Shown here: positions 1 to 44,487 of the stretch, one piece after another
Position numbering within the stretch: the first letter of the stretch is position 1
Layout: every line of letters begins with the position of its first letter
Source of the DNA: a virus
Lineage: Duplodnaviria > Heunggongvirae > Uroviricota > Caudoviricetes
Length of the DNA: 44,487 nt
Reading direction: 5' to 3' (one strand)
Virus record (IMG/VR): IMGVR_UViG_2718218131_000009
Coordinates: 1-44,487 of that record
The notes under the pieces: generated by a model
The model's database searches: none
What the model was told of the DNA's origin: nothing
Seen by the model: the letters and a program-made list of their open reading frames with translations, nothing else
Position numbers and translations under genes: made by a program

Positions 1-10208: not shown

Positions 10209-10880
10209 TCAGCGACCAATCACCACAACCTGACCACCGTCCCCTTCGTCTGCCGTGCTGATCTCCTGAGAAACCACGCGTGACCCCACGCGCATTTCAC
10301 CGTACAGAACCGGCAGAACATTGCCCTGGGCAACCATGTTATCCAGTGAGGAGAAATAGGTGTTCTGTTTGCCGTTATCTGTACTTGCTGCCGTGGGCGT
10401 CCTGGCTTTCGGTGCCAGCATCTGCGCCACACCACCGAGCACCATACTGGCACCGAGAGAAAACAGGATACCGGTCATACCACCGGCCCCAATGGCTGCC
10501 CCCCATGCTGCAAGGGTGGCTCCGGCAGTAAAGAATGATCCGGCAATGGCGGCAGCCCCCAGAACAATCTGGAATACGCCCCCTGGCTTGGCCCCGGCGA
10601 CTCTGGGAACAATATGAATCACAGCGCCGTCAGGCAGAGTCTCATGTAACTGCGCCGTTAACCCGGACGTGCTGACGTCCCGCCCGGCAATCCGTACCTG
10701 ATACCAGCCGTCGCTCAGTTTCTGACGAAACGCCGGGAGCTGTGTGGCCAGTGCGCGGATGGCTTCAGCCCCCGTTTTCACACGAAGGTCGATGCGGCGG
10801 CCAAATCGTTGCAAATCCCCGTAAAGGCAGATGCGCGCCATGCCCGGTGACGCCAGAGGGAGTGTGTGCGTCGCTGCCAT
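10209..10880 (-). CDS. I: Tail assembly protein I
   Basis: 223 aa, the same length as lambda gpI. Overlaps K by 103 bp exactly as in lambda. Confidence 0.9.
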   Translation of the reverse strand: MAATHTLPLASPGMARICLYGDLQRFGRRIDLRVKTGAEAIRALATQLPAFRQKLSDGWYQVRIAGRDVSTSGLTAQLHETLPDGAVIHIVPRVAGAKPGGVFQIVLGAAAIAGSFFTAGATLAAWGAAIGAGGMTGILFSLGASMVLGGVAQMLAPKARTPTAASTDNGKQNTYFSSLDNMVAQGNVLPVLYGEMRVGSRVVSQEISTADEGDGGQVVVIGR

Positions 10881-11521
10881 TTGTCGGTATACCTCTCTCG
10901 TTTGCTCAGTTGTTCAGGAATATGGTGCAGCAGCTCGCCGTCACCACAGTAAATGGCGGCATGATTCGGCACCGATGAACCAAAACAGCACAGCAGCACA
11001 TCGCCAGGCTGCGCCTCTGTCAGTGCGACACGGTAAAAACCCGTCGCCTCCATATTGTCAAGATAGAGATTCTGACCGTGACACCACCAGTCATCCTCCC
11101 GGTGAAAATCCGGCAGTTCAGTCCCCGCCAGATGATAAGCGTCCCGGAACAGCGCGTAACAGTCCGTCACCCCGTGCTCAAAGCGCCGCCCGGTGAGATG
11201 CGGCACACAGCGGAACTTATGAATCGCCCCCCGGCAGACCAGCCACCACGGCAAATCACTCTGCACCTGCAGCCGCCGGTCAGCCTCACTCAGCCAGGGC
11301 AGACCACTGGGGTGGCTGTGGACCAGCGCCACAATCTCACCCTGCATTTCTGCCTGCAGCCAGTCCTCCGGAGCCATCCGGAAATAATCCTCCGGCTCAC
11401 CGGAAATATTCACGCAGGGAAAATAGCTTTCCCCCTCCGGCGTTCTCACCACGAAGCCGCACGACTCCGCTGGCGCACATCGCCGGGCGTGCGCCAGAAT
11501 CGCTGATTCTGTCTCTGTCAT
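10778..11521 (-). CDS. K: Tail assembly protein K (JAB/MPN plus NlpC/P60 domains)
   Basis: HSHP JAMM-type motif and DCYALF Cys-peptidase motif. Start placed at the ATG at 11521 just after L; a lambda-equivalent internal start at 11377 is also possible. Confidence 0.85.
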   Translation of the reverse strand: MTETESAILAHARRCAPAESCGFVVRTPEGESYFPCVNISGEPEDYFRMAPEDWLQAEMQGEIVALVHSHPSGLPWLSEADRRLQVQSDLPWWLVCRGAIHKFRCVPHLTGRRFEHGVTDCYALFRDAYHLAGTELPDFHREDDWWCHGQNLYLDNMEATGFYRVALTEAQPGDVLLCCFGSSVPNHAAIYCGDGELLHHIPEQLSKRERYTDKWQRRTHSLWRHRAWRASAFTGICNDLAAASTFV

Positions 11522-11525
11522 GGGA

Positions 11526-12224
11526 TTACTGCGAAAGTTTGTTAATGGAAAGGAAACCGCCAAAGTTGCCGACGTTATTGCGGAACTTACAGCCGCTCAG
11601 GCATTTGCTGCATTTATCCTTCGTTATATCGGACGTCGGCTGGTCATATTCATCCGCGACAGCCGGACCGTTATAACCGCACTCATCACCGCGATAGGTC
11701 CAGGTGCAGGTGTTGGCCAGCATGGTACGTCCCGGAAAAACAGCGCCATCCGTTTCCGTCGGCGTGGCCAGTACAAAAGAGGCACTGACTGCGCTCAGTT
11801 CGCTGCACTGCTCGATGCGCCAGCGGCTGATCACCTCCTGCTCCGGATCGGCGTTGCTGTTTCCGCTGACGAAGTTCACCGCATCCAGAAAACGGGCGTA
11901 AACCTTACGCCGGACTACCGTTCCGCCGACCAGACTCTGCATATCTTCCACCATACCGGTGACCATGCCGTACAGGTTAGAGACTGCCAGCGTGGGCCGC
12001 GTACTGGTGCCTTTGCCATTCAGTTCAAAACCGCTCCCCTGAATGGGGTATGCCTGATACTGTCGCCCCTGCCAGGTGACCGGCTCACCTTTTTCGTTCT
12101 GCTCATTACAGAAAAAATAACGTTCTCCACCAACCTCTGTCAGATCGATTTCCCAGAGCACCACGCTGGCCGACTGCTCCGCACGGGTGCATTCATTCAG
12201 TGTTTCCTGCCGGATATCCTGCAT
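11526..12224 (-). CDS. L: Minor tail protein L
   Basis: 232 aa, the same length and position as lambda gpL. Confidence 0.9.
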   Translation of the reverse strand: MQDIRQETLNECTRAEQSASVVLWEIDLTEVGGERYFFCNEQNEKGEPVTWQGRQYQAYPIQGSGFELNGKGTSTRPTLAVSNLYGMVTGMVEDMQSLVGGTVVRRKVYARFLDAVNFVSGNSNADPEQEVISRWRIEQCSELSAVSASFVLATPTETDGAVFPGRTMLANTCTWTYRGDECGYNGPAVADEYDQPTSDITKDKCSKCLSGCKFRNNVGNFGGFLSINKLSQ

Positions 12225-12553
12225 CAGTTCACCACCTGTTTAAACTCTGCGCTGAACTCAACACGCAACATACTGACCTGCGACGACCATTTTGCGCAGG
12301 TCACCTTTATCTGCCTGTAACCATAAGGCGGCGTCCACAGAAAGGCCTTCCAGCCCCCGTGCTCAGCCAGAAACGACTCCAGCGCCGTGGCCTCCTCACG
12401 GGAGACAGACAGCGTCACGCTGTACGTTTTCAGGTCAGCGTTCAGCCCGGCAGGCGCACGCTGGGAATAGCCATCACCAAAGCGCACCTCCCTGACGGAA
12501 GGGGCCGATGTCACATCCATACCGGGTTTCACTTTCCAGCGGAAGGTTTTCAT
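12224..12553 (-). CDS. M: Minor tail protein M
   Basis: 109 aa, the same length and position as lambda gpM. Confidence 0.9.
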   Translation of the reverse strand: MKTFRWKVKPGMDVTSAPSVREVRFGDGYSQRAPAGLNADLKTYSVTLSVSREEATALESFLAEHGGWKAFLWTPPYGYRQIKVTCAKWSSQVSMLRVEFSAEFKQVVN

Positions 12554-15204
12554 CGTCCACCTCCGGAGAACAGGCCACCATCACGCATCTGTGTCTGAAT
12601 TTCATCACGGGCACCCTTGCGGGCCATGTCATACACCGCCTTCAGAGCAGCCGGACCTATCTGCCCGTTCGTGCCGTCGTTGTTAATCACCACATGGTTA
12701 TTCTGCTCAAACGTCCCGGACGCCTGCGACCGGCTGTCTGCCATGCTGCCCGGCGTACCGACATAACCGCCGGTGGCATAGCCGCGCATCAGCCGGTAAA
12801 GATTCCCCACGCCAATCCGGCTGGTTGCCTCCTTCGTGAAGACAAACTCACCACGGTGAACAATCCCCGCTGGCTCATATTTGCCGCCGGTTCCCGTAAA
12901 TCCTCCGGTTGCAAAATGGAATTTCGCCGCAGCGGCCTGAATGGCTGTACCGCCTGACGCGGATGCGCCGCCACCAACAGCCCCGCCAATGGCGCTGCCG
13001 ATACTCCCGACAATCCCCACCATTGCCTGCTTAAGCAGAATTTCTGTCATCATGGACAGCACGGAACGGGTGAAGCTGCGCCAGTTCTGCTCACTGCCGG
13101 TCAGCATCGCCGCCATATTCTGTGCAATACCATCAAAGGTCTGCGTGGCTGCACTTTTTACCTGCGACATACTGTCCGTGGCGCTCTCTTCCCACTCACT
13201 CCAGCCGGACTTCAGGCCTGCCATCCAGTTCCCGCGAAGCTGGTCTTCAGCCGCCCATGTCTGTTTCAGTGCCCCGGTGACCCGGGCCAGCGCCTGCGGA
13301 TTATCACCGTACACGTCCCGAAGACGCTGCGCTTCAGACTCCCGCTGCGCCTGACGGTCAGTGAGACCGCGGGCTTTTGCGCTGATGGCGGCCTGCTTCG
13401 CGCTCTGCTGCTCTTCAAACCGCACCGCCTGCTGTGCCAGCTCATTCAGGCGTTTCTGGTGTTCAACCTTGTCGCCCAGGTCAGCCAGCTGGCGTTTGTA
13501 CTCCAGCGTCTCTTTCTCATGGGCCAGCAGGGATTTTTCCTGCCAGGATAACTGCCGTTTCGTGACAGCCTCTTTCAGGACCGCATACTGACTTTCCGCC
13601 TTCCATAAATCACGGCGCTGCCGACTGATTTTCTCATTCGCACCGCTGTGTTTTTCCAGCGTCCTGAGCTCAGCTTCAAGGGCAAGCAGAGCCTCTCTTG
13701 CCTGCTCCTCTTCCCTCTCCCCGGCAGAGCGCGTTTTCGGTGATGTATGCTTTTTACCTGTCAGCTCTTCAGCCAGACGGCTGACGGCTTCCTGCTGCCC
13801 AGGACCTTTGCTGACGCCTGTTGCACGCGAGCGGTTGATGTACCCCATTTCCCCCTGGCGTATACGCGCATCCCGTTCCGCAATGGATTTTCTCAGCGCC
13901 AGTTCATCGCGTTTTGTTTTCTCAATAAATACGCGGTTCTCTTCTGCCAGTTCACCAAACAACGCACCAACGCCGGGCACATTCTTTGTCGTTTCCCAGG
14001 CTGACTGAATAAATTCAGCCAGCGCCAGATCCCCCTGCACAAGTAGCAGCTTCACTTGTTCAACGGTTCCGGCCACCACGTCAGTGATCAGACTGAGTGC
14101 CCCCAGTGTATGATCACCTATCCATGCCCATGCGTCAGAAGTCCAGGTTTTAACATCGTCCCAGATTTTTTCCACCGGCGTGGCCGCTTTATCAAGTTGC
14201 TCCAGACGTGCATTCATGACATCCGCAAACAGGGACATCGCCTCCGTCACCGCAGCCTGTTTACCTTTCGTGCGCTCAAGCTCATCAATATGGCGTAACT
14301 GGGAAACGCTCAGGAAGTTATACTGCTGATTCAGGGAGGCCAGCGCCTTCACCGGATCTGCTGCAATCCCTTCAAAGGCTTTTTCCACCTTCCCGGCATC
14401 GTCCCCCACCGTCTGCAGCCATCTCTGAGAGGTTTCCCCCATGATCCGTAGCTGCCCGGCGGTATATTTCCCGCTTTCTGCCAGACGGGCCAGATTTTCT
14501 GCCGCCTGTCTGATACCACCACCGGCTTCATCGCTGATCACCCCGGCCATTTTCCACAATTCTGCCGTTGTGGTGGCAGCCGCCCCTCCGGTCAGGGTCA
14601 GTGAACGCAATAAGGCCCGGTCAGCCTGCTCTGCCTGCCAGGCGGCGGCAGCAAGCGCGGCCAGTACGGCAACCCCGCCACCTGCCGCCACACGGGCCAC
14701 CGACATAAATCGTCCCAGCTCACCGGCATTCCGGGCATTTTCAGCCAGTGCATTTGCCGTATCTGACAGCGACTCCTCTGATGATTCAGAGGCATCCCTG
14801 ATCCCGAGAAGTTCCTCCTTCAGCAGGGTAAGCAGGCTGAGCGGTCCACCGAATGAATCGCTGATCTGCCCCCCCTGCTGCAGCATGATAAGGAAGGGAT
14901 TCTGACCACCGGCAAGCTGAGTGACAATATCCGTGAACTGTGCGGGCAGTGTGCGCATGGCAGCCTTATACTGTCCGACTGATATCCCGGCTTTTTGTGC
15001 AGCCAGCGCCTGTCGGCTCAGACTCTGCTCAGCAGCATCAGCCTGTTTTCTGAAAGACTGACTGACTTTCCCGGACATCAAATCAGCAAGCGCACTGGTT
15101 TCACCCAGCTCTTTTTTTACCCGCGCTGCCTCTTCAGAAAAACGGGCAGAATCCAGTGTCAGCACGGCTGTCAGATCGGCAAAATTACCTGCCATCGTGG
15201 TCAC
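12550..15204 (-). CDS. H: Tail tape measure protein H
   Basis: 884 aa, Ala/Gln-rich coiled-coil protein located between T and M. Confidence 0.9.
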   Translation of the reverse strand: MTTMAGNFADLTAVLTLDSARFSEEAARVKKELGETSALADLMSGKVSQSFRKQADAAEQSLSRQALAAQKAGISVGQYKAAMRTLPAQFTDIVTQLAGGQNPFLIMLQQGGQISDSFGGPLSLLTLLKEELLGIRDASESSEESLSDTANALAENARNAGELGRFMSVARVAAGGGVAVLAALAAAAWQAEQADRALLRSLTLTGGAAATTTAELWKMAGVISDEAGGGIRQAAENLARLAESGKYTAGQLRIMGETSQRWLQTVGDDAGKVEKAFEGIAADPVKALASLNQQYNFLSVSQLRHIDELERTKGKQAAVTEAMSLFADVMNARLEQLDKAATPVEKIWDDVKTWTSDAWAWIGDHTLGALSLITDVVAGTVEQVKLLLVQGDLALAEFIQSAWETTKNVPGVGALFGELAEENRVFIEKTKRDELALRKSIAERDARIRQGEMGYINRSRATGVSKGPGQQEAVSRLAEELTGKKHTSPKTRSAGEREEEQAREALLALEAELRTLEKHSGANEKISRQRRDLWKAESQYAVLKEAVTKRQLSWQEKSLLAHEKETLEYKRQLADLGDKVEHQKRLNELAQQAVRFEEQQSAKQAAISAKARGLTDRQAQRESEAQRLRDVYGDNPQALARVTGALKQTWAAEDQLRGNWMAGLKSGWSEWEESATDSMSQVKSAATQTFDGIAQNMAAMLTGSEQNWRSFTRSVLSMMTEILLKQAMVGIVGSIGSAIGGAVGGGASASGGTAIQAAAAKFHFATGGFTGTGGKYEPAGIVHRGEFVFTKEATSRIGVGNLYRLMRGYATGGYVGTPGSMADSRSQASGTFEQNNHVVINNDGTNGQIGPAALKAVYDMARKGARDEIQTQMRDGGLFSGGGR

Positions 15205-15238
15205 CTCCTGAAATGTCCTCTGATACCATCAATAACTG

Positions 15239-15598
15239 TCACAACCTCCTTCCCTCCTCCCCGAAACGGACTCCACCGGCGAGGCCCGCCGCCTTCTGCA
15301 TCAGTACATCATTTTCGTCCGGCGTCTCCGCCTGCCCTTCCTCTGCCTCCGGAGCGAACAGGCTGAAATCCGCCGGATGCATATCCGGATCGCAAAAAAA
15401 CAGGCTGAGTACGGCGTACGTCAGCCCGGAAAAATGCATATCCAGCTGGGTATCCTGAAAATAATGCGTGCAGTAAAAACGTCGCCAGTCGGCATATTCG
15501 GTGGATGTCATCCCGGCAAGCATGGCGCGCCAGTCGGCTCTCCCCATCTCACGCGCCAGTTTCAGGACAAAGTTCAGCTCGCCTTCGAATGCTTTTTT
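15239..15598 (-). CDS. T: Tail assembly chaperone T segment, expressed as a G-T fusion by -1 frameshift
   Basis: The -1 frame is open from the slippery site to the stop at 15239 (reads KKAFEGELNFVLKLAREMGRADW...). It has no independent RBS or start. Confidence 0.7.
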   Translation of the reverse strand, partial: KKAFEGELNFVLKLAREMGRADWRAMLAGMTSTEYADWRRFYCTHYFQDTQLDMHFSGLTYAVLSLFFCDPDMHPADFSLFAPEAEEGQAETPDENDVLMQKAAGLAGGVRFGEEGRRL

Positions 15599-15996
15599 GA
15601 TGTTACCGGCTCAGTCGCTTCTGTTTTCCCGGTTGGTTCAGGATCGGCATCGTGCCGGTTATCCAGCATACCTGAAAGATAAAGCACCCGGTTCGTTGCC
15701 TGATTCAGTGCATCAGCAGGCCATCCCAGCATCACTTCACGGCGGATCTGCTGCATCTCTGTCTCCGGAGAGGCCAGAGTGCCTTTGAGGGAATGGGAAT
15801 GCCATAGCGACATCGCCACAAGCAGGGATGCCGTTTCCAGATATCGCTGGTTAATGTGCACGACATCATGCTTCGTTGTCTCCTGTTGTTCTGCGTCTGA
15901 AACAAACTTTATATAATCAAACCGCTGCAGCGCAGACAATTCGGAAAGCGTGACGGACACACCGTTATATTCAAATTGTTCTGTTTTCAGAAACAT
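15574..15996 (-). CDS. G: Tail assembly chaperone G
   Basis: 140 aa, the same length and position as lambda gpG, with a slippery site near its 3' end. Confidence 0.85.
   Translation of the reverse strand: MFLKTEQFEYNGVSVTLSELSALQRFDYIKFVSDAEQQETTKHDVVHINQRYLETASLLVAMSLWHSHSLKGTLASPETEMQQIRREVMLGWPADALNQATNRVLYLSGMLDNRHDADPEPTGKTEATEPVTSKKHSKAS
15592..15598 (-). other. Programmed -1 ribosomal frameshift heptamer A_AAA_AAG (G to G-T)
   Basis: mRNA ...ACA UCA AAA AAG CAU... lies three codons before the G stop, and the -1 frame continues into T. Confidence 0.6.
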
Positions 15997-16009
15997 GTAT
16001 TACCTCCGT

Positions 16010-16762
16010 TTACCCTGCAGCGCCCGCTTCAGTAACGGTGACTTCAGCCACTGCGGCGAACTGACCATTTCCGCTCACCACAGGGATCTGCACCTTACCT
16101 GTCGCCACGCCGTTTACCGTAATTGTCATATCTTTCACACTAATGGTGGCTTTCGACGGATCGGCGGAAACCGCTCTGAACGTCTTGTCGGTTGCACTTT
16201 CCGGCTCAAAAGAAACCGTCAGGGTGGTTGTTTTCCCTTTTGCCACCGTACCGGATGTCGGCGTCACCTTAATCGCAGTGACCGGCGTAATTTTGCTGCG
16301 TTCTTCCGCTACAGAAGGTTTGCCCACGTTGGTCACTTTCACCGTGCGGGTGATCACTTCTTTCGCCGTCACGGCCTTACCGATACTGCTGACCCAGCCA
16401 CGGAACACATCCACCGTGCCATTTGGGAAACGGATTTTATAGGCCCGCACATCCCCGCTTTCAAACCAGCCTATAAGCCCTTTCTGACCTTCTTCTCCCG
16501 GTTTCCAGGCCAGCGTAAAACTGGTATCTCCTGCAGACTTCTGCCCCTGCCCGGTCGCGGTCCAGTCCGCGTCTTCATCATCCAGGTAGTTATCATCGTA
16601 GGGTTCTGCCGTCATCTCGCCCGGCGTCAGATCCTTCACCTTAGCCAGTCGCTGCCAGTCATCGTCTGACAACGGGTTTGCATAAGCATCACCCTTGCCG
16701 TTGTAAACCCACAGAGTGGTACCGGCACCTTTTACCGGCTCAAGGGGATTTGGTGTTGCCAT
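16010..16762 (-). CDS. V: Major tail protein V
   Basis: 250 aa with an Ig-like C-terminal domain, in the lambda V position. Confidence 0.9.
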
Positions 16763-16769
16763 ATCGTCC

Positions 16770-17168
16770 TCACATCTCGTATGTAATTTTCCACAGGAGA
16801 TCTGCCGATCCCCACATCATAAACTCATCATCCCGGCGGTAGTCATACCCCTGAAGATTCATCTTCAGCAGTAATGCACTGAGCCCGGGAACTGCCTCCA
16901 GCGCAGGAAGAATTTTTTCTTCCATCCACATATCCAGTGCCGAGTCCGGTTCTTTTGCCCTGAGAAAAACCTCAATATGCAGTGTCGCCTCCCAGGTTCC
17001 CTCATCAACGAACTCGTCAGCAGCAGACGCATCTGTCAGGTAAACAGCAACAGCAGGCAGTTCCTGTTCATCAATAAAAACCGGGCGACCGTCAAACCAG
17101 CTCACCCTCTCAGAAATATTTTCTTTCAGGGCAGACAGAACTGCCGCCCGTATTTCACGGTGTTTCAT
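16770..17168 (-). CDS. U: Tail terminator protein U
   Basis: 132 aa, in the lambda U position between Z and V. Confidence 0.9.
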
Positions 17169-17180
17169 ACACCCTCCCAG

Positions 17181-17810
17181 TCATTTTCTTTTCAGCACCA
17201 GACGTAACTGATGCGTCATGGCTTTCATCATCTGCGCCGGTAATTTTTCCCGGTACATCCGGTCCCGTTCACGTTCAAAGGTTTCTGCCAGCGGTCCGGC
17301 AGTCGGAATCTTCACCACTTCAGTCGGCAGACGGTGGCGTTTCGGCCTCCCTTTGCTGTCAGCGCCGGTGGACGATGATGCCCACGGCATACGCTGCATC
17401 ACATGCCAGCGTCCGTTAGCCAGCCGGGTGATAAAGGCATCCGGGATCCGTCTTTTCCCCACAATCAGCACACTGCCACCGCCTTTCGTGACCGAACGCT
17501 CGCCTTTCTTTCGTCGCTTTCTGCGGGAAAGCCGCACGCTGGCCGTCCCCAGTTTTATGGCGGGCAGATTACCGGTGTTGATGATGACCTTCGCATAAAC
17601 CCTGTCTGCGCTGGCCCGTTGCAGGCGGATACGCTCACGGATGAGACGGCGCGGAACCGCCAGCTCCCTGGCAACCGAAGAGGCCGTTTTCGCGATGATG
17701 GACTCCGCCACACGGTTAAGTGTCGTGGCGGCAGCCCGGGGAACGGCACGGCGGTCAATTGCATCCAGATTTTTCATGGCCTGCGCCAGACCTTTTATTG
17801 CCATACTCAT
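17181..17810 (-). CDS. Z: Tail completion protein Z
   Basis: MAIKGL... with GRWHVMQR and KIPTAGPL motifs as in lambda gpZ. ATGA start/stop overlap with the upstream gene. Confidence 0.85.
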   Translation of the reverse strand: MSMAIKGLAQAMKNLDAIDRRAVPRAAATTLNRVAESIIAKTASSVARELAVPRRLIRERIRLQRASADRVYAKVIINTGNLPAIKLGTASVRLSRRKRRKKGERSVTKGGGSVLIVGKRRIPDAFITRLANGRWHVMQRMPWASSSTGADSKGRPKRHRLPTEVVKIPTAGPLAETFERERDRMYREKLPAQMMKAMTHQLRLVLKRK

Positions 17811-18088
17811 TCCTGTTCGACAAAAATCCGGGGTTTACCGTTGTACGTGTCATAACGGGTCACCGTCAGTGTGCGGCCCTCAAACACAACAACATCATGA
17901 CGGGCCGGACGGTACCGGGCTGAAAACACCACCAGTGACAACTGGCTGCCCGAAAGCGCCCCCATCTCCGCGGACTCTTCCTCCGGCATCACGTCGTACA
18001 CGACGCCGTTAATCTCCGCCTGTTTGCCCATCATCCGAACGGTCGCCACGTCCATCCGGCAACACATTCGCGTAAACAGATCAGACAT
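17807..18088 (-). CDS. Head-tail joining protein (FII-like), putative
   Basis: 93 aa, positioned between the head genes and Z. Assigned by position only. Confidence 0.55.
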   Translation of the reverse strand: MSDLFTRMCCRMDVATVRMMGKQAEINGVVYDVMPEEESAEMGALSGSQLSLVVFSARYRPARHDVVVFEGRTLTVTRYDTYNGKPRIFVEQE

Positions 18089-18407
18089 TGATTTTTACCG
18101 CCACAGTGGCGCTGTTTGCAGGAGCATTTTCCCAGGCTACCCCCGCGGCCACCGCACCGTCGGCAGCCAACTGCACAACCCCGTCCTTCAGATAAACCAC
18201 CGCGCCGGACTGAATGTCGTCAGCAGACTGTTTGGGCAGCAGGAACACGCCTTCGGCAAAACCGTCACCGGCCTCACCGGCAGGAATATCGGTAATGGCC
18301 ACGGCCACCATACTGCCGACCACCACCGCAGCACCGCTCAGGATGGTCTGATCTCCGGCATTCACCAGTTCAATGGTGGTACCGTCCTGTACAAAATTTT
18401 TCGCCAT
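18081..18407 (-). CDS. Head-associated Gly/Ala-rich protein (DUF2190-like), putative
   Basis: 108 aa beta-rich Gly/Ala/Val protein immediately after the capsid gene. Confidence 0.5.
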   Translation of the reverse strand: MAKNFVQDGTTIELVNAGDQTILSGAAVVVGSMVAVAITDIPAGEAGDGFAEGVFLLPKQSADDIQSGAVVYLKDGVVQLAADGAVAAGVAWENAPANSATVAVKINV

Positions 18408-18494
18408 AATGCTGTTTCTCCGGACAGCCCCTGTGGGGCTGTTTTTCAGGCATAAAAAAAGCCCTTTCGGGCAGTGATTGTGATAACGCGGTTA

Positions 18495-20474
18495 TCAGGC
18501 CACCGACGAACGCACCAGCCCGCGCCAGTCAAGTGGTGCCACTCCGGCATCAATACGGATTTTTGTGGCAATGCCGTCAGTGGTGAAACCTTCCTGCTGA
18601 TCAATGTATGGCGTGTCCACACCATCCAGCCAGGCCACTTCAATGGTGTCAGTGCCCTGTGCCGCCGCCAGATACCAGGTTTTCGGGTCTGCCGCATCAA
18701 GACGCGCTTCTGCAATCACCTCAGCAAAGTTCTGGATAGGGTTAATGACACCGGCGTTTGCATCCGCCCCTTTCACACTGGCCGATTTGATGGTCTGGTT
18801 CGCCACCGTCTCCAGTGCCACCGGTACCAGCATAAAGGCCGGACGGATATTCAGGGCACGATCGCCTTCTTTCTGCAGGCGCATCATCTGACGGGCCGCA
18901 TCCAGTCCGGAAACGGAGATCCCCCCGGTGGCAATATTTTTGTGATCGGCATGGAACAGCGCCTTACCGTCGGACAGTTTCGGGTTATCCGTCAGCACCT
19001 TGTAGACCAGGTCACCAATCGTTGCCTTCGCCGCACGCCCCATCTTCATCGGCACGTCCACCAGCATATTCAGATCATCATTGATAATGGCCTGGCGGGT
19101 GATGGAGAAAATCTCCCCGTAAGTGGCCAGTGCAATGGTCTCCTTGCGATCTGAGGTGGTGATGTATTTATACTCCGCCCCCTCACGAACCTGGCGCAGA
19201 GAACCAAAACCTCCCATCCCCACGCGATACGCTGTTTTGAAGTCTGACAGGCGTCCCTTACGGGTCCACTTCTGGAAGGTTTCTTCTGATTCCTCCCAGC
19301 CCTGGATCAGCCCCTTGTTCGACACATCCAGCAGAATATTGCCAAAATCAGAGGTGCTGTGCGTCAGCGCCAGCCCGACCATCTGCATGGGGTTATAACT
19401 GGCCACCCCAATACCGCGCTCCGTCAGTGACATGCGAGCCCATTCACGCAGGGTCATCCCGTTATAGGCGTTATCCTTCTCGACATTTTCAAATCCGGCA
19501 CGGGCCAGCATCGCCTGGCGGATCCCGTCCCCCACAAAATTGCCGTTTCCGGCATAAATATGGGCCGGTGTATTTTTGTTGGTCGGCGAGGACTCCTTGC
19601 CCATTTCATTCAGCAGTCGTTCACGGGCCATTTCCAGCGAACAGTCAGGATCAGCCACGCACTGTGCCTGAAGCGTCTGATAGCGACCGCCGAACATGGC
19701 AAACAGATCGTTAATGCCTGACATGCGGGCTTTCTGTTCTGCCATAACGCGGGCGCGAATGGTCGCCTCATCAGACACTGCCGGTACCGGTGATGGTTCT
19801 GTTACCGCCGGTGCAGGGATTGTCACTGTGGTATCACGCGGGGCACTGTTGCGTGGCGGAGTAATCATGTTTCGGATGGATTCCGGCATCTTTTTAAATT
19901 CCTCTGTACGTTTTGACTGAATACATGCCATTGCCTCAACAGCGGGTGTCACCTGGTCAGCAAATCCGTGTGCCAGACATTCGGCACCGGACATCCAGGT
20001 TTCATCCGCCAGCATGGCGGCAATTTCATCGGTGGTTTTTCCGGTTTTCTGCGCATAGGCTGGCAACAGTACCGATTCGACTTTATCCAGCAAATCGGCA
20101 TAACTGCGCATATCCTCAGCATCCCCGCCACTGAATCCCCATGGCTTATGGATCATCATGAAGGCATTTTCCGGCATAATGACCGTATCACCGGCCATCG
20201 CAATCACAGATGCCATCGAGGCGGCAACGCCATCCACATACACGGTAATGGTCGCCCCCTGATTTTTCAGGGCATTAAAAATGGCGATGCCTTCAAAGAC
20301 ATCGCCACCCGGTGAATTGATATGGAGATTAATGTGGGTGATATCACCCAGTGCATTCAGTTCGCTGACAAACTGCTTCGCGGTAACTCCCCAGAAACCA
20401 ATCTCGTCATAAATATAAATATCCGCGTCACCCGGCCCCCCAGCTTGCATCCTGAACCAGGATTTATTCTTCAT
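18495..20474 (-). CDS. Prohead protease (ClpP-like) fused to HK97-fold major capsid protein
   Basis: N-terminal ClpP-family region (HINSPGGDV, ASMASVIAMAGD) followed by a capsid-like C-terminal region of about 400 aa. ATG at 20474 (MKNKSWFRMQ...). Confidence 0.85.
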   Translation of the reverse strand: MKNKSWFRMQAGGPGDADIYIYDEIGFWGVTAKQFVSELNALGDITHINLHINSPGGDVFEGIAIFNALKNQGATITVYVDGVAASMASVIAMAGDTVIMPENAFMMIHKPWGFSGGDAEDMRSYADLLDKVESVLLPAYAQKTGKTTDEIAAMLADETWMSGAECLAHGFADQVTPAVEAMACIQSKRTEEFKKMPESIRNMITPPRNSAPRDTTVTIPAPAVTEPSPVPAVSDEATIRARVMAEQKARMSGINDLFAMFGGRYQTLQAQCVADPDCSLEMARERLLNEMGKESSPTNKNTPAHIYAGNGNFVGDGIRQAMLARAGFENVEKDNAYNGMTLREWARMSLTERGIGVASYNPMQMVGLALTHSTSDFGNILLDVSNKGLIQGWEESEETFQKWTRKGRLSDFKTAYRVGMGGFGSLRQVREGAEYKYITTSDRKETIALATYGEIFSITRQAIINDDLNMLVDVPMKMGRAAKATIGDLVYKVLTDNPKLSDGKALFHADHKNIATGGISVSGLDAARQMMRLQKEGDRALNIRPAFMLVPVALETVANQTIKSASVKGADANAGVINPIQNFAEVIAEARLDAADPKTWYLAAAQGTDTIEVAWLDGVDTPYIDQQEGFTTDGIATKIRIDAGVAPLDWRGLVRSSVA

Positions 20475-21966
20475 GCTGGCTTTCGGTGTCGCGCTGATAC
20501 TGTCGTTCAGTTCCGGCACTGTTGCCTCCTTTGTCGTTGACGGGGTCAGTATCAAAGACCAGCCCCAGTCTGCTGTTTTCATCAATTTCAGCCTTGCGGC
20601 GACGTTTGACCTCATCCGGATTGCGCCCACCGGCACGCACCCAGTCAGATTCTGTCGCTGCACCACCCCGGATCTGAATTCTCCAGGCTTCAGCTTCCTT
20701 AACCGGGTCGATCCACGGCATCACCGGACCGGAATACGTCGCGTTATATAGCGTTTTCATCTCCACATCCGCCGGAATTTTCAGCAGACCTGCCGCAACC
20801 ACCATATTCAGCCATGTCCGGTACACCGGGCGGGTTACCGCGCCAATAAAACAGTCCTGCAGGATCAGGTAACCATCCGTGGACTCGACCAGCTCCTGCC
20901 GCTGGGCGCTGTAGGTGCCGTTATAGTTACGCGCCGCACTGGAAAAACTCAGACGACTGCCTGCTGCCACTGCACGCAACTGGCCGTTGCGGAAAGTTTC
21001 AAGGTTGGGATTGGGACGGTCAGATTTGACCATGCCGATATCCTCGCCCTTGCGCAAATCGTCATAAATAATACCCGGGGTGATATGGACTTCCCGCTCG
21101 GTCTCTTTGATCCCCGGATCTTCATAGTCCTGTCCGTCACCTTTACGGATATACAGTCCCAGCGCCGCAGCAATACGCGCCGCTGTCAGTTCCGCATCCT
21201 CATACTCCTTAAGGGCACTGATCCGCATCAGCACCCCCGATAACATGGATGAGCCTCGCGTCTGATGCAGACGACGAGTGAACTTCAGGTGGATCATTTT
21301 TCCGGCAGCGATTTCTTTCGTATCACTCTGCCGGCCGCTGACCGGATAATTTTTATAAACCAGATATTTTTTCGGTCTTCCCCACTCATCAAGAAAAACC
21401 CCCTGATTCAGTCCGGCGGATTCATCAGTGCGCATGGGAACAAAATCCGGCTCCATCGCCTCAAGCCAGAATGGCACTCCCGCCGTCCGTTCCAGACCGT
21501 TTCCCGCACCACTGACCATCTGCGCAAACACTTCACCATCCCGCAGCCAGGTCCGCAGCAGTAAACGTTCAAGCACAGGACGGGTATACTGCCCTGTCAC
21601 ATCCGGACTCACGGACCATTCAGCCCACAAACGGCGGATATCCGCAGCCAGCTCAGCCGCCATTTCCCCGTTTTTTCGTAATGGCTGAGGCTCCACAATA
21701 ATTCCCCTGGCACCAATCACCCGCTCTTCCAGCTTGTCAAACACACCAATCACCAGGTCATGATTGATATCCAGAAAACGGGCCTGCTCCCGCAGGGAAA
21801 CCGCACCGTATTTACTGAGCTGATCAGCAGAGCGATTTTCCCGCCGGGCTTTATGTGTCCGGGTCGGTTTCACCGCCTCATAGGCCATGATTAACGCCCT
21901 TGAACGCAGTCTGGCTGCTTTCCACCCGGGGGAAAACACGCCGATCACATCATCAATAATTGCCAT
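20464..21966 (-). CDS. Portal protein
   Basis: 500 aa, positioned between the terminase and the protease-capsid gene. Confidence 0.9.
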   Translation of the reverse strand: MAIIDDVIGVFSPGWKAARLRSRALIMAYEAVKPTRTHKARRENRSADQLSKYGAVSLREQARFLDINHDLVIGVFDKLEERVIGARGIIVEPQPLRKNGEMAAELAADIRRLWAEWSVSPDVTGQYTRPVLERLLLRTWLRDGEVFAQMVSGAGNGLERTAGVPFWLEAMEPDFVPMRTDESAGLNQGVFLDEWGRPKKYLVYKNYPVSGRQSDTKEIAAGKMIHLKFTRRLHQTRGSSMLSGVLMRISALKEYEDAELTAARIAAALGLYIRKGDGQDYEDPGIKETEREVHITPGIIYDDLRKGEDIGMVKSDRPNPNLETFRNGQLRAVAAGSRLSFSSAARNYNGTYSAQRQELVESTDGYLILQDCFIGAVTRPVYRTWLNMVVAAGLLKIPADVEMKTLYNATYSGPVMPWIDPVKEAEAWRIQIRGGAATESDWVRAGGRNPDEVKRRRKAEIDENSRLGLVFDTDPVNDKGGNSAGTERQYQRDTESQHEE

Positions 21967-22202
21967 TAAAACCTCGCCAGTTTAAATCCCGGTTTTCCCC
22001 GCCTGCGGCTCACCATCGCGGCAAGCCTGCGTTCCCACTCCTGACGTCCGGCGCGGATCTGAGAAAGGCTTTCCAGCGTCAGTTGCTGCCCGTTGAAGGT
22101 GACAGACTTTCCCTCCAGTACGGCCATTTCCGCTTCACGGTACCGCTGTATCATTTCTCTGGCTTCTTCTGTGCTCACAACCAGCCTCCTGATGTTATCC
22201 AT
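21966..22202 (-). CDS. Head-tail connector protein (gpW-like)
   Basis: 78 aa, positioned between terminase large subunit and portal. Confidence 0.6.
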   Translation of the reverse strand: MDNIRRLVVSTEEAREMIQRYREAEMAVLEGKSVTFNGQQLTLESLSQIRAGRQEWERRLAAMVSRRRGKPGFKLARF

Positions 22203-24298
22203 GGATTATCTTCCGCACGCTCCGTCCACAGTTTTTTCTTCCGGCGACGGCGTTTTTCTGCCCCGGCCGTCAGTTCCGGGGATACCGTTTCACCAGAACG
22301 CTCCTGCGGGAAGACGAGCCACGTTTCCCGCTGTGCCCAGTCCGGTGCGGAGGGCCAGCGGATCTTTTCGTAACCATGCAGAACGGCAAGCGCATCCGCA
22401 TAAACCAGCAGGTCAAACGCTTCGTTAGCGCCCCTGCCCGGTTTTCGCCATTTTCCGTCACTGCCGCGCTCTTCATAGGTCAGCTCATCGTAAAACCACC
22501 GCCCCAGCCAGTCGGGAAAGTGGATATAGTTCGGCCCTGGTGTGTCACGCCACAGGGCATTATTTACACGATCCTTAAACGCATCCGTCTGAACCAGCCA
22601 CAGCGCGACATCGCCACTGGCTCTGGCACGGCGGGCACTTCTGCCGGTATTATCCGGGAAGGTTCGGTTAATCAGCCTGTCACGGCGAAGTCCATCCCCC
22701 TTGAACAGAAACACCCTGTTGCCCAGTCCGTCACTCCGGCAACGACGCCAGAAACGATAGGCGTTATCTGTCACCCCGGCTTCCCCTCCCGTATCCACCG
22801 CCATGGCCATCAGACGCATGCGCACATCCGGATCAGAAGCCAGCGGCCATGTTTTATGGAACACATCCGTCAGCAACAAATCCCAGTCCTCCGGATATGC
22901 CGCCGGATCAACCGGCAGACTTTCACCGTTGGGACTGCAGCGCAGTGAATGCCGGATGTTGTAGCGATCAACAATCCAGCGTTCCCCCTGCTCTCCGTAT
23001 CCGGTGATCTGCACAACAAAACGGCGATTTTTACCGCCCTGTACGTCAACCGTTGCCTCAATAAAACGCACACCATCCGGCACAGATCGCCGGGGAAACG
23101 GCTCGGCACGCTGTTCAAGCAGTTCACTTTTACGCTGTTCCGTGGCTGAACGGGGAAGATAGGGTCGTCCGATATCGGTGTTCACCACCGCTTTCAGGGT
23201 CTCTTCACTGCCGGTTCGCTCATACTCTTCTTCTGCCGCCAGCAGTTTAAAAATCAGTTGTTCCCAGGTCTGAAACGCCGCAGCTGGCCCCTCCATCCAA
23301 AATGACGCAATCCGGGAGTTTCGTGGCGTTCCGGTGATACTGCCGTCCGCCGCCGCCCGTTCACCTTCACGAAGCCAGATCCCCTGGTTATTCAGTTCGC
23401 GTTTCTGCTCAGGGGCAATCAGCCCGCGACAATGCGGACACATCAGACGGGCAGCCTGACCGGCAGCCACAAAATCCGGGTTATTCCGGTATCCGGTCAT
23501 GTTATCCATCACCGGCTGAAAATATTCCCCGCAGTGCGGACACGGCCAGTACCACCGGCGGCGGTCTCCCCGGTTATACAGTGACAGGATCCCCGTTGTT
23601 GGCGGTGCCTCATGTGCGCCACCACAACGCCATTTGGTATCGGTGATATCCCGCCCCGGTGAACTCTCGACCAGGGTCATCCCCGAGGACATAAAGGTGG
23701 TGGTACGCTTTGAGGCCAGCGTGAAGGCATCCCCTTCCCCGTCCACATTTTCAGGGAAACGGTCATAATCCGTCAGCGCCACACGACGGTAATCCGAAGA
23801 GGAAAAGACGGTGATCGACGGCCAGCCAATCTTCAGGAAGGAGCCGTCAAGAAACATTTTATCGTGGACGTTGTTGTCATTACGGGAAGGACTGAGGCGC
23901 TTGCTGACCTCCGGACTGTGGCGAAACGTCCTGGAAAGACGCGTTCTGGAATGCTCACGCGCCTTCGTCTCAGTCATCTGCACCACCAGCATATCCGCCG
24001 GATCACAGATGATGCCGTACACAATCCAGCCATCAATCAGCCCTTCGGTTTTCCCGGTTCGCGCAGGTCCCACAAACACCACCGCGTCATATTCACGGGC
24101 TGATAATGTATTAATGGGGTCAATCATATAGGGCGTCAGCGATGACTCCCACGGACCGGAAGTATTGGCTCCCCGTGGAACCCGCATATAACGCCTGATG
24201 GCTTCCGCTACTGGTAACCGGCTGGGTGGGCGAAACAGCGAGGCCACTTCGCGCCAGATATCGGATGCGCGGCTATGGCTCTCGTTCACCTGATTCAC
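22175..24298 (-). CDS. Terminase large subunit
   Basis: 707 aa, gpA-like, with ATPase and nuclease regions, adjacent to the small subunit. Confidence 0.9.
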   Translation of the reverse strand: MNQVNESHSRASDIWREVASLFRPPSRLPVAEAIRRYMRVPRGANTSGPWESSLTPYMIDPINTLSAREYDAVVFVGPARTGKTEGLIDGWIVYGIICDPADMLVVQMTETKAREHSRTRLSRTFRHSPEVSKRLSPSRNDNNVHDKMFLDGSFLKIGWPSITVFSSSDYRRVALTDYDRFPENVDGEGDAFTLASKRTTTFMSSGMTLVESSPGRDITDTKWRCGGAHEAPPTTGILSLYNRGDRRRWYWPCPHCGEYFQPVMDNMTGYRNNPDFVAAGQAARLMCPHCRGLIAPEQKRELNNQGIWLREGERAAADGSITGTPRNSRIASFWMEGPAAAFQTWEQLIFKLLAAEEEYERTGSEETLKAVVNTDIGRPYLPRSATEQRKSELLEQRAEPFPRRSVPDGVRFIEATVDVQGGKNRRFVVQITGYGEQGERWIVDRYNIRHSLRCSPNGESLPVDPAAYPEDWDLLLTDVFHKTWPLASDPDVRMRLMAMAVDTGGEAGVTDNAYRFWRRCRSDGLGNRVFLFKGDGLRRDRLINRTFPDNTGRSARRARASGDVALWLVQTDAFKDRVNNALWRDTPGPNYIHFPDWLGRWFYDELTYEERGSDGKWRKPGRGANEAFDLLVYADALAVLHGYEKIRWPSAPDWAQRETWLVFPQERSGETVSPELTAGAEKRRRRKKKLWTERAEDNPWITSGGWL

Positions 24299-24771
24299 AT
24301 ATCGGCCTCATCACAACAGTCAATGACTGCCTTTTCCAGTGTATCGCGGATCTCATCAACCACAATCTGTACTTCATTCAGTTGTGATGCGGTCCACCCC
24401 CTGTCCCTTTCCAGCCGGTCAGGCCAGGTTTCCAGTACCTGAACTATCGCTTTCACCACGACAGAAAAGGACCGCCTGACATCACTGACTGGCACAAGCT
24501 GACCAGTTTCCTGCTCAAATTTCAGTCGGTCACGTTCTGACTGGTACCATGCTTTACGCGCATGAGGATCCATTTCCTTGTTATCTACAGGCAGAGGAGC
24601 TTTCATCAGCTCGGCAAGGATATCTGTCAGTCGGTACAGTTTGAGATTGCTCTCATGACCACCGGCTGGGCTTATGTTTTTTACCCGAGCCGCAACAGTC
24701 TGTCGATGAGCACCGGATAATGCGGCCAGTTGGGAAATATTCAGATGCAGATTTTTTAATTCACGATCCAT
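24295..24771 (-). CDS. Terminase small subunit (Nu1-like)
   Basis: 158 aa with an N-terminal HTH (LNISQLAALSGAHRQTVAARV), immediately upstream of the large subunit. Confidence 0.8.
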   Translation of the reverse strand: MDRELKNLHLNISQLAALSGAHRQTVAARVKNISPAGGHESNLKLYRLTDILAELMKAPLPVDNKEMDPHARKAWYQSERDRLKFEQETGQLVPVSDVRRSFSVVVKAIVQVLETWPDRLERDRGWTASQLNEVQIVVDEIRDTLEKAVIDCCDEADM

Positions 24772-24879
24772 AACTCCCCCTGAAAATTATGTAAACACAC
24801 ACCAGTGATGAACAAAAAACAACCAGATTCGACACTAAAAATTTTTATTTTTCTATATATCAATAACTTACACTGGTGG

Positions 24880-24960
24880 TGATGGTGCCATAAAAATCAA
24901 AAAATGCGCCTTTTTCCGCGCCGCCCGCCCCGTGTTCAGGCCCACCCCACCAGGAGGACC
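24880..24960. other. Candidate cos site (cosN/cosB region)
   Basis: Minus-strand sequence ACGGGGCGGGCGGCGCGG resembles the lambda cosN region ACGGGGCGGCGACCTCGCGG, and an AT-rich IHF-like stretch lies just upstream of the Nu1-like gene. Confidence 0.4.
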
Positions 24961-25185
24961 CGCGAAAAATGATAATGGTTATCATTTGCAACAAAATCCA
25001 GTTTCTTCCGCCATCGCACCGGACTGGCGACTATGAGGGGACAACACCGCGCTCCGTTAACGCGGTAAACCCCGGTGTGTATCGTTTTTGATTATCCCCG
25101 CACACTCTCGCAGAGGAGTCTCCCTGTCGGGCTGCGGTCTCTGTTAATGCAGGAATACGGTGACGATACGGCGCATCAGCAAAAC

Positions 25186-25668
25186 TTAGTTCAGGCACTG
25201 AGTGCGGATATAGTCCTGTGCCCCTTCCAGCTGCTTCTGCATTGTCATCAACCGTTCTCTGAGGATGAAATAATCCCGTTCAGCGGTGTCTGCCAGTCGG
25301 GGGCTGGTTGCATTATCCACGCTGGTGGGTCCGGTGGCTTCACGCACGGCTGCGGAGCAACTGGCATTGACCCGCAGGCGCTTACGACCAGCGGCAACAT
25401 CAGCGCGCAGAGTTTCATTTTCAGCTTTCGCATTGGCTAATTCTCTCGAGTACTTTGCATCGAGCGCAGCAACATCACGCTGACGCTGTTGCATGTCAGC
25501 GATGGTGGCAGTCGCCTGCTTCAGCTCACTGACTTTTTTATCACGCTGTTCTTTGTAGGCGATGGCGTTATCACGGTAATGATTGACCGCCCACGACAGG
25601 CAGACGATGGTGCAGATAACCAGAGTATAAATAATCGCTGCGACTCTGCTCACTGATCTATCCCCCAA
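25186..25668 (-). CDS. i-spanin Rz
   Basis: N-terminal transmembrane segment and coiled-coil periplasmic domain. The Rz1 ORF is embedded in the +1 frame. Confidence 0.85.
25248..25433 (-). CDS. o-spanin Rz1 (lipoprotein)
   Basis: Embedded in Rz. Lipobox VVSAC and Pro-rich mature region. Confidence 0.8.
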
Positions 25669-26183
25669 CAGGCTAATGCACTTTCCTGGTCACGACGAAT
25701 AACCTGTCCATAGCAGTTATTTGAACGTATGCGGCAATCGCGCCCACCATCTTTTATCCACCAGCGAATCGCCTCGCATGCACCTTTACGATCACCAGCA
25801 TTCAGCCGCTTATAAAACGTCGACGGGAAACACTTACCGGGGCCAATGTTATAGGGACAAAATGACGCTATACCCGCTTTCTGTGGTTCGGTCAGTGGTA
25901 CTTTAATATTGCGCTCCACCCATGCCAGCGCCTTATCACGTTCAATAGCGTTAACCTGGTCGCATTTTTCCTTCGACAGCTTCATTCCCGGTATGACGGG
26001 CTTTCCATCCACCATTGTGGCACCACGACAGATGGTCCAGATGCCGGAACCATCGCGGTATGCCGTGGTATGGTTACCTTCCTTTTCATTCAGAAACTGG
26101 TCGAGAATATCAGGCGCGGGCGCACCGACGGCAATCAGTGCCAGAACGGCAGCCGACAGGCCGTATCTGATTTTTGCGTTCAT
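25650..26183 (-). CDS. SAR endolysin (T4-lysozyme family)
   Basis: Catalytic E-x8-D-x5-T triad ([16 protein letters not shown]) preceded by a weakly hydrophobic Gly/Ala-rich signal-anchor-release segment. Confidence 0.9.
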
Positions 26184-26246
26184 GGATATTTATCAGGATT
26201 TATCGGTTTCTGCCCACGGACAGGTTTATCTGTTCCGGTCAGTGAC

Positions 26247-26597
26247 TTAAGGTTGTGATTCCGGAGGAGTCTTCAGAGAACCAGTAATTCTTCCCGGTAG
26301 CTTTCCTTTGTAGGTTATCCATACATTCTGCGCCTCTAAAATTATGGGGCGCTTTTCCGGTGACTGCTCATCCCCTTCACATAACCCGGCAGCAACATCC
26401 AGGAAGACCTGTCTGATGCTCCTTCTGGCTGCTGCCTCATAAAACTCCAGCGCGGCACCTTCAACACGGTCCAGCGAGATGTCCAGGTCAAAAATTTCAC
26501 CGTCAAAGCGTTTTTTGTCCCGTAACGCTAAAGTTACCGTAACTTTATTCTCAAAATTGCGGATCCCTTTCACAATCACTTTATAGTTTTGAGTCAT
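26247..26597 (-). CDS. YdfR-like (DUF1327) protein within the lysis cassette
   Basis: 116 aa soluble protein between holin and endolysin, the position ydfR occupies in the K-12 Qin prophage. Confidence 0.5.
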   Translation of the reverse strand: MTQNYKVIVKGIRNFENKVTVTLALRDKKRFDGEIFDLDISLDRVEGAALEFYEAAARRSIRQVFLDVAAGLCEGDEQSPEKRPIILEAQNVWITYKGKLPGRITGSLKTPPESQP

Positions 26598-26601
26598 TGA
26601 A

Positions 26602-26817
26602 TTACTCTCCCCGTGCAGCCTTACGCTTGTCTTCTTTAATCTTGAAATAAAGATTTGTCAGATACGTCAGCAGGCCAAACACCAGACTACCCAGCACACC
26701 TATTGCCGCCCACTGTGAGGGCGTGACTTTATCGAGCAACTGTAAAAACCAGTACCCGGCACTACCTGCTGAGGTGCCATAGGCGACACCCGTTGTTAAC
26801 TTATCCATGGATTTCAT
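26602..26817 (-). CDS. Class II pinholin (S21-like)
   Basis: 71 aa. [26 protein letters not shown]... is close to phage 21 S, including the dual-start Met1/Met4 motif. Confidence 0.85.
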
Positions 26818-26884
26818 AACCCCACCTCGCAGATGCGGGTGCTGTGTAATGGAAATAAAAAGGCCACCTGACGTGGCCACCAGA

Positions 26885-27937
26885 TTATTTCCCCACCAGC
26901 TCGTTTATCTCTTTCACTGTCTGGTTAAACCGCTCTGACTCAAGCTCAACACCTAATGCCCGACGCCCCAGCGCCATTGCTGCTTTTATTGTGGAACCGG
27001 ATCCCATAAAAAAATCAGCAACCAGATCACCTGGTCGACTACTGGCATTGATTATTTGCCTGAGCATATCCGCCGGTTTCTCACACGGATGTTTCCCCGG
27101 GTAGAACTGAACGGGTTTATGCATCCAGACATCGGTATAAGGCACGGAGACTGATACGGAGAAATAGCGCCGGAGAGATTTAAACTCATCCAGCAATTCA
27201 GAATATTTACGATTCAGTGAATCATAAGATGCCACCAGCTGGTGGTGTGGTTGTTCCAGTTGTTGTTCCTGAAACTTCTCTGCCGCTATACGGGAAAACA
27301 GTGCCTGTAACTTCCGATAGTCAGCCTCATTCGGCAACTGCCACTGACTGGCACCAAACCAGTGGGAAACCATATTTTTCTTACCTGTGGCTTCGGCAAT
27401 TTGTTTTGCCGTTATACCCAGTTCGGCACGAGCATCCCTGAAATACGATATCAGCGGTGCCATTATGTGCTGTTTGAGTTCCCTTTCTTTTGCTGCATAG
27501 CCGTCACTTTTGCCGCGATATGGCCCCTGGTAATGTTCAGCAAACAGAACGCGCTCTGTGGCAGGAAAATATGCACGCAGACTTTCTTTATTACACCCAT
27601 TCCAACGTCCGGACGGCTTCGCCCAGATGATATGGTTAAGCACGTTGAAACGTTCACGCATCATGATCTCAATATCAGATGCCAGGCGATGCCCACAGAA
27701 CAGGTAAAGGCTTCCGGCAGGTTTTAACACCCGCCAGAACTGGGCCAGACAGTGGTCCAGCCACTTAAGGTAATCTTCGTCCCCTTTCCACTGATTGTCC
27801 CAGCCGTTGGGTTTCACCTTGAAGTACGGCGGATCGGTAACAATCAGGTCAATGGAATCATCAGGCAGGGACTGAATAAAATGCAGGCAATCAGCGTTGA
27901 TTAAATCAACACTGTTTATTTTTACAGTATTTTTCAT
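26885..27937 (-). CDS. DNA methyltransferase (beta-class N6-adenine/N4-cytosine), orphan
   Basis: Motif IV DPPY near the N-terminus and motif I FMGSGST near the C-terminus. No adjacent restriction endonuclease gene. Confidence 0.85.
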
Positions 27938-28087
27938 GGATCAGTAAGCGTAACTCTGGTAGGCTCACTCTGCTTTTGCGCTAAAGCAGTGGGCCGTGGT
28001 TCGCTTGTGACCAGTAAGCATGAGCGAATGGCTGGCAGGTGCTACCAACACCCACCAGCCGCCCATTTTCACAGCAGGAAACCGCCA

Positions 28088-28315
28088 TTACTGGCAGCGT
28101 CTGAATTTATTCCCGTACCCGCCGTTATCCTTCGCCAGACCCGCCAGAACTAACTGAGTCAGTATTAACTGGCACCGGGCTTCGCTTACTCCGGTAGTTC
28201 TCGTCATCATGCGTGGCGTTACCCACTTGTCAGCAGGTAAGAAATGAAGGACTGCGGCGGCGGTTTCTGTCATATCTTGCTGTTTTAGCATGTCTTTTTC
28301 CCTTCTGGTTAACAT
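28088..28315 (-). CDS. Hypothetical small protein
   Basis: 75-aa ORF between the methyltransferase and the Q-proximal region. No recognised motif. Confidence 0.4.
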   Translation of the reverse strand: MLTRREKDMLKQQDMTETAAAVLHFLPADKWVTPRMMTRTTGVSEARCQLILTQLVLAGLAKDNGGYGNKFRRCQ

Positions 28316-28561
28316 GACATACCAATAACTCTTGTCTAAAAAGCCAGCAAGATAAAAGGTCAGTATTCACGACCACCAGCGTGTTTACTGTACTGCACCA
28401 AGTTTACAGGTACAAAAAAACCGCTCAGCGGCGGGTTTAAGTTGTGTGGCGAAGTAACCACTCTTAACAGCATATTTGATTTTTTACGATTGTAAACGGT
28501 TGATTATTCATCTCCAATAAAAATAATTGTGTAGGTATGCCCTTAACAATGGATAAGAAAC

Positions 28562-29008
28562 ATGAATAAAATGACTGTACTATTACTTAGCGCAACTATC
28601 ATTTCAGGTTGTACTTCTTCCGTACCATTGATAAAAAAAACTCAATCAGGAAAACCTGAGGGGGTTTATCAAAATACGACAAAAGATAAAGTCAAAGATG
28701 CCCTTGTGAATTACTGCAATAGTAGAGGGTTGATAATTTACAACGCTGATAACAGCAGTGTTATATGTGGTAAAGAACTGGAAGGCGGGTCTGCTGTTTT
28801 TGGACAAATGTTAATCGGCAATGCCTATTCAACAACCCCGGTATCAAAAGTCAGATTTACTATCGCTCAAGTTAATAACGATACAAAAGTGTGGGCCGAT
28901 ATGTGGATGGAAACTCAAATGGCAATGGGGCAAGTACAACAAATGGCTATAACAGACAACGCAAGCAAAAACACTATCCAACAACGTCTTGATGAATTAA
29001 AACCTTAA
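28562..29008 (+). CDS. Lipoprotein (moron)
   Basis: Signal peptide with lipobox ISGC. AT-rich, on the strand opposite to the late operon, followed by a hairpin terminator. Confidence 0.7.
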   Translation: MNKMTVLLLSATIISGCTSSVPLIKKTQSGKPEGVYQNTTKDKVKDALVNYCNSRGLIIYNADNSSVICGKELEGGSAVFGQMLIGNAYSTTPVSKVRFTIAQVNNDTKVWADMWMETQMAMGQVQQMAITDNASKNTIQQRLDELKP

Positions 29009-29028
29009 GTAAATTAATTAAATAAAAT

Positions 29029-29050
29029 GGGGAGAATAAATCGACTCCCC
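29029..29050. terminator. Hairpin terminator between the lipoprotein gene and Q
   Basis: GGGGAG-n10-CTCCCC stem with a U-rich tract on the minus strand and a weaker one on the plus strand. Confidence 0.45.
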
Positions 29051-29092
29051 ACACATTAAACTGATTCAATTACCCCCTCAATAAGAGGTCTT

Positions 29093-29473
29093 CTAACGAT
29101 CCATCTCTAGCTCAATTTCTAACATCATTAACATGCCATCAACTACACCTTCAGCCTTTTGCAATAAACGCCCAACCCAGCAATCAGAACGCCCATGTTT
29201 ACGGGCAAGCGCCATAAACGTCATACCACCTACATAATAATCCACTAATAAATCGTGCAAATCGCTGTTGTTCTTTTTCAGGCGAGCCATGCACCCACAA
29301 ATGATCATCGCATCATCGTCACAACATTGCGGGCGGGATTTTACTTTTGAAGGGATTAGTCCTTTAAATCCTGCAGCAATAGACGACCAGGTGACATCCT
29401 CGTGATTATTTGCCACCCATGCCCCCCAACGTTCAAGAACCATTTGAATATCACGCATCAACGTTCTCCACAA
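29093..29473 (-). CDS. Late-gene antiterminator Q (phage 82/21 type)
   Basis: [14 protein letters not shown]...[18 protein letters not shown] matches the QuuD-type Q family. Located upstream of the lysis genes. Confidence 0.8.
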
Positions 29474-29475
29474 AA

Positions 29476-30471
29476 TCAGGCCAGTACGCCAATTGCCAGC
29501 GCACGATCGATAAAACGAAATATCAGCTCCAGCTGGGAGCCATACTTCTCTTCAAATGCCACGGTATCCGCATGCAGCTCGTCGTGATGCTTTCTGCACA
29601 AAGGCAACACAAAGAGGTCATGCGCTTTTGTACCCATTCCACCCTGACCGTGGCCTATCAGGTGGTGGGGATCATCAGCAGGCTTTCCACAACATGCACA
29701 CGGCTGTGTCTTAACCCAGCGCGTGTACTTTTCATTAACCCAGCGGCGGCGTTTTGGGCGTAACATAAAAGACTCCGGCGACTCCGGATCCACTTTCAGC
29801 GCCAGCACCTTTTTTGCCTTATCCTGGATGATGCTGGTGGCAGGAACCGAAGGCACAAGGTCACTTTCCCGGGTGACAGACGGCACAACAGGCTTTGGTA
29901 ATCTCAGTGCCTTACGGGCTGCACTTTCCGGTAAGGCATCCGCTAGGTCATTACGAATCAGCCACCAGCACAGTTCCGGCATTGTCACAACGTGACTATC
30001 ATCAAAACCGAGATCCCGACGCACAACAGACAACACCCAGCGGGCACAGTTATCCGTTGCCATTGATTCCAGCCGTTCCGTGAACTGATCGCGCAGCTGG
30101 TTATCGCAGTGCCAGCACAGACGGATTGCGCCCGGAGCGTGTCGCATTGTGGTCATGTTCTCGCTGTGCCAGTCGGAATGAGGCCACTGGCAGCCTTTTT
30201 CACGACGTAACCAGCTTTCAAGACATTCCACGCCACCAGCACGACGGATCACTGCCTCATTGCGGAACACGGCCCGAACGGCAGGATCATCCGCCAGCGG
30301 TTGTGATGCCGCCGGAACGGCACCACTGGCGAAAGATGAATAACGTTCCGGCTCAGGCTCCAGCAGAACACGCCCCTGCATAAACAGGGGCATCAGCTCT
30401 GAACCTGGCCTGAACAATACGATCCCCATACGCGGGGCAATTTCAGGGGTCAGTAGTGCTCTCACGGTCAC
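29476..30471 (-). CDS. DUF968/HNH-like protein
   Basis: C-terminal CACCGKP...[10 protein letters not shown]...CRKHHDELH Cys/His motif. Confidence 0.7.
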
Positions 30472-30472
30472 C

Positions 30473-31282
30473 TCAATGAACGGTATCGAGCAGCTTTAAC
30501 AGCTCAGGGAATCGGGATTCGAAGAAATGCGGCTGCGTCTCGCGCGGATTTGCAGGACTGGTGATGTTCTTGCCGAACATGCAGCCTTTCGCCGTCAGCG
30601 ACCAGAATTTTTTGATGTTGTTAATCGCGGTACGGCTGTATCGTTCGCGTTGTTCAACGATCCCCAGCTTCACCATCTGGTGATATGCCTGATTAGCCGT
30701 CAGGCGGATACCATACTGCTTCAGCAGTGCACTCAGCGACAGCGTGGGGCGACTTGAGCCATCAGGCGCGTCAGCAGGAGCATCAATGGCATAGCGCGGT
30801 GCCAGATTCGGTAAGCCAACAGCCTCCTGAAGCTTCTGACAGGCTCCAAGCACTGATGAGTTAGACAGATTTAATTCCCGGCGCATAAAGTCCAGCAGGA
30901 TCACGCCAGCCTGCATCTTGTCAGCAGCCTGTCCGGATAATTTTTCCGGTGCGCTGGTTACCATGTCGAAAGTACGGATCACCTTCAGATGGAATGACGG
31001 GCTGATCCACATTGCATAGGCATACACCAGTTCTTTGCAGACATACGTCCCCTGGTTATTTCCGCCATTAATGACGCTAACTGGTTGATTTTGTTCCAGA
31101 GGCGGAATTCCACCCTCGGTGAAAAGTTGTTCAATCAATTCACAGGTTTGCTTATTGGAGAGCCAGTATTTCGGGCGGTTTTTTTGTTCTCCCCCGGCTG
31201 CCCTGTGCAGATCGTTCAGGCTGTAACGCCCATAAGCATCACGACGAACTTCAATACCATCAATGACCATCAGATTATTCAT
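30473..31282 (-). CDS. KilA-N domain protein
   Basis: N-terminal NNLMVIDGIEVRRDAYGRYSLNDLHRAAG. Start at 31282 with a GAGGAG RBS; the track start at 31330 would overlap rusA. Confidence 0.75.
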   Translation of the reverse strand: MNNLMVIDGIEVRRDAYGRYSLNDLHRAAGGEQKNRPKYWLSNKQTCELIEQLFTEGGIPPLEQNQPVSVINGGNNQGTYVCKELVYAYAMWISPSFHLKVIRTFDMVTSAPEKLSGQAADKMQAGVILLDFMRRELNLSNSSVLGACQKLQEAVGLPNLAPRYAIDAPADAPDGSSRPTLSLSALLKQYGIRLTANQAYHQMVKLGIVEQRERYSRTAINNIKKFWSLTAKGCMFGKNITSPANPRETQPHFFESRFPELLKLLDTVH

Positions 31283-31301
31283 ACTTCGTTTCTCCTCTTG
31301 A

Positions 31302-31691
31302 TCAGGCGGCTGCACCCGCCGGTTTCTCATACTTACTGATAGTGATCTCGACCTTCCCTTTCTGGATAACCGGTCCCCACTCCACCAGCATTCTTTTCAC
31401 CTGGCTGTCGTCTTCCCACACCCCCGCGTGGGTCAGGGCGTCAAACAGCGCCTTGTTATAGTTGTCCAGATCGCGGATCCGGTTATCCGGAGGAAACAAC
31501 ACGATCTCCACTGAAGCAGGTGCCGACGTTGGTTTTGGCAGACGACGTAACTGCTCAACTATTGCTGCGCACGCCGCGCTCTGGAATTTGCGCCCCGCCG
31601 CGCTTATCAGGCTTTTACCAGCAAACGCCCCTTTATTAGGGTGTCGCCAGTACGTATTCACGCTGGGCGGGAAAGGTAGGATCAGTTTCAT
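31302..31691 (-). CDS. rusA: Holliday junction resolvase RusA
   Basis: MKLILPFPPSVNTYW... with a conserved acidic catalytic region. Confidence 0.9.
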   Translation of the reverse strand: MKLILPFPPSVNTYWRHPNKGAFAGKSLISAAGRKFQSAACAAIVEQLRRLPKPTSAPASVEIVLFPPDNRIRDLDNYNKALFDALTHAGVWEDDSQVKRMLVEWGPVIQKGKVEITISKYEKPAGAAA

Positions 31692-32014
31692 ACTTTCAGG
31701 CCTCTCTCATGTAACCAGTGGGTTGCACGCAGCCTGGCGTTTTCCTCACCGGCAAGCAGTGAGCGGATAATCCCGACCGCCTCGCTGTCGTCGTCCTTCA
31801 CCGCGGTATGAAGCGTTATCCCCCGGGCCACGCCACGCTTTATCGTGATGACGCCTTTTTTCTCCAGTGCGCGAAGATGCTCCACCGCTGCATTCACTGA
31901 ACGGTATCCCAGCATGGTTGCCACCTCCTGATTGGTTGGCGGGAAGCCACGTTCTTTCTGGTAAGAAATCAGCATATCCAGCACCTGCTGCTGGCATTGA
32001 GTTAACGTCGTCAT
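31688..32014 (-). CDS. LexA N-terminal DNA-binding-domain homolog (no peptidase domain)
   Basis: QQQVLDMLISYQKERGFPPTNQEVATMLGYRSVNAAVEHLRALEKKGVI parallels the LexA winged-helix domain (QQEVFDLIRDH...[32 protein letters not shown]). It is 108 aa and lacks the S24 cleavage domain. Confidence 0.75.
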   Translation of the reverse strand: MTTLTQCQQQVLDMLISYQKERGFPPTNQEVATMLGYRSVNAAVEHLRALEKKGVITIKRGVARGITLHTAVKDDDSEAVGIIRSLLAGEENARLRATHWLHERGLKV

Positions 32015-32664
32015 GCCGCCATCTCCCTGACCAGTTTTTCCGCCTGCTGGCGAACCTGCACCAGAAAGGCTTCACCACATGCCTCAAGTTCATCGCGCCC
32101 GATGTAGCTGATTGCCGGTCCCTTCCAGGTCTTGTCGAAAACAGCAATAGCACCAGCGAAGAAAGCGCCTGTCGGCACCTGCTTCTCATCCTTCGGGATA
32201 AACCAGGCAGGCAGTTCAAAACCAATACGCCCGCGAATAAAAGCAATATGGTCCGCATCTTCCGGCCACCACACTTCGCTGGTGGCAGCTTTGATCAGGA
32301 AAACATAGCGCCCGCCCTTATCACGCATGGCACTGGCATGTTTCATGATGTAACGCATGCCGGTGATGTATTGCCCCTCATGCTGACTGGCGCGGCTGTA
32401 TGGGGGATTACCAAAGGCAGCACCTTTAAGCTCCGCAAGACGTTCTGACCAGTCATGCGCCAGCGCGTTATCTTCCGCCGTGTAATACGCGGCACATTTG
32501 GCGTTATCACCGTCAGTAAACAGATCCAGAACAAACGGGCCAAACAGGGTGTTAATTCCCCAGAAAATGTTGTCCGGCGTGCGCCACTGATCGCCCACTT
32601 CCTTCAGTTCATGGGCTGGTTTGTTCCGCAGTTCCACCAGCGCCTGGCAATATTTATTACTCAT
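32011..32664 (-). CDS. Phage Dam-family N6-adenine methyltransferase
   Basis: WRTPDNIF... and FGNPPYS (NPPY) motifs. Start probably MSNKYCQ at 32664; the track start at 32697 overlaps the upstream gene. Confidence 0.85.
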   Translation of the reverse strand: MSNKYCQALVELRNKPAHELKEVGDQWRTPDNIFWGINTLFGPFVLDLFTDGDNAKCAAYYTAEDNALAHDWSERLAELKGAAFGNPPYSRASQHEGQYITGMRYIMKHASAMRDKGGRYVFLIKAATSEVWWPEDADHIAFIRGRIGFELPAWFIPKDEKQVPTGAFFAGAIAVFDKTWKGPAISYIGRDELEACGEAFLVQVRQQAEKLVREMAA

Positions 32665-33158
32665 TAAGCCCCCACGTAATTCCCTGACAGATACCACTCT
32701 TCACCCGATGCAGCGCGCTTGCTGCTTTTCCGTAAGCACCGCTCACGACGCGCCAGAAAATTGTTTCGTTCTGGCTGGGAGTGGCTTTCACGGAATGCCG
32801 CCATCCACACGGTTGCAGCACGACGGTATAAGCCCCTGGACTCCAGTTCTTCAGCCTGGCGGGTCAGGCACAAAATCACCCGTGGATCGTTAGTGCCGAC
32901 ATAGAAATTGCGCACAGGTCTGGTTTCTCGAACTGGTTGTGGTTCCGGTTCCTGCGCTCTCTCAGTCAGGCGCGGGAAATGTCTGCGTGTATCTCCTTCA
33001 CAACGGTGAGCCACACGCCCACTCTGACGTAACTTGCTTGCTGACTGCAGAACGCGCTGCCGTGAGTAACCTGCAAAAGCATCCGCAATGTCTCCGGAAG
33101 TACACCCCGGATGGGCTTCAATGAATTTCTGAACTTCATTCAAAAGACTCATGATCAC
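32664..33158 (-). CDS. PerC-family-like regulator with N-terminal extension
   Basis: The C-terminal region EELESRGLYRRAATVWMAAF matches the PerC/Pch signature (ELEskGLWRRAA..W). Confidence 0.6.
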   Translation of the reverse strand: MIMSLLNEVQKFIEAHPGCTSGDIADAFAGYSRQRVLQSASKLRQSGRVAHRCEGDTRRHFPRLTERAQEPEPQPVRETRPVRNFYVGTNDPRVILCLTRQAEELESRGLYRRAATVWMAAFRESHSQPERNNFLARRERCLRKSSKRAASGEEWYLSGNYVGA

Positions 33159-33973
33159 CCCCTGAATCCTGCCGGGATCTGGCTGTAGTCCACGTTGTCG
33201 TAACTGGCTTTGAAGTACGGGTCCTCACGTCTGGCTGCAGATACCGCAGGAACTTCCCAGGATTCTTCGAAATGACGATCCGGACCAAAGAACGTGACAG
33301 CCTGTTTCACAAATTGTGTGCCGCTGTTACCCATCGCAGATACCCAGCCCGCGTAGCGTTTCACACCTTCCAGCATGGTTTCGGGGTTTACCCCCTCATT
33401 CAAACGGGCTTTCCAGGCTTTGAAGGCTGCAGATTTTGAATTACCACCAGCACGTTTGGGATATGCCAGCCATGCCTGCTCAAACTCCGGAGAGTATTCC
33501 GGCCGGTTTGAACGAACTCGCACGGACTCATCAACTGATGCACCAACAGCTATTGGTTCATTGACTGGTTCTTTGACTGGTTCAAAAGAGTGACTGGTTC
33601 TGGGTGAATCTCCTGCACTACCCCCTGGTGCAACTCCTGCACTACCTGGTGAATTTGCTGCACCAGATAGTGAATTATTTGCACTACCCCCTAGTGAATC
33701 TCCTGCACCATCCAGATGAAGGAGATAGGTATTACTTGAGTTACCTTTTTCACCTTTCCGGGTGACTTTTTTTACCAGCCCGGACTCACAAAGGGCCGCA
33801 ATATGATTCATCACAGAACGTTTGCTAATCTCGCACTGGTCAGCAATATGCTGGTAGCTGGGCCAGCACTCACCCTGATCGCTGGCATTATCAGCCAGCT
33901 TGATCAGAACCAGTTTTCGCAATGGATTACCCACTCGAATTTTCATCGCTTTAACCATCAGCTCCATACTCAT
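33155..33973 (-). CDS. Replication initiator (O-like, N-terminal winged HTH)
   Basis: N-terminal HTH (SYQHIADQCEISKRSVMNHIAALCESGLV), a low-complexity linker encoded by iteron-like DNA repeats, and a C-terminal domain. ATGA coupling to both neighbours. Confidence 0.7.
   Translation of the reverse strand: MSMELMVKAMKIRVGNPLRKLVLIKLADNASDQGECWPSYQHIADQCEISKRSVMNHIAALCESGLVKKVTRKGEKGNSSNTYLLHLDGAGDSLGGSANNSLSGAANSPGSAGVAPGGSAGDSPRTSHSFEPVKEPVNEPIAVGASVDESVRVRSNRPEYSPEFEQAWLAYPKRAGGNSKSAAFKAWKARLNEGVNPETMLEGVKRYAGWVSAMGNSGTQFVKQAVTFFGPDRHFEESWEVPAVSAARREDPYFKASYDNVDYSQIPAGFRG
33560..33700. repeat. Iteron-like direct repeats inside the replication gene (candidate ori)
   Basis: Three copies of TGACTGGTTC, two of GTGAATCTCCTGCAC and two of CTGCACTACC within about 140 bp. 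Confidence 0.5.
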
Positions 33974-34194
33974 GCTGCACCTCCGAGATGCTTCATGTTT
34001 TTTCCGGAGCGAAAGGCTATAAGCGGCATACTGACGCGGTAATTACGGCCCAACGGTTCACAAATCACTTTCTGACATTCACGGTCAACCAGGCTAACAC
34101 GTAGAACATGCCCTGCAGGCGTGGTGTACCACTGGCCCGGACGAGGACAACGGAAAGTCTGATTGGTAAACCGTTTGAAAATATTCCGGATCAT
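33970..34194 (-). CDS. Hypothetical protein (74 aa)
   Basis: Translationally coupled (ATGA overlaps) to both the Rha-domain gene and the replication initiator. Confidence 0.5.
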   Translation of the reverse strand: MIRNIFKRFTNQTFRCPRPGQWYTTPAGHVLRVSLVDRECQKVICEPLGRNYRVSMPLIAFRSGKNMKHLGGAA

Positions 34195-35342
34195 TTGCGC
34201 CCCCTTACCTCTGAAGGGTTCAGTGACAGATTTATGAGACTGGCCAGTACCGCCGCGTCGTTGATGCGGTCATACAGACTTATAGCCAGCGGGGATTCGG
34301 CTTTTGCCAACATGGGATAAAGCTGCTGCAGCCAGACTTTGTGGATTACCGACAAGTGGGAGTAAAGCACGCTGGCGTTATGTGCGGCATCGCTCAGCGT
34401 GGATGGCCTTGAAAGCTGCTTTTCCATCTGGTTAAAGGCATTGATGTATGCCTCTTTGAACTGGGCAGCACGTTTCCCCGTGAAACCCATAGCAAGAAAC
34501 GCAAAGCCGTCGCGGGTTATTTGATAGCAAGGTAGTTTGCGGCCTGTGCAATCGGTGTAATCACTCACCGAAAAATTGCGGGCAGTGAATGATGCGGAAC
34601 ATTCAAGCGTGCGGATCTTTTTCAGTACATCGTCATGACGTTTGGAGAAGAAGTTGGCAACAGCCAGGGATGAAGTAACAGCCTGACCATCAACGATGGC
34701 AATTTCAGGTTGAGTGAGGGTTGGGATCGTAGCCATGATGGCAGCCTCTTTGGTGATTTTTAATAACTCACCACCAAGGCTTTCCACGACCTTATTGGTG
34801 GTGAGACGTACAGGGGTGGAAATACCGGTCACCAAAGAACCCGGCCCAACCGAAGTTGGCCCTGCACGCCCCACCATAATTTGGGCGTAATGCTGCTCAT
34901 GACACAAAAAAACCGCAAGAGCGCGGTTGTGCGCTTTGGTGAATTCCGGGTTTCCACGCCCGGCACCCGCTTTATAAGGTGCCTGAACAGTGTAACGTCC
35001 CGGAATGGCAGAATCAATGTGCTGGTGGTCCTTCACACTCAACAAAATCACGCCTGAATTTCCACAAAGGACTAAAGCACTCATGCGGGTAGTCTTTGCG
35101 AAGATAGATAACGCGCTGCGTTTCTGGCTCCCAACGAATAACATGGACATAAAGCCCTCTTCCGTCACGAAACCAGCGGTTAAGTTCCTGCACAACTCGC
35201 CCCCCACAGTCAGGTAAAGTTCTCTGTGGTTACTTACAGCCAGGTGATTTGGTAATCTGCATTCATGCCGTAACAACAGGTGTTCAGCGACGCTGACCAC
35301 CAGCTGTTGCGACAAACGGTTATTTGCCGTTAAACTGTTCAT
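34191..35342 (-). CDS. Rha-family regulatory domain protein with ~200-aa N-terminal region
   Basis: C-terminal half (from M203, ATG at 34736) is IPTLTQPEIAIVDGQAVTSSLAVANFFSKRHDDVLKKI, a Rha domain. The upstream 202 codons are in frame and begin with an ATGA overlap to the CII-like gene. Confidence 0.6.
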   Translation of the reverse strand: MNSLTANNRLSQQLVVSVAEHLLLRHECRLPNHLAVSNHRELYLTVGGELCRNLTAGFVTEEGFMSMLFVGSQKRSALSIFAKTTRMSALVLCGNSGVILLSVKDHQHIDSAIPGRYTVQAPYKAGAGRGNPEFTKAHNRALAVFLCHEQHYAQIMVGRAGPTSVGPGSLVTGISTPVRLTTNKVVESLGGELLKITKEAAIMATIPTLTQPEIAIVDGQAVTSSLAVANFFSKRHDDVLKKIRTLECSASFTARNFSVSDYTDCTGRKLPCYQITRDGFAFLAMGFTGKRAAQFKEAYINAFNQMEKQLSRPSTLSDAAHNASVLYSHLSVIHKVWLQQLYPMLAKAESPLAISLYDRINDAAVLASLINLSLNPSEVRGRK

Positions 35343-35902
35343 GCGTTAGTTTCTCCACAGACACAAAACGCCACGACGCCCGGAGCTGCACACTCGCGGG
35401 CGTCACTCTTTTCTGGAGCGCAAAAGATTTTGTAGACCAGTGCTGCATGCTCCTGGAGCTTCGAAATTGACAGATACAACTCATCATTAATTGCTGTCTG
35501 CTCGTGTGGCTCCACTACCCCGTCTTCGATTGCCGAACGAATCTGCTTTGAGTAACTCCCGATCTGTTCGATGACTTCCAGCAGGCGCTGGTTTATATCG
35601 GCGTTCTCTACTTCCTCAATTTCAGGAAGCGATACAAACACCCCACCAGCAGACTGTGCGACAGCATCCGCAATGTAGTGAGTGCCAGCCGCGCGCTGTA
35701 AAATCATTGCCCATCCCAGCGGGAAAATCTGATCGCCATCTGCACGAAGGCGGTTGAATAAAGCGTTCTCTGTTACATCCAGCCACTCAGCAGCTTCAGC
35801 GTACCCCCCCGGCAACGCCGCGATAGTTTTTCTGACAGCTTTCACGTACCACTCAGGCTGTTTTTCTACTTTCCAGTGATGCTTACCCACGGTTAGCCTC
35901 AT
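35339..35902 (-). CDS. CII-like regulator (YdaT family)
   Basis: 187 aa, downstream of the cro-like gene in the rightward operon, matching the YdaS/YdaT arrangement of the Rac prophage. Confidence 0.65.
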   Translation of the reverse strand: MRLTVGKHHWKVEKQPEWYVKAVRKTIAALPGGYAEAAEWLDVTENALFNRLRADGDQIFPLGWAMILQRAAGTHYIADAVAQSAGGVFVSLPEIEEVENADINQRLLEVIEQIGSYSKQIRSAIEDGVVEPHEQTAINDELYLSISKLQEHAALVYKIFCAPEKSDARECAAPGVVAFCVCGETNA

Positions 35903-35933
35903 CGTTCTGTGGTTAAAAATTGAAGGTGTTCTG

Positions 35934-36134
35934 TTAATCTTTCGGATAGATATCCGGTCTTAAGTCAGATTTCGTAATTGCACCTGACGTGCATTGCTCA
36001 AGTTTTTTAGCCAGCACAAAACTGGCTTTTTTATAACCATTGAAAACCAGCCGTAAGTAGCCTGGTGTTGAGCCAACTTTTCCGGCCAACTCGCCCTGCT
36101 GTTCTTTGGTTAAAGAGTCCCAATACGCTTTCAT
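35934..36134 (-). CDS. Cro-like HTH regulator (YdaS-like)
   Basis: 66 aa. ATG at 36134 with a GGAGG RBS, divergent from the repressor gene. Confidence 0.75.
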   Translation of the reverse strand: MKAYWDSLTKEQQGELAGKVGSTPGYLRLVFNGYKKASFVLAKKLEQCTSGAITKSDLRPDIYPKD

Positions 36135-36224
36135 ACAATATGTACCTCCAATATACATATTACATGATTGAGATGAACCTTCAAGATACTTGTACCCTAT
36201 CGGTACAAAGGTTTTAATTTCGTT
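36135..36224. promoter_or_regulatory. Immunity-region operator/promoter (OR-like)
   Basis: Divergent intergenic region containing the palindromes TTGTACCctatcGGTACAA (36190-36208) and ATATGTA-n9-TACATAT (36139-36160). Confidence 0.55.
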
Positions 36225-36899
36225 ATGAAAACAGTCCATGACATCCGGCGGTCTAACGCCAGAAAACTGAGAGATGGTGTTGGCGGGAATTCTTCCTTTG
36301 CCACCATGATTGATCGCGAGCCAACCCAGACCAGCAGGTTTATGGGAGATGGTGCTACTAAAAATATCGGTGACAGCATGGCACGGCACATCGAAAAATG
36401 TTTCGACCTGCCTGTCGGATGGCTTGATCAAGAACACCAGACAACAAACATCACAAAAAAACCTGATGTTTCAATTACTAACAAACAAATAACGTTAGTC
36501 CCTGTCATATCATGGGTACAGGCCGGAGCATGGAAAGAAGTTGGCTATTCTGAGGTTGATTTGAGCACAGCAGAAACGTATCCCTGCCCTGTACCCTGTG
36601 GCGAAATGACTTATATCTTGCGGGTGATTGGTGATTCAATGATTGATGAGTACCGCCCGGGAGACATGATTTTTGTAGATCCTGAAGTCCCTGCCTGCCA
36701 CGGTGACGACGTTATTGCATTGATGCACGATTCAGGCGAAACCACCTTCAAGCGGTTGATAGAAGATGGAACACAGCGTTATCTCAAAGCATTAAACCCA
36801 AACTGGCCTGAGCCTTACATTAAGATTAACGGTAATTGCTCTATAATTGGTACAGTGATTTTCTCGGGAAAACCAAGAAGATACACAATAAAGGCCTAA
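36225..36899 (+). CDS. CI-type repressor (HTH plus S24 LexA-like peptidase domain)
   Basis: C-terminal VIGDSM Ser nucleophile and TFKRL Lys. N-terminal HTH ending in PVGWL. Confidence 0.85.
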   Translation: MKTVHDIRRSNARKLRDGVGGNSSFATMIDREPTQTSRFMGDGATKNIGDSMARHIEKCFDLPVGWLDQEHQTTNITKKPDVSITNKQITLVPVISWVQAGAWKEVGYSEVDLSTAETYPCPVPCGEMTYILRVIGDSMIDEYRPGDMIFVDPEVPACHGDDVIALMHDSGETTFKRLIEDGTQRYLKALNPNWPEPYIKINGNCSIIGTVIFSGKPRRYTIKA

Positions 36900-36913
36900 T
36901 CAATATTTATGAA

Positions 36914-36934
36914 CCTGCTTCGGCAGGTTTTTTT
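36914..36934 (+). terminator. Rho-independent terminator after the repressor gene
   Basis: CCTGC-ttcg-GCAGG followed by TTTTTTTT. Confidence 0.65.
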
Positions 36935-36938
36935 ATGC

Positions 36939-36967
36939 TTGACAATGTACCCATGAGATACATAATG
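36939..36967 (+). promoter_or_regulatory. pL-like promoter with overlapping palindromic operator
   Basis: TTGACA, then a 16-17-nt spacer, then CATAAT/ATAATG. The perfect palindrome AGATACAT-a-ATGTATCT overlaps the -10 element. Confidence 0.5.
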
Positions 36968-37404
36968 TATCTAAAAGAAACATAACACAGGCAAGATTAA
37001 AACAAAATTTGGTTGTAACACGGCGTATGGCACATGCGTCGTTAGCGGTCTGGGGACGTTAAAGGGGACAATCCACTCCTTGCTCGGGCAAACAAACCAG
37101 GTAGCCGGAATGTGCAAGTCAATGATGATGCTGATAAGACGCCTAACCAGCGTGGCGGTTCGGTTTGACACCTGGGAAGAGACCAGGGTGCAACGATGAG
37201 GGCATTTATGGAACCGCGACAAAGTGTGGTGCCGTAACTGGCTAAGTGCTCTCAGCGTTGTGGTGAATGCGCAGGCTGATGCGCGAAAGACATTGCAGCT
37301 ATTGCGGAAAAGAGCTGTTCGGCGGGGCAATTAAACGCCCGTGAGAGTCTGAAATAACCGCAAGCCGGAGATCAGCACCGGTCACCACAACAGCCACTGC
37401 TTTG

Positions 37405-37450
37405 GCGGTACCAGTTTGTACACTTGCTTCCGGCTGGTACCGCTCTTTTT
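37405..37450 (+). terminator. Intrinsic terminator inside the early-left leader
   Basis: 10-bp stem GCGGTACCAG/CTGGTACCGC with a 19-nt loop, followed by CTCTTTTT. Confidence 0.55.
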
Positions 37451-37587
37451 ACAAAACAGAGAAGAGCATCACCGGACGACGGGCTCATAACCCAATCCAT
37501 CCGGGCGGCTGCCACCGCAGGTGTTCTTCTCTGTTTTGTGGAGAAACCAACCGACCTTGCAGGGTCGATATGATGAGGAGCAGCAAA

Positions 37588-37950
37588 ATGGCTAGCGAAC
37601 GCAGTACTGATGTGCAGGCATTTATCGGGGAGCTGGACGGCGGCGTATTTGAAACCAAAATCGGCGCAGTTCTCAGTGAAGTCGCTTCCGGTGTGATGAA
37701 CACGAAAACCAAAGGGAAGGTCTCACTCAACCTGGAAATCGAACCATTTGATGAGAACCGTGTGAAAATCAAACACAAACTCTCATATGTTCGCCCGACT
37801 AACCGCGGGAAAATTTCCGAAGAAGACACCACCGAAACGCCGATGTATGTCAATCGCGGTGGTCGCCTGACTATTCTGCAGGAAGACCAGGGACAATTAC
37901 TGACTCTTGCCGGTGAACCTGACGGAAAACTCCGCGCAGCAGGTCATTAA
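37588..37950 (+). CDS. Hypothetical early protein (positionally equivalent to CPS-53 yfdP)
   Basis: 120 aa. GAGGAG RBS before the ATG at 37588. First gene of the leftward early operon. Confidence 0.6.
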   Translation: MASERSTDVQAFIGELDGGVFETKIGAVLSEVASGVMNTKTKGKVSLNLEIEPFDENRVKIKHKLSYVRPTNRGKISEEDTTETPMYVNRGGRLTILQEDQGQLLTLAGEPDGKLRAAGH

Positions 37951-38015
37951 TATCGTTTTTAATAAACTGATTATTTCTCTCATCACTGAATATTTTTATA
38001 TAGTGAGGACTTATT

Positions 38016-38840
38016 ATGTCTCAGAACTTAGACGCAACCGCAATTAATCAAATCCATGCCCTTATTTCTGCTCAGGGTGTTAATGAAATTATCAGTAAGA
38101 TTGGTGCCGATGCTGTGGCATTGCCTGAGAATTTCCGCATTCATGATCTGGAAAAATTTAATTTAAATCGCTTCCGTTTCCGTGGTGCGCTTTCCACTGC
38201 CAGCATCGATGACTTTACCCGTTATTCTAAAGATCTTGCAGATGAAGGCACCCGCTGCTTTATCGATGCCGATAATATGCGAGCCGTCAGTGTGCTTAAC
38301 CTGGGTACTATTGATGAACCAGGTCACGCAGATAACACCGCCACCCTCAAACTGAAAAAGACAGCACCGTTCTCTGCTCTGTTGTCTGTTAATGGCGAGC
38401 GTAACTCCCAGAAGTCACTGGCAGAATGGATTGAAGACTGGGCCGACTACCTTGTGGGCTTTGATGCTAATGGTGACGCTATTCAGGCAACAAAAGCGGC
38501 TGCGGCGGTCCGTAAAATCACGATTGAAGCAAACCAGACCGCTGATTTTGAAGATAATGACTTCAGCGGCAAACGCTCCCTGATGGAGTCTGTCGAAGCG
38601 AAGACCAAAGATATTATGCCAGTGGCATTTGAATTTAAATGCGTTCTGTTTGAAGGTCTGAAAGAACGTCCATTTAAATTACGCCTCAGCATTATCACTG
38701 GCGATCGTCCTGTACTGGTTCTGCGCATTATTCAGCTGGAAGCAGTGCAGGAAGAAATGGCTAACGAATTTCGTGATCTGCTTGTTGAGAAATTCAAAGA
38801 CAGCAAAGTAGAAACCTTTATTGGTACTTTCACCGCCTGA
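38016..38840 (+). CDS. yfdQ: DUF2303-family protein (YfdQ-like)
   Basis: 274 aa. The size and the gene order yfdP-Q-R-S-T match the K-12 CPS-53 prophage. Confidence 0.7.
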
Positions 38841-38968
38841 TTTCATTACTGCTAATGCCCCTGCGGGGGCATTTATGGAAACGTAATTAACTCAATAATC
38901 GCCGGATGGTGAGGGCTTCCTTTTACCAGAATTCAGCGCGGTGCAGCGCATATAACGTGGAGAACAAA

Positions 38969-44487: not shown

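What the first reader, a model, noticed from the sequence alone, without database searches (positions are those of the whole stretch)
15574..15610. G-T tail chaperone frameshift uses a dnaX-type A_AAA_AAG heptamer
The -1 frame into T opens only 12 codons before the G stop, and the only slippery heptamer in that interval is A_AAA_AAG at 15592-15598, three codons before the stop. This differs from the G_GGA_AAG site of lambda.
Basis: seen in the sequence. Interest (0 to 1): 0.4.

Follow-up and report, generated by a model that had tools for sequence, protein, structure and literature searches.

The report
Known G-T tail chaperone frameshift site
This is the ordinary programmed -1 ribosomal frameshift site that lets a lambda-like E. 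coli prophage make a small amount of a G-T fusion tail-assembly chaperone; it uses A_AAA_AAG instead of lambda's G_GGA_AAG, a variant already catalogued for the near-identical phage VT1-Sakai.

Summary
On the minus strand, gene G (15574-15996, Pfam lambda gpG chaperone) overlaps a -1 frame that opens at 15610 and encodes the T domain. A_AAA_AAG (15592-15598) is in the slip-prone phase and is the only such heptamer in all of G. One detail is wrong: five sense codons, not three, separate it from the G stop.

In 197 related loci the heptamer sits at the same position as lambda's mapped site and is always either G_GGA_AAG or A_AAA_AAG. T-frame protein similarity to lambda starts exactly at the heptamer.

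It is not new. The 161 bp around the site are 100% identical to phage VT1-Sakai. Lynch et al. 2012, citing Xu, Hendrix and Duda 2004, list AAAAAAG as VT1-Sakai's site. Published E. coli measurements give the two heptamers near-equal efficiency, and 7% for A_AAA_AAG in another O157 prophage chaperone.

"dnaX-type" applies to the heptamer only. There is no upstream Shine-Dalgarno-like element. A downstream fold shared with lambda shows no covariation.

What remains is an annotation gap: no database record checked joins G and T. Interest is low.

The parts
15574..15996 (-). Gene G, tail assembly chaperone, 140 aa; the zero-frame product ends at TGA 15574-15576
   Evidence: ORF list and translation; Pfam PF06894 Phage_TAC_2, E = 1.4e-34; codon table
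15592..15598 (-). Slippery heptamer A_AAA_AAG in X_XXY_YYZ phase (codons 133-135, TCA AAA AAG); inferred site of the -1 tandem tRNA-Lys slip
   Evidence: Sequence; the only in-phase XXXYYYZ in G; same position as lambda G_GGA_AAG; invariant in all 84 A-type loci sampled
15611..15613 (-). TGA that closes the -1 (T) frame upstream, so a productive shift must occur between 15610 and 15574
15239..15592 (-). T-frame segment read after the shift (first codon GCA starts at 15592; 117 aa; stop TGA 15239-15241). Predicted G-T fusion = 135 aa from G plus 117 aa = 252 aa
   Evidence: Translation and alignment with lambda G-T, 279 aa; Pfam PF06223 Phage_tail_T, E = 1.6e-12
15515..15583 (-). Candidate downstream RNA fold, function unproven. 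Outer stem GGCGAGC (15577-15583) pairs with GCUUGCC (15515-15521) and starts 8 nt 3' of the heptamer. It encloses a GC-rich hairpin (15523-15558)
   Evidence: MFE -34.7 kcal/mol, z = -2.0 for 92 nt, but not better than shuffles at 52 or 132 nt. Kept in both heptamer classes including lambda, 97.8% of cells paired, zero compensatory changes
16010..16762 (-). Gene V, major tail tube protein, immediately upstream of G (context)
   Evidence: Pfam PF16461 lambda tail tube protein, E = 1e-68, plus Big_2
12550..15195 (-). Gene H, tape measure protein, immediately downstream of T (context). The likely start is ATG 15195, preceded by GGAGGTG; the ORF finder's GTG 15204 is less likely
   Evidence: Pfam PF06791 and PF09718; the VT1-Sakai H annotation is 2646 nt; sequence

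Best explanation
This is the programmed -1 ribosomal frameshift site of a lambda-family G/G-T tail assembly chaperone gene pair in a mosaic lambdoid E. coli prophage. Most ribosomes translate G to its stop and make the 140-aa chaperone. A few percent are inferred to slip back one base on TC-A_AAA_AAG. With tRNA-Lys(UUU) on AAA in the P site and on AAG in the A site, both re-pair with AAA AAA. Reading then continues with GCA in the T frame to give a 252-aa G-T fusion, ...TSKK/AFEGELNF.... By analogy with lambda, the G part binds the tape measure protein H and the T part recruits the tube protein V, and the fixed G:G-T ratio is what matters for tail assembly. The sequence geometry, family membership and positional homology are shown here. 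The slip itself, its rate and the protein roles are inferred from lambda and from published measurements on the same heptamer. The GGG to AAA difference from lambda looks like a functionally equivalent swap.
For: 1. Gene order is V-G-T-H, with Pfam matches PF16461, PF06894, PF06223 and PF06791/PF09718.
2. The -1 frame opens only 11 codons before the G stop, and A_AAA_AAG is the single in-phase slippery heptamer in G.
3. Positional homology with lambda is exact: G is 140 aa, the G part of the fusion is 135 aa, and five codons lie between the heptamer and the stop in both. T-frame identity to lambda starts at the first post-slip codon, upstream of the first T-frame ATG.
4. In a sample of 120 IMG/VR loci retrieved through a T-frame motif without regard to the heptamer, the in-phase heptamer was G_GGA_AAG in 102 and A_AAA_AAG in 13. 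The exceptions were one point variant and unrelated matches. Over all 203 loci the counts were 113 and 84. Only the two fully slippery states are common, although they differ by three substitutions.
5. A_AAA_AAG marks a clade of more than 20 distinct G proteins plus a separate lineage, L137.
6. Measured -1 frameshifting in E. coli (Sharma et al. 2014, PMC4066793, Table S3) was 0.29 / 4.3 / 39% for AAAAAAG and 0.28 / 3.8 / 43% for GGGAAAG, with no, IS911 or IS3 stimulators.
7. A_AAA_AAG in another O157 Sakai prophage chaperone, ECs1801, gave 7% frameshifting (Antonov et al. 2013, PMC3711429; the cassette is identical to L004:20347-20421).
8. Both heptamer classes occur in prophages of one host genome, IMG 2703718791.
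9. VT1-Sakai, 100% identical over the 161 bp around the site, is cited as using AAAAAAG.
Against: There is no direct evidence of a fusion protein for this locus or its clade in anything I could read. GenBank and RefSeq annotate T as a separate or 'incomplete' CDS. Bare heptamers give only about 0.3% in reporter constructs, while lambda is reported at about 4%, so some context effect is needed and remains unidentified. T here lacks the last roughly 31 aa of lambda T, so the fusion may be impaired in this lineage. My locus sample is confined to Enterobacterial prophages that share a conserved T motif.
Confidence: 0.88

Rival explanations
1. T is translated on its own from the internal ATG at 15547, as GenBank records annotate it, and no frameshift is involved.
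For: VT1-Sakai, ASU11 and RefSeq annotate a separate T CDS starting at that ATG.
Against: No Shine-Dalgarno-like sequence lies at a usable distance upstream of that ATG (the sequence is ...CTGGCGCGTGAG-ATG). The 15 T-frame codons upstream of the ATG, back to the heptamer, are conserved with lambda (11 of 15 identical), so they are coding. In lambda, T is made only as G-T (Levin et al. 1993, as summarised in PMC5009743).
Confidence: 0.04
2. The G-T product arises by transcriptional slippage: RNA polymerase adds one A in the A6 run, giving an mRNA that encodes the same fusion.
For: A run of six A residues is present, and an extra A would give exactly the same protein (...SKKAFEGE...), so protein data alone cannot tell the two apart.
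Against: Productive transcriptional realignment is described for homopolymers of about eight or more (Antonov et al. 2013), and A6 is short. Sister genes with G_GGA_AAG have only A3 at the same place yet keep the same architecture. The strict conservation of the X_XXY_YYZ phase is a ribosomal requirement, not a polymerase one.
Confidence: 0.04
3. The site is a relic in a decaying prophage. The signal is intact, but G-T in this lineage is non-functional because T is C-terminally truncated.
For: T ends at TGA 15239-15241 and lacks about 31 aa present in lambda and in 150-158-codon relatives. PGAP labels T 'incomplete; missing C-terminus' and H 'frameshifted' in a strain that is 100% identical over 15150-16050.
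Against: G, T, V and H are open in the window. The same short-T module occurs in ASU11, recovered by mitomycin C induction, and in several Stx-converting phages. The Pfam T domain is fully matched, profile positions 1-73 of 73.
Confidence: 0.08

Closest known systems
Phage VT1-Sakai (prophage Sp15 of E. coli O157:H7 Sakai) G-T frameshift, listed with site AAAAAAG by Xu, Hendrix & Duda 2004 (Mol Cell 16:11), as cited in Lynch et al. 2012 (PMC3483164)
   Same: Effectively the same sequence: 99.8% identity over 901 bp and 100% over the 161 bp around the site. Same heptamer, same G and T ORFs, same short T.
   Different: Nothing at the site. The window's early region is of another lambdoid type, mEp460-like. 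I could read only the citing paper, not Xu et al. 2004 itself.
Bacteriophage lambda G / G-T, slip site G_GGA_AAG (Levin, Hendrix & Casjens 1993)
   Same: Same Pfam families, same V-G-T-H order, same -1 direction, same position (G part 135 aa, five codons before the stop) and the same A-site codon AAG read by tRNA-Lys. The downstream 100 nt are highly similar.
   Different: The first three bases are AAA rather than GGG, so the P-site tRNA is tRNA-Lys instead of tRNA-Gly. Lambda-type G proteins are only about 43-47% identical. The fusion is 252 aa against 279 aa because T is shorter.
ECs1801 tail assembly chaperone of Sakai prophage Sp9: cluster A_AAA_AAG_25 of Sharma et al. 2014, with the cassette measured at 7% by Antonov et al. 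2013
   Same: Same heptamer, same role (chaperone ORF between the tail tube and tape measure genes), same host species, and the -1 product is the longer one.
   Different: A different protein family (blastp against this G gives E = 1.3). The heptamer abuts the stop codon (AAG TAG).
E. coli dnaX gamma/tau frameshift signal
   Same: Identical heptamer A_AAA_AAG, with tandem tRNA-Lys slippage.
   Different: dnaX has an upstream SD-like stimulator and a nearby 3' stem-loop, runs at about 50%, and yields a shorter product. Here no SD-like element is present, a 3' structure is unproven, the expected rate is a few percent, and the product is longer.

Membership tests
Lambda-type G/G-T tail assembly chaperone with programmed -1 frameshift | Two overlapping ORFs lying between the major tail (tube) gene and the tape measure gene | tested here: met
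   V 16010-16762, G 15574-15996, T frame 15239-15610, H 12550-15195, all on the minus strand
Lambda-type G/G-T tail assembly chaperone with programmed -1 frameshift | Sequence membership: the upstream ORF is gpG-like and the downstream frame is gpT-like | tested here: met
   PF06894 at 119 bits (cut-off 27); PF06223 at 48.1 bits (cut-off 25.9)
Lambda-type G/G-T tail assembly chaperone with programmed -1 frameshift | The second ORF is in the -1 frame, and its conserved coding extends upstream of any start codon into the overlap | tested here: met
   Frame translations. T-frame identity to lambda begins at the codon after the heptamer, 15 codons before the first ATG
Lambda-type G/G-T tail assembly chaperone with programmed -1 frameshift | A canonical X_XXY_YYZ heptamer, in phase, inside the overlap and conserved among relatives | tested here: met
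   A_AAA_AAG at 15592-15598 is the only one in G. The same position carries G_GGA_AAG or A_AAA_AAG in 197 of 203 loci
Lambda-type G/G-T tail assembly chaperone with programmed -1 frameshift | A G-T fusion protein is made at a low fixed percentage and is required for tail assembly | not testable with these tools
   Needs protein or reporter experiments. Only indirect published values are available for the heptamer
dnaX-type frameshift signal | A_AAA_AAG slippery heptamer | tested here: met
dnaX-type frameshift signal | Shine-Dalgarno-like stimulator about 10 nt upstream of the heptamer | tested here: not met
   The upstream 20 nt are AGCGACUGAGCCGGUAACAUC, with no GGAG, GAGG or AGGA core. Sharma et al. 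also score both prophage chaperone clusters as having no SD
dnaX-type frameshift signal | Stimulatory stem-loop a few nucleotides downstream | tested here: inconclusive
   A stem starting 8 nt downstream can form (z = -2.0 at 92 nt; nothing at 52 nt). It is conserved but has no compensatory changes
dnaX-type frameshift signal | The frameshift yields a shorter product at roughly 50% efficiency | tested here: not met
   The -1 frame stays open for 117 more codons, giving a longer product. The efficiency was not measured here
Programmed transcriptional realignment | Homopolymer run of about 8 or more A/T | tested here: not met
   The run is A6. The criterion is as stated in Antonov et al. 2013

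The most novel reading that the evidence does not exclude
Both slipping tRNAs at A_AAA_AAG are tRNA-Lys(mnm5s2UUU), whereas lambda has tRNA-Gly in the P site. The G:G-T ratio of this EHEC prophage clade could therefore respond more steeply than lambda's to the host's U34 thiolation and sulfur-relay state, which Maynard et al. 2012 showed controls lambda yield. Separately, bare heptamers give about 0.3% while lambda reaches about 4%, which leaves room for a still-unrecognised stimulator. The fold at 15515-15583, conserved in both heptamer classes, is a candidate.
Probability: 0.12. Interest if true: 0.35.

Novelty: already known. Interest (0 to 1): 0.08.

Why it matters
It matters little for discovery. 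The G-T frameshift is a textbook feature of long-tailed phages, and this exact variant was catalogued in 2004 for VT1-Sakai. The practical value lies in annotation. None of the 22 deposited phage records with this site joins G and T, and neither does the RefSeq record I examined. PGAP even flags T as an incomplete pseudogene. As a result the real 252-aa G-T product is missing from protein databases for a prophage module that is common in Shiga-toxin-producing E. coli. The clean two-state pattern (GGG or AAA, never an intermediate at appreciable frequency) also illustrates selection for slipperiness rather than for the encoded amino acids.

Tried and rejected
1. I first suspected that Sharma et al.'s cluster A_AAA_AAG_25 (ECs1801) was this gene. 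Fetching Sakai Sp9 showed an unrelated chaperone family (blastp E = 1.3). It serves as an analogue, not as the same locus.
2. The genome-contig scan with G gave only one locus (E. albertii, G_GGA_AAG type) and was uninformative.
3. AAAAAAG is not enriched in the window (14 against 9.8 +/- 3.1), so word frequency is no argument for the site.
4. The covariation test of the downstream fold gave 0 compensatory pairs and uninformative shuffle controls. I neither accept nor reject a stimulator.
5. An upstream hairpin (15592-15660, z = -2.7) lies in the variable G C-terminal region. I did not pursue it.
6. Xu et al. 2013 (PMC3762263) is not held, and Xu et al. 2004 and Levin et al. 1993 could not be read. 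Their content is taken from citing papers.
7. Structure prediction and the large protein searches were not used because they would not bear on the question.

Full report
WHAT IS THERE

The relevant genes are on the minus strand. ORF listing and translation show G at 15574-15996 (140 aa). G follows V, the tail tube gene, at 16010-16762. It precedes a -1-frame ORF that ends at TGA 15239-15241 and then H, the tape measure gene, at 12550-15195. Pfam assigns them as follows:
- G: PF06894, lambda tail assembly chaperone G (1.4e-34)
- the -1 frame: PF06223, minor tail protein T (1.6e-12)
- V: PF16461
- H: PF06791 and PF09718

A codon-by-codon table gives the geometry:
- The -1 frame is closed by TGA at 15611-15613 and is open from 15610 downwards.
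- G codons 133-135 are TCA AAA AAG, which places A_AAA_AAG (15592-15598) in the X_XXY_YYZ phase.
- It is the only in-phase XXXYYYZ heptamer in the entire G ORF.
- Five sense codons (CAT TCG AAG GCG AGC) follow before the TGA at 15574-15576.

IS IT MORE THAN CHANCE?

The word AAAAAAG is not enriched in the window (14 against 9.8 +/- 3.1). Its placement is unlikely, however. Using the window's own heptamer frequencies, an in-phase XXXAAAG within 12 codon positions has a probability of about 0.4%, and any XXXYYYZ about 7%.

The stronger evidence is comparative. I collected 80 loci through the G protein. I then collected 120 more through a conserved T-frame DNA motif, CTGGCGCGNGAGATGGGG, which lies downstream and is blind to the heptamer.

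Heptamer found in the G/-1 overlap | motif-retrieved sample, 120 loci | all 203 loci
G_GGA_AAG | 102 | 113
A_AAA_AAG | 13 | 84
none | 4 | 5
other family | 1 | 1

- The four "none" cases in the motif-retrieved sample were one A_GGA_AAG point variant (L118) and three unrelated or uninformative matches (L127, L181, L203). A fifth, among the G-protein hits, was L071, which has a 31-nt deletion.
- In every case with a heptamer, it ended exactly five codons before the G stop.
- The two common states differ by three substitutions, and intermediates are essentially absent. This is the pattern expected if slipperiness itself is under selection.
- An NJ tree of 81 distinct G proteins puts A_AAA_AAG in one clade of more than 20 variants plus a separate lineage, L137.
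- The sampling is limited to Enterobacterial prophages that share the T motif.

HOMOLOGY TO THE MAPPED LAMBDA SITE

I fetched lambda J02459 and built both fusions.
- In both phages G is 140 aa and the G part of the fusion is 135 aa.
- The T frame continues from the last base of the heptamer. Lambda's annotated T CDS starts at that very base, 10115.
- T-frame similarity begins at the first post-slip codon: AFEGELNFVLKLAREMGRADWRAML in the window against VFDGELSFALKLAREMGRPDWRAML in lambda. This is 15 codons upstream of the first T-frame ATG (15547).
- That ATG has no usable Shine-Dalgarno sequence.

These points argue against independent initiation of T, although GenBank and RefSeq annotate T that way.

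MECHANISM

The inferred event is a tandem -1 slip. tRNA-Lys(UUU) sits on AAA in the P site and on AAG in the A site, both re-pair to AAA AAA, and the next codon read is GCA. The result is a 252-aa G-T protein with the junction ...TSKK/AFEGE....

Published E. coli measurements bear on the expected rate:
- Sharma et al. 2014 (PMC4066793, Table S3) report 0.29 / 4.3 / 39% for AAAAAAG and 0.28 / 3.8 / 43% for GGGAAAG, without a stimulator, with the IS911 stimulators and with the IS3 stimulator. The two heptamers are therefore functionally interchangeable.
- The same paper lists a prophage cluster, A_AAA_AAG_25 (ECs1801, "tail assembly chaperone; [true]"), alongside G_GGA_AAG_4 (gpG).
- ECs1801 lies in Sakai prophage Sp9 and is an unrelated chaperone family.
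- The 75-nt cassette that Antonov et al. 2013 measured at 7% is identical to the ECs1801 sequence.
- Both heptamer classes occur in prophages of a single host genome, so one translation apparatus serves both.

IS IT "dnaX-TYPE"?

Only the heptamer is.
- The 20 nt upstream have no SD-like core.
- Downstream, a 7-bp stem starting 8 nt after the heptamer (15577-15583 with 15515-15521) encloses a GC-rich hairpin. The 92-nt fold has z = -2.0, but shorter and longer windows are no better than shuffles.
- The fold is retained in both heptamer classes, including lambda, with 97.8% of cells paired.
- All variation is one-sided and there are no compensatory pairs. Part of the region was also fixed by my search motif, and all of it is protein-coding. 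The evidence is inconclusive.
- Transcriptional slippage is unlikely. The run is only A6, and sister genes with only A3 at this place keep the same architecture.

NOVELTY

- The 901 bp around the site are 99.8% identical to phage VT1-Sakai, and the central 161 bp are 100% identical.
- Lynch et al. [quoted passage not shown] They cite Xu, Hendrix and Duda 2004 for this.
- The finding is therefore already known.
- What remains is an annotation gap. None of the 22 phage records with this site joins G and T, and neither does the RefSeq record I examined. PGAP labels T "incomplete".

RESIDUAL POSSIBILITIES

- Maynard et al. 2012 (PMC3296357) showed that tRNA-Lys U34 thiolation sets lambda's gpG:gpGT ratio and its yield. 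With Lys codons in both ribosomal sites, the A-type site might be more sensitive to that host state. This is untested.
- Bare heptamers give about 0.3%, while lambda is reported at about 4%. An unidentified context effect may therefore be common to both classes.

VERDICT

The feature is an ordinary, previously catalogued member of the G-T frameshift family, and interest is low.

Noticed in passing
window 15195-15300 (minus strand); compare L034, L073, L078, L086: T ends early, at TGA 15239-15241. The fusion is 252 aa against lambda's 279 aa and lacks the last ~31 aa, including the second 'AGGVRYG' motif. The 3' end of T and the 5' end of H form a different mosaic segment, shared with VT1-Sakai, CP-1639 and ASU11. 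Residual homology to the ancestral T tail (LLMVSEDISGG) continues after the stop. PGAP calls T 'incomplete; missing C-terminus' in a strain that is 100% identical over 15150-16050.
   Followed up: partly
window 15111-15118 (minus strand), inside H: An A7 run gives an in-phase A_AAA_AAA (GTA AAA AAA GAG, Val-Lys-Lys-Glu) near the 5' end of the tape measure gene. A -1 shift there would hit TGA after three codons (AGA GCT GGG TGA), so it looks incidental. It is also a potential indel hotspot.
   Followed up: partly
L003 (E. coli 2013C-3264, NZ_CP027544) 2356-3901: RefSeq marks the tape measure gene as 'frameshifted' in this strain, although the G-T region is 100% identical to the window. The window's own H ORF is intact. 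I did not locate the lesion.
   Followed up: no
L071 (IMGVR_UViG_2869970738_000006) around 1890-1900: A 31-nt deletion removes the slippery heptamer and the G stop in an otherwise 97% identical G. This looks like a degraded prophage copy in which the G reading frame runs on to 207 aa.
   Followed up: partly
L118 (IMGVR_UViG_2703718809_000019): A single lambda-type locus carries A_GGA_AAG (GCA GGA AAG) in place of G_GGA_AAG. This is a rare imperfect intermediate between the two common states.
   Followed up: no
L004 20002-20681 (E. coli O157:H7 Sakai prophage Sp9, ECs1801/ECs1802): An unrelated chaperone family in the same pathotype also uses A_AAA_AAG, here directly abutting the stop (AAG TAG). 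The sequence is identical to the cassette measured at 7% by Antonov et al. 2013. RefSeq annotates the two ORFs separately.
   Followed up: yes
window 1-44487: The window is a mosaic lambdoid prophage. The late (structural) region is about 92% identical to ASU11, CP-1639 and VT1-Sakai. The early region (from about 25400 onward) is about 97% identical to mEp460 and PhiR40_1. No tRNA genes were found.
   Followed up: partly
heptamer 3' context across loci: The base after the heptamer tracks the heptamer class. A_AAA_AAG is always followed by C (CAT or CGT; 84 of 84). G_GGA_AAG is nearly always followed by T (111 of 113). This base is the second base of the first post-slip T-frame codon (Ala or Val). 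Whether it affects efficiency is unknown.
   Followed up: no

Follow-up and report, generated by a model that had tools for sequence, protein, structure and literature searches.

Head genes and reading frame of the fusion

On the minus strand of the window (the whole stretch of 44,487 nucleotides that was analysed), a ClpP-like protease, a scaffold-like linker and a major capsid protein are joined in one frame. The fusion gene lies between a lambda-family portal gene immediately upstream (20464..21966, minus strand; PF05136, 2.8e-80; TIGR01539, 443 bits) and a head decoration (cement) gene of the DUF2190/Phage_cement_2 type immediately downstream (18081..18407, minus strand; PF09956, 6.6e-19; phrog_122 'head decoration', 4e-39). 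The same portal–fusion–decoration synteny occurs in relatives at 38-47% identity. As delimited in the original prediction and by RefSeq/PGAP, the fusion gene occupies positions 18495..20474 (minus strand), an uninterrupted frame of 659 codons running from the ATG at 20474..20472 to the TGA at 18497..18495 and encoding a protein of 71.5 kDa. The same open frame reaches further upstream, to 20666, and the 3' end of the portal gene, with its TAA stop codon at 20466..20464, overlaps the start of the fusion gene. A scan for promoters and terminators inside the fusion gene gave nothing relevant above shuffled expectation.

Pfam profiles place a CLP_protease domain (aa 31-176, E = 1.7e-36) and a Phage_capsid_4 domain (aa 365-656, E = 8.6e-56) on the one polypeptide, as had been predicted from the DNA letters. 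Between the two domains, the frame in 18495..20474 showed neither a stop codon nor a break. RefSeq carries the gene as an intact CDS with the same coordinates, and the protein is identical in sequence to WP_000792357.1. The fusion is not a sequencing artefact, because the region is present at ≥99% identity in 417 E. coli genome records, the RefSeq CDS is intact, and more than 100 clusters (50% identity clustering) contain full-length fusions, the most divergent of them at 36% identity. A related locus does have its protease and capsid parts in different frames, due to a 1-nt indel, and the copy of the fusion gene in VT1-Sakai is interrupted by IS629. Nonetheless, reading the frame as a pseudogene, or as two genes that a recent mutation or an error in sequencing has joined, is effectively refuted already: the identical intact frame recurs in hundreds of independent genomes, the fusion is retained over the same wide range of divergence, and NCBIfam has two curated models for fusions of this type.

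The protein matches NF045540 (NCBIfam, scaf_prot_MCP1) with 1004.1 bits, above the curated cutoff of 475, and from end to end (aa 17-657 on profile positions 2-651 of 652), with both domains in one ORF. This family is named 'ClpP-like prohead protease/major capsid protein fusion protein', which is also the name that RefSeq gives to the identical protein. PHROG 133 (phrog_133) likewise matches over the full length (1154 bits), and the match to NF045542 (Clp_rel_HeadMat) reaches 224 bits, with the cutoff at 120. There is no difference of substance between these two full-length families and the window protein; the NF045540 annotation makes no mention of a central scaffold part, a GTG start or an internal start. 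The head module was matched in 2071 of the 5426 complete E. coli genomes, and among phage records, Escherichia phage ASU11 (100% identical), VT1-Sakai and several Stx-converting phages come closest. The observation itself is not new. The fusion arrangement has been described since 2010, it is curated under its own NCBIfam model, and it is very common in E. coli, where over a third of the complete genomes contain it, Stx-converting phages included.

Public records name the fusion gene inconsistently, as 'Clp protease', 'head maturation protease', 'Nu3', 'scaffolding protein', 'major capsid protein' or even 'terminase protein'. Their annotated start codons disagree as well, giving products of 652 to 706 amino acids. 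Checking the gene is of value for annotation in view of both inconsistencies.

Domain composition of the fusion protein

An AF2 model based on a 79-sequence alignment from a profile search (mean pLDDT 79) provides the domain map that had been suggested as a check. A model based on a 34-sequence alignment (≥76% identity) was useless (mean pLDDT 36) and was replaced.

The protease domain, of the peptidase S14 type, covers aa 4-180 (19935..20465, minus strand; pLDDT 83-94). Among the best 50 Foldseek matches, it superposes on solved ClpP structures with target-normalised TM values of 0.74-0.83 and an rmsd of 1.7-3 Å, and a phmmer comparison with ClpP 6hwm gives 2.8e-18. In alignments of 52 and 79 sequences (35-95% identity), Ser86 (codon 20217..20219) and His109 (codon 20148..20150) are invariant, the former in the ClpP context GxAASMAS and the latter in MMIHKP. 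The position of the catalytic Asp of ClpP is held by Glu158, which is at least 90% conserved; its neighbour Asp157 is variable and is a Lys in the Salmonella phage Gifsy-2 discussed below. One could argue from the lack of a clearly conserved canonical Asp that the domain is a catalytically dead ClpP-like fold with a scaffold role only, and that the head is matured by another protease. With Ser86 and His109 invariant throughout the family, and no other head protease gene present in the module between the terminase and tail genes, this is very improbable. That the fusion would process itself, as the original prediction had proposed, is a reasonable reading: both residues are invariant across the family, and PMC12315714, citing Effantin et al. 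2010, treats the Gifsy-2 gene, 62% identical to this one, as a prohead protease fused to a coat gene.

Behind the protease domain follows a low-complexity linker rich in Pro, Thr and Ala (aa 206-233; 19776..19859, minus strand; pLDDT <50), which is gapped in the alignment and varies in length and sequence between homologues. The next segment (aa 236-294; 19593..19769, minus strand) is conserved and modelled as three helices (aa 236-259, 266-274 and 280-294; pLDDT 81-87), with conserved columns at R250, F258, C272, L287 and L288. The HK97 delta domain comprises about 100 amino acids, and the stretch from aa 196 to 304 (109 amino acids) is of about that size. This three-helix segment is most likely a built-in scaffold that resembles the delta domain. 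A second disordered linker (aa 295-311; 19542..19592, minus strand; pLDDT <50), in the region where Gifsy-2 has an 8-aa insertion in the alignment, is the candidate region for maturation cleavage.

The remainder is the major capsid protein domain of the Mu-gpT/Phage_capsid_4 type with an HK97-like fold (aa 312-659, the start being approximate; 18498..19541, minus strand). Its Pfam core (aa 365-656) matches PF25209 with 190 bits (8.6e-56; cutoff 27), and the Mu gpT-like PF10124 also scores, with 39 bits (6.4e-10; cutoff 20). The fold model matches a major capsid protein in BFVD (A0A8S5TI44; E = 4.4e-20, TM 0.81 over 292 columns) as well as an HK97-family BFVD entry. A Foldseek search of the PDB gave no solved capsid neighbour among the best 50 matches, all of which are ClpP; a sequence search of the PDB with the capsid part alone found the major capsid protein 9jod_A (1.9e-5) and the Mu GpT-domain protein 8rkc (0.002). 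Both predicted identities hold, that of the protease across Pfam, NCBIfam and structure comparison, and that of the capsid across Pfam and structure comparison.

Translation starts of the full-length and the possible nested product

The original prediction had the ATG at 20474 overlapping the portal stop, and the two genes, delimited in this way, do share 11 nt; as the true start of the gene, this ATG fares less well. An in-frame GTG at 20519..20517 would add a probable N-terminal extension of 15 codons (20475..20519, minus strand). It is preceded at a spacing of 5 nt by a perfect Shine-Dalgarno (SD) sequence, AAAGGAGG (20525..20532, minus strand), inside the 3' end of the portal gene. Starting there, the product would count 674 amino acids (73.1 kDa) and begin with M-PELNDSISATPKAS, and the overlap with the portal gene would be 56 nt. 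The 674-aa form is the representative of a cluster of 3481 members. In phage mEp460, the in-frame GTG and the SD are conserved and there is no ATG at the position of 20474. Most homologues have S, A, P, L or V aligned at this position and share an 'MP...' N-terminus 15 codons upstream. The ATG is the choice of PGAP and of RefSeq (659 aa), it is the commoner start codon, and its short overlap with the portal gene end would permit coupling. It is however preceded by GACACCGAAAGCCAGC, which has a weak SD with three of six positions matched, and it is missing in mEp460 and most homologues, while its competitor has a perfect and conserved SD. A start at the ATG is accordingly rather unlikely, and the GTG at 20519 appears more likely to be the conserved start; it predicts the N-terminus PELNDSISATPK.

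A second candidate start lies inside the frame. Met196, followed by Pro197, is encoded by an in-frame ATG at 19887..19889 (minus strand), downstream of the protease domain, and an SD-like GAGGA (19900..19904, minus strand) has its AGGA core at 19903..19900, 10 nt before this ATG. The residue sits at the protease/linker boundary, as NF045541 matches from aa 198 and phrog_4523 from aa 195. Use of this start may yield a second, protease-less scaffold–capsid product of 464 amino acids (50.5 kDa), predicted to start at Pro197 with PESIRNMITPPR.

Within the subfamily of Gifsy-2, F10, mEp460 and Pasteurellaceae loci, the ATG is present in 73 out of 73 cases. Codon conservation was assessed in a one-genome-per-species scan, the IMG/VR viral-contig scan being too redundant with only relatives of at least 77% identity. 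Among 40 dereplicated sequences, positions -14 to -11 before the internal ATG read A in 38, G in 39, G in 40 and A in 40. Codon 191 specifies E, Q or K, yet it ends in G in all 40, compared to 3-83% at 28 other conserved E/Q/K columns. The mRNA around the ATG is the least structured part of the gene (mean z +1.6). The SD itself is moderate, with a duplex of about -6 kcal/mol, roughly among the most favourable 7% of all gene positions. Outside the subfamily, the position of Met196 is taken by I, A or V, which implies that the Met could have a structural role there. In each of four relatives at 38-47% identity, a Met-Pro at some other point of the linker follows an SD (GAGGA, GAGGT, AAGGGG or AAGGAG) at a distance of 6-10 nt, and a linker Met is found in 79 of 79 aligned family members, usually after E/K/G-rich residues. 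The combination of an internal SD and Met thus appears to be family-wide but positionally mobile, in distant clades at the far end of the linker.

Two loci initially resembled stand-alone scaffold–capsid genes. They are no evidence for separate genes, because one (P0211) is a truncation at a contig end and the other (P0163) belongs to an apparently degraded prophage, where a 1-nt frameshift has split a fused gene.

We lean towards two nested genes, in which a selected internal ribosome binding site would direct synthesis of the 464-aa protease-less protein beside the full-length one, and the ratio between both would set the number of protease domains per procapsid. It is possible, though doubtful, that the full-length polyprotein is the only product and that every shell subunit carries its own protease, the internal ATG and AGGA then being a fossil of an ancestral, separate scaffold–capsid gene or having another role, such as a translational pause or an RNA or protein constraint. 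The abstract of the 2010 Gifsy-2 study by Effantin and colleagues, a cryo-EM work, reportedly speaks of one composite capsid gene; the replacement of Met196 in more distant fusions and the moderate strength of the SD point the same way. Packing of full-length subunits alone also looks physically feasible: a back-of-the-envelope figure for the protein inside a T=7 procapsid is about 16 MDa. Against a fossil speak the wobble base, which is held in 40 of 40 sequences across lineages with randomised synonymous sites elsewhere, the unusually open mRNA around it, and the recurrence of an SD and ATG at another place in the linker of distant clades. In the full-text literature that was searched, a scope outside which Effantin et al. 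2010 falls, neither an internal start nor proteomics of this head type is described.

Relation to known heads and proposed assembly

The original prediction captured the fusion and its two outer domains; it missed that the family is known and common, the central scaffold-like domain, the likelier GTG start and the probable internal start. The closest characterised counterpart is the Gifsy-2 gene (STM1034.3n.Gifsy2, NC_010393 22471..24561), for which alone there is experimental work. Both share the same three-part architecture and the same gene order of a lambda-type portal, the fusion and a small decoration protein. Homology extends over the full length, the central domain of about 200 amino acids included, the fusion being 62% identical (aa 3-658, 13 gaps), the portal 64% and the decoration protein 54%. 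The internal Met-Pro is also present in Gifsy-2, with GAGGAG upstream. Gifsy-2 differs in its host, its diverged low-complexity linker, the Lys at Asp157 and a longer N-terminal leader. A passage in PMC12315714, citing Effantin et al. 2010, describes the prohead protease and coat genes of Gifsy-2 as fused, and one in PMC8538268, citing the same work, places trimeric cement proteins at the 3-fold axes. The term 'tripartite capsid gene' for Gifsy-2 reportedly goes back to Effantin et al. 2010 (Virology 402:355).

The window resembles the lambda C/Nu3/D/E system in several respects: portal and terminase are of the lambda family, the protease is linked to a scaffold, and the decoration protein is trimeric. 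Lambda differs in that its capsid protein E is encoded by a gene separate from C, a contrast that had been drawn correctly from the outset. In addition, the lambda protease C belongs to the S49 (SppA-like) branch and not to S14, and decoration protein D is from another Pfam family than the Phage_cement_2 protein of the window. Shaw and Murialdo reportedly found in 1980 that translation of Nu3 begins in frame inside C; the proposed internal SD and ATG would be the counterpart of this start. HK97 gp4/gp5, and with them T5 pb8, are a further close system; the size of the HK97 delta domain has its counterpart in the window protein, as compared above. In HK97, however, the protease is encoded by a separate gene and has a herpesvirus-like fold, and the capsid is held by covalent chainmail rather than a decoration protein. 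The capsid domain itself is Mu gpT-like (PF10124; PDB 8rkc, E = 0.002), which links the window to the I/Z/T genes of Mu. The scaffold products Z of Mu and UL26.5 of herpesviruses arise inside a protease–scaffold frame, the same nested logic as proposed for the window gene. In Mu and herpesviruses, the major capsid protein is a separate gene, whereas the nested product of the window would include the capsid domain.

Taken together, we consider it highly likely that a Gifsy-2-type lambdoid prophage builds its head shell from this gene, which encodes a tripartite polyprotein. Assembly is proposed to run along the following lines. Translation would start at the GTG at 20519 and be coupled to where the portal gene ends. 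The internal SD and Met196 (19889) would probably add the protease-less 50.5-kDa scaffold–capsid product in the same frame, and the shell would then be a mix of protease-bearing and protease-free subunits. We infer that a procapsid forms on the portal from the capsid domains; the scaffold and protease parts would face inward, and the co-encapsidated protease domains would afterwards cut off everything N-terminal of the capsid domain. The shell would expand during DNA packaging and be stabilised by trimers of the decoration protein (18081..18407) instead of HK97-type crosslinks. The logic would be that of lambda C/Nu3 and Mu I/Z, merged with the scaffold–capsid fusion of HK97.

If the internal start is used, not every capsid subunit needs to carry a protease. 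It would offer a way to avoid around 400 protease domains per procapsid despite the fusion of protease and coat. If this holds true, a widespread head type would join the nested-gene logic of lambda C/Nu3, Mu I/Z and herpesvirus UL26/UL26.5.

The fused protease–capsid gene and its domain anatomy

On the minus strand, the frame between ATG 20474 and TGA 18497..18495 spans 659 codons with no stop and continues unbroken upstream up to position 20666. By Pfam, CLP_protease covers aa 31-176 (1.7e-36) and Phage_capsid_4 covers aa 365-656 (8.6e-56), and a weaker match to Mu-like gpT falls in the same polypeptide. The original prediction had described a single gene (18495..20474, -) encoding a ClpP-like prohead protease joined to the major capsid protein. 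As both domains occur in one open frame, this description is accurate; the observation is confirmed and its interpretation supported. The proposed overlap with the end of the lambda-family portal gene (20464..21966, -; PF05136, 2.8e-80), whose TAA lies at 20466..20464, is likewise present and amounts to 11 nt. No frameshift or stop separates the two domains, and the RefSeq CDS is intact at exactly the same coordinates. That the fusion would be a sequencing accident is ruled out by this intact CDS and by 417 E. coli records that match the 4.3-kb stretch of portal, fusion and decoration genes at at least 99% identity. This stretch finds matches in 2071 out of 5426 complete E. coli genomes.

An AF2 model (79-sequence alignment, 39-95% identity; mean pLDDT 79) comprises a ClpP-like domain (aa 4-180; pLDDT 83-94), a disordered Pro/Thr-rich stretch that varies among homologues (aa 206-233), three conserved helices (aa 236-294; pLDDT 81-87), a second disordered linker (aa 295-311) and a confidently modeled capsid domain (aa 312-659). 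In Foldseek comparisons, the protease domain resembles solved ClpP structures (TM up to 0.83) and the capsid domain viral major capsid proteins (E 4e-20, TM 0.81), while the nearest solved capsids by sequence are 9jod_A and the Mu-GpT-domain protein 8rkc. No alignment shows any variation at Ser86 (AASMAS) or His109 (MMIHKP). Glu158 (20001..20003, -) aligns with the catalytic Asp of ClpP and is Glu in at least 90% of the family; its neighbour Asp157 varies, with Lys in Gifsy-2. Judged from these alignments, the phage protease may operate via Ser-His-Glu or a Ser-His dyad. The central stretch (aa 196-304) counts 109 aa, approximately the size of the HK97 delta domain. In PMC10275583, scaffolding domains of HK97 and T5 are described as fused N-terminally.

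Relatives and genomic surroundings

The fusion protein matches NCBIfam NF045540 end to end with 1004 bits (curated cutoff 475) and PHROG 133 with 1154 bits. The identical RefSeq protein WP_000792357.1 bears the NF045540 product name, and the title of the original prediction is in essence the RefSeq annotation already in place: the gene was known and curated before and is ubiquitous. Of the phage proteins on record, that of Escherichia phage ASU11 is 100% identical, followed by VT1-Sakai, CP-1639, 1720a-02 and several Stx2-converting phages (97-99.8%), mEp460, cdtI, mEp213 and LLS (~78%), Fels-1 and Gifsy-2 (62-64%), and Pseudomonas F10-like phages (~58%). Among 1.84 billion representatives searched, full-length matches of 640-750 aa fall into well over 100 clusters (50% identity), with identities as low as 36%. 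Scanning one genome per species, the fusion occurs in Enterobacterales, Pseudomonas, Pasteurellaceae, Shewanella, Ferrimonas, Psychromonas and Oceanimonas. Four members at 38-47% identity likewise have a portal gene ahead of the fusion and a Phage_cement_2 decoration gene behind it; in three of them, Phage_attach comes next.

The published precedent is Gifsy-2 (Effantin et al.), which PMC12315714 cites for a fusion of the prohead protease and coat genes; it also assigns the mEp213 and LLS heads to this type. The Gifsy-2 product shares 62% identity across aa 3-658, its portal 64% and its downstream decoration protein 54% with the counterparts in the window. PMC8538268 cites the same authors for trimeric cement proteins on the 3-fold axes.

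Some database copies depart from this architecture. In the Stx1 prophage VT1-Sakai of E. coli O157:H7 Sakai (AP000400, 1525..4793), a 99.8%-identical copy is split by IS629 and annotated as 'scaffolding protein' and 'hypothetical protein'; given this split, the prophage should lack a head-building ability of its own. In four protein matches (P0091, P0134, P0159 and P0110; 407 to 1027 aa), the capsid domain is attached either to terminase or to unrelated N-termini. Such proteins resemble chimeras made in assembly or gene calling and could lead surveys of domain architecture astray.

Right after the capsid stop, at 18454..18472 (-), a short hairpin (GCCC-GAAA-GGGC) is followed by T7 and then by a second hairpin with a 7-bp stem (CAGCCCC/GGGGCTG, loop ACA), ahead of the decoration gene (18081..18407). 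In the mEp460 record, the corresponding site is labelled as a rho-independent terminator. The element may be an attenuator setting the capsid-to-decoration protein ratio.

Beyond the tail-fibre and Lom genes lies a gene for a 1134-aa DUF4765 protein (673..4077, +; 1708 bits). Its region (1..4000) has 32-35% GC, compared to ~55% for the structural genes of the phage, and the gene has the look of cargo acquired horizontally. Other cargo or regulatory genes encode a SocA/Panacea-domain antitoxin-like protein (43915..44487, -), a DNA methylase (N6_N4_Mtase; 26885..27937, -) and an Ash/Rha-domain regulator (34191..35342, -). No tRNA genes were found in the window.

Candidate start codons and proposed head assembly

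While ATG 20474 does overlap the portal gene, it is probably not the true start, although both RefSeq and the original prediction use it. Its Shine-Dalgarno sequence is poor, and S, A, P, L or V takes its place in most homologues. Fifteen codons upstream lies GTG 20519, 56 nt into the portal gene, behind a perfect Shine-Dalgarno sequence, AAAGGAGG, with a 5-nt spacer (20517..20532, -, for the GTG and this sequence together). mEp460 has the same GTG and Shine-Dalgarno sequence, the resulting 'MP...' N-terminus is common to homologues, and the representative of a 3481-member cluster is the 674-aa form. Public annotations differ in their start, giving products of 652, 659, 674 or 706 aa; we consider GTG 20519 the likelier one.

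A second candidate start lies within the gene. Met196-Pro197 falls exactly at the protease/linker boundary, with matches to NF045541 and phrog_4523 beginning at aa 198 and 195, respectively. Within the subfamily of Gifsy-2, F10, mEp460 and Pasteurellaceae relatives (at least 52% identity), the Met196 codon is ATG in 73 out of 73 loci, and among 40 sequences dereplicated below 85% identity, 38-40 share each base of AGGA at positions -14 to -11. The 'AG' comes from codon 191, which stands for E in 30 sequences and for Q or K in five each, yet ends in G in all 40, compared to 3-83% in other conserved E/Q/K columns (n = 28), so selection acts on the nucleotides rather than on the residue. In the window's fusion gene, no 45-nt mRNA stretch is less structured than the one at this ATG (-4.2 versus -10.5 ± 3.4 kcal/mol), and the openness recurs across the 40 sequences (mean z +1.6). 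Together, the invariant ATG, fixed Shine-Dalgarno core, nucleotide-level selection and open mRNA point to a real initiation site, from which we infer a 464-aa (50.5-kDa) scaffold–capsid product. Such a product would be akin to known nested products, namely lambda Nu3 within C, Mu Z within I and herpesvirus UL26.5 within UL26.

Met196 is lost outside the subfamily. A different Met in the linker, usually in Met-Pro or Met-Thr after E/K/G-rich residues, is present in 79 out of 79 aligned members, and in all four distant loci inspected at the DNA level its ATG follows GAGGA, GAGGT, AAGGGG or AAGGAG by 6-10 nt. What seemed to be two stand-alone scaffold–capsid genes starting at Met196 are artefacts (a contig-end truncation and a 1-nt frameshift) and were not counted as evidence. 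At the frameshifted locus, in GCA_000755365.1 (2357..4332), an indel of 1 nt close to where the protease domain ends places protease and scaffold–capsid in different frames; its capsid gene is called exactly from the Met196-equivalent ATG, with AAGGA ahead. Either the prophage is decaying or the locus is a natural 'unfused' variant. A description of the nested start was not found in the searchable literature, which does not include the primary Gifsy-2 paper.

In the proposed assembly mechanism, translation of the fusion gene would be coupled to the portal gene's end, and the capsid domains would assemble together around the portal, enclosing the scaffold and protease parts. Next, the N-terminal parts would be cut off by the Ser86/His109 protease, with candidate cleavage regions in the linker (aa 295-311) and around aa 365-375, at the start of the Mu-gpT-like core, after which the shell would expand and be decorated by the 18081..18407 product. 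What is gained beyond the known fusion is a corrected start and the hypothesis of a nested one.

Follow-up and report, generated by a model that had tools for sequence, protein, structure and literature searches.

A YdfR-family gene as an optional insert between holin and endolysin in a phage lysis cassette

The Qin prophage of Escherichia coli K-12 encodes YdfR (P76160; DUF1327/PF07041) between a class II holin and a lysozyme, the gene order being essD/Q-ydfR-rrrQ-rzpQ. The one experimental lead on the function of the family concerns this K-12 protein. A two-hybrid library screened with RNase G as bait yielded a fragment comprising the first 72 codons of K-12 ydfR on three occasions (Gopel et al., RNA Biol 2026, PMC13232886). 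The same 72-codon fragment gave stronger two-hybrid signals with RNase E than with RNase G, and a full-length, short-linker fusion of K-12 YdfR tested positive against Rne1-597 and negative against Rne1-498 and Rne1-415 (PMC13232886). In an in vivo co-purification, Rne1-598-FLAG co-eluted with Strep-YdfR of K-12, and the Strep-YdfR eluate contained much DNase-resistant nucleic acid (PMC13232886). When K-12 YdfR was overproduced, few transcripts were altered and growth was not impaired (PMC13232886). The association of K-12 YdfR with RNase E, seen under overproduction, could be bridged by RNA. Phages offer precedents for the targeting of RNase E, for instance T4 Srd, T7 gp0.7 and phiKZ Dip (PMC4980113). 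In the literature on DUF1327, ydfR and pinholin cassettes we found no lysis study of ydfR.

We analyzed a stretch of 44,487 nt from a virus of the class Caudoviricetes (IMG/VR record IMGVR_UViG_2718218131_000009), referred to here as the window. The coordinates of the gene under study and of its neighbors are collected in Table 1. A sequence-only reading of this DNA had described a 116-aa protein encoded between a pinholin and a SAR endolysin, at the position that ydfR occupies in K-12 Qin. The open reading frame was found on the minus strand at exactly 26247-26597, its neighbors match PF04971 and PF00959, and its place in the cassette is that of ydfR in the Qin gene order. An HMM search for DUF1327, which the same reading had proposed, gave a match to PF07041 with E=4.6e-41 (139.4 bits, cut-off 25) that spans model positions 1-92 of 93. 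In these points the earlier observation and its interpretation both hold.

Table 1. Coordinates of the ydfR-family gene, its parts and neighboring features in the window
Feature	Position	Strand	Remarks
ydfR-family gene, Pfam DUF1327	26247..26597	-	ATG-to-TAA ORF, 116 aa + TAA stop
Conserved N-terminal domain, codons 1-74	26376..26597	-	Three beta-strands then long helix; counterpart of the RNase E-interacting part in K-12 YdfR
Exchangeable C-terminal module, codons 75-116, EKRPIILEAQNVWITYKGKLPGRITGSLKTPP...	26247..26375	-	Modeled with low confidence
Shine-Dalgarno (SD) GGGGAGAG for ydfR	26605..26612	-	Embedded in final holin codons, 7 nt upstream of ydfR ATG
Spacer from ydfR stop to endolysin ATG, 63 nt	26184..26246	-	AU-rich 3' end ATAAATATCC-ATG, no SD
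Class II S21-type holin, 71 aa, dual start Met1/Met4 (MKSM)	26602..26817	-	PF04971 'P21 holin S', E=2e-35
Lysozyme, 177 aa, SAR-like N-terminal hydrophobic segment	25650..26183	-	PF00959, E=1.1e-24
Rz (i-spanin), GTG start overlapping endolysin stop	25186..25653	-	PF03245, E=7.7e-50
Rz1 (o-spanin), embedded in Rz	25248-25433	-	PF06085, E=7.5e-19
Antiterminator Q	29093-29473		PF06530; upstream in gene sense
N6/N4 DNA methyltransferase, 350 aa	26885-27937	-	PF01555, E=2.2e-42; directly upstream of holin in late operon

The window open reading frame is almost certainly a member of the YdfR/DUF1327 family. Membership of this kind is already catalogued and annotated: a gene 100% identical to the window open reading frame is present in E. 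coli Z1323CEC0016, where PGAP names it 'YdfR family protein', and the window gene is an intact, ordinary member in the usual place. Its PHROGs matches, phrog_406 and phrog_2091, are both labeled 'unknown function'. A search of NCBIfam with the window protein gave no match, and the PADLOC-DB defense models gave none at E<=1 with either the window protein or three longer family members. The earlier description of the product as a protein of unknown function agrees with Pfam and PHROGs, which assign none, but is slightly out of date given the report on K-12 YdfR and RNase E (PMC13232886). The motifs YELxVKG and EGAxLEFYEA are kept across 28 aligned homologues. At codons 6-7 (26577-26582, minus strand), where the first beta-strand starts, the window allele has Lys6-Val7, whereas at least 90% of the 28 homologues have Glu6-Leu7. 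At 99% identity or more, the window allele is matched by only 32 E. coli genome records.

Several observations bear on whether the gene is real. The holin stop codon at 26602-26604 is followed by 4 nt and then by the ydfR ATG, and the anti-SD duplex energy at ydfR is -8.5 kcal/mol, compared with a median of -2.9 for random 20-mers of the window. The dN/dS of the N-terminal 72-74 codons was 0.2-0.3 in most pairs (dS 0.2-1.7), with a value of 0.27 at dS 1.6; it was higher, 0.36-0.68, in pairs with the contig L094, which is described below. The tail of the gene gave 0.27-0.49. Compared with the holin (omega 0.06-0.13) and the endolysin (0.10), ydfR (0.27-0.49) evolves faster. ydfR is therefore under purifying selection, and this selection is weaker than that on the holin or lysozyme. 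Because the product matches DUF1327, the SD is strong and dN/dS against diverged homologues is 0.2-0.3, ydfR is a genuine gene and a chance open reading frame is excluded. A foreign base composition was also considered for ydfR and rejected, the GC content being 45-48% as against ~50% in the flanks.

The product had been called a non-membrane protein, and its hydropathy bears this out. The maximum Kyte-Doolittle value over 19 residues is 0.71 for YdfR, compared with 1.72 for the holin and 1.87 for the N-terminus of the endolysin. By hydropathy, no transmembrane or SAR segment was found in YdfR of the kind expected of a holin or of an antiholin of the S21-71 or T4 RI type.

The protein consists of two parts with different histories. 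Residues 1-74 of the window protein align with K-12 Qin YdfR without gaps at 78% identity (58/74) and 96% positives (71/74). An AlphaFold2 model of this domain alone has a mean pLDDT of 86.6 and a pTM of 0.74; its predicted elements are three antiparallel strands (E5-14, E18-27 and E34-43) followed by a helix (H50-74). The full-length model has a mean pLDDT of 59.8, and residues 71-116 fall below pLDDT 50. At E<=0.001, Foldseek returned no match in the PDB with the full-length or N-domain model and none in BFVD with the full-length model; the best E-values were 0.058 (PDB) and 0.017 (BFVD). The top fold matches were tyrosine phosphatase fragments, de novo beta-sheet designs and uncharacterized phage proteins; all lie above E 0.001 and no function can be inferred from them. 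When a profile of the 28 homologues was run against PDB sequences, the sole result was centromere protein P (E=0.62), which we regard as noise. Thus the PDB, BFVD and profile-versus-PDB searches gave no sequence or structural relative hinting at RNA binding.

The tails of family members differ. There is a K-12 type, an mEp460 type and the window type, as well as long forms of 176-206 aa that carry a coiled-coil-like extension, and in one family member a window-type tail is joined to a different N-terminus. DNA homology to other cassettes ends inside or just past the C-terminal module. The long forms cannot be derived from a window-type gene by frameshifting, since the homology is lost near codon 112 and picks up again 10-55 nt before the endolysin gene R; they are module replacements. 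By the same comparisons the tail, together with the stretch that reaches to 10-55 nt before R, is a recombination hot spot. In the E. coli UTI89 locus (L084) an antisense open reading frame of 90 aa (phrog_2411; 2811-3083 of that locus, minus strand) lies between the ydfR N-domain and R. The region between the ydfR N-domain and R also varies in L089 and L094.

The holin has start codons at 26817 and 26808 for its MKSM dual start, and it belongs to the P21-S holin family, which is the pinholin family (PMC10462455). The lysozyme is 92.7% identical to K-12 RrrQ. Its N-terminus is hydrophobic and rich in Gly and Ala, and the motif E35-x8-D44-x5-T50 can be read from the translation. The labels pinholin and SAR endolysin given to the two neighbors of ydfR fit these sequence features. 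For the start of Rz we followed PGAP, which annotates the identical sequence in L003, and the window sequence itself. In gene sense, Rz/Rz1 are followed by the small and large terminase subunits.

Other features of the window were noted in passing. The methyltransferase upstream of the holin recurs in mEp460 and several IMG/VR relatives with 99-100% identity. Between its stop and the holin start lies a terminator-like hairpin, GGCCACGTCAGGTGGCC, followed by a T-run (26862-26878, minus strand); this hairpin sits within the expected Q-antiterminated late transcript. Antisense between Q and the late genes, an open reading frame of 148 aa at 28562-29008 (plus strand) starts with a lipoprotein-type signal, MNKMTVLLLSATIISGC...; it belongs to phrog_3152 (unknown function), has no Pfam match and looks like a moron. 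Farther away, at 34794-34982 (minus strand), two adjacent matches at the Rfam gathering level were obtained, one to C4 antisense RNA (34794-34881, 83.6 bits) and one to isrK (34906-34982, 67 bits). They correspond to the P1/P7-type antisense immunity RNA pair in a lambdoid prophage; isrK is an Hfq-binding sRNA.

The family is common within a narrow host range. Of 5426 complete E. coli genomes, 4310 (~80%) contain a ydfR-like sequence, with up to 9 copies per genome; 101 phage records, including mEp460 and Stx1a and Stx2c phages, contain one too. When 1.84 billion cluster representatives were searched exhaustively with HMMER, only 63 proteins were returned, mostly fragments; the one match outside the family, a 3128-aa G2F-repeat protein, was discarded as repeat-based or compositional. 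In a scan of 185,579 species through their representative genomes, matches were confined to Escherichia and Shigella, apart from two MAG contigs labeled Veillonella parvula (L092) and Bacillota bacterium (L094). Both contigs carry a Qin-type holin-ydfR-lysozyme cassette with 94% holin identity, and they are most likely mis-binned Escherichia contigs. Class II holin, ydfR and lysozyme follow one another in this order in all 80 IMG/VR loci and likewise in each of the 13 more diverged ones. Across these 93 loci the holin-ydfR junction does not vary, and in none of them does ydfR lie away from the holin-endolysin junction.

The converse does not hold, as many cassettes of this type have no ydfR. 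In 933W, which has no ydfR, R itself starts 4 nt after the holin stop, with the same SD and the same spacing. A direct S-R junction of this kind is present in 231 phage records and in about 900 E. coli genomes. ydfR is therefore an optional insert in this cassette of lambdoid Escherichia prophages and is not needed for lysis as such. The absence of ydfR from 933W and hundreds of other phages argues against an essential role in lysis. The statement that ydfR interrupts the holin-endolysin pair is correct for this locus, but the gene is not a fixed part of the cassette.

The insertion also leaves R in a different context for translation. In all 92 ydfR cassettes, no SD precedes R: the last 20 nt have a duplex energy of +0.6 kcal/mol or weaker, and a conserved AU-rich sequence, ATAAATATC(C/T)-ATG, closes them off. 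ydfR and R start 307 to 873 nt apart, depending on the cassette, and 414 nt apart in the window. We infer that the presence of ydfR must change the translation of the endolysin. The 63-nt spacer of the window is identical in 73 of the 82 cassettes compared (window and related loci). A regulatory RNA hairpin in this spacer was considered and rejected: the predicted fold is no better than that of shuffled sequences (z=0.37), and a small stem is not kept in UTI89. No Rfam match was found in the spacer.

Our preferred explanation, which we offer tentatively, is that window YdfR may be a late-expressed cytoplasmic accessory protein that binds RNase E and RNA. We favor it because the 78% identity noted above extends across the mapped interaction region (K-12 residues 1-72), and because phages have precedents for targeting RNase E. 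The association with RNase E and RNA is known for the K-12 paralogue only; the window protein would presumably act in the same way, and the importance of such action for the phage is likewise presumed. According to this explanation, ydfR would be transcribed together with the late and lysis genes, and its translation would start from the strong ribosome-binding site within the 3' end of the holin gene, which in cassettes without ydfR is used by the endolysin. The product would be a small cytoplasmic protein with a beta-beta-beta-alpha N-domain and an exchangeable tail. Late in infection it would act on RNA decay or on translation, and it would not be a structural part of the lysis machinery. 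That YdfR is not a core lysis component is indicated by the direct S-R junctions and by its faster evolution relative to holin and endolysin. On the other hand, the invariant location at the holin-endolysin junction is at least as easily explained by a lysis-related role. The slight response of transcripts and the unimpaired growth on overproduction of K-12 YdfR, and the lack of relatives hinting at RNA binding in the searches above, also speak against the RNase E reading.

The explanation just given and its rivals are not mutually exclusive. YdfR could be a cytoplasmic regulator of lysis timing, like T4 RIII or P1 LydB. It would delay or sharpen triggering by binding either the S21-type pinholin, at its charged C-tail in the cytoplasm, or the SAR endolysin that has not yet been released. 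The position of the gene, after a class II holin and before a lysozyme in 93 of 93 loci, would suit such a regulator, as would the coupling of ydfR translation to the holin stop, by which YdfR would be made in proportion to the holin. T4 RIII provides a model, being both a small cytoplasmic antiholin cofactor and a binder of RNA machinery (PMC9409239). The Keio deletion of K-12 ydfR is CPRG-positive, that is, envelope-leaky (PMC3879167, supplement), but the resistance cassette may have caused this phenotype by polarity on downstream rrrQ. Moreover, Pfam, PHROGs and NCBIfam show no similarity to a known antiholin or lysis regulator, and the fold searches gave no significant match. One and the same ydfR allele (95-98% identical) occurs beside holin alleles of 79-100% identity, which gives no sign of co-adaptation, and functional phages exist that have no ydfR at all. 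Given this balance we think such a timing regulator rather unlikely. A related proposal puts the effect in cis: by its insertion ydfR would distance the endolysin from a strong ribosome-binding site and so lower or re-time the SAR endolysin relative to the pinholin, the protein being secondary. The missing SD before R in 92/92 ydfR cassettes favors this proposal, with the site of -8.5 kcal/mol now held by ydfR and occupied by R in 933W; in K-12 the overlap of the ydfR stop with the R start (ATGA) points to coupling. A mere spacer, however, would not need a protein under purifying selection (omega ~0.27). With ydfR-to-R distances of 307-873 nt, coupling is also lost in most forms, including the window with its gap of 63 nt. 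As the main reason for the presence of ydfR, we consider the cis effect quite improbable.

A benefit to the lysogen must also be considered, in which ydfR would be a moron expressed from the prophage under cold, antibiotic or envelope stress and would help the host and not the phage. That K-12 keeps the gene in its defective Qin prophage, and that some four-fifths of the E. coli genomes (4310/5426) have it, is in line with this. The Qin cluster is up-regulated in cold shock (cited in PMC13232886), and in one overexpression screen a ydfR clone showed a three-fold higher streptomycin MIC (PMC12924614). Such screen hits, however, are single, unvalidated observations, and almost no RNA-seq reads were obtained for ydfR in growing K-12 (PMC13232886). 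Nor was a separate promoter found; apart from the late-operon context, the only signal nearby is the terminator-like hairpin that precedes the holin. We judge the moron explanation very unlikely. Finally, the preferred reading of YdfR as an RNase E/RNA-binding protein could be joined to lysis itself. YdfR might be a holin-coupled, late-expressed adaptor that docks on membrane-bound RNase E and reprograms the stability or translation of lysis and late mRNAs, one target being the SD-less endolysin message to which the insertion of ydfR itself gives rise; it would thereby set the ratio of pinholin to SAR endolysin and the time of lysis. This is a speculative idea to which we give little weight. 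If true, it would make YdfR a phage-built link between RNA decay and lysis.

The window gene alone adds little, since it is an ordinary and correctly recognized member of its family. The family is nevertheless a reasonable small target: it occurs in about four of five complete E. coli genomes, inside one of the best-studied lysis cassettes, and the RNase E lead is recent. The presence/absence polymorphism, combined with the loss of the endolysin ribosome-binding site, offers a simple handle on the question of lysis tuning.

Compared with described systems, the locus is closest in layout to the Qin cassette, in which ydfR likewise lies between a class II holin and a lysozyme and has the same SD and the same 4-nt spacing after the holin stop. 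The differences lie downstream. After residue 74 the K-12 protein continues with SEKVESYLQHQYSFKIENPANKHERPHHKYL and the window protein with GDEQSPEKRPIILEAQNVWITYKGKLPGRITGSLKTPPESQP, two unrelated tails, and the K-12 ydfR stop overlaps the R start whereas 63 nt separate the two genes in the window. Cassettes of the 933W and phage 21 type (S-R-Rz/Rz1) share with the window a homologous holin, lysozyme and spanins and an identical SD-stop-4-nt-ATG junction. In 933W the ATG of this junction belongs to R; in the window it belongs to ydfR, and the start of R, lacking an SD, lies 414 nt farther on.

As an RNase E-associated protein, window YdfR would resemble T4 Srd and E. coli RapZ, both of which bind the catalytic N-terminal half of RNase E, possibly the same target region. 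RNA binding may be a further property that window YdfR has in common with RapZ, by homology to K-12 YdfR. Neither Srd nor RapZ shows sequence or fold similarity to YdfR. Among lysis proteins, T4 RIII, which binds ribosomal protein S1, and P1 LydB are small, soluble, cytoplasmic and linked to holins, as is YdfR, and no homology to YdfR was detected for either. The T4 RIII gene, unlike ydfR, is not located inside the holin-endolysin pair. RIII combines lysis control and interference with RNA machinery in one protein (PMC9409239).

Follow-up and report, generated by a model that had tools for sequence, protein, structure and literature searches.

Two solitary adenine-N6 DNA methyltransferases, probably timed differently in expression, in a lambda-like Escherichia coli prophage

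The adenine methyltransferase M.EcoGII is active when cloned alone, and enzymes of its family already serve as a commercial reagent and as a chromatin-footprinting tool. Along with M.EcoGI it comes from E. coli O104:H4 strain C227-11 and is a non-specific beta-class enzyme, methylating adenine whatever the sequence context; it is prophage-borne and no expression was found in its native strain (PMC5778455). Constitutive expression of M.EcoGII harms cells (PMC5778455, PMC12707154) and the enzyme has been described as being 'silent except during phage development' (PMC7736820, PMC12707154). Closely similar enzymes are encoded by phage 1720a-02 and by further phages of enterobacteria (PMC5778455). 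When ancestors were reconstructed, Anc291 and the deeper nodes that were tested all methylated both DNA and RNA, and on RNA no motif was seen for M.EcoGII, Anc291 or SUPREM (Anc284) (PMC11551740). In this literature, protection from restriction in the phage life cycle is put forward as a proposed role of the M.EcoGII-type family (PMC5778455, PMC12707154).

Three other groups of phage-encoded adenine methyltransferases are relevant for comparison. M.EcoVT2Dam (VT2-Sakai orf32) is an orphan methyltransferase of Stx2 phages that acts on GATC (PMC6602927). Hia5, Hin1523 and Nma1821 are non-specific adenine methyltransferases found at the mom position of Mu-like prophages (PMC3299994). M.EcoPA8orf6770P (M.EcoGV) is an MT-A70-like enzyme of Stx phages which methylates 16S rRNA together with a partner, PNB-2 (PMC10810198).

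The window, that is the whole stretch of 44,487 nucleotides analyzed here, was found to be a lambda-like E. coli prophage with two solitary adenine-N6 DNA methyltransferases, the expression of which is probably timed differently. Most of the prophage genes lie on the minus strand of the window, and the features needed for the comparison are as follows:

4772-6028: tail fibre
22175-24298: large terminase
25186-26817: lysis cassette, comprising an Rz-like lysis gene, lysozyme, DUF1327 and holin
26602..26817, minus: holin that opens the lysis cassette, dual-start motif MKSM (PF04971, E=4e-35)
26862..26878, minus: terminator-like hairpin and T-run, past the stop codon of the late methyltransferase and ahead of the start of the holin (pattern scan, fold)
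26885..27937, minus: beta-class N6-adenine DNA methyltransferase of the M.EcoGII family, 350 aa, hereafter the late methyltransferase (PF01555, PADLOC, motifs, identity)
28088..28315, minus: small conserved ORF, 75 aa, phrog_331, directly upstream of the late methyltransferase
28413..28432, minus: candidate tR' intrinsic terminator, GCCGCTGAGCGGT then T7 (pattern scan, fold)
28469..28496, minus: candidate late promoter pR', TTTACA-16-TATGCT (pattern scan)
29031-29050: strong hairpin followed by a T-run, after Q (pattern scan, fold)
29093..29473, minus: late-gene antiterminator Q (PF06530 Phage_antitermQ, E=2e-51)
31688..32014, minus: gene for a LexA DNA-binding domain only, 108 aa, downstream of the early methyltransferase (PF01726, E=3e-19)
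32011..32664, minus: phage N-6-adenine-methyltransferase, 217 aa, NPPY, hereafter the early methyltransferase (PF05869/TIGR01712)
32664..33158, minus: PerC-like/YfdN gene upstream of the early methyltransferase (PF06069; yfdN in R11)
36225-36899, plus: cI-like repressor

The tail fibre gene is followed by Lom, J, the remaining tail genes and then the head genes. Past the lysis cassette, the order is late methyltransferase, Q, DUF968, KilA-N, RusA, LexA-like gene and early methyltransferase, beyond which there are PerC/YfdN, a replication-initiator-like gene, Rha/Ash and a cII-like gene, with the early-left operon on the plus strand after the cI-like repressor. When the window ORFs were scanned for the motif [DNS]PP[YFWH], the two methyltransferases were the only gene-like ORFs that possessed it, three further matches being short ORFs overlapping structural genes. 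No tRNA genes, as found in the Stx-phage arrangement, were detected between Q and the lysis genes. The prophage has 142 GATC sites, an observed/expected ratio of 0.73, which is a mild depletion similar to that of other palindromes, and this count is uninformative.

Further genes were noted at both extremities of the window. An ORF of 1134 aa (673-4077, plus strand) occurs just past the tail fibre genes in an AT-rich stretch (GC 0.31-0.37) and matches PF15962 (DUF4765) from end to end; it is probably prophage effector cargo, given its 77% DNA identity to Stx2a-phage genes annotated as 'T3SS effector EspN'. At the end of the early-left region, an ORF with a SocA/Panacea antitoxin domain (43915-44487) is cut by the window end and is followed by an ORF of 139 aa with no Pfam match. 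The two (43499-44487, minus strand) may form a Panacea-type toxin-antitoxin pair, and at the corresponding end a YafO toxin pair is found in the related prophage of strain R11.

An earlier sequence-only reading of this DNA had claimed two adenine methyltransferase genes at 26885-27937 and 32011-32664, the former a beta-class DPPY enzyme located between Q and the lysis genes. Both genes were found to be intact with Pfam and motif support, and the placement of the former agrees with the positions of Q and the holin. The late methyltransferase is full length and matches PF01555 (N6_N4_Mtase, E=2e-42) over profile positions 1-220 of 221, and its motifs follow the beta-class order, DPPY being at residue 35 and FMGSG at residue 310. 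It also scored 505 bits against the PADLOC model MTase_II PDLC03265, although the full-length hits to this model and to PDLC03263 are to 'MTase_II' models built from near-identical sequences and are silent on specificity. The gene is 99.7% identical in DNA to that of phage Ayreon and 99.2% to that of mEp460. At the protein level the identity is 100% to the phage cdtI methylase and 98% to orf48 of SfV.

For comparison with M.EcoGII and its reconstructed ancestors, sequences were taken from Table S1 of PMC11551740; as these were machine-read from the PDF and contain small errors, the identities that follow are lower bounds. Over its full length the late protein (350 aa) is 80.7% identical to M.EcoGII (349 aa), with 76.9% identity in the recognition region (residues 160-237). 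Its identity to Anc291 is 89.6% overall and 85.9% in residues 160-237 and to Anc289 it is 87.5%. By homology, the late methyltransferase would be expected to methylate adenine in essentially any context.

The surroundings of the late gene have the appearance of a lambdoid late transcription unit. The candidate tR' lies about 30 nt past the candidate pR', and the 55-nt leader containing it folds with a modest score (MFE -13.4 kcal/mol, z=-1.7). Both the leader that follows the candidate pR' in the transcript and the candidate tR' hairpin with its T-run are conserved in 1720a-02, Ayreon and R11, and in the Ayreon record the latter is annotated as a terminator. In Ayreon the sequence upstream of the leader differs and so does the Q gene; upstream divergence accompanied by a different Q is how a Q-specific pR'/qut unit would be expected to look. 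No convincing promoter was found directly before the late methyltransferase, and the 75-aa ORF or an equivalent precedes it in all four sequences compared (window, Ayreon, 1720a-02 and R11). On the other side of the gene, the hairpin at 26862..26878 has a fold of -12.2 kcal/mol (z=-2.5) and is also annotated as a terminator in the Ayreon record. The true start of the holin was read from the sequence as the ATG at 26817, giving a length equal to that of essD in R11.

The simplest reading of this arrangement is that the late methyltransferase forms part of the Q-antiterminated late transcript and would be made only in cells committed to lysis, a timing which is read from gene order together with consensus-level promoter and terminator matches. 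Such a transcript fits the reported silence and harmfulness of M.EcoGII, and from its position past Q and the candidate pR'-tR' the gene would be predicted to be silent in the lysogen.

Two other ORFs were observed near Q. Between Q and the candidate late promoter there is an antisense ORF (28562-29008, plus strand) for a lipoprotein-like protein of 148 aa, assigned to phrog_3152 and with no Pfam match. It looks like a moron, since it is absent at this site in 1720a-02 and present in R11. Directly upstream of Q is a gene for a DUF968 protein of 331 aa (29476-30471, minus strand) with a weak HNHc_6 nuclease match; it has the equivalent position in Ayreon, 1720a-02 and R11 and is named 'antitermination protein Q' in one phage record.

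The early gene product matches PF05869 ('Dam', E=1e-45, 156 bits against a cut-off of 28.1) and the equivalog model TIGR01712 (phage_N6A_met, 255.6 bits against a cut-off of 97.05). It is intact with NPPY at residue 86 and has a Rossmann-type methyltransferase fold resembling adenine-N6 methyltransferases, with no solved structure detectable by sequence search. In an alignment of 27 sequences from both PF05869 subfamilies, the T-P, L-D, NPPYS and G-R-x-x-F blocks are kept, and its identification as an adenine-N6 methyltransferase is well supported. The 'Dam-family' label that it had been given holds in the sense of PF05869, the family of M.EcoVT2Dam, but not in that of E. coli Dam and T4 Dam (alpha class, PF02086): at E<=0.01 Pfam gave PF05869 only, and the motif is NPPY, not DPPY. 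Structural alignment with EcoDam and T4Dam covered 106 residues at 8% identity, with only the fold in common. Stx2c phages have the gene with 100% DNA identity, the figure for SfII, PhiR40_1 and others being 98-99%, and by annotation its counterpart in CPS-53-type prophages is the yfdM-yfdN region.

Its start is overlapped by 1 nt by the stop of the PerC-like/YfdN gene, and it shares an ATGA overlap with the LexA-like gene, the product of which lacks a peptidase domain; these overlaps with both neighbors suggest translational coupling. The LexA-like protein was considered as an obligatory partner or specificity subunit, and this is unsupported, as the gene is absent beside a 70%-identical homolog in Salmonella phage 118970_sal3, where RusA is directly next. 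Database 'fusions' of PF05869 with PF01726 and with PF06069 are probably gene-calling artefacts, because each is a singleton that matches the separate genes at about 100% identity.

Variation and mislabeling were also observed among relatives of the early enzyme. Homologs of about 80% identity in Cronobacter, Atlantibacter, Enterobacter and Salmonella have a C-terminal extension of 70-110 aa (alignment proteins including P0082, P0105 and P0130) which is missing from the E. coli protein, and in Salmonella phage 118970_sal3 it is the long form of the methyltransferase that RusA directly follows. The name 'phosphoadenosine phosphosulfate reductase', given to the early methyltransferase in several phage records, is wrong for the 217-aa protein. 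It appears to stem from phrog_33262, a family of fusions in which the methyltransferase domain makes up the C-terminal half (positions 283-492 of 495).

The absence of a cognate restriction enzyme, which the sequence-only reading had also asserted, was upheld by each of the searches conducted. No restriction-endonuclease domain was identified in Pfam scans of 30 window ORFs, a PADLOC scan of 10 ORFs matched the two methyltransferases and nothing else, and no restriction enzyme is listed by RefSeq/PGAP for the module of strain R11, which is 99% identical. The late methyltransferase is flanked by the holin and the 75-aa ORF and the early one by the PerC-like and LexA-like genes. The only nucleases nearby are RusA and DUF968/HNHc_6, which are conserved lambdoid genes 0.3-1.5 kb off. 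With no restriction endonuclease gene adjoining either methyltransferase, a type II restriction-modification system was rejected.

Both methyltransferases are among the commonest E. coli prophage genes and are already known phage genes. Of 5426 complete E. coli genomes, 1157 contain the late gene at close to its full length, with 1013 records having a copy at >=95% nucleotide identity, and the whole 5.8-kb module with both genes occurs in 522 of the 5426 (about 10%). The exact late and early proteins are each found on at least 1000 contigs. Isolated phages with both genes include PhiR40_1, PhiR55_1, vB_EcoM-720R4, vB_EcoS-569R4, 1720a-02 and Stx2c phages.

Taken as a whole, we consider it probable that the prophage combines late, M.EcoGII-type blanket methylation before packaging with an early PF05869 enzyme acting on replicating DNA. 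The late methyltransferase would be transcribed only once Q antiterminates the late transcript after induction, and it would then methylate the replicated phage DNA heavily, just ahead of packaging and lysis. The progeny would thereby enter their next host with DNA resistant to many of the adenine-sensitive restriction systems, and the lysogen would escape the harm that such an enzyme does on expression. The early enzyme, encoded in the replication/nin-type early-right operon, would most likely mark a short specific site on replicating phage DNA.

A number of other explanations were weighed against this proposal. The divergence of about 19% from M.EcoGII could have restored a defined site, making the late enzyme a sequence-specific orphan methyltransferase with a new motif; its recognition region is only 76.9% identical to that of M.EcoGII, some RefSeq copies are labelled 'site-specific DNA-methyltransferase', and it is a general point that specificity can shift with small changes in the recognition domain (PMC6602927). 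We regard this as improbable. The late enzyme is nearer to Anc291 than to M.EcoGII, and all of the reconstructed nodes tested, which lie deeper towards the site-specific M.PflMI, methylated DNA and RNA, with the motif-less RNA methylation already described extending to Anc291 and SUPREM (PMC11551740). In addition, homologs of 92-93% identity were typed as 'nonspecific' by REBASE-based typing (PMC6602927), and the RefSeq label, which is an automatic product name, is probably wrong. For the early enzyme, GATC is the family default and as a target here it is a guess, as the specificity of M.EcoVT2Dam is not transferable at 31% identity and with the loop and insertion differences described below. 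It is rather unlikely that the early enzyme belongs to an uncharacterized PF05869 subfamily with another short or relaxed site or a non-DNA substrate. If it did, the prophage would have a two-stage programme in which a specific early mark during replication is followed by blanket adenine methylation before packaging.

It is also conceivable that, instead of protecting phage DNA, either enzyme or the pair works chiefly on RNA, or on the physiology of the host and the induction of the prophage. The model for this is M.EcoPA8orf6770P, which was annotated as a GATC Dam-like enzyme and methylates 16S rRNA with a partner subunit, and we consider it very unlikely to apply here. A further explanation is that both genes are inert passengers, intact but never usefully expressed and kept only through mobility of the module. 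In keeping with this, homologs of M.EcoGI/II and Hia5/Hin1523 gave no detectable methylation in native strains, and for Hia5/Hin1523 this was so even after mitomycin C (PMC5778455, PMC3299994). Against it, neither ORF is truncated and the catalytic motifs of both are intact, the late gene and both exact proteins have the wide distribution given above, and homologs occur in many functional isolated phages, mEp460, Ayreon, cdtI, SfV, phiP27, N15 and PY54 among them, so that we see only a slim chance of its being correct.

As for function, the sequence-only reading had suggested that the two enzymes protect phage DNA from host restriction or alter host methylation. The former agrees with what the literature proposes for the late family (PMC5778455, PMC12707154). 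The latter is unlikely for the late enzyme in a lysogen, because the M.EcoGII family is reported to be silent in lysogens and harmful when expressed. That reading had further treated the lack of a new methylation motif in a lysogen, as compared with a cured strain, as grounds for refutation. This test is not valid and would probably be negative even with both enzymes working, since the late enzyme is predicted to be motif-less and is probably expressed late, and since a GATC enzyme would hide behind host Dam. In an SMRT study of STEC strains having homologs of M.EcoGI/GII and M.EcoVT2Dam, there was no extra motif attributable to them (PMC6602927). Lysogen methylomes would thus be expected not to reveal either enzyme, and negative SMRT results are no proof of inactivity. 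Given that the late enzyme family is already in use and that both genes are common in E. coli prophages, the locus has little value for discovery. However, a module present in about one in ten complete E. coli genomes is a handy place for studying the role of M.EcoGII-type enzymes within the phage and the specificity of the 217-aa subfamily.

Compared with the systems described at the outset, the window enzymes can be set apart from two of them. M.EcoPA8orf6770P resembles them in being prophage-encoded in E. coli and annotated as a 'DNA adenine methyltransferase', but a link to this MT-A70-like enzyme (M.EcoGV) was rejected as no window ORF has DPPW and the Pfam families are PF01555 and PF05869. 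The Hia5 group shares more with the late enzyme, being late-region, near motif-less m6A enzymes with no restriction partner which are silent in the lysogen and give resistance to many restriction enzymes when expressed. These proteins are, however, related to EcoDam and T4Dam and are roughly 281 aa in length with DPPY at about residue 194, whereas in the window late enzyme, which represents a separate lineage, the motifs are in the beta order and DPPY is found at residue 35. Membership of the Hia5/Hin1523 group was rejected for both window genes, as motif order and lineage differ.

With M.EcoVT2Dam, its nearest characterized relative that was verified, the early enzyme shares PF05869, the NPPY core, the W-x-T-P, L-D and G-R-I-x-F blocks, and a location in the early-right/nin-type region of a lambdoid phage. 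Compared with M.EcoVT2Dam, the early enzyme has 42 additional residues and three insertions or replacements. In its subfamily NPPYS is directly followed by an insertion of 10 residues, the loop past GRIxF differs and there is a long C-terminal helix.

The closest correspondence is that between the late enzyme and M.EcoGII. Both have the motif order of DPPY, central recognition domain and FxGxG, both are prophage-borne and neither has a restriction partner; the window protein belongs to another allele group (the cdtI/mEp460/SfV/Ayreon type) and differs at about 19% of positions overall and 23% in the recognition region. The methyltransferase of phage 1720a-02 shares 93% identity with M.EcoGII and 81% with the late protein of the window, and it occupies the equivalent slot, between Q and the lysis/stx region. 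The order in 1720a-02 is that of the window, namely early methyltransferase, LexA-like gene, RusA, a hypothetical gene (KilA-N in the window), DUF968, Q, the small ORF and the late methyltransferase, with stx2 coming next. Because this gene order and the methyltransferase identities match, the late gene of the window is, as judged from sequence and synteny, an allele at the M.EcoGII locus of lambdoid phages.

Follow-up and report, generated by a model that had tools for sequence, protein, structure and literature searches.

A probable Q-dependent late promoter cassette of the 933W/DLP12 type, set beyond a reverse-oriented lipoprotein gene in a lambdoid prophage

Within the window, by which the whole 44,487-nucleotide stretch of DNA analysed here is meant, positions 28496–28414 of the minus strand very probably constitute the Q-dependent late cassette, pR′, of a lambdoid prophage, and comparison with related sequences places it in the 933W/H-19B/DLP12 branch of the Q21 family (PF06530). 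In the proposed mechanism, a sigma-70 promoter (TTTACA-16-TATGCT) would start transcription at about 28462, while the dyad TTTACAATCGTAAA, which overlaps the −35 hexamer and the upstream spacer, would bind the phage's own Q. The box from −4 to +17 would cause a promoter-proximal pause, at which Q would load onto RNA polymerase. In the absence of Q, some polymerases would stop at the hairpin and its U7 tract (+31 to +49), releasing a leader of about 47–49 nt, and the remaining polymerases would stop at 28374–28349, 27037–27012 and 26878–26853. With Q, polymerase is predicted to pass all of these terminators into the ORF67, methylase, holin, endolysin and Rz genes. The elements of the cassette are as follows:

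28496–28483, minus strand: dyad TTTACAATCGTAAA, which contains the −35 hexamer; candidate Q-binding element (QBE)
28496–28491, minus strand: −35 hexamer TTTACA, within the dyad
−35 to −10, minus strand: spacer of 16 bp
28474–28469, minus strand: pR′ −10 hexamer TATGCT, aligning with the annotated −10 (TATCAT) of 933W pR′
28466–28446, minus strand: conserved box TAAGAGTGGTTACTTCGCCAC, 21 nt, −4 to +17, just past the −10
28462, minus strand: inferred transcription start (+1 = A), 7 nt past the −10, with an uncertainty of about 2 nt
28461–28446, minus strand: possible 5′-terminal RNA stem-loop GUGGU/GCCAC, +2 to +17, in which +2 to +6 pairs with +13 to +17
28432–28414, minus strand: first terminator hairpin GCCGC UGA GCGGU with a U7 tract (28420–28414); predicted 3′ end at about +47 to +49

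The minus-strand TTTACA/TATGCT pair, which an earlier note on this DNA had described as promoter-like, is indeed present at 28496–28491 and 28474–28469, and a promoter scan of the region lists the same pair with 9 of 12 consensus matches. The region contains seven promoter-like sites, while 5.8 ± 2.5 are expected from shuffles, and, as plain consensus matches alone, the promoter and the hairpin are not above chance. The significance of the pR′ call derives from the conservation of the sequence and not from the consensus score. The segment from −35 to +20 matches 347 phage records, and its alignment with 933W, TL-2011c, 434 and PA-2 revealed homology from the −35 through the first hairpin. Conserved in this alignment are GTTTAC(G/A), the spacer, the −10 as TAT(G/C)(C/A)T, the box as TAAGAGTGGTTAC.T.G.CAC, and AACCCGCC...GCGG(G)TTTTT. 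The TAnnnT pattern of the −10 is kept in 70 of the 73 distinct family sequences.

The RefSeq record of phage 933W annotates the homologous segment as 'pR', putative late promoter', 'qut' (ACATTGCC) and 'possible rho-independent terminator', with a second terminator about 200 bp further on; in the other 933W record, the first hairpin is labelled 'homologous to tR''. The Q protein of the window is 78% identical to that of 933W, and 78–82% identical to the Qs of Stx phages. At the level of sequence, pR′ of the window is a member of the 933W/H-19B/DLP12-type family. With the Stx phages 933W, H-19B and Sakai Sp5/Sp15 (StxS locus), it shares the −35, the spacer, the −10, the box, the first hairpin with its U7 tract, the class of the dyad (TTTACGATCGTAAA there, TTTACAATCGTAAA in the window), and the position of late genes downstream of pR′. 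The differences are that the cassette of the Stx phages lies immediately after a 144-aa Q and overlaps its 3′ end, whereas the Q of the window has 121 aa and is followed by an intervening lipoprotein gene, and that the homology stops just past the first hairpin, after ...TTTTTTTGTACC, with tRNA and stx genes in the Stx phages but ORF67 and methylase genes in the window. In addition, the hairpin of the window is weaker, being without one G–C pair, and its dyad has a variant half-site. The +258 terminator and the 74-nt functional part of StxS are absent from the window, where a blastn search with 933W +50 to +275 returned only chance matches of 11–21 nt.

The position of the start is taken from these homologues. 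In both Stx prophages of strain Sakai, dRNA-seq and Term-seq placed the primary start and the 3′ end 258 nt apart (Sy et al., PMC7547250). In the Sakai sequence, a 258-nt span fits an A located seven nt after the −10 and the last U of the +258 terminator. The Sakai coordinates given in PMC7547250 are offset by about 142 bp from NC_002695.2, and +1 is known to within about 2 nt because only the 258-nt distance is usable from them. By homology, we infer that late transcription in the window would start at about 28462, the equivalent of the mapped Sakai start. Activity of pR′ has been shown for the Sakai homologues only (PMC7547250), and the papers on DLP12 do not give the sequence of the start site.

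The short GC hairpin followed by seven T residues, also pointed out in the earlier note, is found at 28435–28414 (T run, 28420–28414), and the scan lists the same site (GCCGCTGAGCGGT and then TTTTTTT, ending at 28414). The spacing of about 45 nt proposed there is a fair description, as the T run begins 49 nt, and the stem about 37 nt, after the −10. The stem had been judged weak and 4 bp long: its weakness stands (−6.3 kcal/mol; z, −1.2; 26 of 200 shuffles fold as well), and RNAfold gives it 5 bp, including one G–U pair and closing a 3-nt loop. In total, 14 terminator-like sites were found in the region, against 5.2 ± 2.6 expected, an excess of the class that does not single out the first hairpin. 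Beyond the latter, further terminator-like sites are present between pR′ and the lysis genes:

28374–28349, minus strand: second hairpin, GGTCG...TGACC followed by TTTTATCTT; −8.4 kcal/mol, z −0.85; weak, conserved within the downstream module
27037–27012, minus strand: terminator-like site inside an ORF, from the scan
26878–26853, minus strand: stronger terminator, GGCCAC...GTGGCC followed by TTTTTATTT; −12.2 kcal/mol, z −2.6; between the methylase and holin genes

At the place of the 26878–26853 site, the record of phage Ayreon has an annotated terminator. No Rfam family reached its gathering score in 28250–28650. A permissive search yielded weak hits only; the best of them, STnc130 on the opposite strand, scored 24.4 bits against a threshold of 55, and was rejected as a chance match since its alignment rests on the A tract and the hairpin.

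Nearly all of the 62 distinct family leaders contain a GC hairpin and then four or more U residues, starting at +42 to +66. Most of these hairpins have 8-bp stems (about −11.7 kcal/mol), and divergent members keep the feature with unrelated sequence. This retention despite unrelated sequences indicates that selection has maintained a terminator-like structure early in the leaders of the family. In the window, the allele is a weakened one, with GCGGTTTTTTT in place of GCGGGTTTTTT, and it accompanies the ORF67–methylase module irrespective of the Q cluster. Phage Ayreon has the first hairpin too; the Q gene of that phage differs in size, has an annotated terminator of its own and lies a long way upstream of the hairpin. 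Thus, the hairpin is part of the downstream module no less than of pR′.

It is quite possible, if short of probable, that pR′ is real while the hairpin at 28432–28414 is not a working tR′, but a leaky pause, an RNA-stabilising structure or a module-boundary sequence. In that case, the stop would lie downstream, at the second hairpin, the in-ORF terminator or, above all, the pre-holin terminator, and no discrete RNA of about 49 nt would be made. Sakai lysogens produce a 258-nt StxS precursor, which extends past a homologous hairpin stronger (about −12 kcal/mol) than that of the window (PMC7547250); therefore, the stronger 933W-type hairpin is read through at least partly. The low folding energy of the window hairpin (−6.3 kcal/mol), the travelling of its allele with the ORF67–methylase module next to any Q cluster, its occurrence in Ayreon at a distance from that phage's pR′, and the stronger terminators downstream all point in the same direction. 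On the other hand, nearly every family member keeps a hairpin and U tract at +42 to +66, even where the hairpin sequence is unrelated, which speaks for selection of a terminator-like function. Moreover, the stem runs straight into the U7 tract, and the homologous hairpin is labelled as a terminator in two GenBank records. RNAs shorter than about 50 nt may have escaped the Sakai libraries, and the Northern blot of that study showed only the 74-nt 3′-derived species.

Hence the 28432–28414 hairpin is best described as the first of several terminators, probably a leaky one, with stronger terminators following ahead of the holin gene. A leader of about 47–49 nt would be released from it in some fraction of transcription rounds, and may be a minor RNA. 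The earlier suggestion of a pR′-tR′-like unit on which Q would act is supported by the homology to 933W, the linkage to Q, the Sakai start and the lysis genes downstream. One caveat attaches to the tR′ label: the mapped 3′ end in Sakai is the second terminator, at +258.

The window is a lambdoid prophage with its late region on the minus strand. The genes and sites around the cassette are the following:

29093–29458, minus strand: Q antiterminator gene, 121 aa when read from MRDIQ (29473 is the start of the mechanical ORF)
29052–29012, minus strand: terminator-like hairpin GGGGAG...CTCCCC with a U-rich tail (T-rich on the minus strand only), just past the Q stop codon and adjoining the convergent lipoprotein gene at its end; −13.0 kcal/mol, z −3.1
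28562–29008, plus strand: predicted lipoprotein gene, a reverse-oriented cargo gene ('moron'), 148 aa with signal peptide and lipobox ISGC
28500–28527, plus strand: promoter-like site TTGATT-16-AATAAT assigned by sequence to the lipoprotein gene, back to back with the −35 of pR′ and 3 bp away from it
28088–28315, minus strand: ORF that comes first in the late transcript, 75 aa as called mechanically and 67 aa as annotated in relatives; phrog_331 (unknown function), E-value 3.1 × 10−26
26885–27937, minus strand: DNA methyltransferase gene (PF01555, E-value 2.2 × 10−42), a DNA methylase in relatives
26602–26817, minus strand: holin gene with dual start MKSM, the first lysis gene
26817–25186, minus strand: lysis genes (holin, endolysin and Rz), following ORF67 and the methylase gene

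The Q protein belongs to Phage_antitermQ (PF06530; E-value, 2.1 × 10−51), matches the Q21 structures 6p18 and 6jnx (E-value, 7.5 × 10−9), and is annotated as Q in the near-identical phage PhiR40_1. The lipoprotein matches phrog_3152 of unknown function (E-value, 1.3 × 10−104), while Pfam has no match for either the lipoprotein or the 75-aa ORF. Phages PhiR40_1 and PhiR55_1 are 99.9% identical to the window over this stretch, and the arrangement of Q, lipoprotein gene and promoter is present in 184 of the 5,426 complete E. coli genomes. None of the matching phage records annotates the pR′ element. PhiR40_1 has a 37-aa 'hypothetical protein' placed across it, which is probably spurious.

The cassette lies on the same strand as Q, about 0.63 kb downstream of it (629 bp when counted between the end of the tblastn match and the box), and this distance arises because the reverse lipoprotein gene with its own divergent promoter sits between them. 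An exact IMG/VR search found the box in more than 120 other contigs, downstream of Q genes. Of the 128 box loci, 106 have a PF06530 Q upstream on the same strand, as does every locus with a detected Q homologue; the other 22 are mostly too short upstream to show Q. The distance from Q to the box ranges from 74 to 2494 bp when counted from the end of the tblastn match, and from 5 to 2461 bp when counted from the Q stop codon. Altogether, the box was located in about 150 other loci, with Q, wherever it was detected, upstream and on the same strand. An independent set of 80 loci, one genome per species, was retrieved by Q homology only. An nhmmer profile of the box detected it downstream of Q in 28 of these 80 loci, including those of Citrobacter, Trabulsiella, Pantoea, Yersinia, Serratia and Edwardsiella, and a further 25 loci, including those of Photorhabdus, Xenorhabdus, Proteus, Morganella and Arsenophonus, have the dyad beside Q together with a diverged box, TAAGAGTGATAGCTATGTCAC.

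Reverse-oriented cargo of differing kinds fills the gap between Q and the box: the lc/nmpC porin gene in PA-2, 434 and DLP12, two ORFs in phage cdtI, and the lipoprotein gene in the window. Q and the convergent gene of cdtI are only 23 bp apart, a gap filled by a bidirectional terminator; consequently, the late promoter of that phage must lie beyond the cargo genes. The gap between Q and pR′ is a recurrent insertion point of cargo genes, and not a leader. In Lambda_4B5, a reverse Blc lipocalin gene is located just past a related Q.

The same data bear on another explanation, in which the promoter would serve the ORF67–methylase cargo independently of Q and the true late promoter would lie elsewhere, e.g., at 29092–29010 right after Q, reading antisense through the lipoprotein gene. 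It could appeal to the 629 bp that separate the promoter from Q, to the next genes downstream, which are not lysis genes, and to the hairpin with a U-rich tail that follows Q at 29052–29012. This explanation is nevertheless very improbable, given that the homologous segment of 933W is its pR′, adjacent to Q, that the element co-occurs with Q across many intervening genes while the dyad co-varies with the Q subtype, and that in 434, PA-2 and DLP12 it directly precedes the holin gene, with no methylase module. Moreover, in the promoter scan and the box search, the interval from the Q stop codon to the lipoprotein gene end contained neither a promoter-like site nor a copy of the box. A set of functionless chance consensus matches, to which the ordinary number of promoter-like sites and the unremarkable hairpin energy would be compatible, is effectively refuted by the base-for-base conservation of the segment over hundreds of phage and bacterial records, by the expectation of only 0.02 occurrences of the box, and by the start mapped at the equivalent position of a homologue.

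The Q-dependent reading is further detailed by the initially transcribed box, which occurs once in the window (0.02 expected). Across the 73 distinct sequences, the near-invariant columns are the −10 as TAnnnT, the G two bases before the box, TAAGAGT, the G at +13 and CAC at +15 to +17, the box of the IMG/VR set being invariant by construction, since the search pattern demanded it exactly. The box is probably the promoter-proximal pause and Q-loading region. No hexamer in it fits a sigma-dependent pause element cleanly. The −10-like candidates are AAGAGT (−3 to +3), which keeps the key A and T but straddles the start site, and TACTTC (+7 to +12), which has the A but is without the final T in the window allele and reads TACATT in 933W; an extended −10-like TGnTAAGAG was also considered. 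A label in the PA-2 record, dating from the 1980s, assigns part of the box to a CRP site; with half-sites 8 nt apart instead of 6 and a poor match, this assignment is unsupported.

The first transcribed bases may also fold. Pairing of +2 to +6 with +13 to +17 is possible in 90.7% of the cells across 73 sequences, compared with 21–68% in slid registers, and one pair changes from G–C to G–U to A–U, a result reached by 1 of 500 shuffles. Such a pattern suggests that a 5′-terminal stem-loop exists, the case for it depending on a single covarying pair. Possible roles of the stem-loop are protection of the RNA and participation in Q loading.

The dyad over the −35 was compared among Q proteins clustered at 75% identity, which gave nine clusters. 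Each cluster has its own palindromic element at the same position, with a tracking called one-to-one. The centre of the dyad lies about 24 bp before the box, i.e., at about −28 from the start, and an A tract then follows each element. The dyads are:

Q cluster 0 (that of the window): TTTACG(AT/TA)CGTAAA
Q cluster 1: GCGGTCCGC
Q cluster 2: GCGTACGC
Q cluster 3: GTTATAAC
Q clusters 4 and 6: TGGAATTCCA
Q clusters 5 and 8: ATTCGTTACGAAT
Q cluster 7: GCGCACGC

Cluster 0 has three dyad variants, each paired with one Q subclade, and the slightly asymmetric TTTACAATCGTAAA is the variant that accompanies the Q type of the window. Perfect palindromes of 8 bp or more are found at the dyad centre in 60 of the 67 distinct upstream sequences located via the box, but at only 24 of 1340 control positions. 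The perfect TTTACG(AT/TA)CGTAAA is kept beside Q in Photorhabdus, Xenorhabdus, Proteus, Morganella and others. In the alignment of Q proteins, the N-terminal 60 residues are conserved and the variable part lies further on. That part may correspond to the DNA-binding HTH region H5-L3-H6 of Q21, a placement read from the Q21 structure paper (PMC6606751) with no alignment made.

Because the dyad co-varies with the Q subtype and is highly non-random, it is the best QBE candidate of the 933W/DLP12 branch, and the one in the window is probably the binding element for the phage's own Q. Tight physical linkage could contribute to the association between dyad and Q subtype. Sequences past the −10 recombine freely between Q clusters, while the linkage of Q and dyad persists across many different insertions. 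We regard as evenly balanced the more general proposal that the Qs of the 933W/DLP12 branch (Q21 family) would recognise subtype-specific dyads about 28 bp before the pR′ start (TTTACGNNCGTAAA, GCGGTCCGC, GCGTACGC, TGGAATTCCA, ATTCGTTACGAAT and GTTATAAC), all subtypes sharing the loading box TGnTAAGAGTGG... and the 5′ stem-loop. Such a portable 'Q address plus common loading platform' would stay with Q while cargo inserts between them and downstream modules exchange at the first hairpin. The co-variation of dyad and Q subtype may be the only new part of these results, and a modestly novel one; no description of it was found in the literature searched, nor any paper combining QBE and Shiga toxin.

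Phage 21 (Q21, PR′21) shares the same general logic. Both Qs belong to PF06530, both phages have an early hairpin with U7 past the start, and the candidate QBE of the window, like the Q21 element, lies between or over the −35/−10 region. In antitermination by Q21, the protein forms a nozzle on the RNA exit channel (10.1101/651190; PMC6606751), and the mechanism in the window would, by homology, match it. However, identity between the two Qs is only about 33%. Q21 has as its binding element a direct TGAGCA repeat located between −35 and −10 (PMC6606751), and such repeats are visible in a phage-21-type Stx prophage locus, whereas 28496–28469 of the window contains no Q21-type TGAGCA, its element being an inverted repeat. 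The pause element of phage 21, TAAGCT, is at +2 to +7, while the similar TAAGAG of the window is at −4 to +2.

The lambda unit pR′-6S RNA-tR′ combines a constitutive late promoter that contains a QBE, loading of Q close to the promoter, and a short leader that is terminated in lysogens (textbook knowledge and PMC7547250), and the scheme proposed for the window follows the same logic. Lambda differs in its unrelated Q family, in its leader of 194 nt (about 49 nt is predicted in the window), and in showing no sequence similarity. PA-2, 434 and DLP12 share with the window the pR′ box and the dyad class (TTTACGTACGTAAA), located beyond a reverse cargo gene after Q. In these phages, a porin gene of about 1.7 kb stands in place of the lipoprotein gene, and pR′ directly precedes the holin gene. 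None of the PA-2, 434 and DLP12 records annotates pR′ at the box.

The element is of an ordinary, already understood kind, and the basic picture of Q antitermination is unchanged. For the prophage itself, the result indicates where late transcription probably starts in the window. The same cassette controls Shiga-toxin release in 933W-type phages, as well as the lysis genes of DLP12. If the correspondence between Q subtype and dyad can be read, it would allow prediction, for strains with several prophages, of which Qs can trans-activate which late operons, stx among them, and a set of orthogonal antiterminator/promoter pairs would become predictable from sequence.

The late promoter pR' and the plus-strand lipoprotein gene that lies between it and the antiterminator gene Q would be controlled from one stretch of DNA. 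Two features, one predicted by promoter scan and one taken from the annotation of the near-identical phage PhiR40_1, overlap or adjoin pR':

28500–28505 and 28522–28527, plus strand: promoter-like site of the lipoprotein gene (TTGATT, 16 bp, AATAAT)
28360–28473 (4028–4141 in the compared locus L003), minus strand: 37-aa hypothetical protein

The −35 hexamer of pR' (28496–28491, minus strand) and the promoter-like site of the lipoprotein gene stand back to back within 28491–28527, with 3 bp between them, so that the late operon and the cargo gene would have one common divergent control region. The ORF of the 37-aa protein spans the leader and both hairpins, and its ATG lies within the −10 hexamer TATGCT; because this start codon is upstream of the inferred transcription start, the ORF is probably an annotation artefact.

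The dyad over the −35 hexamer, a candidate Q-binding element, is imperfect in the window (TTTACAATCG) owing to a G-to-A change. The same change creates TACAAT (28489–28494, minus strand), a near-consensus −10 hexamer, for which the promoter scan found a poor partner −35 hexamer, TGGAGA; transcription may also start further upstream, at about 28482. In loci with Q of clusters 1–8, subtypes that differ from the window's (L002, L018, L047 and others), the dyad occupies the place of a recognisable −35 hexamer at the normal 16–18-bp spacing, and an A-rich stretch is found immediately upstream of it. Initiation at these late promoters may require a UP-like element, or Q itself.

Genome contig matches also include Q homologues, together with cassettes of the enterobacterial type, from assemblies assigned to Nanosynbacter, Martelella, Actinomycetes, Bacillus and Vagococcus (L143, L163, L168, L197 and L210). 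These cassettes are most likely enterobacterial prophage DNA introduced by contamination or mis-binning.

Elsewhere in the prophage, matches to two Rfam families, C4 antisense RNA at 83.6 bits and isrK at 67 bits, adjoin each other at 34794–34982 on the minus strand, both above the gathering scores. The pair is located at the start of a long ORF, the C-terminal part of which is antirepressor- or Rha-type-like. This arrangement is similar to the P1 c4/ant immunity module and to the Gifsy-1 IsrK–AnrP module; here it lies inside a lambdoid prophage.

Downstream of pR', the methyltransferase gene is intact in the window and carries, on the sense strand within its coding sequence, a terminator-like hairpin with a tract of seven U behind it (27012–27037, minus strand; −11.2 kcal/mol, z −2.7). 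The Stx2a phage TL-2011c retains, directly past the terminator of the leader RNA StxS, an in-frame 3' remnant ending in ...AAMSLGRRAIGVELETERFEQTVREVQDLVSQNG* (L004, 3226–3345), which matches the methyltransferase C-terminus (26885–26990). This remnant suggests that the pR'–stx interval of Stx phages may have derived from the same ORF67–methylase module by deletion or replacement.

What the first reader, a model, noticed from the sequence alone, without database searches (positions are those of the whole stretch)
28562..29008. Opposite-strand lipoprotein moron inserted next to antiterminator Q
An AT-rich gene encoding a 148-aa lipoprotein (lipobox ISGC) is transcribed against the late operon between Q and the downstream late genes, with its own hairpin terminator. 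This is the position where lambdoid phages carry lysogenic-conversion genes such as stx or bor. I do not recognise the protein as Bor or any other known family.
Basis: partly seen in the sequence, partly recalled or inferred. Interest (0 to 1): 0.5.

Follow-up and report, generated by a model that had tools for sequence, protein, structure and literature searches.

The report
Uncharacterised prophage lipoprotein moron beside Q
This is a real, horizontally acquired gene for an outer-membrane-type lipoprotein of an unstudied family, sitting in a known cargo slot next to the antiterminator gene Q of an E. coli lambdoid prophage; its relatives mostly sit among phage tail-tip genes, so blocking entry of other phages is the likeliest but untested role.

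Summary
Window 28562..29008 (+) encodes a 148-aa protein with a textbook lipoprotein signal (lipobox IISG|C17). It is AT-rich (GC 0.38 against 0.51) and lies on the opposite strand between Q (29093..29473, -) and the late genes.

Two details need correction. Comparison with relatives places the late promoter and terminator (pR'/tR') at about 28497..28413 (-). The cassette therefore lies upstream of the late operon: convergent with Q and divergent from pR'. The hairpin at 29029..29051 has its T-tract only on the Q strand.

The protein matches PHROG 3152 (unknown function) and has no Pfam, NCBIfam or PADLOC family. It is not Bor, Cor or Llp. An exhaustive search finds about 820 representative clusters. 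The AF2 model (pLDDT 85) shows only a generic BamC/KA1/TBP-like alpha+beta fold.

The cassette occurs in 184 of 5426 complete E. coli genomes, and always beside this Q in every copy whose context was examined. Related prophages hold other opposite-strand cargo in the same slot: a porin, a lipocalin lipoprotein and an OLD-like defence nuclease.

Divergent homologues (40-72% identity) lie mostly inside tail-tip modules (TMP|M, M|L, K|I), usually with their own terminators.

Best reading: a lysogen-expressed envelope moron, most plausibly superinfection exclusion. That function is inferred. It is a new member of a known kind and of moderate interest.

The parts
28562..29008 (+). Lipoprotein gene, 148 aa. 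Signal peptide is residues 1-16, lipobox is I14-S15-G16-C17, and the mature protein is 132 aa (about 14.5 kDa, pI 8.5). Cys52 and Cys69 are conserved.
   Evidence: ORF. PHROG 3152 full-length match, E 1e-104. C17 is invariant and C52/C69 are at least 90% conserved across 65 diverse members. pN/pS is about 0.18. AF2 model has pLDDT 85.
28498..29098 (.). The whole inserted cassette, about 600 bp and low in GC. It is bounded by the Q stop codon on the right and the pR' -35 element on the left.
   Evidence: Homology to related-Q phages stops at 29099 and resumes at 28497 (alignment A2). GC profile. The segment is 100% identical in phages PhiR40_1 and PhiR55_1.
28500..28527 (+). Candidate sigma-70 promoter for the lipoprotein gene: TTGATT-N16-AATAAT, 9 of 12 matches. 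It lies back-to-back with pR'. The predicted 5' UTR is about 27 nt, with a GGA Shine-Dalgarno core at 28551-28553.
   Evidence: Consensus scan only. The upstream region is not conserved among homologues. This part is inferred, not shown.
29029..29051 (.). Hairpin GGGGAG-N10-CTCCCC between the converging lipoprotein and Q genes. The T-tract is only on the - strand.
   Evidence: flags a terminator-like site on the - strand only. One search gives -11.2 kcal/mol for the + strand and -24.1 kcal/mol (z -2.8) for the - strand context. One search finds no + strand terminator.
28413..28497 (-). Inferred late promoter pR' (-35 TTTACA at 28496..28491, -10 TATGCT at 28474..28469), a short leader, and the tR' terminator (28432..28420 plus T7).
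   Evidence: The block is 85% conserved in mEp332 and PhiR29_1, which carry related Q genes. Phages with unrelated Q (Ayreon, Stx2c phages) share only the terminator and the DNA downstream of it.
29093..29473 (-). Antiterminator Q of the Q21 family. It is the constant right-hand neighbour of the cassette in E. coli.
   Evidence: PF06530, E 2e-51. Matches PDB 6P18/6JNX Q protein, E 7.5e-9. Every E. coli-clade IMG/VR copy with DNA on that side has Q downstream.

Best explanation
The feature is a moron-type accessory cassette. It is a horizontally acquired, low-GC, single-gene unit dropped into the variable cargo slot between the Q21-family antiterminator gene and its late promoter pR'.

It encodes a Sec/SPase-II lipoprotein. 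Residue +2 is Thr (Ala in most homologues), never Asp, so the E. coli Lol sorting rule predicts transfer to the outer membrane. The mature 132-residue domain is a compact alpha+beta sandwich, probably with a C52-C69 disulfide.

The gene lies upstream of pR' and faces the early rightward transcript. It must therefore be read from its own promoter, and it should be freest to express in the repressed prophage.

Most likely function (inferred): the lipoprotein changes the cell envelope so that superinfecting siphophages cannot complete entry. This would be superinfection exclusion at the outer-membrane or periplasmic stage of tail-tip penetration. It would be analogous to Cor, Llp or HK97 gp15 but unrelated to them in sequence.

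Shown: the gene, the lipobox, the conservation, the slot and the contexts. Inferred: the promoter, expression in the lysogen, outer-membrane localisation and the exclusion function.
For: Gene and lipoprotein.

Foreign origin: low GC in the window and in homologue loci (0.39-0.44 against 0.51-0.56).

The slot is a cargo hotspot. Related prophages carry other opposite-strand genes at the same place:
- a porin, NmpC/OmpD;
- a lipocalin lipoprotein;
- an OLD-like ATPase-Toprim nuclease matching defence candidate HEC-04, E 4e-47;
- a DUF6731 gene pair in phage cdtI.
The cargo is thus envelope or defence genes. A porin moron is reported as expressed from the repressed LF82 prophage Perceval (PMC9928086); whether it occupies this same slot was not checked.

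Linkage to the entry machinery: homologues at 40-72% identity lie on the same strand inside tail-tip modules, at several different junctions. These are K|I, TMP|M, M|L, a Proteus-type tail module, and just before TMP. They occur in Salmonella, Jejubacter, Citrobacter, Morganella, Proteus, Photorhabdus, Xenorhabdus and Haemophilus-type prophages. 14 of 21 distinct loci have a canonical terminator just after the gene. The original moron, HK97 gp15, has this architecture: it lies in the tail operon and excludes superinfecting phages (PMC3594210).

Lysogeny-associated: among 50,697 isolated phage genomes only two temperate phages carry it, while IMG/VR prophage-type contigs carry many copies.

No partner gene is conserved across contexts, so it probably acts alone.
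Against: - There are no expression or phenotype data, and no literature on the protein.
- The J receptor-binding C-termini of carrier phages are unrelated. A Cor/Llp-style block of each phage's own receptor is therefore not supported.
- Motifs conserved across very distant taxa (SGxPE, GNxYSTTP, ETQMxxGQ) fit a conserved bacterial target better than an arms-race interface.
- The wider family also has chromosomal members, some fused to PDZ or TPR domains and sitting in non-phage contexts. That suggests a general periplasmic role.
- The tail-module junctions that hold it are themselves moron hotspots carrying other cargo (L006, L017). The linkage could therefore be partly positional.
- The promoter is only a 9-of-12 consensus match.
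Confidence: 0.4

Rival explanations
1. A host-fitness or virulence factor of the Bor/Iss type. The outer-membrane lipoprotein would improve serum resistance, adhesion or survival in an animal host.
For: - It is an outer-membrane-type lipoprotein in an accessory position of a lambdoid prophage.
- It is present in uropathogenic UTI89 and in O157:H7 prophages.
- The same window also carries lom.
Against: - No match to the Bor family.
- Close homologues occur in insect and nematode symbionts (Photorhabdus, Xenorhabdus), in plant-associated Phytobacter and Kosakonia, and in Halomonas. A mammal-specific role is therefore unlikely to be the family's function.
- The recurrent placement among tail-tip genes is not explained.
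Confidence: 0.15
2. A general periplasmic or outer-membrane housekeeping-type lipoprotein domain. It would bind a conserved envelope component such as peptidoglycan, an OMP-assembly or Lpt/Tol factor, or a lipid. Phages would carry it because it buffers envelope stress in the lysogen or during lysis, with no role in phage exclusion.
For: - The family is large, with about 820 clusters at 50% identity.
- Motifs are strongly conserved across distant members.
- Some relatives are fused to PDZ, TPR/YfiO-like or SHOCT domains, and some are plainly chromosomal.
- The fold resembles BamC domains, other TBP-like lipoproteins and lipid-binding KA1/SRPBCC domains.
Against: - No gene neighbourhood is conserved that would tie it to any envelope pathway.
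- The clade at 40% identity or more to the query (Enterobacterales plus Haemophilus-type loci) is almost entirely on mobile elements.
- The structural matches are weak and generic.
Confidence: 0.25
3. A lytic-cycle function for the phage itself. One possibility is masking receptors on lysed-cell debris so that progeny are not inactivated, as proposed for T5 Llp. Another is modulating lysis.
For: - In most homologue loci the gene lies on the same strand inside the Q-antiterminated late tail operon, so it would be co-expressed late.
- PHROG scans give very weak signal-peptide-level hits to Rz1-like spanins (E 0.02-0.04).
Against: - In this window it is upstream of pR' and antisense to early transcription, so it is not in any lytic transcript.
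- The window has its own Rz-type gene: the 25186..25668 (-) ORF corresponds to the 'endopeptidase Rz' annotated in PhiR40_1.
- The family is absent from virulent phages in the isolate collection.
- The J receptor-binding domains of carrier phages differ.
Confidence: 0.1
4. The main effect is regulatory. Transcription of the cassette runs into Q from the opposite direction, because the + strand lacks a proper terminator. This would damp leaky Q expression, like the lambda paQ antisense transcript, and the protein would be secondary.
For: - The gene converges on Q.
- The intervening hairpin has no T-tract on the + strand.
Against: - The protein is under purifying selection and is conserved at 50-72% identity in contexts with no Q nearby.
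- Unrelated cargo genes occupy the same slot.
Confidence: 0.05

Closest known systems
HK97 gp15 moron, a superinfection-exclusion protein encoded in the tail operon (PMC3594210)
   Same: - A single small envelope-protein gene of foreign GC content.
- Inserted between tail genes; this is true of most homologues of the present gene.
- Carries its own terminator.
- Has bacterial relatives outside phages.
   Different: - gp15 is an inner-membrane YebO-like protein, not a lipoprotein, and there is no sequence relationship.
- The copy in this window is beside Q, not in the tail operon.
- An exclusion function is not shown here.
Cor (phi80, N15, HK022) and Llp (T5), the receptor-blocking lipoproteins
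   Same: - Small phage-encoded outer-membrane-type lipoproteins.
- From general knowledge, their genes are linked to tail or receptor-binding genes. Homologues of this gene are likewise embedded in tail-tip modules.
   Different: - No sequence match: no named exclusion family appears in the PHROG scan.
- The mature protein is about twice their size.
- Carrier phages have unrelated J receptor-binding domains.
- The E. coli copy is not linked to tail genes.
Lambda Bor / Iss serum-resistance lipoprotein
   Same: A prophage-encoded outer-membrane lipoprotein on the strand opposite to the late genes of a lambdoid phage.
   Different: - No match to the Bor family in Pfam.
- The slot differs: from general knowledge, bor follows Rz, whereas this gene lies between Q and pR'.
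- The host range of the family extends well beyond mammalian pathogens.
The nmpC/lc/ompD porin genes of DLP12- and PA-2-type prophages
   Same: They occupy exactly the same slot in the same orientation: opposite strand, between a related Q21-family Q gene and pR'. They are also envelope proteins.
   Different: They are 16-strand porins, not lipoproteins, and there is no homology.
BamC helix-grip domains and other TBP-like or DUF4468/DUF3568 lipoproteins
   Different: - Sequence identity is 6-15%, and no Foldseek match has an E-value below 6e-3.
- KA1 and SRPBCC domains score as well or better, so the resemblance is at the level of fold class only.

Membership tests
Moron (Juhala/Hendrix sense) | An extra gene that is absent from the same position in related phages | tested here: met
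   Related-Q phages carry different cargo between Q and pR'. Homology breaks at 28497 and 29099.
Moron (Juhala/Hendrix sense) | Base composition different from the surrounding phage genes | tested here: met
   Gene GC is 0.38 against 0.51 for the window. Homologues are 0.39-0.44 against 0.51-0.56.
Moron (Juhala/Hendrix sense) | Own promoter | tested here: inconclusive
   Only a 9-of-12 consensus match at 28500-28527. No promoter is conserved across homologues.
Moron (Juhala/Hendrix sense) | Own terminator | tested here: inconclusive
   The window has a hairpin at 29029-29051, but its T-tract is on the Q strand only. 14 of 21 distinct homologue loci do have a canonical terminator.
Moron (Juhala/Hendrix sense) | Expression from the repressed prophage | not testable with these tools
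   Needs RNA-seq or a reporter assay on a lysogen.
Bacterial lipoprotein (SPase II substrate) | A positive n-region, a hydrophobic h-region, and a lipobox [LVI][ASTVI][GAS]C with an invariant Cys | tested here: met
   MNK-MTVLLLSATI-ISGC. C17 is the only invariant column among 65 diverse members. Three members hit Pfam LPAM_1.
Bacterial lipoprotein (SPase II substrate) | Actual lipidation and outer-membrane sorting | not testable with these tools
   Outer-membrane sorting is inferred only from the absence of Asp at position +2 and the E. coli Lol rule.
PHROG 3152 | A full-length profile match | tested here: met
   E 1.3e-104, residues 1-148 against profile positions 1-148 of 148. The family has no known function.
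Bor/Iss (lambda Bor family) | Sequence match to the family profile | tested here: not met
   The Pfam scan at E up to 0.1 lists only chance hits to SapB_1 and SUR7.
Cor / Llp receptor-blocking lipoproteins | Sequence or structural similarity to Cor or Llp | tested here: not met
Cor / Llp receptor-blocking lipoproteins | Gene linked to the tail or receptor-binding genes of the carrier phage | tested here: inconclusive
   Met for most homologues. Not met for this window, where the gene is beside Q. The J C-termini of carriers are unrelated.
Cor / Llp receptor-blocking lipoproteins | Blocks adsorption or DNA entry of phages | not testable with these tools
   Needs plating, adsorption and injection assays.

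The most novel reading that the evidence does not exclude
PHROG 3152 would be the phage branch of a large, unnamed family of Gram-negative outer-membrane lipoproteins. Siphophage prophages would have repeatedly recruited it into their tail-tip modules as a new class of superinfection-exclusion factor. It would act on a conserved periplasmic step of lambda-like tail-tip penetration, for example tape-measure or gpK passage through the wall, and not on a particular receptor. This would explain why carriers with unrelated J receptor-binding domains share it.
Probability: 0.2. Interest if true: 0.6.

Novelty: new member of a known kind. Interest (0 to 1): 0.4.

Why it matters
If the exclusion role is real, it adds a widespread, unnamed lipoprotein family to the short list of envelope-level phage-exclusion proteins (Cor, Llp, gp15, SieA). 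The cassette is in about 3% of complete E. coli genomes, including UTI89 and O157 prophages, and the family has hundreds of relatives across Proteobacteria. The protein could affect the host range of therapeutic phages.

The work also defines the Q|pR' junction of Q21-type lambdoid prophages as an exchangeable slot for opposite-strand cargo. So far it holds a porin, two kinds of lipoprotein, an OLD-like nuclease and a DUF6731 gene pair. The slot could be mined for further defence or envelope genes.

If the protein turns out to be a neutral envelope passenger, the finding is routine prophage mosaicism.

Tried and rejected
- Named families: the Pfam, NCBIfam and PADLOC scans of the protein gave nothing. 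Scanning all 65 diverse members against Pfam gave only the lipid-attachment-site model.
- PDB sequence searches with two profiles gave only signal-peptide-level noise.
- BFVD viral structures: no match better than E 3e-3, with low TM-scores. Foldseek against PDB: nothing better than E 6e-3. The afdb50 library was unavailable.
- The UniRef name 'Type IV secretion system putative lipoprotein virB7' on the Xenorhabdus homologue was rejected. I take it to be a rule-based lipoprotein label; no T4SS genes appeared in any context examined, though that homologue's own contig was not examined.
- Cognate-receptor blocking was tested by comparing J proteins of carrier phages. The C-terminal domains are unrelated, so there is no support.
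- The 147-aa gene in the same slot of phage cdtI was tested as a possible homologue. It is unrelated and is a membrane protein.
- A search for a promoter conserved across homologues found none.
- Literature searches by accession and PHROG number returned nothing. The LF82 moron transcriptome paper does not cover this gene.
- A genome-collection scan with the broad alignment failed for lack of a conserved stretch. It was repeated with the closer alignment.
- 'Not a real gene' was rejected on conservation and purifying selection.

Full report
**1. The observation**

Window 28562..29008 on the + strand encodes 148 aa beginning MNKMTVLLLSATIISGCTSS. Every phage gene around it is on the - strand:
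- lysozyme, 25650..26183;
- a YdfR-like ORF;
- holin, 26602..26880;
- a DNA methyltransferase, 26885..27937;
- a 75-aa protein of PHROG 331, 28088..28315;
- on the other side, Q at 29093..29473 (PF06530, E 2e-51) and a DUF968 protein.

GC drops to 0.33-0.39 over 28300-29200, against about 0.5 on both flanks. The gene is 0.38 and the window is 0.51. The N-terminus has a positive n-region, a hydrophobic core and the lipobox I-S-G-C17.

The gene is real:
- Full-length homologues at 50-72% identity occur in Salmonella, Jejubacter, Citrobacter, Xenorhabdus, Enterobacter, Phytobacter and Morganella.
- Cys17 is the only invariant column in an alignment of 65 diverse members, and C52 and C69 are at least 90% conserved.
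- Thirteen E. coli alleles show no stop codon and a crude pN/pS of about 0.18.

**2. Where exactly it sits**

The 800 bp around the gene are 100% identical in the temperate phages PhiR40_1 and PhiR55_1, where the gene is annotated 'hypothetical protein'.

The cassette is present in 184 of 5426 complete E. coli genomes, including UTI89 and an O157:H7 strain. In every E. coli-clade IMG/VR copy with DNA on that side, the right neighbour is this Q gene.

Comparison with phages that carry a related Q (mEp332 and PhiR29_1, about 83-85% identical) shows that homology stops at the Q stop codon (29099) and resumes at 28497-28415. The resumed block reads on the - strand as follows:
- TTTACA-N16-TATGCT;
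- a leader of roughly 30 nt;
- the terminator CCGCCGCTGAGCGG followed by T7.

Phages with an unrelated Q (Ayreon, Stx2c phages) share only the terminator and the DNA downstream of it. Phage cdtI shares a little more. This is the pattern expected if 28438-28497 is the Q-specific late promoter and loading region. I therefore infer that this block is pR'/tR'. The Q protein belongs to the Q21 family (PDB 6P18/6JNX, E 7.5e-9).

The consequence is that the lipoprotein cassette (about 28498-29098) lies between Q and pR'. It is outside the late operon, convergent with Q and back-to-back with pR'. What it faces is early rightward read-through.

**3. Signals**

A + strand promoter-like site, TTGATT-N16-AATAAT, lies at 28500-28527 (9 of 12 matches). 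It would give a leader of about 27 nt with a GGA Shine-Dalgarno core. This is only a consensus match, and upstream regions are not conserved among homologues.

The hairpin at 29029-29051 is real (-11.2 kcal/mol on the + strand). Its T-run is on the - strand only, where the context folds at -24.1 kcal/mol (z -2.8). My own scan finds no + strand terminator. It is better described as a terminator for the Q transcript that may also slow the converging transcript.

**4. The slot is a cargo hotspot**

Other E. coli prophages and phages carry different genes at the same place and in the same opposite orientation:

| Host phage or strain | Cargo in the Q/pR' slot |
|---|---|
| mEp332, PhiR29_1 | porin NmpC/OmpD |
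| strain PEC145 | lipocalin-family lipoprotein |
| strain H8 | 483-aa ATPase-Toprim (OLD-like) nuclease matching PADLOC defence candidate HEC-04, E 4e-47 |
| phage cdtI | DUF6731 protein plus a small membrane protein |

The Q allele at 95% identity or more is found in 220 genomes, against 184 for the cassette. Linkage is therefore tight but not absolute.

In the O157:H7 example the region downstream has the tRNA/TerB/SASA-family carbohydrate esterase layout that I recall from Stx-type phages. From general knowledge, stx would lie after those tRNAs, so the stx position is a different slot further downstream.

**5. The protein family**

The only named match is PHROG 3152, which is full-length, E 1e-104, and of unknown function. 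Pfam, NCBIfam and PADLOC give nothing, so it is not Bor.

An exhaustive profile search finds 823 representative clusters at E up to 1e-3 and 408 at up to 1e-10. None of 65 diverse members hits a Pfam domain other than the lipid-attachment site. Some distant members carry C-terminal PDZ, TPR/YfiO-like or SHOCT domains.

The AF2 model is confident (pLDDT 85, pTM 0.75). It shows a beta-alpha-beta-beta-alpha-beta-beta-beta-alpha sandwich.
- Foldseek against PDB and BFVD gives nothing better than E 3e-3.

This identifies a fold class common among Gram-negative lipoproteins, not a function. No member has Asp at position +2, so outer-membrane sorting is predicted by the Lol rule. That step is inference.

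**6. Contexts of relatives: the most informative result**

| Position | Loci |
|---|---|
| Between gpK and gpI | Salmonella L005, Morganella L018/L088, L101-L107; Jejubacter L006/L084 within a moron cluster |
| Between the tape-measure gene and gpM | Citrobacter L007, L096-L099, Haemophilus L023, L157/L160 at 40% identity, Photorhabdus L017 |
| Between gpM and gpL | L089, L092 |
| Within a Proteus-type tail module | L020, L093-L095 |
| Just before the tape-measure gene | L100, L164 |

All of these are on the same strand as the tail genes. 14 of 21 distinct loci have a canonical intrinsic terminator immediately after the gene. This is the classical moron architecture.

Non-tail contexts also exist:
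- the nin region of Phytobacter prophages;
- a P1-like Dar operon;
- a mobilisable element with MobA;
- a primase-bearing element;
- a chromosomal PDZ fusion.

No partner gene is shared between contexts. Among 50,697 isolated phage genomes, only the two temperate PhiR phages encode the protein.

**7. Interpretation**

It is secure that this is a horizontally mobile, single-gene accessory cassette encoding a lipoprotein.

For function, I favour envelope-level superinfection exclusion, for four reasons:
- The gene has repeatedly settled among the genes of the entry apparatus.
- The precedent for that location is HK97 gp15, an exclusion protein encoded in the tail operon (PMC3594210).
- The cargo that replaces it in the Q slot is either envelope-modifying or anti-phage.
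- It is confined to temperate elements.

Against a Cor/Llp-type block of the cognate receptor, the J C-terminal domains of carriers are unrelated. If the protein does exclude phages, it more likely acts on a conserved step or a conserved host component.

The strong motif conservation, together with the chromosomal PDZ and TPR relatives, keeps a general periplasmic-binding role alive as the main rival. A Bor-like virulence role fits poorly with the family's presence in insect symbionts, plant associates and Halomonas. A purely regulatory anti-Q role is contradicted by conservation of the protein in loci without Q.

**8. Novelty and score**

The kind of element is well known: a lipoprotein moron in a lambdoid prophage. 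This particular family has no name, no literature and no solved relative. It is a new member of a known kind.

The tail-tip linkage and the definition of the Q|pR' cargo slot are modestly new and directly testable.

Interest is 0.4. Confidence in the structural description is about 0.9. Confidence in the exclusion function is about 0.35-0.4.

Noticed in passing
window 28413-28497 (-): An inferred Q21-type late promoter, short leader and tR' terminator. The block is conserved with mEp332 and PhiR29_1 but not with phages that carry other Q types. PhiR40_1 annotates a 37-aa 'hypothetical protein' over this stretch, which is probably spurious.
   Followed up: partly
L175:864-2315 (E. coli H8), L176:1784-2308 (PEC145), L014:1190-2287 (mEp332), L013:2771-4159 (phage cdtI): The same Q|pR' slot carries other opposite-strand cargo. 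Examples are an OLD-like ATPase-Toprim nuclease matching defence candidate HEC-04, a lipocalin lipoprotein, a porin NmpC/OmpD, and a DUF6731 protein with a small membrane protein. The slot looks like an exchangeable accessory or defence hotspot.
   Followed up: partly
window 673-4077 (+): A 1134-aa ORF that matches DUF4765 over its full length (bit score 1708). It lies beyond the tail-fibre genes and on the strand opposite to them. It is probably another large accessory gene of this prophage.
   Followed up: no
window 6087-6686 (-): An Ail/Lom-family outer-membrane protein gene lies between J and the side tail-fibre gene. It is a second envelope moron in the same prophage.
   Followed up: no
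P0100, P0116, P0117, P0142, P0187 (PDZ); P0106 (TPR/YfiO-like); P0051, P0054, P0056 (Cys-rich C-terminal extension): Distant members of the lipoprotein family carry C-terminal PDZ, TPR, SHOCT or conserved Cys-rich domains. At least one of them (L030) is in an ordinary chromosomal neighbourhood. This hints at a periplasmic protein-binding role for the ancestral domain.
   Followed up: partly
L003 (E. coli O157:H7 NE 1092-2), 2700-5000: In this O157 prophage the cassette precedes a late region laid out like that of an Stx phage, with tRNA-Ile/Arg/Arg, TerB, DUF3927 and a SASA-family carbohydrate esterase, but without stx. The lipoprotein slot and the stx slot are therefore distinct and can coexist.
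   Followed up: no
L006:1903-5904 and L017:4282-7603: The K|I and TMP|M junctions that hold the lipoprotein gene in Jejubacter and Photorhabdus prophages also hold other cargo. In Jejubacter this includes Arc-like repressors, Bro-N and KilA-N proteins. In Photorhabdus there are small paired ORFs that may be a toxin-antitoxin module (not verified). These tail-module junctions are therefore general moron hotspots.
   Followed up: no

Follow-up and report, generated by a model that had tools for sequence, protein, structure and literature searches.

Within the 44,487-nt stretch of viral DNA analysed here (the window), a lambdoid prophage carries a gene for a 108-residue LexA-like protein. The question raised by this locus is whether the protein is a LexA mimic that occupies SOS boxes beyond the reach of RecA, as the first-pass annotation proposed, or a regulator with a DNA specificity of its own. 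We favour, with moderate confidence, a RecA-insensitive, delayed-early, LexA-derived DNA-binding regulator that would have its own operator and would use a C-terminal hairpin for assembly.

The protein and its C-terminal hairpin

The gene and its product comprise the following elements:

31688–32014, minus strand: ATG-to-stop open reading frame for a 108-residue protein containing only the N-terminal domain (NTD) of LexA
32023–32027, minus strand: Shine-Dalgarno sequence GGGAG, 8 nt 5′ of the ATG (direct reading; CTCCC on the plus strand)
31811–32014, minus strand: LexA-type winged helix-turn-helix, residues 1–68 (helices 6–22, 28–35 and 40–52; strands 56–58 and 66–68)
31706–31792, minus strand: family-specific two-helix hairpin, residues 75–103 (helices 75–88 and 93–103), from the AF2 model and family conservation

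The resemblance to LexA is specific and is not that of a generic winged helix. In particular, a Pfam search with the 108-residue protein matches PF01726 (LexA_DNA_bind) over model positions 1–65 of 65 (E-value 2.9e-19; 69 bits versus a cutoff of 23.7), the runner-up winged-helix family reaching only 18.8 bits, and a search of solved structures returns LexA for all top PDB matches, with the E. coli LexA NTD (1lea) at an E-value of 1.4e-15. BLASTP aligns the protein with E. coli LexA at 39 identities in 90 positions (E-value 4e-22), and the residue numbering of the two proteins coincides in the alignment; the E. coli LexA query used for BLASTP and tblastn agrees with the PDB LexA entries. An AF2 monomer model, computed from 30 family sequences (pLDDT 82.6, pTM 0.56), superposes on DNA-bound LexA (3jso) with a root-mean-square deviation of 1.0–1.1 Å over 67–68 residues at 50–51% identity. 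The first-pass annotation had stated that the protein aligns with the LexA NTD, including the recognition helix, and the PF01726 match and 9 identities in the 12 helix residues bear this out; its own reservation, that the likeness might be confined to a generic winged helix, fails on the alignment to LexA and on the distance to the next family.

The same annotation was right that the S24 autocleavage domain is absent. Specifically, Pfam detects no S24 peptidase domain in the protein, which ends at residue 108; the LexA equivalog model TIGR00498 matches at positions 1–91 of 203 only, with 70.8 bits, under its cutoff of 110.95; and a tblastn search with LexA returns nothing resembling the LexA C-terminal domain in the vicinity of the gene. 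The C-terminal S24 peptidase/dimerisation domain with its Ser119/Lys156 dyad is thus missing, placing the protein outside the LexA equivalogs, and without this domain the protein must be insensitive to RecA-stimulated self-cleavage.

Homology to LexA extends past the DNA-binding domain and through the linker, with A88-G89-E90 aligning with LexA Ala84-Gly85-Glu86, so the ancestor looks like a LexA truncated just past the cleavage site. The A-G of the aligned cleavage site is not conserved across the phage family, and there is no catalytic domain for cleavage in cis. Identity is 44% over residues 1–90 to enterobacterial LexA and 54% over residues 1–68 to Burkholderia LexA; since enterobacterial LexA is not a nearer relative than that of Burkholderia or Alteromonas, the protein represents an ancient lineage and was not captured recently. 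In extent of LexA sequence it nearly equals the autocleavage fragment LexA(1–84), which retains weak operator binding and is removed by ClpXP. Differences from that fragment include approximately 20 additional residues forming the conserved hairpin, an end at ...GLKV and not ...VAA, and a changed recognition helix.

The hairpin is modelled with a pLDDT of approximately 86–87. Its consensus, EAVxLLRALLAGExxARxRAIxxLxxRG, is common to the whole phage family and absent from LexA; A97 and L101 are invariant, and A93 and G105 nearly so, in 30 sequences reaching down to 38% identity. Structure and sequence comparison with the LexA C-terminal domain and with known folds gave no explanatory match. The model and the conservation suggest that the hairpin is an oligomerisation or partner-binding module standing in for the S24 domain, through which the protein may dimerise. 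Winged-helix proteins with C-terminal helical dimerisation elements (MecI/BlaI, MntR/DtxR, MarR, and Rrf2) offer an analogy only: the phage hairpin is much shorter, and no sequence relationship to these proteins is found in Pfam, where Rrf2, at an E-value of 0.013, falls below the cutoff. A search with the PADLOC defence-system models returned nothing but an insignificant CARF-wHTH match.

Recognition helix and SOS boxes

The segment that bears most directly on DNA specificity is the recognition helix:

31865–31900, minus strand: recognition helix SVNAAVEHLRAL, residues 39–50, from the alignments and the tabulations of family members and chromosomal LexAs

The DNA-contacting residues of LexA are Ser39, Asn41, Ala42, Glu44, and Glu45 (PMC3091678). 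The helix SVNAAVEHLRAL is identical to its LexA counterpart at 9 of 12 positions, in the same numbering, and keeps four of the five contacts (Ser39, Asn41, Ala42, and Glu45); Glu44 is replaced by Val, leaving the contact set incomplete. Compared with the E. coli LexA NTD (1lea/1leb, 3jso), the phage protein shares the winged-helix fold, these four residues, and the wing R64-G65-I66, whereas it lacks the S24 peptidase/dimerisation domain, has Val for both Glu44 and Pro40, and adds the hairpin. The genes differ as well: that of the phage protein is phage-borne and located in an early lytic operon, whereas lexA is a chromosomal SOS gene that regulates itself.

None of the 116 full-length members of the phage family has Glu at position 44 (Val in 48, Ala in 22, Thr in 15, Asn in 13, Leu in 9, and Phe in 7), and position 45 is Glu in 71, Asp in 31, and another residue in 14. 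Ser39 is invariant in these 116 sequences, as are, with few or no exceptions, Asn41 and the wing R64-G65-I66. Subfamilies are distinguished by residues 39–46 of the helix, with versions such as SVNAAVEH, SPNAATDM, SSNAVLLH, and SANGAFEH. In contrast, Glu44 together with Glu or Asp at position 45 is present in 75 of 75 chromosomal LexAs, which follow the pattern S-[APV]-N-[AS]-A-E-[ED]-H. This control set consists of chromosomal lexA genes of beta- and gamma-proteobacteria taken from a family-profile scan of genome contigs, a scan that returned mainly chromosomal lexA and was of no use for synteny. Wherever a source is named, the family member derives from Enterobacteriaceae, which are expected to share one SOS-box consensus. 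A constant scaffold with variable specificity positions, in hosts that are all Enterobacteriaceae, argues for divergence to operators of the proteins' own and not for mimicry of host LexA; differing from LexA at a key position, the recognition helix is probably not that of a simple LexA mimic. For the E. coli subfamily, a CTGT-related site is a possible target.

A scan of the window with an SOS matrix, which is based on E. coli SOS boxes and gives approximate scores, reveals three strong SOS boxes and nothing else above 11 bits:

369–388, unstranded: SOS box TACTGTATACAAACACAGTA, a palindrome, score 24.1
341–360, unstranded: twin SOS box, score 20.3
27910–27929, unstranded: SOS box CACTGTTTATTTTTACAGTA within codons 3–9 of a late-region N6_N4 methylase gene, score 22.7

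The palindrome at 369–388, to which the first-pass annotation had drawn attention, is indeed a strong SOS box, but it lies approximately 31 kb from the LexA-like gene and outside the prophage. Specifically, the boxes at 341–388 are located beyond the tail-fibre end, between an integrase remnant and a 42-residue open reading frame that is followed by a gene for a 1134-residue EspN-like DUF4765 effector. The box at 27910–27929 is the sole strong SOS box inside the prophage and was the candidate target. It is unchanged in a related locus (L173) whose LexA-like homologue carries the very different helix SQNTVFIH. A Stx2a phage and phiP27, with no LexA-like gene annotated in the 12-kb regions examined, retain the box in the form CTGT-N8-CCAG. 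Conserved both without the LexA-like gene and with a different helix, the box tracks the methylase and not the LexA-like gene, which argues against a link between the two; the simplest explanation is a site for host LexA or a coincidence of the coding sequence. An SOS-box link within the window is thus not supported: the strong boxes belong to other genes, and the one inside the prophage persists irrespective of the LexA-like gene.

The motif CTGT-N8-ACAG occurs 8 times in the window versus 0.6 expected, and the excess is unique to a spacing of 8. The five occurrences other than the strong boxes mostly fall inside genes, with GC-rich spacers and SOS-matrix scores of at most 9.3. Other 4-mers span a range that includes five (TGCC has 9), and we therefore discarded the excess as evidence for a special target set. 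A CTGT-N8-ACAG site over the gene start in one locus (L007) is explained by the ribosome-binding site and is lost through a 1-bp indel in another (L008), so that it is put down to chance.

These data bear on the alternative in which the protein is an uncleavable LexA mimic, holding SOS boxes of the host (recA, sulA, and others) and of the phage repressed during LexA cleavage, such that the SOS response would be damped or reset, or LexA-controlled functions of competing elements blocked. We regard this alternative as unlikely. It draws on the 50% identity to the LexA NTD with Ser39, Asn41, Ala42, Glu45, and R64-G65-I66 in place, on the superposition with DNA-bound LexA at approximately 1 Å, on the missing S24 domain and the homology as far as A-G-E, by which the protein resembles the LexA 1–84 fragment plus a tail, and on the three strong boxes and the eight occurrences of CTGT-N8-ACAG. 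Several observations speak against it: Glu44 is Val here and is found in none of the 116 family members versus all 75 chromosomal LexAs, with position 45 variable; the 341–388 boxes, beyond the prophage, go with an effector-like gene; the 27910 box is indifferent to helix and gene; and the five extra sites are weak. In addition, a 16-bp dyad needs dimer geometry and the LexA dimerisation domain is absent, and an uncleavable protein occupying the 27910 box would presumably be positioned in the late operon of its own phage, between Q and the lysis genes. Of the original proposal, a genuine, prophage-encoded LexA DNA-binding-domain homologue without an autocleavage domain stands, while occupancy of SOS boxes finds no positive support and is opposed by several lines of evidence.

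A restricted form of the same idea is that the E. coli subfamily, with helix SVNAAVEH, still reads SOS boxes, or at least a large subset, and acts as a RecA-proof "super-LexA" in lytic growth, which we judge to be quite improbable. If true, the SOS regulon would be re-closed after induction, and LexA-controlled antirepressors, colicins, and effectors of competitors would be blocked; any SOS-box binding would amount to a widespread phage override of the host DNA-damage response, in approximately 40% of E. coli genomes. Retention of four of five LexA contacts and the wing in the E. coli subfamily makes residual SOS-box affinity possible and, to that extent, counts against the regulator with its own operator that we prefer.

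Operon, synteny, and distribution

The setting of the gene is defined by its two immediate neighbours and by a divergent repressor gene:

32011–32697, minus strand: Dam-like N6-adenine methyltransferase, 5′ of the LexA-like gene (PF05869, E-value 1.1e-45; PGAP coding sequence 32011–32664)
31302–31691, minus strand: RusA Holliday-junction resolvase, 3′ of the LexA-like gene (PF05866; synteny)
36225–36899, plus strand: CI-type repressor with an S24 peptidase domain, ymfK-like (PF00717, E-value 2e-26; annotation; gene order)

The LexA-like gene belongs to the nin region of a lambdoid prophage and follows the cro and cII genes in the rightward operon. The minus-strand order is that of a lambdoid early-right operon: cro-like, cII (CP76), Rha/Ash, O-like HTH_36, PerC/YfdN, Dam-like, and the LexA-like gene, followed by RusA, KilA-N, DUF968, the Q antiterminator (PF06530), the N6_N4 methylase, lysis genes, and terminase, with the late genes downstream of the Q antiterminator gene. 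ATGA overlaps are present on both sides, joining the methylase stop to the LexA-like start and the LexA-like stop to the rusA start, and no promoter-like site adjoins the LexA-like gene. The ATGA coupling, the lack of an adjacent promoter, and the lambdoid analogy together point to a delayed-early product, expected to appear only after inactivation of CI; the divergent S24-type CI is presumed to be the RecA-sensitive switch of the prophage. Compared at the nin region and the left end, the window and E. coli SLK172 appear collinear.

Across ten subfamilies of the LexA-like gene, the nin position upstream of RusA, DUF968, and an antiterminator recurs. RusA is the most constant neighbour, directly 3′ or one small open reading frame further on in nine of the ten; DUF968 (HNH-like) is at most three genes away in all ten; and an antiterminator is usually next. 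The upstream gene varies: it encodes Dam (PF05869), MethyltransfD12, a C5 DNA_methylase, fusions of these, PerC, or DinI with a small open reading frame, and is a DNA methyltransferase in six of the ten subfamilies, representing three unrelated Pfam families. Klebsiella loci lack an adjacent RusA, and Citrobacter loci lack a methylase. Protein databases contain fusions of Dam or RusA with the LexA-like protein, which probably reflect frameshifts or annotation errors where the genes overlap. Such synteny could hint at a role beside DNA-processing enzymes or, equally, could reflect block inheritance of one nin module.

The first of these readings makes the protein a DNA-binding accessory of RusA, of the DUF968 HNH-like nuclease, or of the methyltransferase in replication or recombination, and not a transcription factor. 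ATGA coupling to methylase and RusA, the near-constant RusA and DUF968, the upstream methyltransferase (yet from three unrelated Pfam families), and the database fusions, though probably artefactual, are all compatible with it. We nevertheless think it rather doubtful: the loci represent one inherited nin module, so that synteny may be descent and not function; RusA and the methylase are dispensed with in the Klebsiella and Citrobacter loci, respectively; variability in the recognition helix is rather what operator-specific regulators typically show; and we know of no precedent for a LexA-type winged helix as a resolvase or methylase subunit.

The gene is real, conserved, and already annotated. 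The 327-bp sequence is present at at least 90% identity in 2233 of 5426 complete E. coli genomes (approximately 40%), with intact copies at at least 80% coverage in 2223 E. coli genomes, and is 100% identical at the DNA level to the SLK172 gene for WP_000210170.1, a "LexA family transcriptional regulator". Annotations in complete E. coli genomes read "LexA family transcriptional regulator/protein", and the protein is a full-length member of this NCBI family and of PHROG 362 ("transcriptional repressor"), differing from neither (PHROG 362: E-value 1.1e-59, residues 1–108 against profile positions 1–106 of 106). Phages with the gene include SfV (orf42), SfII, SfIV, cdtI, mEp460, Ayreon, 1720a-02, Stx2c phages, and some Stx2a phages, whose records name it anything from "LexA DNA binding domain protein" to, erroneously, "SOS-response repressor and protease LexA" and "RecA-mediated autopeptidase". 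A Stx-phage pangenome lists a pfam01726 pham, 237 (PMC8136144), which is probably the PHROG 362-type LexA-like family. In the literature we found annotation-level mentions in Stx-phage pangenomes and no functional study of the phage family; the annotation labels are without experimental basis.

An exhaustive HMMER search and a profile search reveal relatives down to 38–50% identity in Cronobacter, Klebsiella, Salmonella, Citrobacter, Atlantibacter, Enterobacter, and Kosakonia prophages, the Klebsiella relatives forming clusters of approximately 1000 sequences. The gene is under strong purifying selection: 55 alleles in 81 copies, drawn from a viral-contig scan that returned only 98–100% identical copies, contain 46 synonymous versus 13 nonsynonymous codon variants (ratio approximately 0.09), and residues 39–46 carry zero substitutions in the 55 alleles. 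A decaying remnant of a captured lexA, or a mere generic winged-helix resemblance, as might be suspected from a protein that stops shortly past the aligned LexA cleavage site and from records that mis-annotate it as full LexA, is thus highly implausible, being effectively refuted by this selection and the intact copies in 2223 E. coli genomes, by conservation of the family, non-LexA hairpin included, down to 38% identity, by the LexA-type fold match, and by a distance to enterobacterial LexA no smaller than that to Burkholderia LexA, which speaks against recent capture.

A proposed regulator with its own operator

The preferred model, a delayed-early regulator with its own operator, builds on what the analysis shows: a LexA fold with matching sequence homology, no S24 domain, a place within the early operon, sequence conservation, and a recognition helix that has diverged. 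Expression timing, dimerisation, and a separate operator are added as predictions. The protein would descend from the LexA NTD with LexA's DNA specificity lost. Upon inactivation of the S24-type CI, it would be made from the rightward (pR-type) operon as a delayed-early product, its translation coupled to that of the Dam-like methylase and RusA. The winged helix (residues 1–68) would bind DNA, the hairpin (residues 75–103) would replace the S24 domain as an oligomerisation or partner-binding surface, and RecA-stimulated self-cleavage would be unable to remove the protein. The operator would be a dyad akin to, but distinct from, CTGT-N8-ACAG, differing between subfamilies, and the effect could be repression or could be activation, as by GIL01 gp6.

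LexA homologues with a DNA-binding domain only are common among viral proteins, and GIL01 gp6 is the sole functionally characterised example that we found in the literature. Gp6, a truncated LexA homologue of a Bacillus tectivirus, is described as a winged helix-turn-helix alone and uses Lys38 in the recognition helix; from a palindromic site of its own that overlaps the −35 element, it activates the late promoter P3, which shows that such proteins can evolve separate sites and work without RecA (PMC6182141). As compared with the published description of gp6, the 108-residue protein is likewise a LexA DNA-binding domain encoded by an early gene of a temperate phage, and differs in having a C-terminal hairpin, gp6 being described without one. 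No Bacillus tectivirus is among the 45 matches listed of 63 from a tblastn search of the phage collection.

Inverted-repeat and dyad searches gave no candidate for a gp6-style late-promoter site in this lambdoid phage. Inverted repeats at 26.8–37.5 kb yielded nothing informative in the non-coding early-right stretches, and no repeated perfect dyads (arms of 5–6 nt, spacers of 0–14) are present in the window besides the SOS boxes. That no cognate operator was found counts against the preferred model, as do the derivation of hairpin dimerisation from a monomer model, the lack of any fold match that accounts for the hairpin, and the constant RusA/DUF968 neighbourhood, which could mean a role in DNA metabolism.

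A large proportion of the lambdoid prophages in E. coli and Shigella have the gene, among them Stx2c, cdt, and serotype-converting prophages and some of the Stx2a type, in an operon that is switched on at induction. Its labelling in many records as a LexA "repressor and protease" could mislead annotation of the SOS regulon and of prophage induction. The interest of the gene lies mainly in its prevalence in toxin-converting prophages: if the protein has its own operator, it would constitute an extra regulatory step in the induction of toxin-converting phages.

LexA_DNA_bind proteins in databases

Among the database proteins that share a domain with the LexA-like protein (window 31688-32014), seven (P0132, P0145, P0148, P0155, P0158, P0162, and P0168) each contain two tandem LexA_DNA_bind domains, are 140-170 aa in length, and lack an S24 domain. 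Public protein sets also contain 'fusion' proteins, comprising Dam and LexA_DNA_bind or LexA_DNA_bind and RusA; these most likely arose from frameshifts or gene-calling errors where the genes overlap at ATGA. In several phage records, the 108-aa protein is labelled a LexA protease or autopeptidase; it cannot be either, and these labels are wrong.

P0021, P0092, P0098, P0121, P0253, P0254, P0266, P0267: database proteins listed with the 'fusions' and misannotations

Genes near the LexA-like gene

29476-30471 (-): DUF968 protein
28090-28300 (-): 67-aa ORF (MLKQQDMTETAAAVLHFLPADKW...), between Q and the late methylase
28562-29008 (+): 148-aa ORF, between Q and the late methylase, on the strand opposite to the 67-aa ORF

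Of the genes around the LexA-like gene, the one for the DUF968 protein is the most constant from one subfamily to another. The protein has a CxxC...DDPHH...CxxHH motif and matches HNHc_6 weakly; it is a predicted HNH-like nuclease of the YdfU family, still uncharacterised, encoded in lambdoid nin regions. The 67-aa and 148-aa ORFs, neither of which has a match in Pfam, form a moron-like insertion, with a promoter-like site (28543-28572) at the 148-aa ORF. In related phages, the position of this insertion is occupied by stx genes.

SOS boxes in the window and in Klebsiella loci

27910-27929: near-perfect SOS box inside 26885-27937 (-), an N6_N4 DNA methylase ORF
341-388: two strong SOS boxes, considered together with 164-340, 402-530, and 673-4077
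4387-5393 of loci L001-L003: Klebsiella family-member region

The methylase gene lies between Q and the lysis genes, and the box overlaps its codons 3-9. The box is kept in methylase alleles of only ~79% identity in which the surrounding amino acids differ, including those of Stx2a and Stx2e (phiP27) phages, where the methylase lies between Q and the tRNA-stx genes. The box could place a LexA site inside the transcription unit of the late and stx genes; alternatively, it could reflect a coding constraint (NTVKI[NS]S).

The three Klebsiella loci have a dinI gene, with a CTGT-N8-ACAG box just upstream, two genes upstream of a 130-aa LexA-like family member, and thus the LexA-like gene may be SOS-induced in Klebsiella. 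Yet the recognition helix of this subfamily, SSNAVLLH, is the most diverged.

At the left end of the window, two strong SOS boxes, separated by 8 bp, overlap a TTGACA-like hexamer and adjoin a tyrosine-integrase remnant, which is split by ISApl1 in E. coli strain SLK172. Downstream are a 42-aa ORF, whose product begins like DinI (MRIEI...), and a gene encoding a DUF4765 protein of 1134 aa that belongs to the EspN family of T3SS effectors. This arrangement suggests an effector-like gene under SOS/LexA control, in an islet adjoining the prophage.

Follow-up and report, generated by a model that had tools for sequence, protein, structure and literature searches.

YfdN, a PerC-family protein with a predicted winged helix, is encoded directly after the replication initiator in SfV-type lambdoid prophages

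The gene that follows the O-like replication initiator in the lambdoid prophage analyzed here is yfdN, whose product belongs to the PerC family and carries a predicted winged helix ahead of its PerC domain. The gene lies in a run of overlapping genes, and its place between an initiator gene and a DNA methyltransferase gene recurs in related elements. We give about an even chance to the reading that YfdN is a non-essential early regulator, with a PerC domain that the winged helix would tether to DNA and with synthesis translationally coupled to that of the initiator. The whole stretch of DNA that was analyzed (44,487 nucleotides) is referred to below as the window.

Results

Identity and start of yfdN

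The yfdN coding sequence occupies positions 32664–33158 on the minus strand; as called in the ORF list it encodes 164 amino acids from a GTG at 33158 and ends in a TAA stop at 32664–32666. It is identified by its Pfam PerC and PHROG 1324 matches, and the C-terminal half of its translation contains QAEELESRGLYRRAATVWMAAFRESHS. RefSeq loci with 100% identical DNA are annotated 'yfdN: PerC family transcriptional regulator', and Uhlich et al. name yfdN 'the K12 unique PerC homologue' (PMC5931665). Given this annotation and the literature on SfV, ST64B and the EHEC Pch proteins, neither the gene nor its family assignment is new. A search of 5426 complete E. coli genomes gave a yfdN match in 2667 (49%), yet in the searchable literature we found no direct experiment on YfdN, which is mentioned there in screens or predicted networks only; searches for pchX and SfV orf40 returned nothing relevant.

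Proteins 95–99% identical to that of the window are encoded by SfV orf40 and by phages SfII, SfIV, mEp460, Ayreon, 2H10 and the Stx2c/Stx2a phages, while sb43 of ST64B is the same gene at 69% protein identity. YfdN of the E. coli K-12 prophage CPS-53 is likewise the product of this gene, as are SfV Orf40, ST64B Sb43 and the SfII, SfIV and mEp460 proteins, with no material difference. The CPS-53 and SfV-type copies have the same neighbors as the window copy, with the initiator upstream and dam downstream.

Start calls differ, PGAP choosing the GTG at 33158 and the SfV annotation the ATG two codons later (33152). Since nearly all homologues begin MSL, the real start is probably the ATG at 33152, which would give a protein of 162 amino acids. 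The junction with the initiator reads GGA TTC AGG GGG TGA TC ATG AGT: the GTG at 33158 overlaps the initiator TGA stop (33155–33157), and an AGGGGG Shine-Dalgarno sequence precedes the conserved ATG. The ribosome-binding site of yfdN thus falls within the final codons of the initiator gene, which probably couples translation of the two.

YfdN is a two-domain member of the PerC family

Pfam PerC (PF06069) matches residues 100–151 of YfdN at 36.1 bits (E 7.8e-09; profile positions 5–56 of 90), above the gathering cut-off of 22.6 bits, and nearly all of the protein is covered by a 264-bit match to PHROG 1324, 'transcriptional activator'. The preliminary description, made from the letters alone, had recognized a PerC/Pch signature in the C-terminal region of this reading frame and had named a PerC-family HMM search as its check; the signature is indeed there, and the search bears it out. 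The core motif LE-x-x-G-[LF]-[YW]-RRAA-x-x-W is present as ELESRGLYRRAATVW in YfdN and as ELEAKGFYRRAAARW in PchE, with which YfdN shares 40% identity over 52 amino acids (E 5e-10) in an alignment confined to the PerC domain.

When 1.8 billion cluster representatives were searched exhaustively, only 100 clusters were returned at E ≤ 0.001. We aligned 35 full-length homologues (24–74% identity) with the window protein, and all 36 two-domain sequences gave a PerC match at E ≤ 0.01, which shows that the reading frame is a genuine, conserved gene that did not arise by chance. L105, R113 and A114 are invariant throughout this alignment.

AlphaFold2, run on the 36-sequence alignment, modeled YfdN with a mean pLDDT of 83.7. 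The N-terminal domain (about residues 3–63; 32970–33152, minus strand) is predicted to consist of helices H1 (5–15), H2 (21–27) and H3 (33–46) followed by a beta-hairpin wing (49–62), the H1-H2-H3 and hairpin arrangement of winged helices such as those of MarR, BlaI/MecI and ArsR. It is joined by a linker (about residues 64–91; 32886–32969, minus strand), with pLDDT block averages of 48–66, no helix or strand, and variable length and sequence across homologues, to the three-helix PerC-family domain (residues 92–146; 32721–32885, minus strand), which contains LESRGLYRRAATVWMAAF. The C-terminal tail (residues 147–164; 32667–32720, minus strand) is predicted to be disordered, its last two pLDDT blocks being 54 and 51. 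It carries an ending characteristic of the subfamily, W-x-L-[AS]-G-x-[YF]-x-G (consensus L-A-G-x-Y-x-G, with G163 nearly invariant), that PchE lacks.

Named winged helix-turn-helix families match the window protein weakly (PHROG 1687, MarR, E 7.8e-05; BilQ, 17 bits), and a few homologues match Penicillinase_R or MarR_2 with E values no better than about 1e-5. The calculated pI is 9.4 for the winged helix and 11 for the PerC domain. A PDB sequence search with YfdN gave no match even at E ≤ 10, a BFVD fold search gave generic winged-helix proteins only (E > 1e-3), and PADLOC gave no defence-system link. Several candidate relatives were also set aside. Lambda Ren, suggested by a weak PHROG 142 match (E 0.0068), reached a probability of 10% in profile comparison with the YfdN family and is unsupported; the values were 1.8% for the DUF977 protein of phage Evi, 2.8% for the winged helix of the initiator itself and 0.7% for a 108-amino-acid gene downstream of Vibrio phage initiators.

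PerC, from the EPEC EAF plasmid, and PchA, PchB and PchC of EHEC share with YfdN the PerC domain, the motif LE-x-[KR]-G-x-[YW]-RRAA-x-x-W and carriage on mobile elements. They are, however, single-domain proteins of about 90–105 amino acids, whereas the 164-residue YfdN has an additional winged helix and linker and a different C-terminal ending; their genes lie beside effector genes, and yfdN instead lies in the early replication region. PchE (ECs1588), of 90 amino acids, also lacks the winged helix. The genes for PchE and for the PerC-like proteins of phage-inducible chromosomal islands (PICI; EcCIEDL933, EcCIMP1_025) do resemble yfdN in that, within a mobile element, they follow genes for replication (primase, ssb); overexpressed PchE has been reported to affect curli and flagella. 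YfdN is therefore a two-domain subfamily of the PerC family, in which, judging from the model, the PerC domain is fused to a probable DNA-binding domain.

The C-terminal domain could instead act as an ANR-type anti-activator, binding and inhibiting AraC/XylS-family regulators or H-NS, so that YfdN would be a repressor and not an activator. We consider this improbable. ANR proteins are described as small and single-domain, which speaks against the assignment for YfdN. NCBIfam ANR_neg_reg (NF033650) does match residues 98–144 (E 3.4e-05), but its 23.6 bits fall short of the curated cut-off, 32 bits, whereas the PerC score exceeds its own. YfdN thus appears related to ANR in fold or sequence while not being a member by the curated threshold. 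A parallel exists in a PerC-like PICI protein that silences LEE1, for which its authors suggested a possible likeness to ANR (PMC11773190).

yfdN lies within an overlapping early run of genes

The window is a lambdoid prophage whose early right region is ordered as follows: a divergent cI-like repressor, cro-like and cII-like genes, isrK and C4 RNAs with an Ash/Rha protein, a small ORF, the initiator, yfdN, dam, a protein consisting of a LexA DNA-binding domain only, RusA, KilA-N, DUF968 and Q. The initiator (33155–33973, minus strand; 272 amino acids) matches Pfam HTH_36 at 44.1 bits and PHROG 270, 'replication initiation protein', at 296 bits; PHROG 1701, 'DnaD-like helicase loader', matches its residues 145–249, and a PDB sequence search with it returned noise only. 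As the preliminary description had stated, yfdN sits directly after this O-like gene, and it overlaps the initiator stop codon. On its other side, the yfdN stop overlaps the dam ATG (TAATG). The dam gene (32011–32664, minus strand), a phage N6-adenine DNA methyltransferase of the Dam family, matches Pfam Dam at 155.7 bits and TIGR01712 at 255 bits; although its reading frame is listed from a GTG at 32697, it probably starts at the ATG at 32664, as in RefSeq.

The next gene in the overlapping run (31688–32014, minus strand) encodes the LexA-domain-only protein, of 108 amino acids, which matches Pfam LexA_DNA_bind at 69 bits and gives no Peptidase_S24 match. Most related loci retain this gene as the second one after yfdN. 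Its product could occupy SOS boxes without being cleavable.

A simple consensus scan found no sigma-70-like promoter on the yfdN strand between 31000 and 37000. For this reason yfdN is probably carried on the early rightward transcript, and its expression in a stable lysogen appears doubtful. The G+C content of the yfdN region is about 50–57%.

Farther upstream, two Rfam matches at gathering level, a C4 antisense RNA (83.6 bits) and the Hfq-binding sRNA isrK (67 bits), lie on the minus strand at 34794–34881 and 34906–34982. Both fall inside the 5′ part of the 383-amino-acid Ash/Rha ORF (34191–35342), which may be over-called at its 5′ end. Their presence suggests that the early right operon includes an RNA-controlled antirepressor of the P1/P7 immI or Gifsy-1 IsrK type.

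Five iteron-like repeats of 15 bp, GTGMANYTNYTGCAC, lie at 33604–33708, where the initiator gene codes for the linker of its product; their start-to-start spacings are 24, 21, 21 and 24. A search of the window with this pattern gave six matches, five clustered and one elsewhere, against 0.49 expected, and none of 100 shuffles reached six. The cluster is likely to be the origin of replication, a candidate assignment that matches the placement of the lambda ori iterons inside O. Three TGACTGGTTCT repeats adjoin the iterons, at 33562–33601.

The initiator and methyltransferase neighbors recur in distant homologues

Genomic context was taken for 10 homologues with 24–32% identity to the window YfdN. 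For at least five of these genes the immediate upstream neighbor encodes an HTH_36/Phg_2220_C initiator, and the two genes usually overlap by 4 bp; for two more the upstream genes lie beyond the contig ends. Seven of the 10 directly precede an N6-adenine methyltransferase gene, usually overlapping it, and these enzymes come from three Pfam families (Dam PF05869, MT-A70 PF05063 and MethyltransfD12 PF02086). Two homologues are found outside replication modules, one after RecT and one near AlpA.

Such recurrent pairing with methyltransferases of different Pfam families, together with the overlap of the yfdN stop and the dam start codon in the window, could indicate that YfdN partners or controls Dam, either by setting its expression or by directing methylation to phage DNA or its origin. 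This seems to us an outside chance. Phage Ayreon has yfdN without dam, phage cdtI has kept dam and lost yfdN, three of the homologues have no methyltransferase neighbor, and the adjacency could reflect nothing more than the shared gene order of a module.

The slot after the initiator holds loader genes in related phages

Lambda P and phage DnaC-like helicase loaders occupy the same slot as yfdN, directly after the initiator and translationally coupled to it. The preliminary description had remarked that a loader would be expected at this position and that no P- or DnaC-like gene was obvious. Both remarks hold: a Pfam scan of 20 early-region ORFs found no P-, DnaC- or DnaB-like domain, and closely related initiators are followed by loader and helicase genes in this very slot, which makes the positional argument a fair one. 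In PhiR49_2 (locus L029, 3501–6602) the initiator is 83% identical over residues 1–250, in AsXd-1 (L013, 3016–6083) it is 69% identical, and in Stx2_14040 (L014, 2497–5697) its C-terminal domain is 67% identical; in all three, DnaC-like and DnaB-like genes follow. POCJ13 and a Klebsiella phage have a DnaC-like gene alone after the initiator, and phage Evi has a DUF977 gene. The true DnaC-like neighbors of related initiators match IstB_IS21 at 58–62 bits.

We also observed that the initiators of PhiR49_2, AsXd-1 and Stx2_14040, up to 83% identical to that of the window, switch to a different tail at about residue 250 before the DnaC-like and DnaB-like genes that stand in place of yfdN. The mosaic junction between the alternative cassettes thus falls within the initiator gene, at its 3′ end.

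The further implication, that YfdN itself substitutes for the loader, is unlikely. No match to P, DnaC/IstB_IS21 or an AAA+ ATPase was found in YfdN with Pfam, PHROGs or NCBIfam, and it has no sequence or domain similarity to lambda P or to the phage DnaC-like loaders. Unlike those occupants of the slot, moreover, yfdN is naturally deleted in a phage reported to be transmissible. Comparison of phage cdtI (L003, 4001–4100) with the window (32667–33158) revealed an exact in-frame deletion of 396 bp, by which yfdN loses 132 of its 164 codons, with almost identical flanks, the same module and dam retained. The phage is titled 'inducible', and a later paper reports that it transfers cdt-I to a recipient strain (PMC4606577); the deletion is thus a natural yfdN knockout in a phage reported as transmissible. 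The gene is also interrupted by an insertion sequence in Stx2a_WGPS2.

The initiator tail appears to track the absence of a phage helicase

In the window, the initiator ends in IPAGFRG (residues 266–272; 33158–33178, minus strand). We compared this tail in 23 initiators, namely that of the window and those of loci among L002–L007, L009, L010, L012–L017 and L020–L029. Directly downstream of 18 of the 23 there is an intact YfdN-like gene or, in cdtI, a deleted one; 17 of these 18, many of which are close relatives and not independent, end in P-x-G-F-R-[GQS], the exception being L020. The P-x-G-F-R ending is also found in Evi, POCJ13 and the Klebsiella phage, and is absent from AsXd-1, Stx2_14040 and PhiR49_2, all followed by DnaC and DnaB, as well as from lambda O and Vibrio phage D67. 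The arginine codon of the tail varies (AGG, AGA or CGC), which indicates conservation at the protein level.

Within this small sample, the tail appears to track the absence of a phage-encoded DnaB and not the presence of YfdN. It may help to recruit, or dock, a host factor, possibly DnaB. The idea that the tail docks YfdN specifically is weakened, the tail being found also with DnaC-like or DUF977 neighbors and being absent from the YfdN-linked L020. A mere Shine-Dalgarno constraint is weakened too, given the variable arginine codon and the retention of the tail in Evi, where it lies 40 nt before the next gene.

These comparisons bear on a version of the loader idea in which YfdN is a replication adaptor, replacing a P- or DnaC-type loader and, as a non-ATPase like lambda P, bridging the origin-bound initiator to host DnaB or DnaB-DnaC. 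The overlapping stop and start codons in the slot after the initiator, the initiator linkage in at least five of the 10 distant homologues, the loader and helicase genes that fill the slot in PhiR49_2, AsXd-1 and Stx2_14040, the DnaC-like gene that follows the same tail in POCJ13 and the Klebsiella phage, and the lack of loader or helicase genes among the scanned early-region ORFs are all in its favor. We nevertheless judge it unlikely, given that cdtI is reported to be inducible and transmissible without most of yfdN, that the Stx2a phage gene is interrupted, that two homologues lie outside replication modules, that the P-x-G-F-R tail is not specific to YfdN, and that the other known roles of the PerC domain are in the control of transcription. 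The initiator tail would account for the missing loader better than a role of YfdN as loader does.

A link to LEE virulence is not supported

The PerC assignment had also led to the suggestion, in the preliminary description, that the gene might couple the prophage to host virulence through the LEE. PerC and PchA, PchB and PchC activate ler/LEE1 by relieving H-NS silencing, and the Pch mode of action has been described as relief of silencing by H-NS, StpA, Hha and YdgT (PMC4764244). Beyond family membership, a Pch-like activity on ler that couples prophage induction to virulence is favored by the presence of yfdN in Stx2c and Stx2a phages of O157, and by the make-up of the K-12 ler::lacZ reporter strain of Uhlich et al., from which yfdN had been removed as the PerC homologue of K-12 (PMC5931665).

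We regard this activity as very improbable. Besides K-12 (PMC5931665), about half of the complete E. coli genomes (49%) carry the gene, which is therefore not confined to LEE-carrying pathotypes. Only the group 1 proteins PchA, PchB and PchC raised expression of the ler reporter by at least 4-fold, whereas PchE had an effect of less than 2-fold and PchD none (PMC5931665), and the PICI PerC-like protein represses LEE1; among the PerC relatives, PchE and the PICI proteins thus stand for an absence of ler activation, or for repression. The architecture of YfdN differs as well, and its resemblance to PchE is limited to 40% identity over 52 residues. The simple consensus scan, moreover, showed no promoter-like site on the yfdN strand between 31000 and 37000, which makes production of YfdN in a stable lysogen doubtful. 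The proposed coupling through the LEE is therefore unsupported.

Discussion

The reading that we favor is that of a non-essential early regulator. SfV-type lambdoid prophages widely carry yfdN as an accessory gene, and its product has a predicted winged helix, a flexible linker and a three-helix PerC domain. The gene lies within the overlapping run of initiator, yfdN, dam, LexA DNA-binding-domain and rusA genes that heads towards Q. It is probably transcribed from the early rightward promoter, and its translation is probably coupled to that of the initiator, so that YfdN would be made on induction or infection and not in a stable lysogen. By analogy, the basic winged helix may bind DNA and tether the PerC domain, which may act by making protein contacts with nucleoid factors or transcription factors, in the way that Pch relieves silencing by H-NS, StpA and Hha; an H-NS-type partner is likewise an analogy. 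YfdN would modulate transcription and be dispensable for phage propagation. The analysis establishes what the gene is, its family, its domain architecture, its packing in the operon and its conserved synteny; DNA binding, the partner protein, the time of expression and the target of regulation are inferred. YfdN would not be a helicase loader, and the initiator would probably recruit the host helicase itself.

PerC membership, the operon overlaps on both sides, the lack of a promoter-like site of its own, the cdtI deletion, the insertion in Stx2a_WGPS2, the described mechanism of Pch and the absence of ATPase, P, DnaC and DnaB signatures from YfdN count in favor of such a regulator. Two observations count against it: the G+C content of the region is not that of the AT-rich DNA preferred by H-NS, and the linkage to an initiator in at least five of 10 distant homologues is conserved with no obvious need for it in an ordinary transcription factor.

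A more speculative proposal, which we think improbable, is that proteins joining a winged helix to a PerC domain are components of replication modules and not generic regulators. In lambdoid phages that have lost their own DnaC and DnaB, YfdN and the P-x-G-F-R initiator would then work together at the origin within the initiator gene, where they would capture the helicase or primosome of the host or modulate it. If this were true, PerC would be a fold for protein interactions coupled to replication, later co-opted for LEE activation. For the SfV-type phages more generally, the data point to a lambdoid replication module that would run with no phage-encoded loader or helicase, and the initiator tail that appears to track phage DnaB offers a testable handle on how these initiators may recruit the helicase of the host.

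Follow-up and report, generated by a model that had tools for sequence, protein, structure and literature searches.

Among phages of Gram-positive bacteria, initiator-binding repeats are found within the initiator's own coding sequence in SPP1 (G38P and oriL) and in the lactococcal phages TP901-1 and Tuc2009, and the initiators of these phages have DnaD-like winged-helix N-terminal domains. An embedded origin is also characteristic of the lambdoid phages 82, phi80, 434 and 21 and of the Stx phage 933W, all of which share the same points of organization with lambda. In lambda the origin is situated within gene O, and its dyad iterons occupy the part of the gene that encodes the linker (PMC5043065). 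Sequence-specific contact between the initiator and one strand of the opening repeats is a feature of some plasmids (PMC5043065). As for ori-lambda in gene O, the proposed origin of the temperate phage considered here is located in the initiator ORF, between a type-specific N-terminal domain and an exchangeable C-terminal domain.

The window, by which we mean the whole stretch of 44,487 nucleotides analysed (IMG/VR record IMGVR_UViG_2718218131_000009), has its early region on the minus strand. The initiator gene belongs to the early operon, where it is preceded by cI, cro, cII and Rha; read from cI, the order is a cro-like gene, cII, a Rha/Ash regulator, an ORF of 74 aa and then the initiator (Table 1). 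The genes 3' of it encode PerC-like, Dam methylase, LexA-like, RusA, KilA-N and DUF968/HNH proteins, and Pfam and PHROG annotation revealed no helicase or loader gene in the phage and no P-type loader downstream of the initiator. The initiator itself matches Pfam HTH_36 (PF13730) over residues 17-67 (E = 1.8e-11; 44.1 bits, with a cut-off of 25) and PHROG 270, “replication initiation protein,” over its full length (residues 3-271; E = 8.9e-88). Further families returned by the Pfam scan at E<=0.01 were DnaD_N (E = 3e-5, below the cut-off), B-block_TFIIIC and HTH_20; Phage_rep_O (PF04492) was absent.

Table 1. Coordinates of the initiator gene, its repeats and the neighboring features in the window.
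Feature	Position	Strand	Remarks
Replication initiator gene, O-like, HTH_36 family, 272 aa	33155..33973	-	ORF list; Pfam; PHROG; encloses the entire proposed origin
N-terminal winged helix-turn-helix domain, aa 1-87	33713..33973	-	AlphaFold, Foldseek
Exchangeable C-terminal domain, aa 141-272	33155..33553	-	tblastn; PHROG profiles
Iteron 1, GTGCAGGAGATTCAC	33694-33708	-	family A, 15 bp; 4/5 arm positions complementary
Iteron 2, GTGCAAATAATTCAC	33670-33684	-	family A, 15 bp
Iteron 3, GTGCAGCAAATTCAC	33649-33663	-	family A, 15 bp
Iteron 4, GTGCAGGAGTTGCAC	33628-33642	-	family A; perfect 5-bp inverted arms GTGCA/TGCAC
Iteron 5, GTGCAGGAGATTCAC	33604-33618	-	family A, 15 bp; abuts the conserved element
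Nucleotide-conserved element CCAGAACCAGTCACTCTTTTGAACCAGTCAAAGAACCAGTCAATGAACCA, encodes RTSHSFEPVKEPVNEP	33554-33603	-	three GAACCAGTCA units and one partial
Family B units, GAACCAGTCA	33591-33600, 33574-33583, 33562-33571	-	spacing 17, 12
Family B partial unit, GAACCA	33554-33559	-	spacing 12 from the preceding unit
Isolated iteron-like site, GTGAAGGAGATACAC	32987-33001	-	2 mismatches; in the PerC-like gene, 597 nt downstream
cI	36225-36899	+	
cII	35339-35902	-	
Rha/Ash regulator	34191-35342	-	

AlphaFold models residues 1-84 of the initiator with pLDDT values of 80-92, including helices at residues 39-46 and 50-63 and wing strands at 66-72 and 78-84; the helix formed by residues 50-63, SKRSVMNHIAALCE, is the predicted recognition helix. 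All Foldseek matches to the model were winged-helix proteins, among them the DnaD N-domain 2v79, at weak E-values (~1e-2), and these point to a generic winged helix and nothing more specific. Residues 90-156 are predicted to be disordered (pLDDT <50). The C-terminal domain is modeled as helical at moderate confidence (pLDDT 57-74), too uncertain for its fold to be named; it has no Pfam family match and a PDB sequence search returned no relative. PHROG 1701, “DnaD-like helicase loader,” and PHROG 9327, “primosomal protein,” both match residues 145-249, and the domain is presumed to be the recruiter of the replication machinery. The repeats fill codons 88-140, so that the winged-helix domain (residues 1-84) comes before them and the helical C-terminal domain (residue 160 onward) after.

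Two families of repeats are present. Family A, with the consensus GTGCA-N5-TkCAC, has five copies between 33604 and 33708 with a start-to-start spacing of 24/21/21/24 bp, and all five fit a 5-5-5 dyad; family B is made up of the GAACCAGTCA units. Both arrays are detected by Tandem Repeats Finder, with scores of 77 and 55. Five cores within 4 mismatches over 105 bp vastly exceed what chance would give, the expectation for one match being ~1e-4 per position. Elsewhere in the 44.5-kb window, on both strands, there is one further 15-mer within 2 mismatches of the core, where an analytic estimate gives ~0.08 per window. The isolated site in the PerC-like gene is kept in 33 of 45 related loci, but lies within a conserved coding region; as a sixth iteron it is doubtful, being indistinguishable from ordinary coding conservation. 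Close relatives have from 1 to 9 iterons, the number changing by whole repeat units or by blocks of 66 and 90 bp, which suggests either that the copy number is weakly constrained or that some copies are in decaying prophages. An earlier note, made from the sequence alone, had placed iteron-like direct repeats at 33560-33700, in the coding region for a low-complexity linker of an O-like protein. Repeats are indeed found there, as five 15-bp cores and the 12-mer units, and the HTH_36 and PHROG 270 matches and the predicted disorder agree with the description of the protein; however, the array runs ~8 nt past each end of that range and comprises two families rather than one.

Nine diverse homologues were compared, taken from E. 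coli, Salmonella, Klebsiella, Aeromonas, and Vibrio phages, and direct repeats were found in the linker of every one. Both the repeat DNA and the linker peptides (GAGDS, PSDKMSP, STPVPPE, GGAGAA, IAGDG) are wholly different among them. Scanning viral contigs with an exact pattern of the shared downstream element yielded at least 120 loci, which gave 25 repeat lineages, and the same array layout is seen in more than 100 homologous initiator genes of Gammaproteobacteria and their phages. In every lineage there are 15-bp sites in which 5 bp of spacer separate two 5-bp arms, the second of them inverted; the types are GTGCA..TGCAC, GTGAA..TGCAC, GTGTA..TACAC, GTGAC..GTCAC, TGCCA..TGGCA, TAGGC..GCCTA, and GGGCA..TGCCC; over the 25 lineages, 126 dyad sites were observed, against 38 expected from shuffles. 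Their offsets from the conserved element are fixed across lineages, at -20, -44, -65/66, -86/89, and -107/110, and in each of the 25 the nearest iteron stands at -20 from ACCAGTCAC. The spacing is invariably 24 bp for the first interval and 21-23 bp for the others; intervals of 22 or 23 bp change the reading frame.

The exact 15-mer of the window encodes GAGDS in this gene and VQEIH in L016, and its reverse complement (GTGAATCTCCTGCAC, translated as ESPA) is found in L072, in L105 and in many Pseudomonas prophages; in mEp044, one iteron is read in two frames inside a single gene. Given this use of the same DNA in other frames and in the opposite orientation, together with the frame-shifting spacings, the sequence comparison indicates that the constraint on the iterons acts on the DNA and not on the peptide.

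The half-sites also vary together with the protein. Distances between half-sites are correlated with distances in the recognition-helix region (Mantel rho 0.42, p ~2e-4), whereas no correlation was seen for residues 1-45 (rho 0.02) or for the wing (rho 0.12). Helices with the motif S[KRE]R[ST][VA]..H pair with GTGNA half-sites, SKSAVR or SKTSVR with TGCCR, DRSTVR with TAGGC, and [SG]RSTVK with GGGCA; helices ending in “MRH” pair with GTGAC in two groups, VibD67 (CDKRTAMRH) and a group of three loci (ISKRSVMRH). The co-variation can be explained in part by the shared ancestry of linked loci. Taken with the dyads at fixed offsets and their independence of frame and orientation, it makes it very likely, on comparative grounds, that the repeats are binding sites of the winged-helix domain encoded just upstream.

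Abutting the last iteron, the homologues all have in common an element of ~38 nt, CAGAACCAGTCACTCTTTTGAACCAGTCAAAGAACC. Its conservation was measured as the identical-codon rate, that is, use of the same codon where two homologues share the same degenerate amino acid. Among the nine phages this rate is 95% in the element vs. 41% in the N-terminal DNA-binding domain, and among 63 genome loci, with a locus GC of 38-61%, it is 91.3% vs. 38.5%. The 63 loci were drawn from a set of 80, from Pseudomonas, Shewanella, Aeromonas, Xenorhabdus, Marinomonas, Avibacterium and others, which had been picked solely by N-terminal peptide motifs, so that the sample is unbiased by DNA pattern. All 80 loci have the element: 69 with 4 mismatches or fewer in 29 nt, the rest apparently with indels of ~3 nt, as judged by eye. 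The number of tandem units ranges from 2 to 4, and the element is unchanged whether the next gene encodes a DnaB-type helicase, a primase-helicase, or neither; mEp044 keeps the AACCAGTCA core in another reading frame. When stability is averaged over the lineages, no 30-bp stretch within 450 nt is less stable than the element, though the margin is modest (61% AT; -1.26 vs. ~-1.43 kcal/mol per bp), and in individual lineages the least stable 30 bp within 450 nt lie between +20 and +68 in only 6 of 24. In Eru7 O and in phage Evi, which have unrelated N-terminal domains and the same C-terminal domain, dyad repeats are followed at the same position by three to four tandem AT-rich 12-mers, which supports our inference that the element is an unwinding or helicase-loading site.

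The initiator is a modular protein: in tblastn searches, many phages match only residues 1 to ~140 and others only residues 142-272, the latter being phages with unrelated N-terminal domains. Homologues of the first kind stop at residues 136-142 and those of the second begin at residue 142, so that the DNA-binding domain, the iterons and the element travel as one module; the C-terminal domain behaves as a second, separate one.

Other origin signals were sought in and around the gene. The adjacent AT-rich unwinding tract that the earlier note had in mind was found neither by a composition scan nor by a nearest-neighbor stability profile, and the ~60% AT 12-mer element is present instead; beside the iterons there is no strongly AT-rich region of ~40 bp, the lowest GC at the 60-nt scale being 0.40-0.43. 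A search for DnaA boxes and IHF sites in 33000-34300 turned up neither TTATCCACA, with up to 1 mismatch allowed, nor TTWTNCACA, nor WATCAANNNNTTR; phage origins such as that of lambda do not need such sites. The proposed origin has no GATC cluster, and near the replication genes there is no further repeat cluster or AT-rich candidate. GC skew over the window has its minimum at the cI/cro divergence (~36 kb) and tracks gene orientation, and hence says nothing on the origin. Rfam returned a chance miRNA match only, at a permissive threshold, and the promoter scan found none inside the initiator gene. The region shows no unusual single-strand folding (z = -0.87), which makes an ssi or hairpin-type signal unlikely. 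A terminator-like hairpin was noticed at 33750-33765 on the non-coding strand.

Taken together, these comparisons lead us to consider it probable that this phage has its replication origin at 33554-33708, in the part of the initiator gene that codes for the interdomain linker. The suggestion of the earlier note that the repeats are probably the prophage replication origin is thus supported by the comparison with related prophages, which have the same array layout, fixed offsets and lineage-specific site sequences; dyads, phasing, lineage specificity, helix co-variation, independence of frame and orientation, and the N/C module junction are as predicted. In the mechanism we envisage, the 272-aa initiator would be produced after derepression, and its winged-helix domain, probably as dimers, would bind the five 15-bp dyad iterons of the GTGCA-N5-TGCAC type. 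As these are about two helical turns apart, the bound proteins would be placed on one face of the DNA, and a complex resembling the lambda O-some is possible. Stress would then be relieved in the adjacent GAACCAGTCA 12-mers, the least stable stretch nearby, in place of the AT-rich tract of lambda, and the C-terminal domain would recruit the helicase; since the phage encodes no helicase or loader, this would have to be supplied by the host, as DnaB acting with DnaC or primosome factors.

Repeats in a coding sequence might have other causes. Were they a by-product of a slippage-prone Gly/Ser/Ala linker, the flexible peptide would be under selection and the DNA would have no role; the predicted disorder of the linker and the changes in repeat number among close relatives would be in keeping with this. 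Yet lineages with very different peptides retain the 5-5-5 dyad in their DNA at constant offsets, the very same 15-mers recur in a different frame or reverse-complemented, and the half-sites track the recognition helix, so that slippage alone is disfavored by the comparison and, in our estimation, highly improbable. It is also conceivable, if improbable, that the repeats are genuine initiator sites serving autoregulation, copy control or incompatibility, by roadblock or titration, with the true origin elsewhere. Plasmid iterons also serve in control and incompatibility (PMC5043065; pIGMS31 preprint), the array has no pronounced AT-rich tract beside it, and the additional iteron-like site lies 597 nt downstream. 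Against this, the vicinity of the replication genes offers no alternative cluster or AT-rich candidate, the position and layout of the array match those of the lambda origin, and the array invariably occurs together with the conserved 12-mer element and the N-terminal module; moreover, control and origin roles are compatible and not mutually exclusive.

The question of what the 12-mers do can be separated from that of the iterons. We tentatively propose that the GAACCAGTCA element is a sequence-specific initiation element common to this initiator family across Gammaproteobacteria, which may be read, perhaps as single-stranded DNA, by the invariant part of the HTH_36 N-terminal domain or by a conserved host factor. 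A rather doubtful alternative, though one to be taken seriously, would leave the iterons as origin sites and have the element conserved as a recombination junction, an mRNA signal, or a peptide motif (RTSHSFEPV) for a partner protein: it sits exactly at the N/C module breakpoint, is only ~60% AT, and encodes a peptide that is conserved too. A peptide motif alone, however, is insufficient to account for 91-95% synonymous conservation, and the AACCAGTCA core occurs in a different frame in mEp044; there is no Rfam match or unusual single-strand folding that would speak for an RNA signal, and selection for evolvability alone is a weak force. The two to four tandem units resemble protein-binding or DUE repeats, and AT-rich 12-mers are at the same position in families with unrelated N-terminal domains. 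If the element does act in initiation, opening and the loading of the host helicase would require no AT-rich DUE nor, in this phage, a loader encoded by the phage itself; origin specificity, held in the variable iterons, would be separable from opening at the invariant element, and the family would constitute a natural swap series.

The initiator module is widespread. Near-identical genes are found in Stx2c and Stx2a phages, mEp460, Ayreon, cdtI, and SfV (orf39), sb42 of ST64B is a homologue at 88.8% identity, and full-length copies are present in 896 of 5426 complete E. coli genomes, or about one in six, where PGAP names the gene merely “helix-turn-helix domain-containing protein.” The Eru6 reference phage Stx2a_WGPS2 has the same initiator at 98.5% nucleotide identity, with a Rha/Ash gene beside cI, and the replication module of the window corresponds to the “Eru6” type of Shiga-toxin phages. 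The Eru types are defined by gene content, the authors stating that nothing is known of the replication proteins of Eru phages, and no origin is given there for the Eru6 module (Fagerlund et al., 2022; PMC8951638). A search for the module on plasmids returned mostly phage-like circles of 40-45 kb and not dedicated plasmid replicons, and so provides no independent proof of replicon function.

The searchable literature describes no origin for this module, although older subscription papers on phage genomes (SfV, ST64B, Sf6, HK620) might mention the repeats. Nor does it describe an origin that is embedded, in the manner of lambda, in the gene of an HTH_36 initiator and that combines 5-5-5 iterons with an invariant 12-mer element. 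Given the frequency of the module in E. coli and its presence in Eru6 phages, a defined origin would give a handle on prophage induction, on toxin-gene amplification, on the incompatibility of co-resident prophages and on annotation. The comparative series amounts to a recognition code for a winged-helix initiator, in which seven or more half-site classes are each matched by a helix motif, and a conserved element that is not AT-rich, at the place where opening is expected, bears on how initiators melt DNA.

Compared with the systems described at the outset, the initiator resembles the DnaD-like initiators of SPP1, TP901-1 and Tuc2009 in its sub-threshold DnaD_N match and its fold similarity to the DnaD N-domain 2v79, whereas hosts, repeat sequences and partner proteins differ. 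As in RK2, pSC101, R6K and oriC, an array of initiator sites stands beside a small number of tandem repeats of 12-13 nt, the place of opening in those replicons and the putative one here; however, the 13-mers of the plasmids and oriC are AT-rich while the 12-mers here are ~60% AT, iterons of plasmids bind monomers while the sites here are dyads, and neither a DnaA box nor an IHF site is present here. Membership of the lambda O family fails on three points: Phage_rep_O, in whose place the initiator has HTH_36, the AT-rich tract, and the P gene. The iterons are 15 bp (5-5-5) and those of lambda 19 bp; a strongly AT-rich tract of 40 bp is missing, and nucleotide-invariant GAACCAGTCA 12-mers are instead common to lineages with different iterons; and the initiator gene is followed by PerC-like and Dam methylase genes, not by a P-type loader. 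The likeness to the lambda origin, also put forward in the earlier note, holds for the embedded layout, the phased dyads and the N/C junction: as at ori-lambda, several dyad iterons are arranged in helical phase with the expected opening region on their 3' side, and the N-terminal domain and its iterons are inherited together.

The iterons in the initiator linker differ in number even among near-identical initiators of E. coli and Shigella prophages, which carry 1, 2, 5, 7, 8 or 9 copies (compared in the homologous genes P0001, P0003, P0021, P0028 and P0042, and in the loci L001, from phage cdtI, and L023), and the length of the protein ranges from 242 to 302 aa across these variants. The two-iteron form, of 250 aa, was found on 64 contigs. 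The GAACCAGTCA units are likewise variable among these initiators, numbering 2 to 4.

The iterons can also be read in more than one frame. In Escherichia phage mEp044 (L214; gene positions 284-366), the iteron GTGACACAGAGTCAC occurs in two frames of a single gene, encoding VVTQSH in one and SDTESP in the other, because the sites are spaced by 22-23 bp. In the window, two short alternative-frame ORFs, one on each strand, cross the array; they contain HQ-, LH- and V-rich repeats and are most simply seen as by-products of the iteron repeats. One of the two frames, VQEIH, is the frame used by initiators of other lineages.

Features of the window outside the initiator reading frame
Feature	Position	Strand	Description
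Low-GC block	1-4100		32-35% GC, against about 52% elsewhere
1134-aa ORF	673-4077	plus	full-length DUF4765 protein (Pfam E = 0); inside low-GC block
Iteron-like 15-mer GTGAAGGAGATACAC	32987-33001	minus	2 mismatches to iteron core; within PerC-like gene
Alternative-frame ORF, 44 aa	33550-33684	minus	across iteron array
Alternative-frame ORF, 53 aa	33604-33765	plus	across iteron array
Rha/Ash regulator ORF	34191-35342	minus	mechanical call, 383 aa

An isolated iteron-like 15-mer lies 597 nt downstream of the conserved element and is retained in 33 of the 45 related loci; the surrounding coding sequence is itself conserved, and the retention of this candidate site cannot be distinguished from ordinary coding conservation. 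Elsewhere in the window, the low-GC block with its DUF4765 ORF resembles foreign cargo carried at the end of the prophage. The true start codon of the Rha/Ash regulator is probably downstream of the first ATG, since the alignments of PHROG profiles to this ORF begin only at residue 61 or residue 106.

The initiator is also present, at 99.3% identity, in an E. coli record deposited as a plasmid (NZ_CP148393.1; hit H141). This record, at 44,611 bp, is close to the window in size; it is probably not a true plasmid but the circular genome of a phage that was assembled as an episome.

The same linker layout is found in initiators that share the C-terminal domain with that of the window and have unrelated N-terminal domains: the Eru7 O gene of the Stx2a phage Stx2_14040 (L211, 1330-1500) and the initiator gene of phage Evi (L212, 1150-1240). 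In both, the linker has dyad repeats (GGGAAACCC... or TGTCACG..GAGTCACGA) and, after them, three to four tandem copies of an AT-rich 12-mer (CAGAGAATACAA or ACAGATAAAGAT). Given this shared layout despite the unrelated N-terminal domains, iterons plus tandem 12-mers may be a general design for origins embedded in phage initiator genes.

Follow-up and report, generated by a model that had tools for sequence, protein, structure and literature searches.

Why does a Rha domain, which belongs at the N-terminus of its family's proteins, lie here behind some 200 codons of uninterrupted reading frame? The window, the whole 44,487-nucleotide stretch of viral DNA that was analysed, carries this arrangement on its minus strand. 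A first-pass annotation had noticed a continuous frame coupled through an ATGA to the stop of a CII-like gene, with the Rha domain displaced from the N-terminus. It offered two explanations, a novel N-terminal domain fusion or an unannotated upstream gene that had lost its stop. The observation stood up to our analysis, whereas neither interpretation did.

The Rha coding region is preceded by an in-frame leader

The long ORF and its neighbours are as follows.

35339..35902, minus strand: YmfL/CII-like gene (Pfam Phage_CP76, PF06892, 8.5e-15; NCBIfam YmfL, NF041471, 4.7e-50)
34191..35342, minus strand: long ORF of 383 codons with an ATG start, the eta-like form
34191..34736, minus strand: canonical Rha-family protein of 181 aa, read from the internal ATG at 34736
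33970..34194, minus strand: hypothetical gene of 74 aa, ATGA-coupled to Rha
33155..33973, minus strand: replication-type gene with HTH_36 and a sub-threshold DnaD_N match, ATGA-coupled

Over 34100-35450 the DNA shares about 96% identity with phage mEp460 (JQ182728). The phage is lambdoid and mEp460-like, and within its early-right operon the locus comes after the cII-like gene and before the replication genes. Read directly from the sequence, the ATG of the 383-aa ORF shares bases with the TGA stop of the YmfL/CII-like gene (35339-35341) in the ATGA at 35339-35342. The chain of coupled genes described downstream is also present. The long ORF, and with it Rha, overlaps the 74-aa ORF by 4 nt in the ATGA at 34191-34194, and the 74-aa ORF overlaps the HTH_36/DnaD_N replication-type gene by 4 nt in the ATGA at 33970-33973. 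The 74-aa gene gave no match in the Pfam or NCBIfam search. The gene at 33155..33973 is labelled 'replication protein' in mEp460 and lies downstream of the RNA gate described below.

In the long ORF, Pfam Phage_pRha (PF09669) covers residues 223-308 and TIGR02681 covers residues 214-311. The internal methionine (MATIPTL...) is residue 203, and its ATG is at 34736-34734. In the 181-aa form that begins there, the domain has the N-terminal position of the Rha family. PF09669 (5.2e-31) aligns with model positions 1-91 at residues 21-106, the TIGR02681 match begins at residue 12, and distant Rha homologues (Paenibacillus, Lactobacillus, P22 rha) align from about the same residue. Variable columns in the Rha part are distributed 43/34/96 over the first, second and third codon positions, a third-position bias. 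The C-terminal ~75 residues of the 181-aa Rha have no family assignment.

The leader contains RNA genes and an out-of-frame protein gene

Upstream of the internal methionine we found the following features.

35014..35193, minus strand: DUF4222 gene of 59 aa with a GTG start, in another frame than the long ORF (PF13973, 9.5e-14)
34989..35017, minus strand: candidate isrK promoter, -35 TTGATT (35017-35012), 17-nt spacer, -10 TACACT (34994-34989)
34906..34982, minus strand: isrK / P4 seqA-type sRNA (c4-a1b1; Rfam RF01394, 67 bits, E 2.6e-12)
34794..34881, minus strand: C4 / P4 CI-type antisense RNA (Rfam RF01695, 83.6 bits, E 4.1e-15)

The isrK sRNA is 77 nt long, has its predicted start at the G at 34982 and ends with an intrinsic terminator, in which a stem at 34928-34911 is followed by a T run. 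Its helices 1-2 are 87-92% paired and show compensatory changes. The terminator helix is only 58% paired in the MAFFT alignment, where the variants seem to be 1-2 columns out of register, and for this reason we claim no covariation for it. In nine variants all 27 pairs of the C4 fold are intact (100%), and nine of the pairs carry changes in both partners. We infer a promoter upstream of isrK at 35017-34989, since promoter-like hexamers are found at the equivalent place ahead of Gifsy-1 isrK and P4 seqA. In P4-type loci a constitutive promoter precedes seqA within the long ORF. The promoter scan did not report this candidate because TTGATT and TACACT have only 8 of 12 consensus matches.

The DUF4222 gene is unannotated in mEp460 and is called by PGAP in E. 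coli genomes. Variable columns in its region fall 5/23/4 by codon position of the long frame, and 23 of the 32 are on third positions of the DUF4222 frame itself. Elsewhere in the leader the counts by long-frame codon position are 17/21/16 (35342-35194), 15/15/10 (isrK region), 17/16/18 (C4 region) and 13/14/13 (C4 end to ATG). The column entropy of C4 is similarly level at 0.75/0.79/0.81 in 46 distinct C4 sequences from unrelated contigs. Because this codon-position bias is missing, the leader is not under protein-level selection, and in the long ORF Rha is joined in frame to 202 leader codons that are free of such constraint. The flat codon positions of the leader, together with Rha models and homologues that start at the internal methionine, identify the 181-aa form as the canonical protein.

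These results leave no place for a novel N-terminal domain, as the leader consists of the isrK sRNA with its terminator, C4 and an out-of-frame DUF4222 gene, with substitutions spread evenly over the codon positions of the long frame. A stop lost between two genes is ruled out as well, because the unannotated DUF4222 gene keeps its own stop in its own, different frame and no variant has a stop at the gene boundary.

Antisense target sites flank C4 and reach the internal start

The sites that are complementary to C4 lie on both sides of it.

34957-34951, minus strand: a1, GTGGAAA, in isrK
34942-34934, minus strand: b1, TCACCAAAG, in isrK
34837-34829, minus strand: b', CUUUGGUGA, in the loop of C4 hairpin 2 (12-nt loop, 34840-34829)
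34822-34816, minus strand: a', UUUCCAC, single-stranded, in C4
34746..34787, minus strand: C4 target region on the mRNA, comprising a2 and b2
34787-34781, minus strand: a2, GTGGAAA, between C4 and the internal ATG
34756-34746, minus strand: b2, TCACCAAAGAG, overlapping the GAGG Shine-Dalgarno (34748-34745) that serves the internal ATG

The b' loop is complementary to b1 and b2, and a' is complementary to a1 and a2; the locus has the a1b1 / c4 / a2b2 architecture of the c4 family. The window holds four copies of the b1 sequence TCACCAAAG, where 0.47 would be expected, and all but one of them fall inside the isrK-C4-Rha module.

Both sets of sites, b1/b'/b2 and a1/a'/a2, co-vary across eight specificity types. 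Cognate and non-cognate pairs were scored by the longest complementary runs of the C4 loop alone. Duplex energies between whole C4 hairpins and target RNAs had given no separation of cognate from non-cognate pairs, and since they were dominated by the opening of the hairpin stem, the loop-only runs were used instead. Cognate b'-b1 runs are 7-12 nt long, and the pairing of a' with either a1 or a2 extends over 6-7 nt. For b'-b2, the cognate run reaches 10-12 nt in seven types, in each of which it is the row maximum; in the eighth, L085, it is 7 nt and merely ties with the non-cognates. The complementarity of the C4 loop and the co-varying sites together indicate that the canonical 181-aa Rha is read from the internal ATG and controlled by the antisense RNA, and they mark ATG 34736 as a predicted regulated translation start.

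The long frame is kept open in homologues and in diverse modules

Eighty loci were collected via the C-terminal part of Rha, together with annotated phages, so that the sample was not selected for the long ORF. The region 35342-34700 was represented by 46 distinct sequences in about nine diverged types. There is no stop from 35342 to the Rha start in 45 of these 46 homologues (down to ~84% identity), and the indels in long-frame homologues are multiples of three. The first-pass annotation had suggested looking in orthologues for a stop between the two parts as a sign of two separate genes; because the orthologues lack such a stop, they speak for the continuous frame. From isrK to the ATG, all 21 distinct variants, each with 27-105 substitutions, have zero stops in the Rha frame, and the other two frames have 84 and 33 in total.

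For a wider set of C4 modules, viral contigs were searched first by pattern and then with a covariance model, yielding 86 modules, 78 of them distinct. Representatives below 90% identity gave a diverse set of 46. Over the segment from isrK to the cargo, the frame of the C4 AUG is open in 33 of these 46 modules, versus 2 of 46 for each of the other frames. Fifteen of the 33 open modules have an ATGA at the beginning of the long frame, in which a preceding ORF of at least 50 codons stops. A tandem array (L133) has three modules 656 nt apart, and there the cargo stop overlaps the start of the next long ORF. Judged from these alignments, the long frame is open more often than by chance.

The part upstream of isrK is a different matter. 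One diverged module (L172) has a frame that is closed over DUF4222 and becomes open only past that gene. For the far-upstream part (35342-35194) in ST64B, a simulation of neutral substitution gave an open frame with P ~0.3, and consequently we claim no selection on 35342-35194 from the ST64B lineage. Taken as a whole, the comparison points weakly to selection for an open frame upstream of isrK.

Comparison with P4 eta/kil and the proposed mechanism

A closely similar arrangement is found in P4 (NC_001609). There, ORF 8168-8767 is ATGA-coupled to ORF88 (ATGA 8764-8767), holds Rfam matches to isrK (seqA, 8615-8692) and C4 (CI, 8420-8507), and aligns with the whole of the Ash profile (3.8e-23). 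After an internal ...EAAIMAT... start it continues for 65 residues, which we take to be the published length of Kil. A BLASTP comparison of our long ORF with P4 Eta gave E 2e-10.

Both long ORFs are joined upstream by an ATGA, a likeness of sequence arrangement rather than of coupling itself. Both enclose isrK/seqA and C4/CI in frame with a short terminal gene, have an antisense loop complementary to an upstream site (seqA) and a downstream site (seqC, at the ribosome-binding site), and match Pfam Ash. The context of the internal ATG 34736, GAGGCTGCCATCATGGCTAC, is identical at the P4 kil start, and replication genes lie further downstream in both. The two systems differ in several respects. 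The cargo is a 181-aa Rha-domain protein here but the 65-aa Kil in P4; the element here is lambdoid and has a LexA-like main repressor, encoded at 36225-36899, whereas P4 is a satellite; our leader is ~300 nt longer and carries the out-of-frame DUF4222 gene; and the coupled upstream gene is YmfL/CII-like, in contrast to the AlpA/Vis homologue of P4. The nested-gene design is already known from P4 eta/kil, and what is new here is the Rha cargo and the out-of-frame DUF4222 in the leader.

A published account of P4 (PMC10111431, citing Forti et al., 1999) describes Kil as a truncated Eta. According to the same account, the full-length Eta product is made only on transcripts of an upstream promoter, with coupling to the alpA homologue, and its translation averts the RNA-mediated, immunity-dependent (Rho-dependent) termination of P4 (PMC10111431, citing Forti et al., 1999). 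The P4 antisense RNA reaches its mature form by processing.

We consider it likely that the present locus is a P4-type (eta/kil-like) RNA immunity cassette with Rha as its cargo and a leader that contains DUF4222 out of frame. By analogy with P4, P1 and Gifsy-1, the promoter just upstream of isrK would produce the 77-nt isrK RNA and some read-through in a lysogen. C4 would be processed from the read-through transcript and pair with a2/b2, blocking Rha translation, and this pairing would probably also cause premature termination before the 74-aa and replication genes. With its decoy sites, isrK could titrate C4. On transcripts from the early promoter, ribosomes that finish the cII-like gene may start again at the ATGA and continue along the leader, over isrK and C4. 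Translation as such, rather than the peptide, would stop the terminator and C4 from folding and C4 from binding, and Rha and the downstream genes would be expressed despite the RNA immunity. If translation matters as an act, an open frame without amino-acid conservation would be explained. A point against this eta/kil-like mechanism is that translation of the long frame would compete with that of DUF4222 on the same RNA.

It is unlikely that the long ORF is an annotation artefact, with a leader frame that is open by chance or composition and never translated, an ATGA at 35342 that is merely the stop of the cII-like gene, and DUF4222 and the 181-aa Rha as the only products. Such an artefact would account for the missing codon-position bias, for the overlap with a real gene in another frame, for the shorter and inconsistent PGAP starts, for the non-significant retention of the far-upstream frame and for the closed frame over DUF4222 in the diverged module. 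It does not account for the excess of open frames (33 versus 2 of 46 diverse modules), for 21 of 21 variants without a stop despite their substitutions, for indels in multiples of three, or for ATGA starts that recur, tandem arrays included. Moreover, full-length P4 Eta is reported in the account mentioned above to be translated and functionally relevant (PMC10111431).

The eta/kil-like mechanism leads to a broader proposal, which we put forward tentatively and with some doubt. In phages of the mEp460/ST64B/cdtI type, isrK-C4 may be a second RNA immunity gate with at least eight exchangeable specificities, overridden by translating a cII-coupled 'junk' leader of 202 codons. If so, this ORF, which spans two RNA genes and a protein gene, would be preserved solely so that it can be translated, and the labels PF10554, 'ash family protein' and 'Rha/Ash' would denote RNA genes, not a protein domain. 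A P4/P1-style RNA immunity switch would then stand directly upstream of the replication genes in a lambdoid and Stx-related phage family. As the eight specificity types can be read from sequence, they predict RNA-based hetero-immunity groups among mEp460-, ST64B-, cdtI- and Stx-related phages. The locus also offers a clean comparative example of a frame that is kept open without amino-acid constraint.

Comparison with Gifsy-1 and P1/P7

IsrK and C4 have been equated with seqA and CI, and such systems have been noted in lambdoid prophages (PMC3632133). In Gifsy-1, IsrK acts in trans to activate anrP translation via orf45, which is itself translated and required for anrP expression (PMC4825925). 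The isrK-orf45-anrP-isrJ locus of Gifsy-1 resembles ours in its isrK sRNA with terminator read-through, its C4-like RNA (STnc1160, orf45'), a conserved AUG in the C4 5' stem and a b2-type site adjoining the Shine-Dalgarno of the cargo. It differs in position, lying downstream of Q rather than in the early-right operon, and in cargo, as AnrP is an ORF6N protein (PF10543) and our cargo belongs to PF09669; AnrP and the Rha protein here have no detectable similarity by BLASTP (E 1.5). Furthermore, orf45 ends on the cargo start (AUGA; TTATGA at the junction), whereas the corresponding frame here enters Rha unstopped.

The AUG in the C4 5' stem is at 34877-34875 in our locus, in frame with Rha. Because the coupling ORF of Gifsy-1 runs from the C4 AUG to the cargo start, the relevant upstream start could by analogy be 34877 rather than 35342. 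In its strict form, this alternative has translation from AUG 34877 as in orf45, giving a 228-aa isoform, with 35342-34878 irrelevant. Almost all of the 78 distinct modules keep this AUG. Its position relative to the isrK 5' end is +106 (+107 in Gifsy-1), it is followed by 47 codons that run in frame into Rha without a stop, and the requirement for translated orf45 in Gifsy-1 fits as well. However, the AUG belongs to the C4 stem and has no obvious Shine-Dalgarno (upstream sequence GCCCAAATT), and the same 33 modules are open through isrK, 105 nt further upstream, which a model with orf45 alone does not need. In P4, kil is reportedly the first translated gene downstream of the internal promoter, which also argues against a translated leader of this kind. 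We regard the strict form as very unlikely.

In P1 and P7, the c4 antisense RNA of immI, with its a1b1/a2b2 sites, controls icd-ant. Both systems have an antisense RNA processed from the transcript that it regulates (predicted in our case), two target-site pairs that flank the RNA, specificity types defined by co-varying loops and targets, and a cargo of the antirepressor/Bro-network type. They differ in that a1/b1 here are inside a terminated sRNA (isrK) and b2 is directly on the Rha ribosome-binding site with no separate icd-like ORF; the ORF list of the window has no separate ORF between C4 and the Rha start. The c4 RNA and its target sites in P1/P7 are documented in Rfam (RF01695, RF03163) and by Weinberg et al. 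(2010; PMC2864571). Compared with other members of the Rha family such as P22 rha, the 181-aa product is alike, and only its embedding behind an RNA switch differs.

The Ash match and existing annotation

Pfam Phage_ASH (PF10554) matches residues 117-213 of the long ORF with E 2.6e-15. These residues map onto isrK, C4 and the first codons of Rha. As a protein, the region has flat codon positions, and it coincides with two Rfam RNAs. On this evidence, the Ash match here is a conceptual translation of the predicted isrK and C4 RNA genes.

Existing annotations treat the ORF in different ways. The long ORF is annotated as a single protein in JQ182728 (mEp460_041, 'regulatory protein Rha') and likewise as one protein in cdtI and ST64B. 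PGAP chooses varied and inconsistent shorter internal starts, sometimes with a DUF4222 gene or an 'ash family protein'. The Stx-phage literature speaks of 'Rha/Ash domain' proteins, and one paper assigns the Ash domain no known function. It is most improbable that an N-terminal 'Ash' polypeptide domain acts together with the Rha domain in a genuine two-domain protein, as the Pfam match, the one-protein annotations, the 'Rha/Ash' wording and the conserved open frame might suggest, since the match is exactly isrK plus C4 with the Rho-independent terminator included, conservation follows RNA pairing and antisense target covariation while substitutions are even over codon positions, the 'domain' fronts unrelated cargos, and an antisense site covers the ribosome-binding site of the internal start. 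The widespread two-domain Rha/Ash annotation (mEp460, cdtI, ST64B, the 'ash family protein' of PGAP) is corrected by these results, and their practical value is mainly in annotation.

The cargos that the isrK-C4 'domain' precedes include P4 Kil, a 69-aa product, Rha-like proteins and an integrase-like ORF. A survey of P4 satellites took PF10554 as a marker of epsilon; the family matched by the epsilon ('Ash') protein of P4 is PF25738 and not PF10554.

Profile matches of the RNA immunity region

The eta frame of satellite P4 (locus L207) matches the Pfam profile PF10554 'Ash protein family' across seqA and the CI RNA, with an E-value of 3.8e-23. The corresponding regions are as follows.

34704-34994, window: PF10554 'Ash' region
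7888-8767, P4 (L207): counterpart locus

A P4-satellite paper named epsilon of P4 Ash and used PF10554 as its marker (PMC8628076), whereas the epsilon protein matches PF25738 instead. Since PF10554 matches the eta frame and epsilon matches another family, the PF10554 profile probably picks up the RNA immunity region. Two Rfam families appear, from their matches, to describe one and the same element: isrK (RF01394) and c4-a1b1 (RF03163, clan CL00128) are found at overlapping coordinates in Gifsy-1 (L208, 34277-34329). In the window, only isrK of these two exceeds the gathering score.

Arrangement of the modules

The window has a single module of isrK, C4, and cargo gene. Such modules also occur in tandem with a spacing of about 656 nt and up to three in a row (loci L133, L110, L091, and L112). 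The C4 copies of L133 are listed here.

9709-9796: first C4 copy
10365-10452: second C4 copy
11021-11108: third C4 copy

In this locus, the stop codon of each Rha-like cargo gene overlaps the start of the next long ORF as ATGA. In two other loci, L020 and L038, the Rha gene is directly followed by another isrK-C4 copy, the second of the locus, at 2078-2404.

In four further loci (L098, L151, L092, and L180), the frame from the C4 AUG is 416 codons long. The frame of L098, the one translated among them, enters candidate tyrosine-recombinase/integrase sequence as judged by eye, which suggests that C4 modules can precede integrases, similar to the situation in satellites or PICIs.

The long frame is broken in only one variant, L046, a homologue of window positions 35342-34700. 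Its isrK and C4 contain several 1-nt deletions, one of which falls in the C4 stem region; either the prophage is decaying or the sequence has errors.

Neighboring and overlapping genes

Three genes of the window are considered here.

35014-35193, minus strand: DUF4222 gene, 59 aa, with clear third-position bias
32664-33158, minus strand: ORF beyond the replication gene
36225-36899, plus strand: main repressor, LexA/S24-type

The repressor is encoded on the opposite strand, so that immunity of the phage would have two layers, a protein-based one and an RNA-based one. The chain of ATGA- or GTGA-coupled genes extends past the replication gene into the ORF at 32664-33158, whose counterpart in the related E. 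coli prophage L003 is named PerC family regulator (yfdN) by PGAP. The DUF4222 gene lies wholly within the annotated 'Rha' ORF in a different frame, and it is left without annotation in the GenBank record of the lambdoid phage mEp460. The candidate −35 hexamer for isrK transcription includes the TGA stop codon of this DUF4222 gene.
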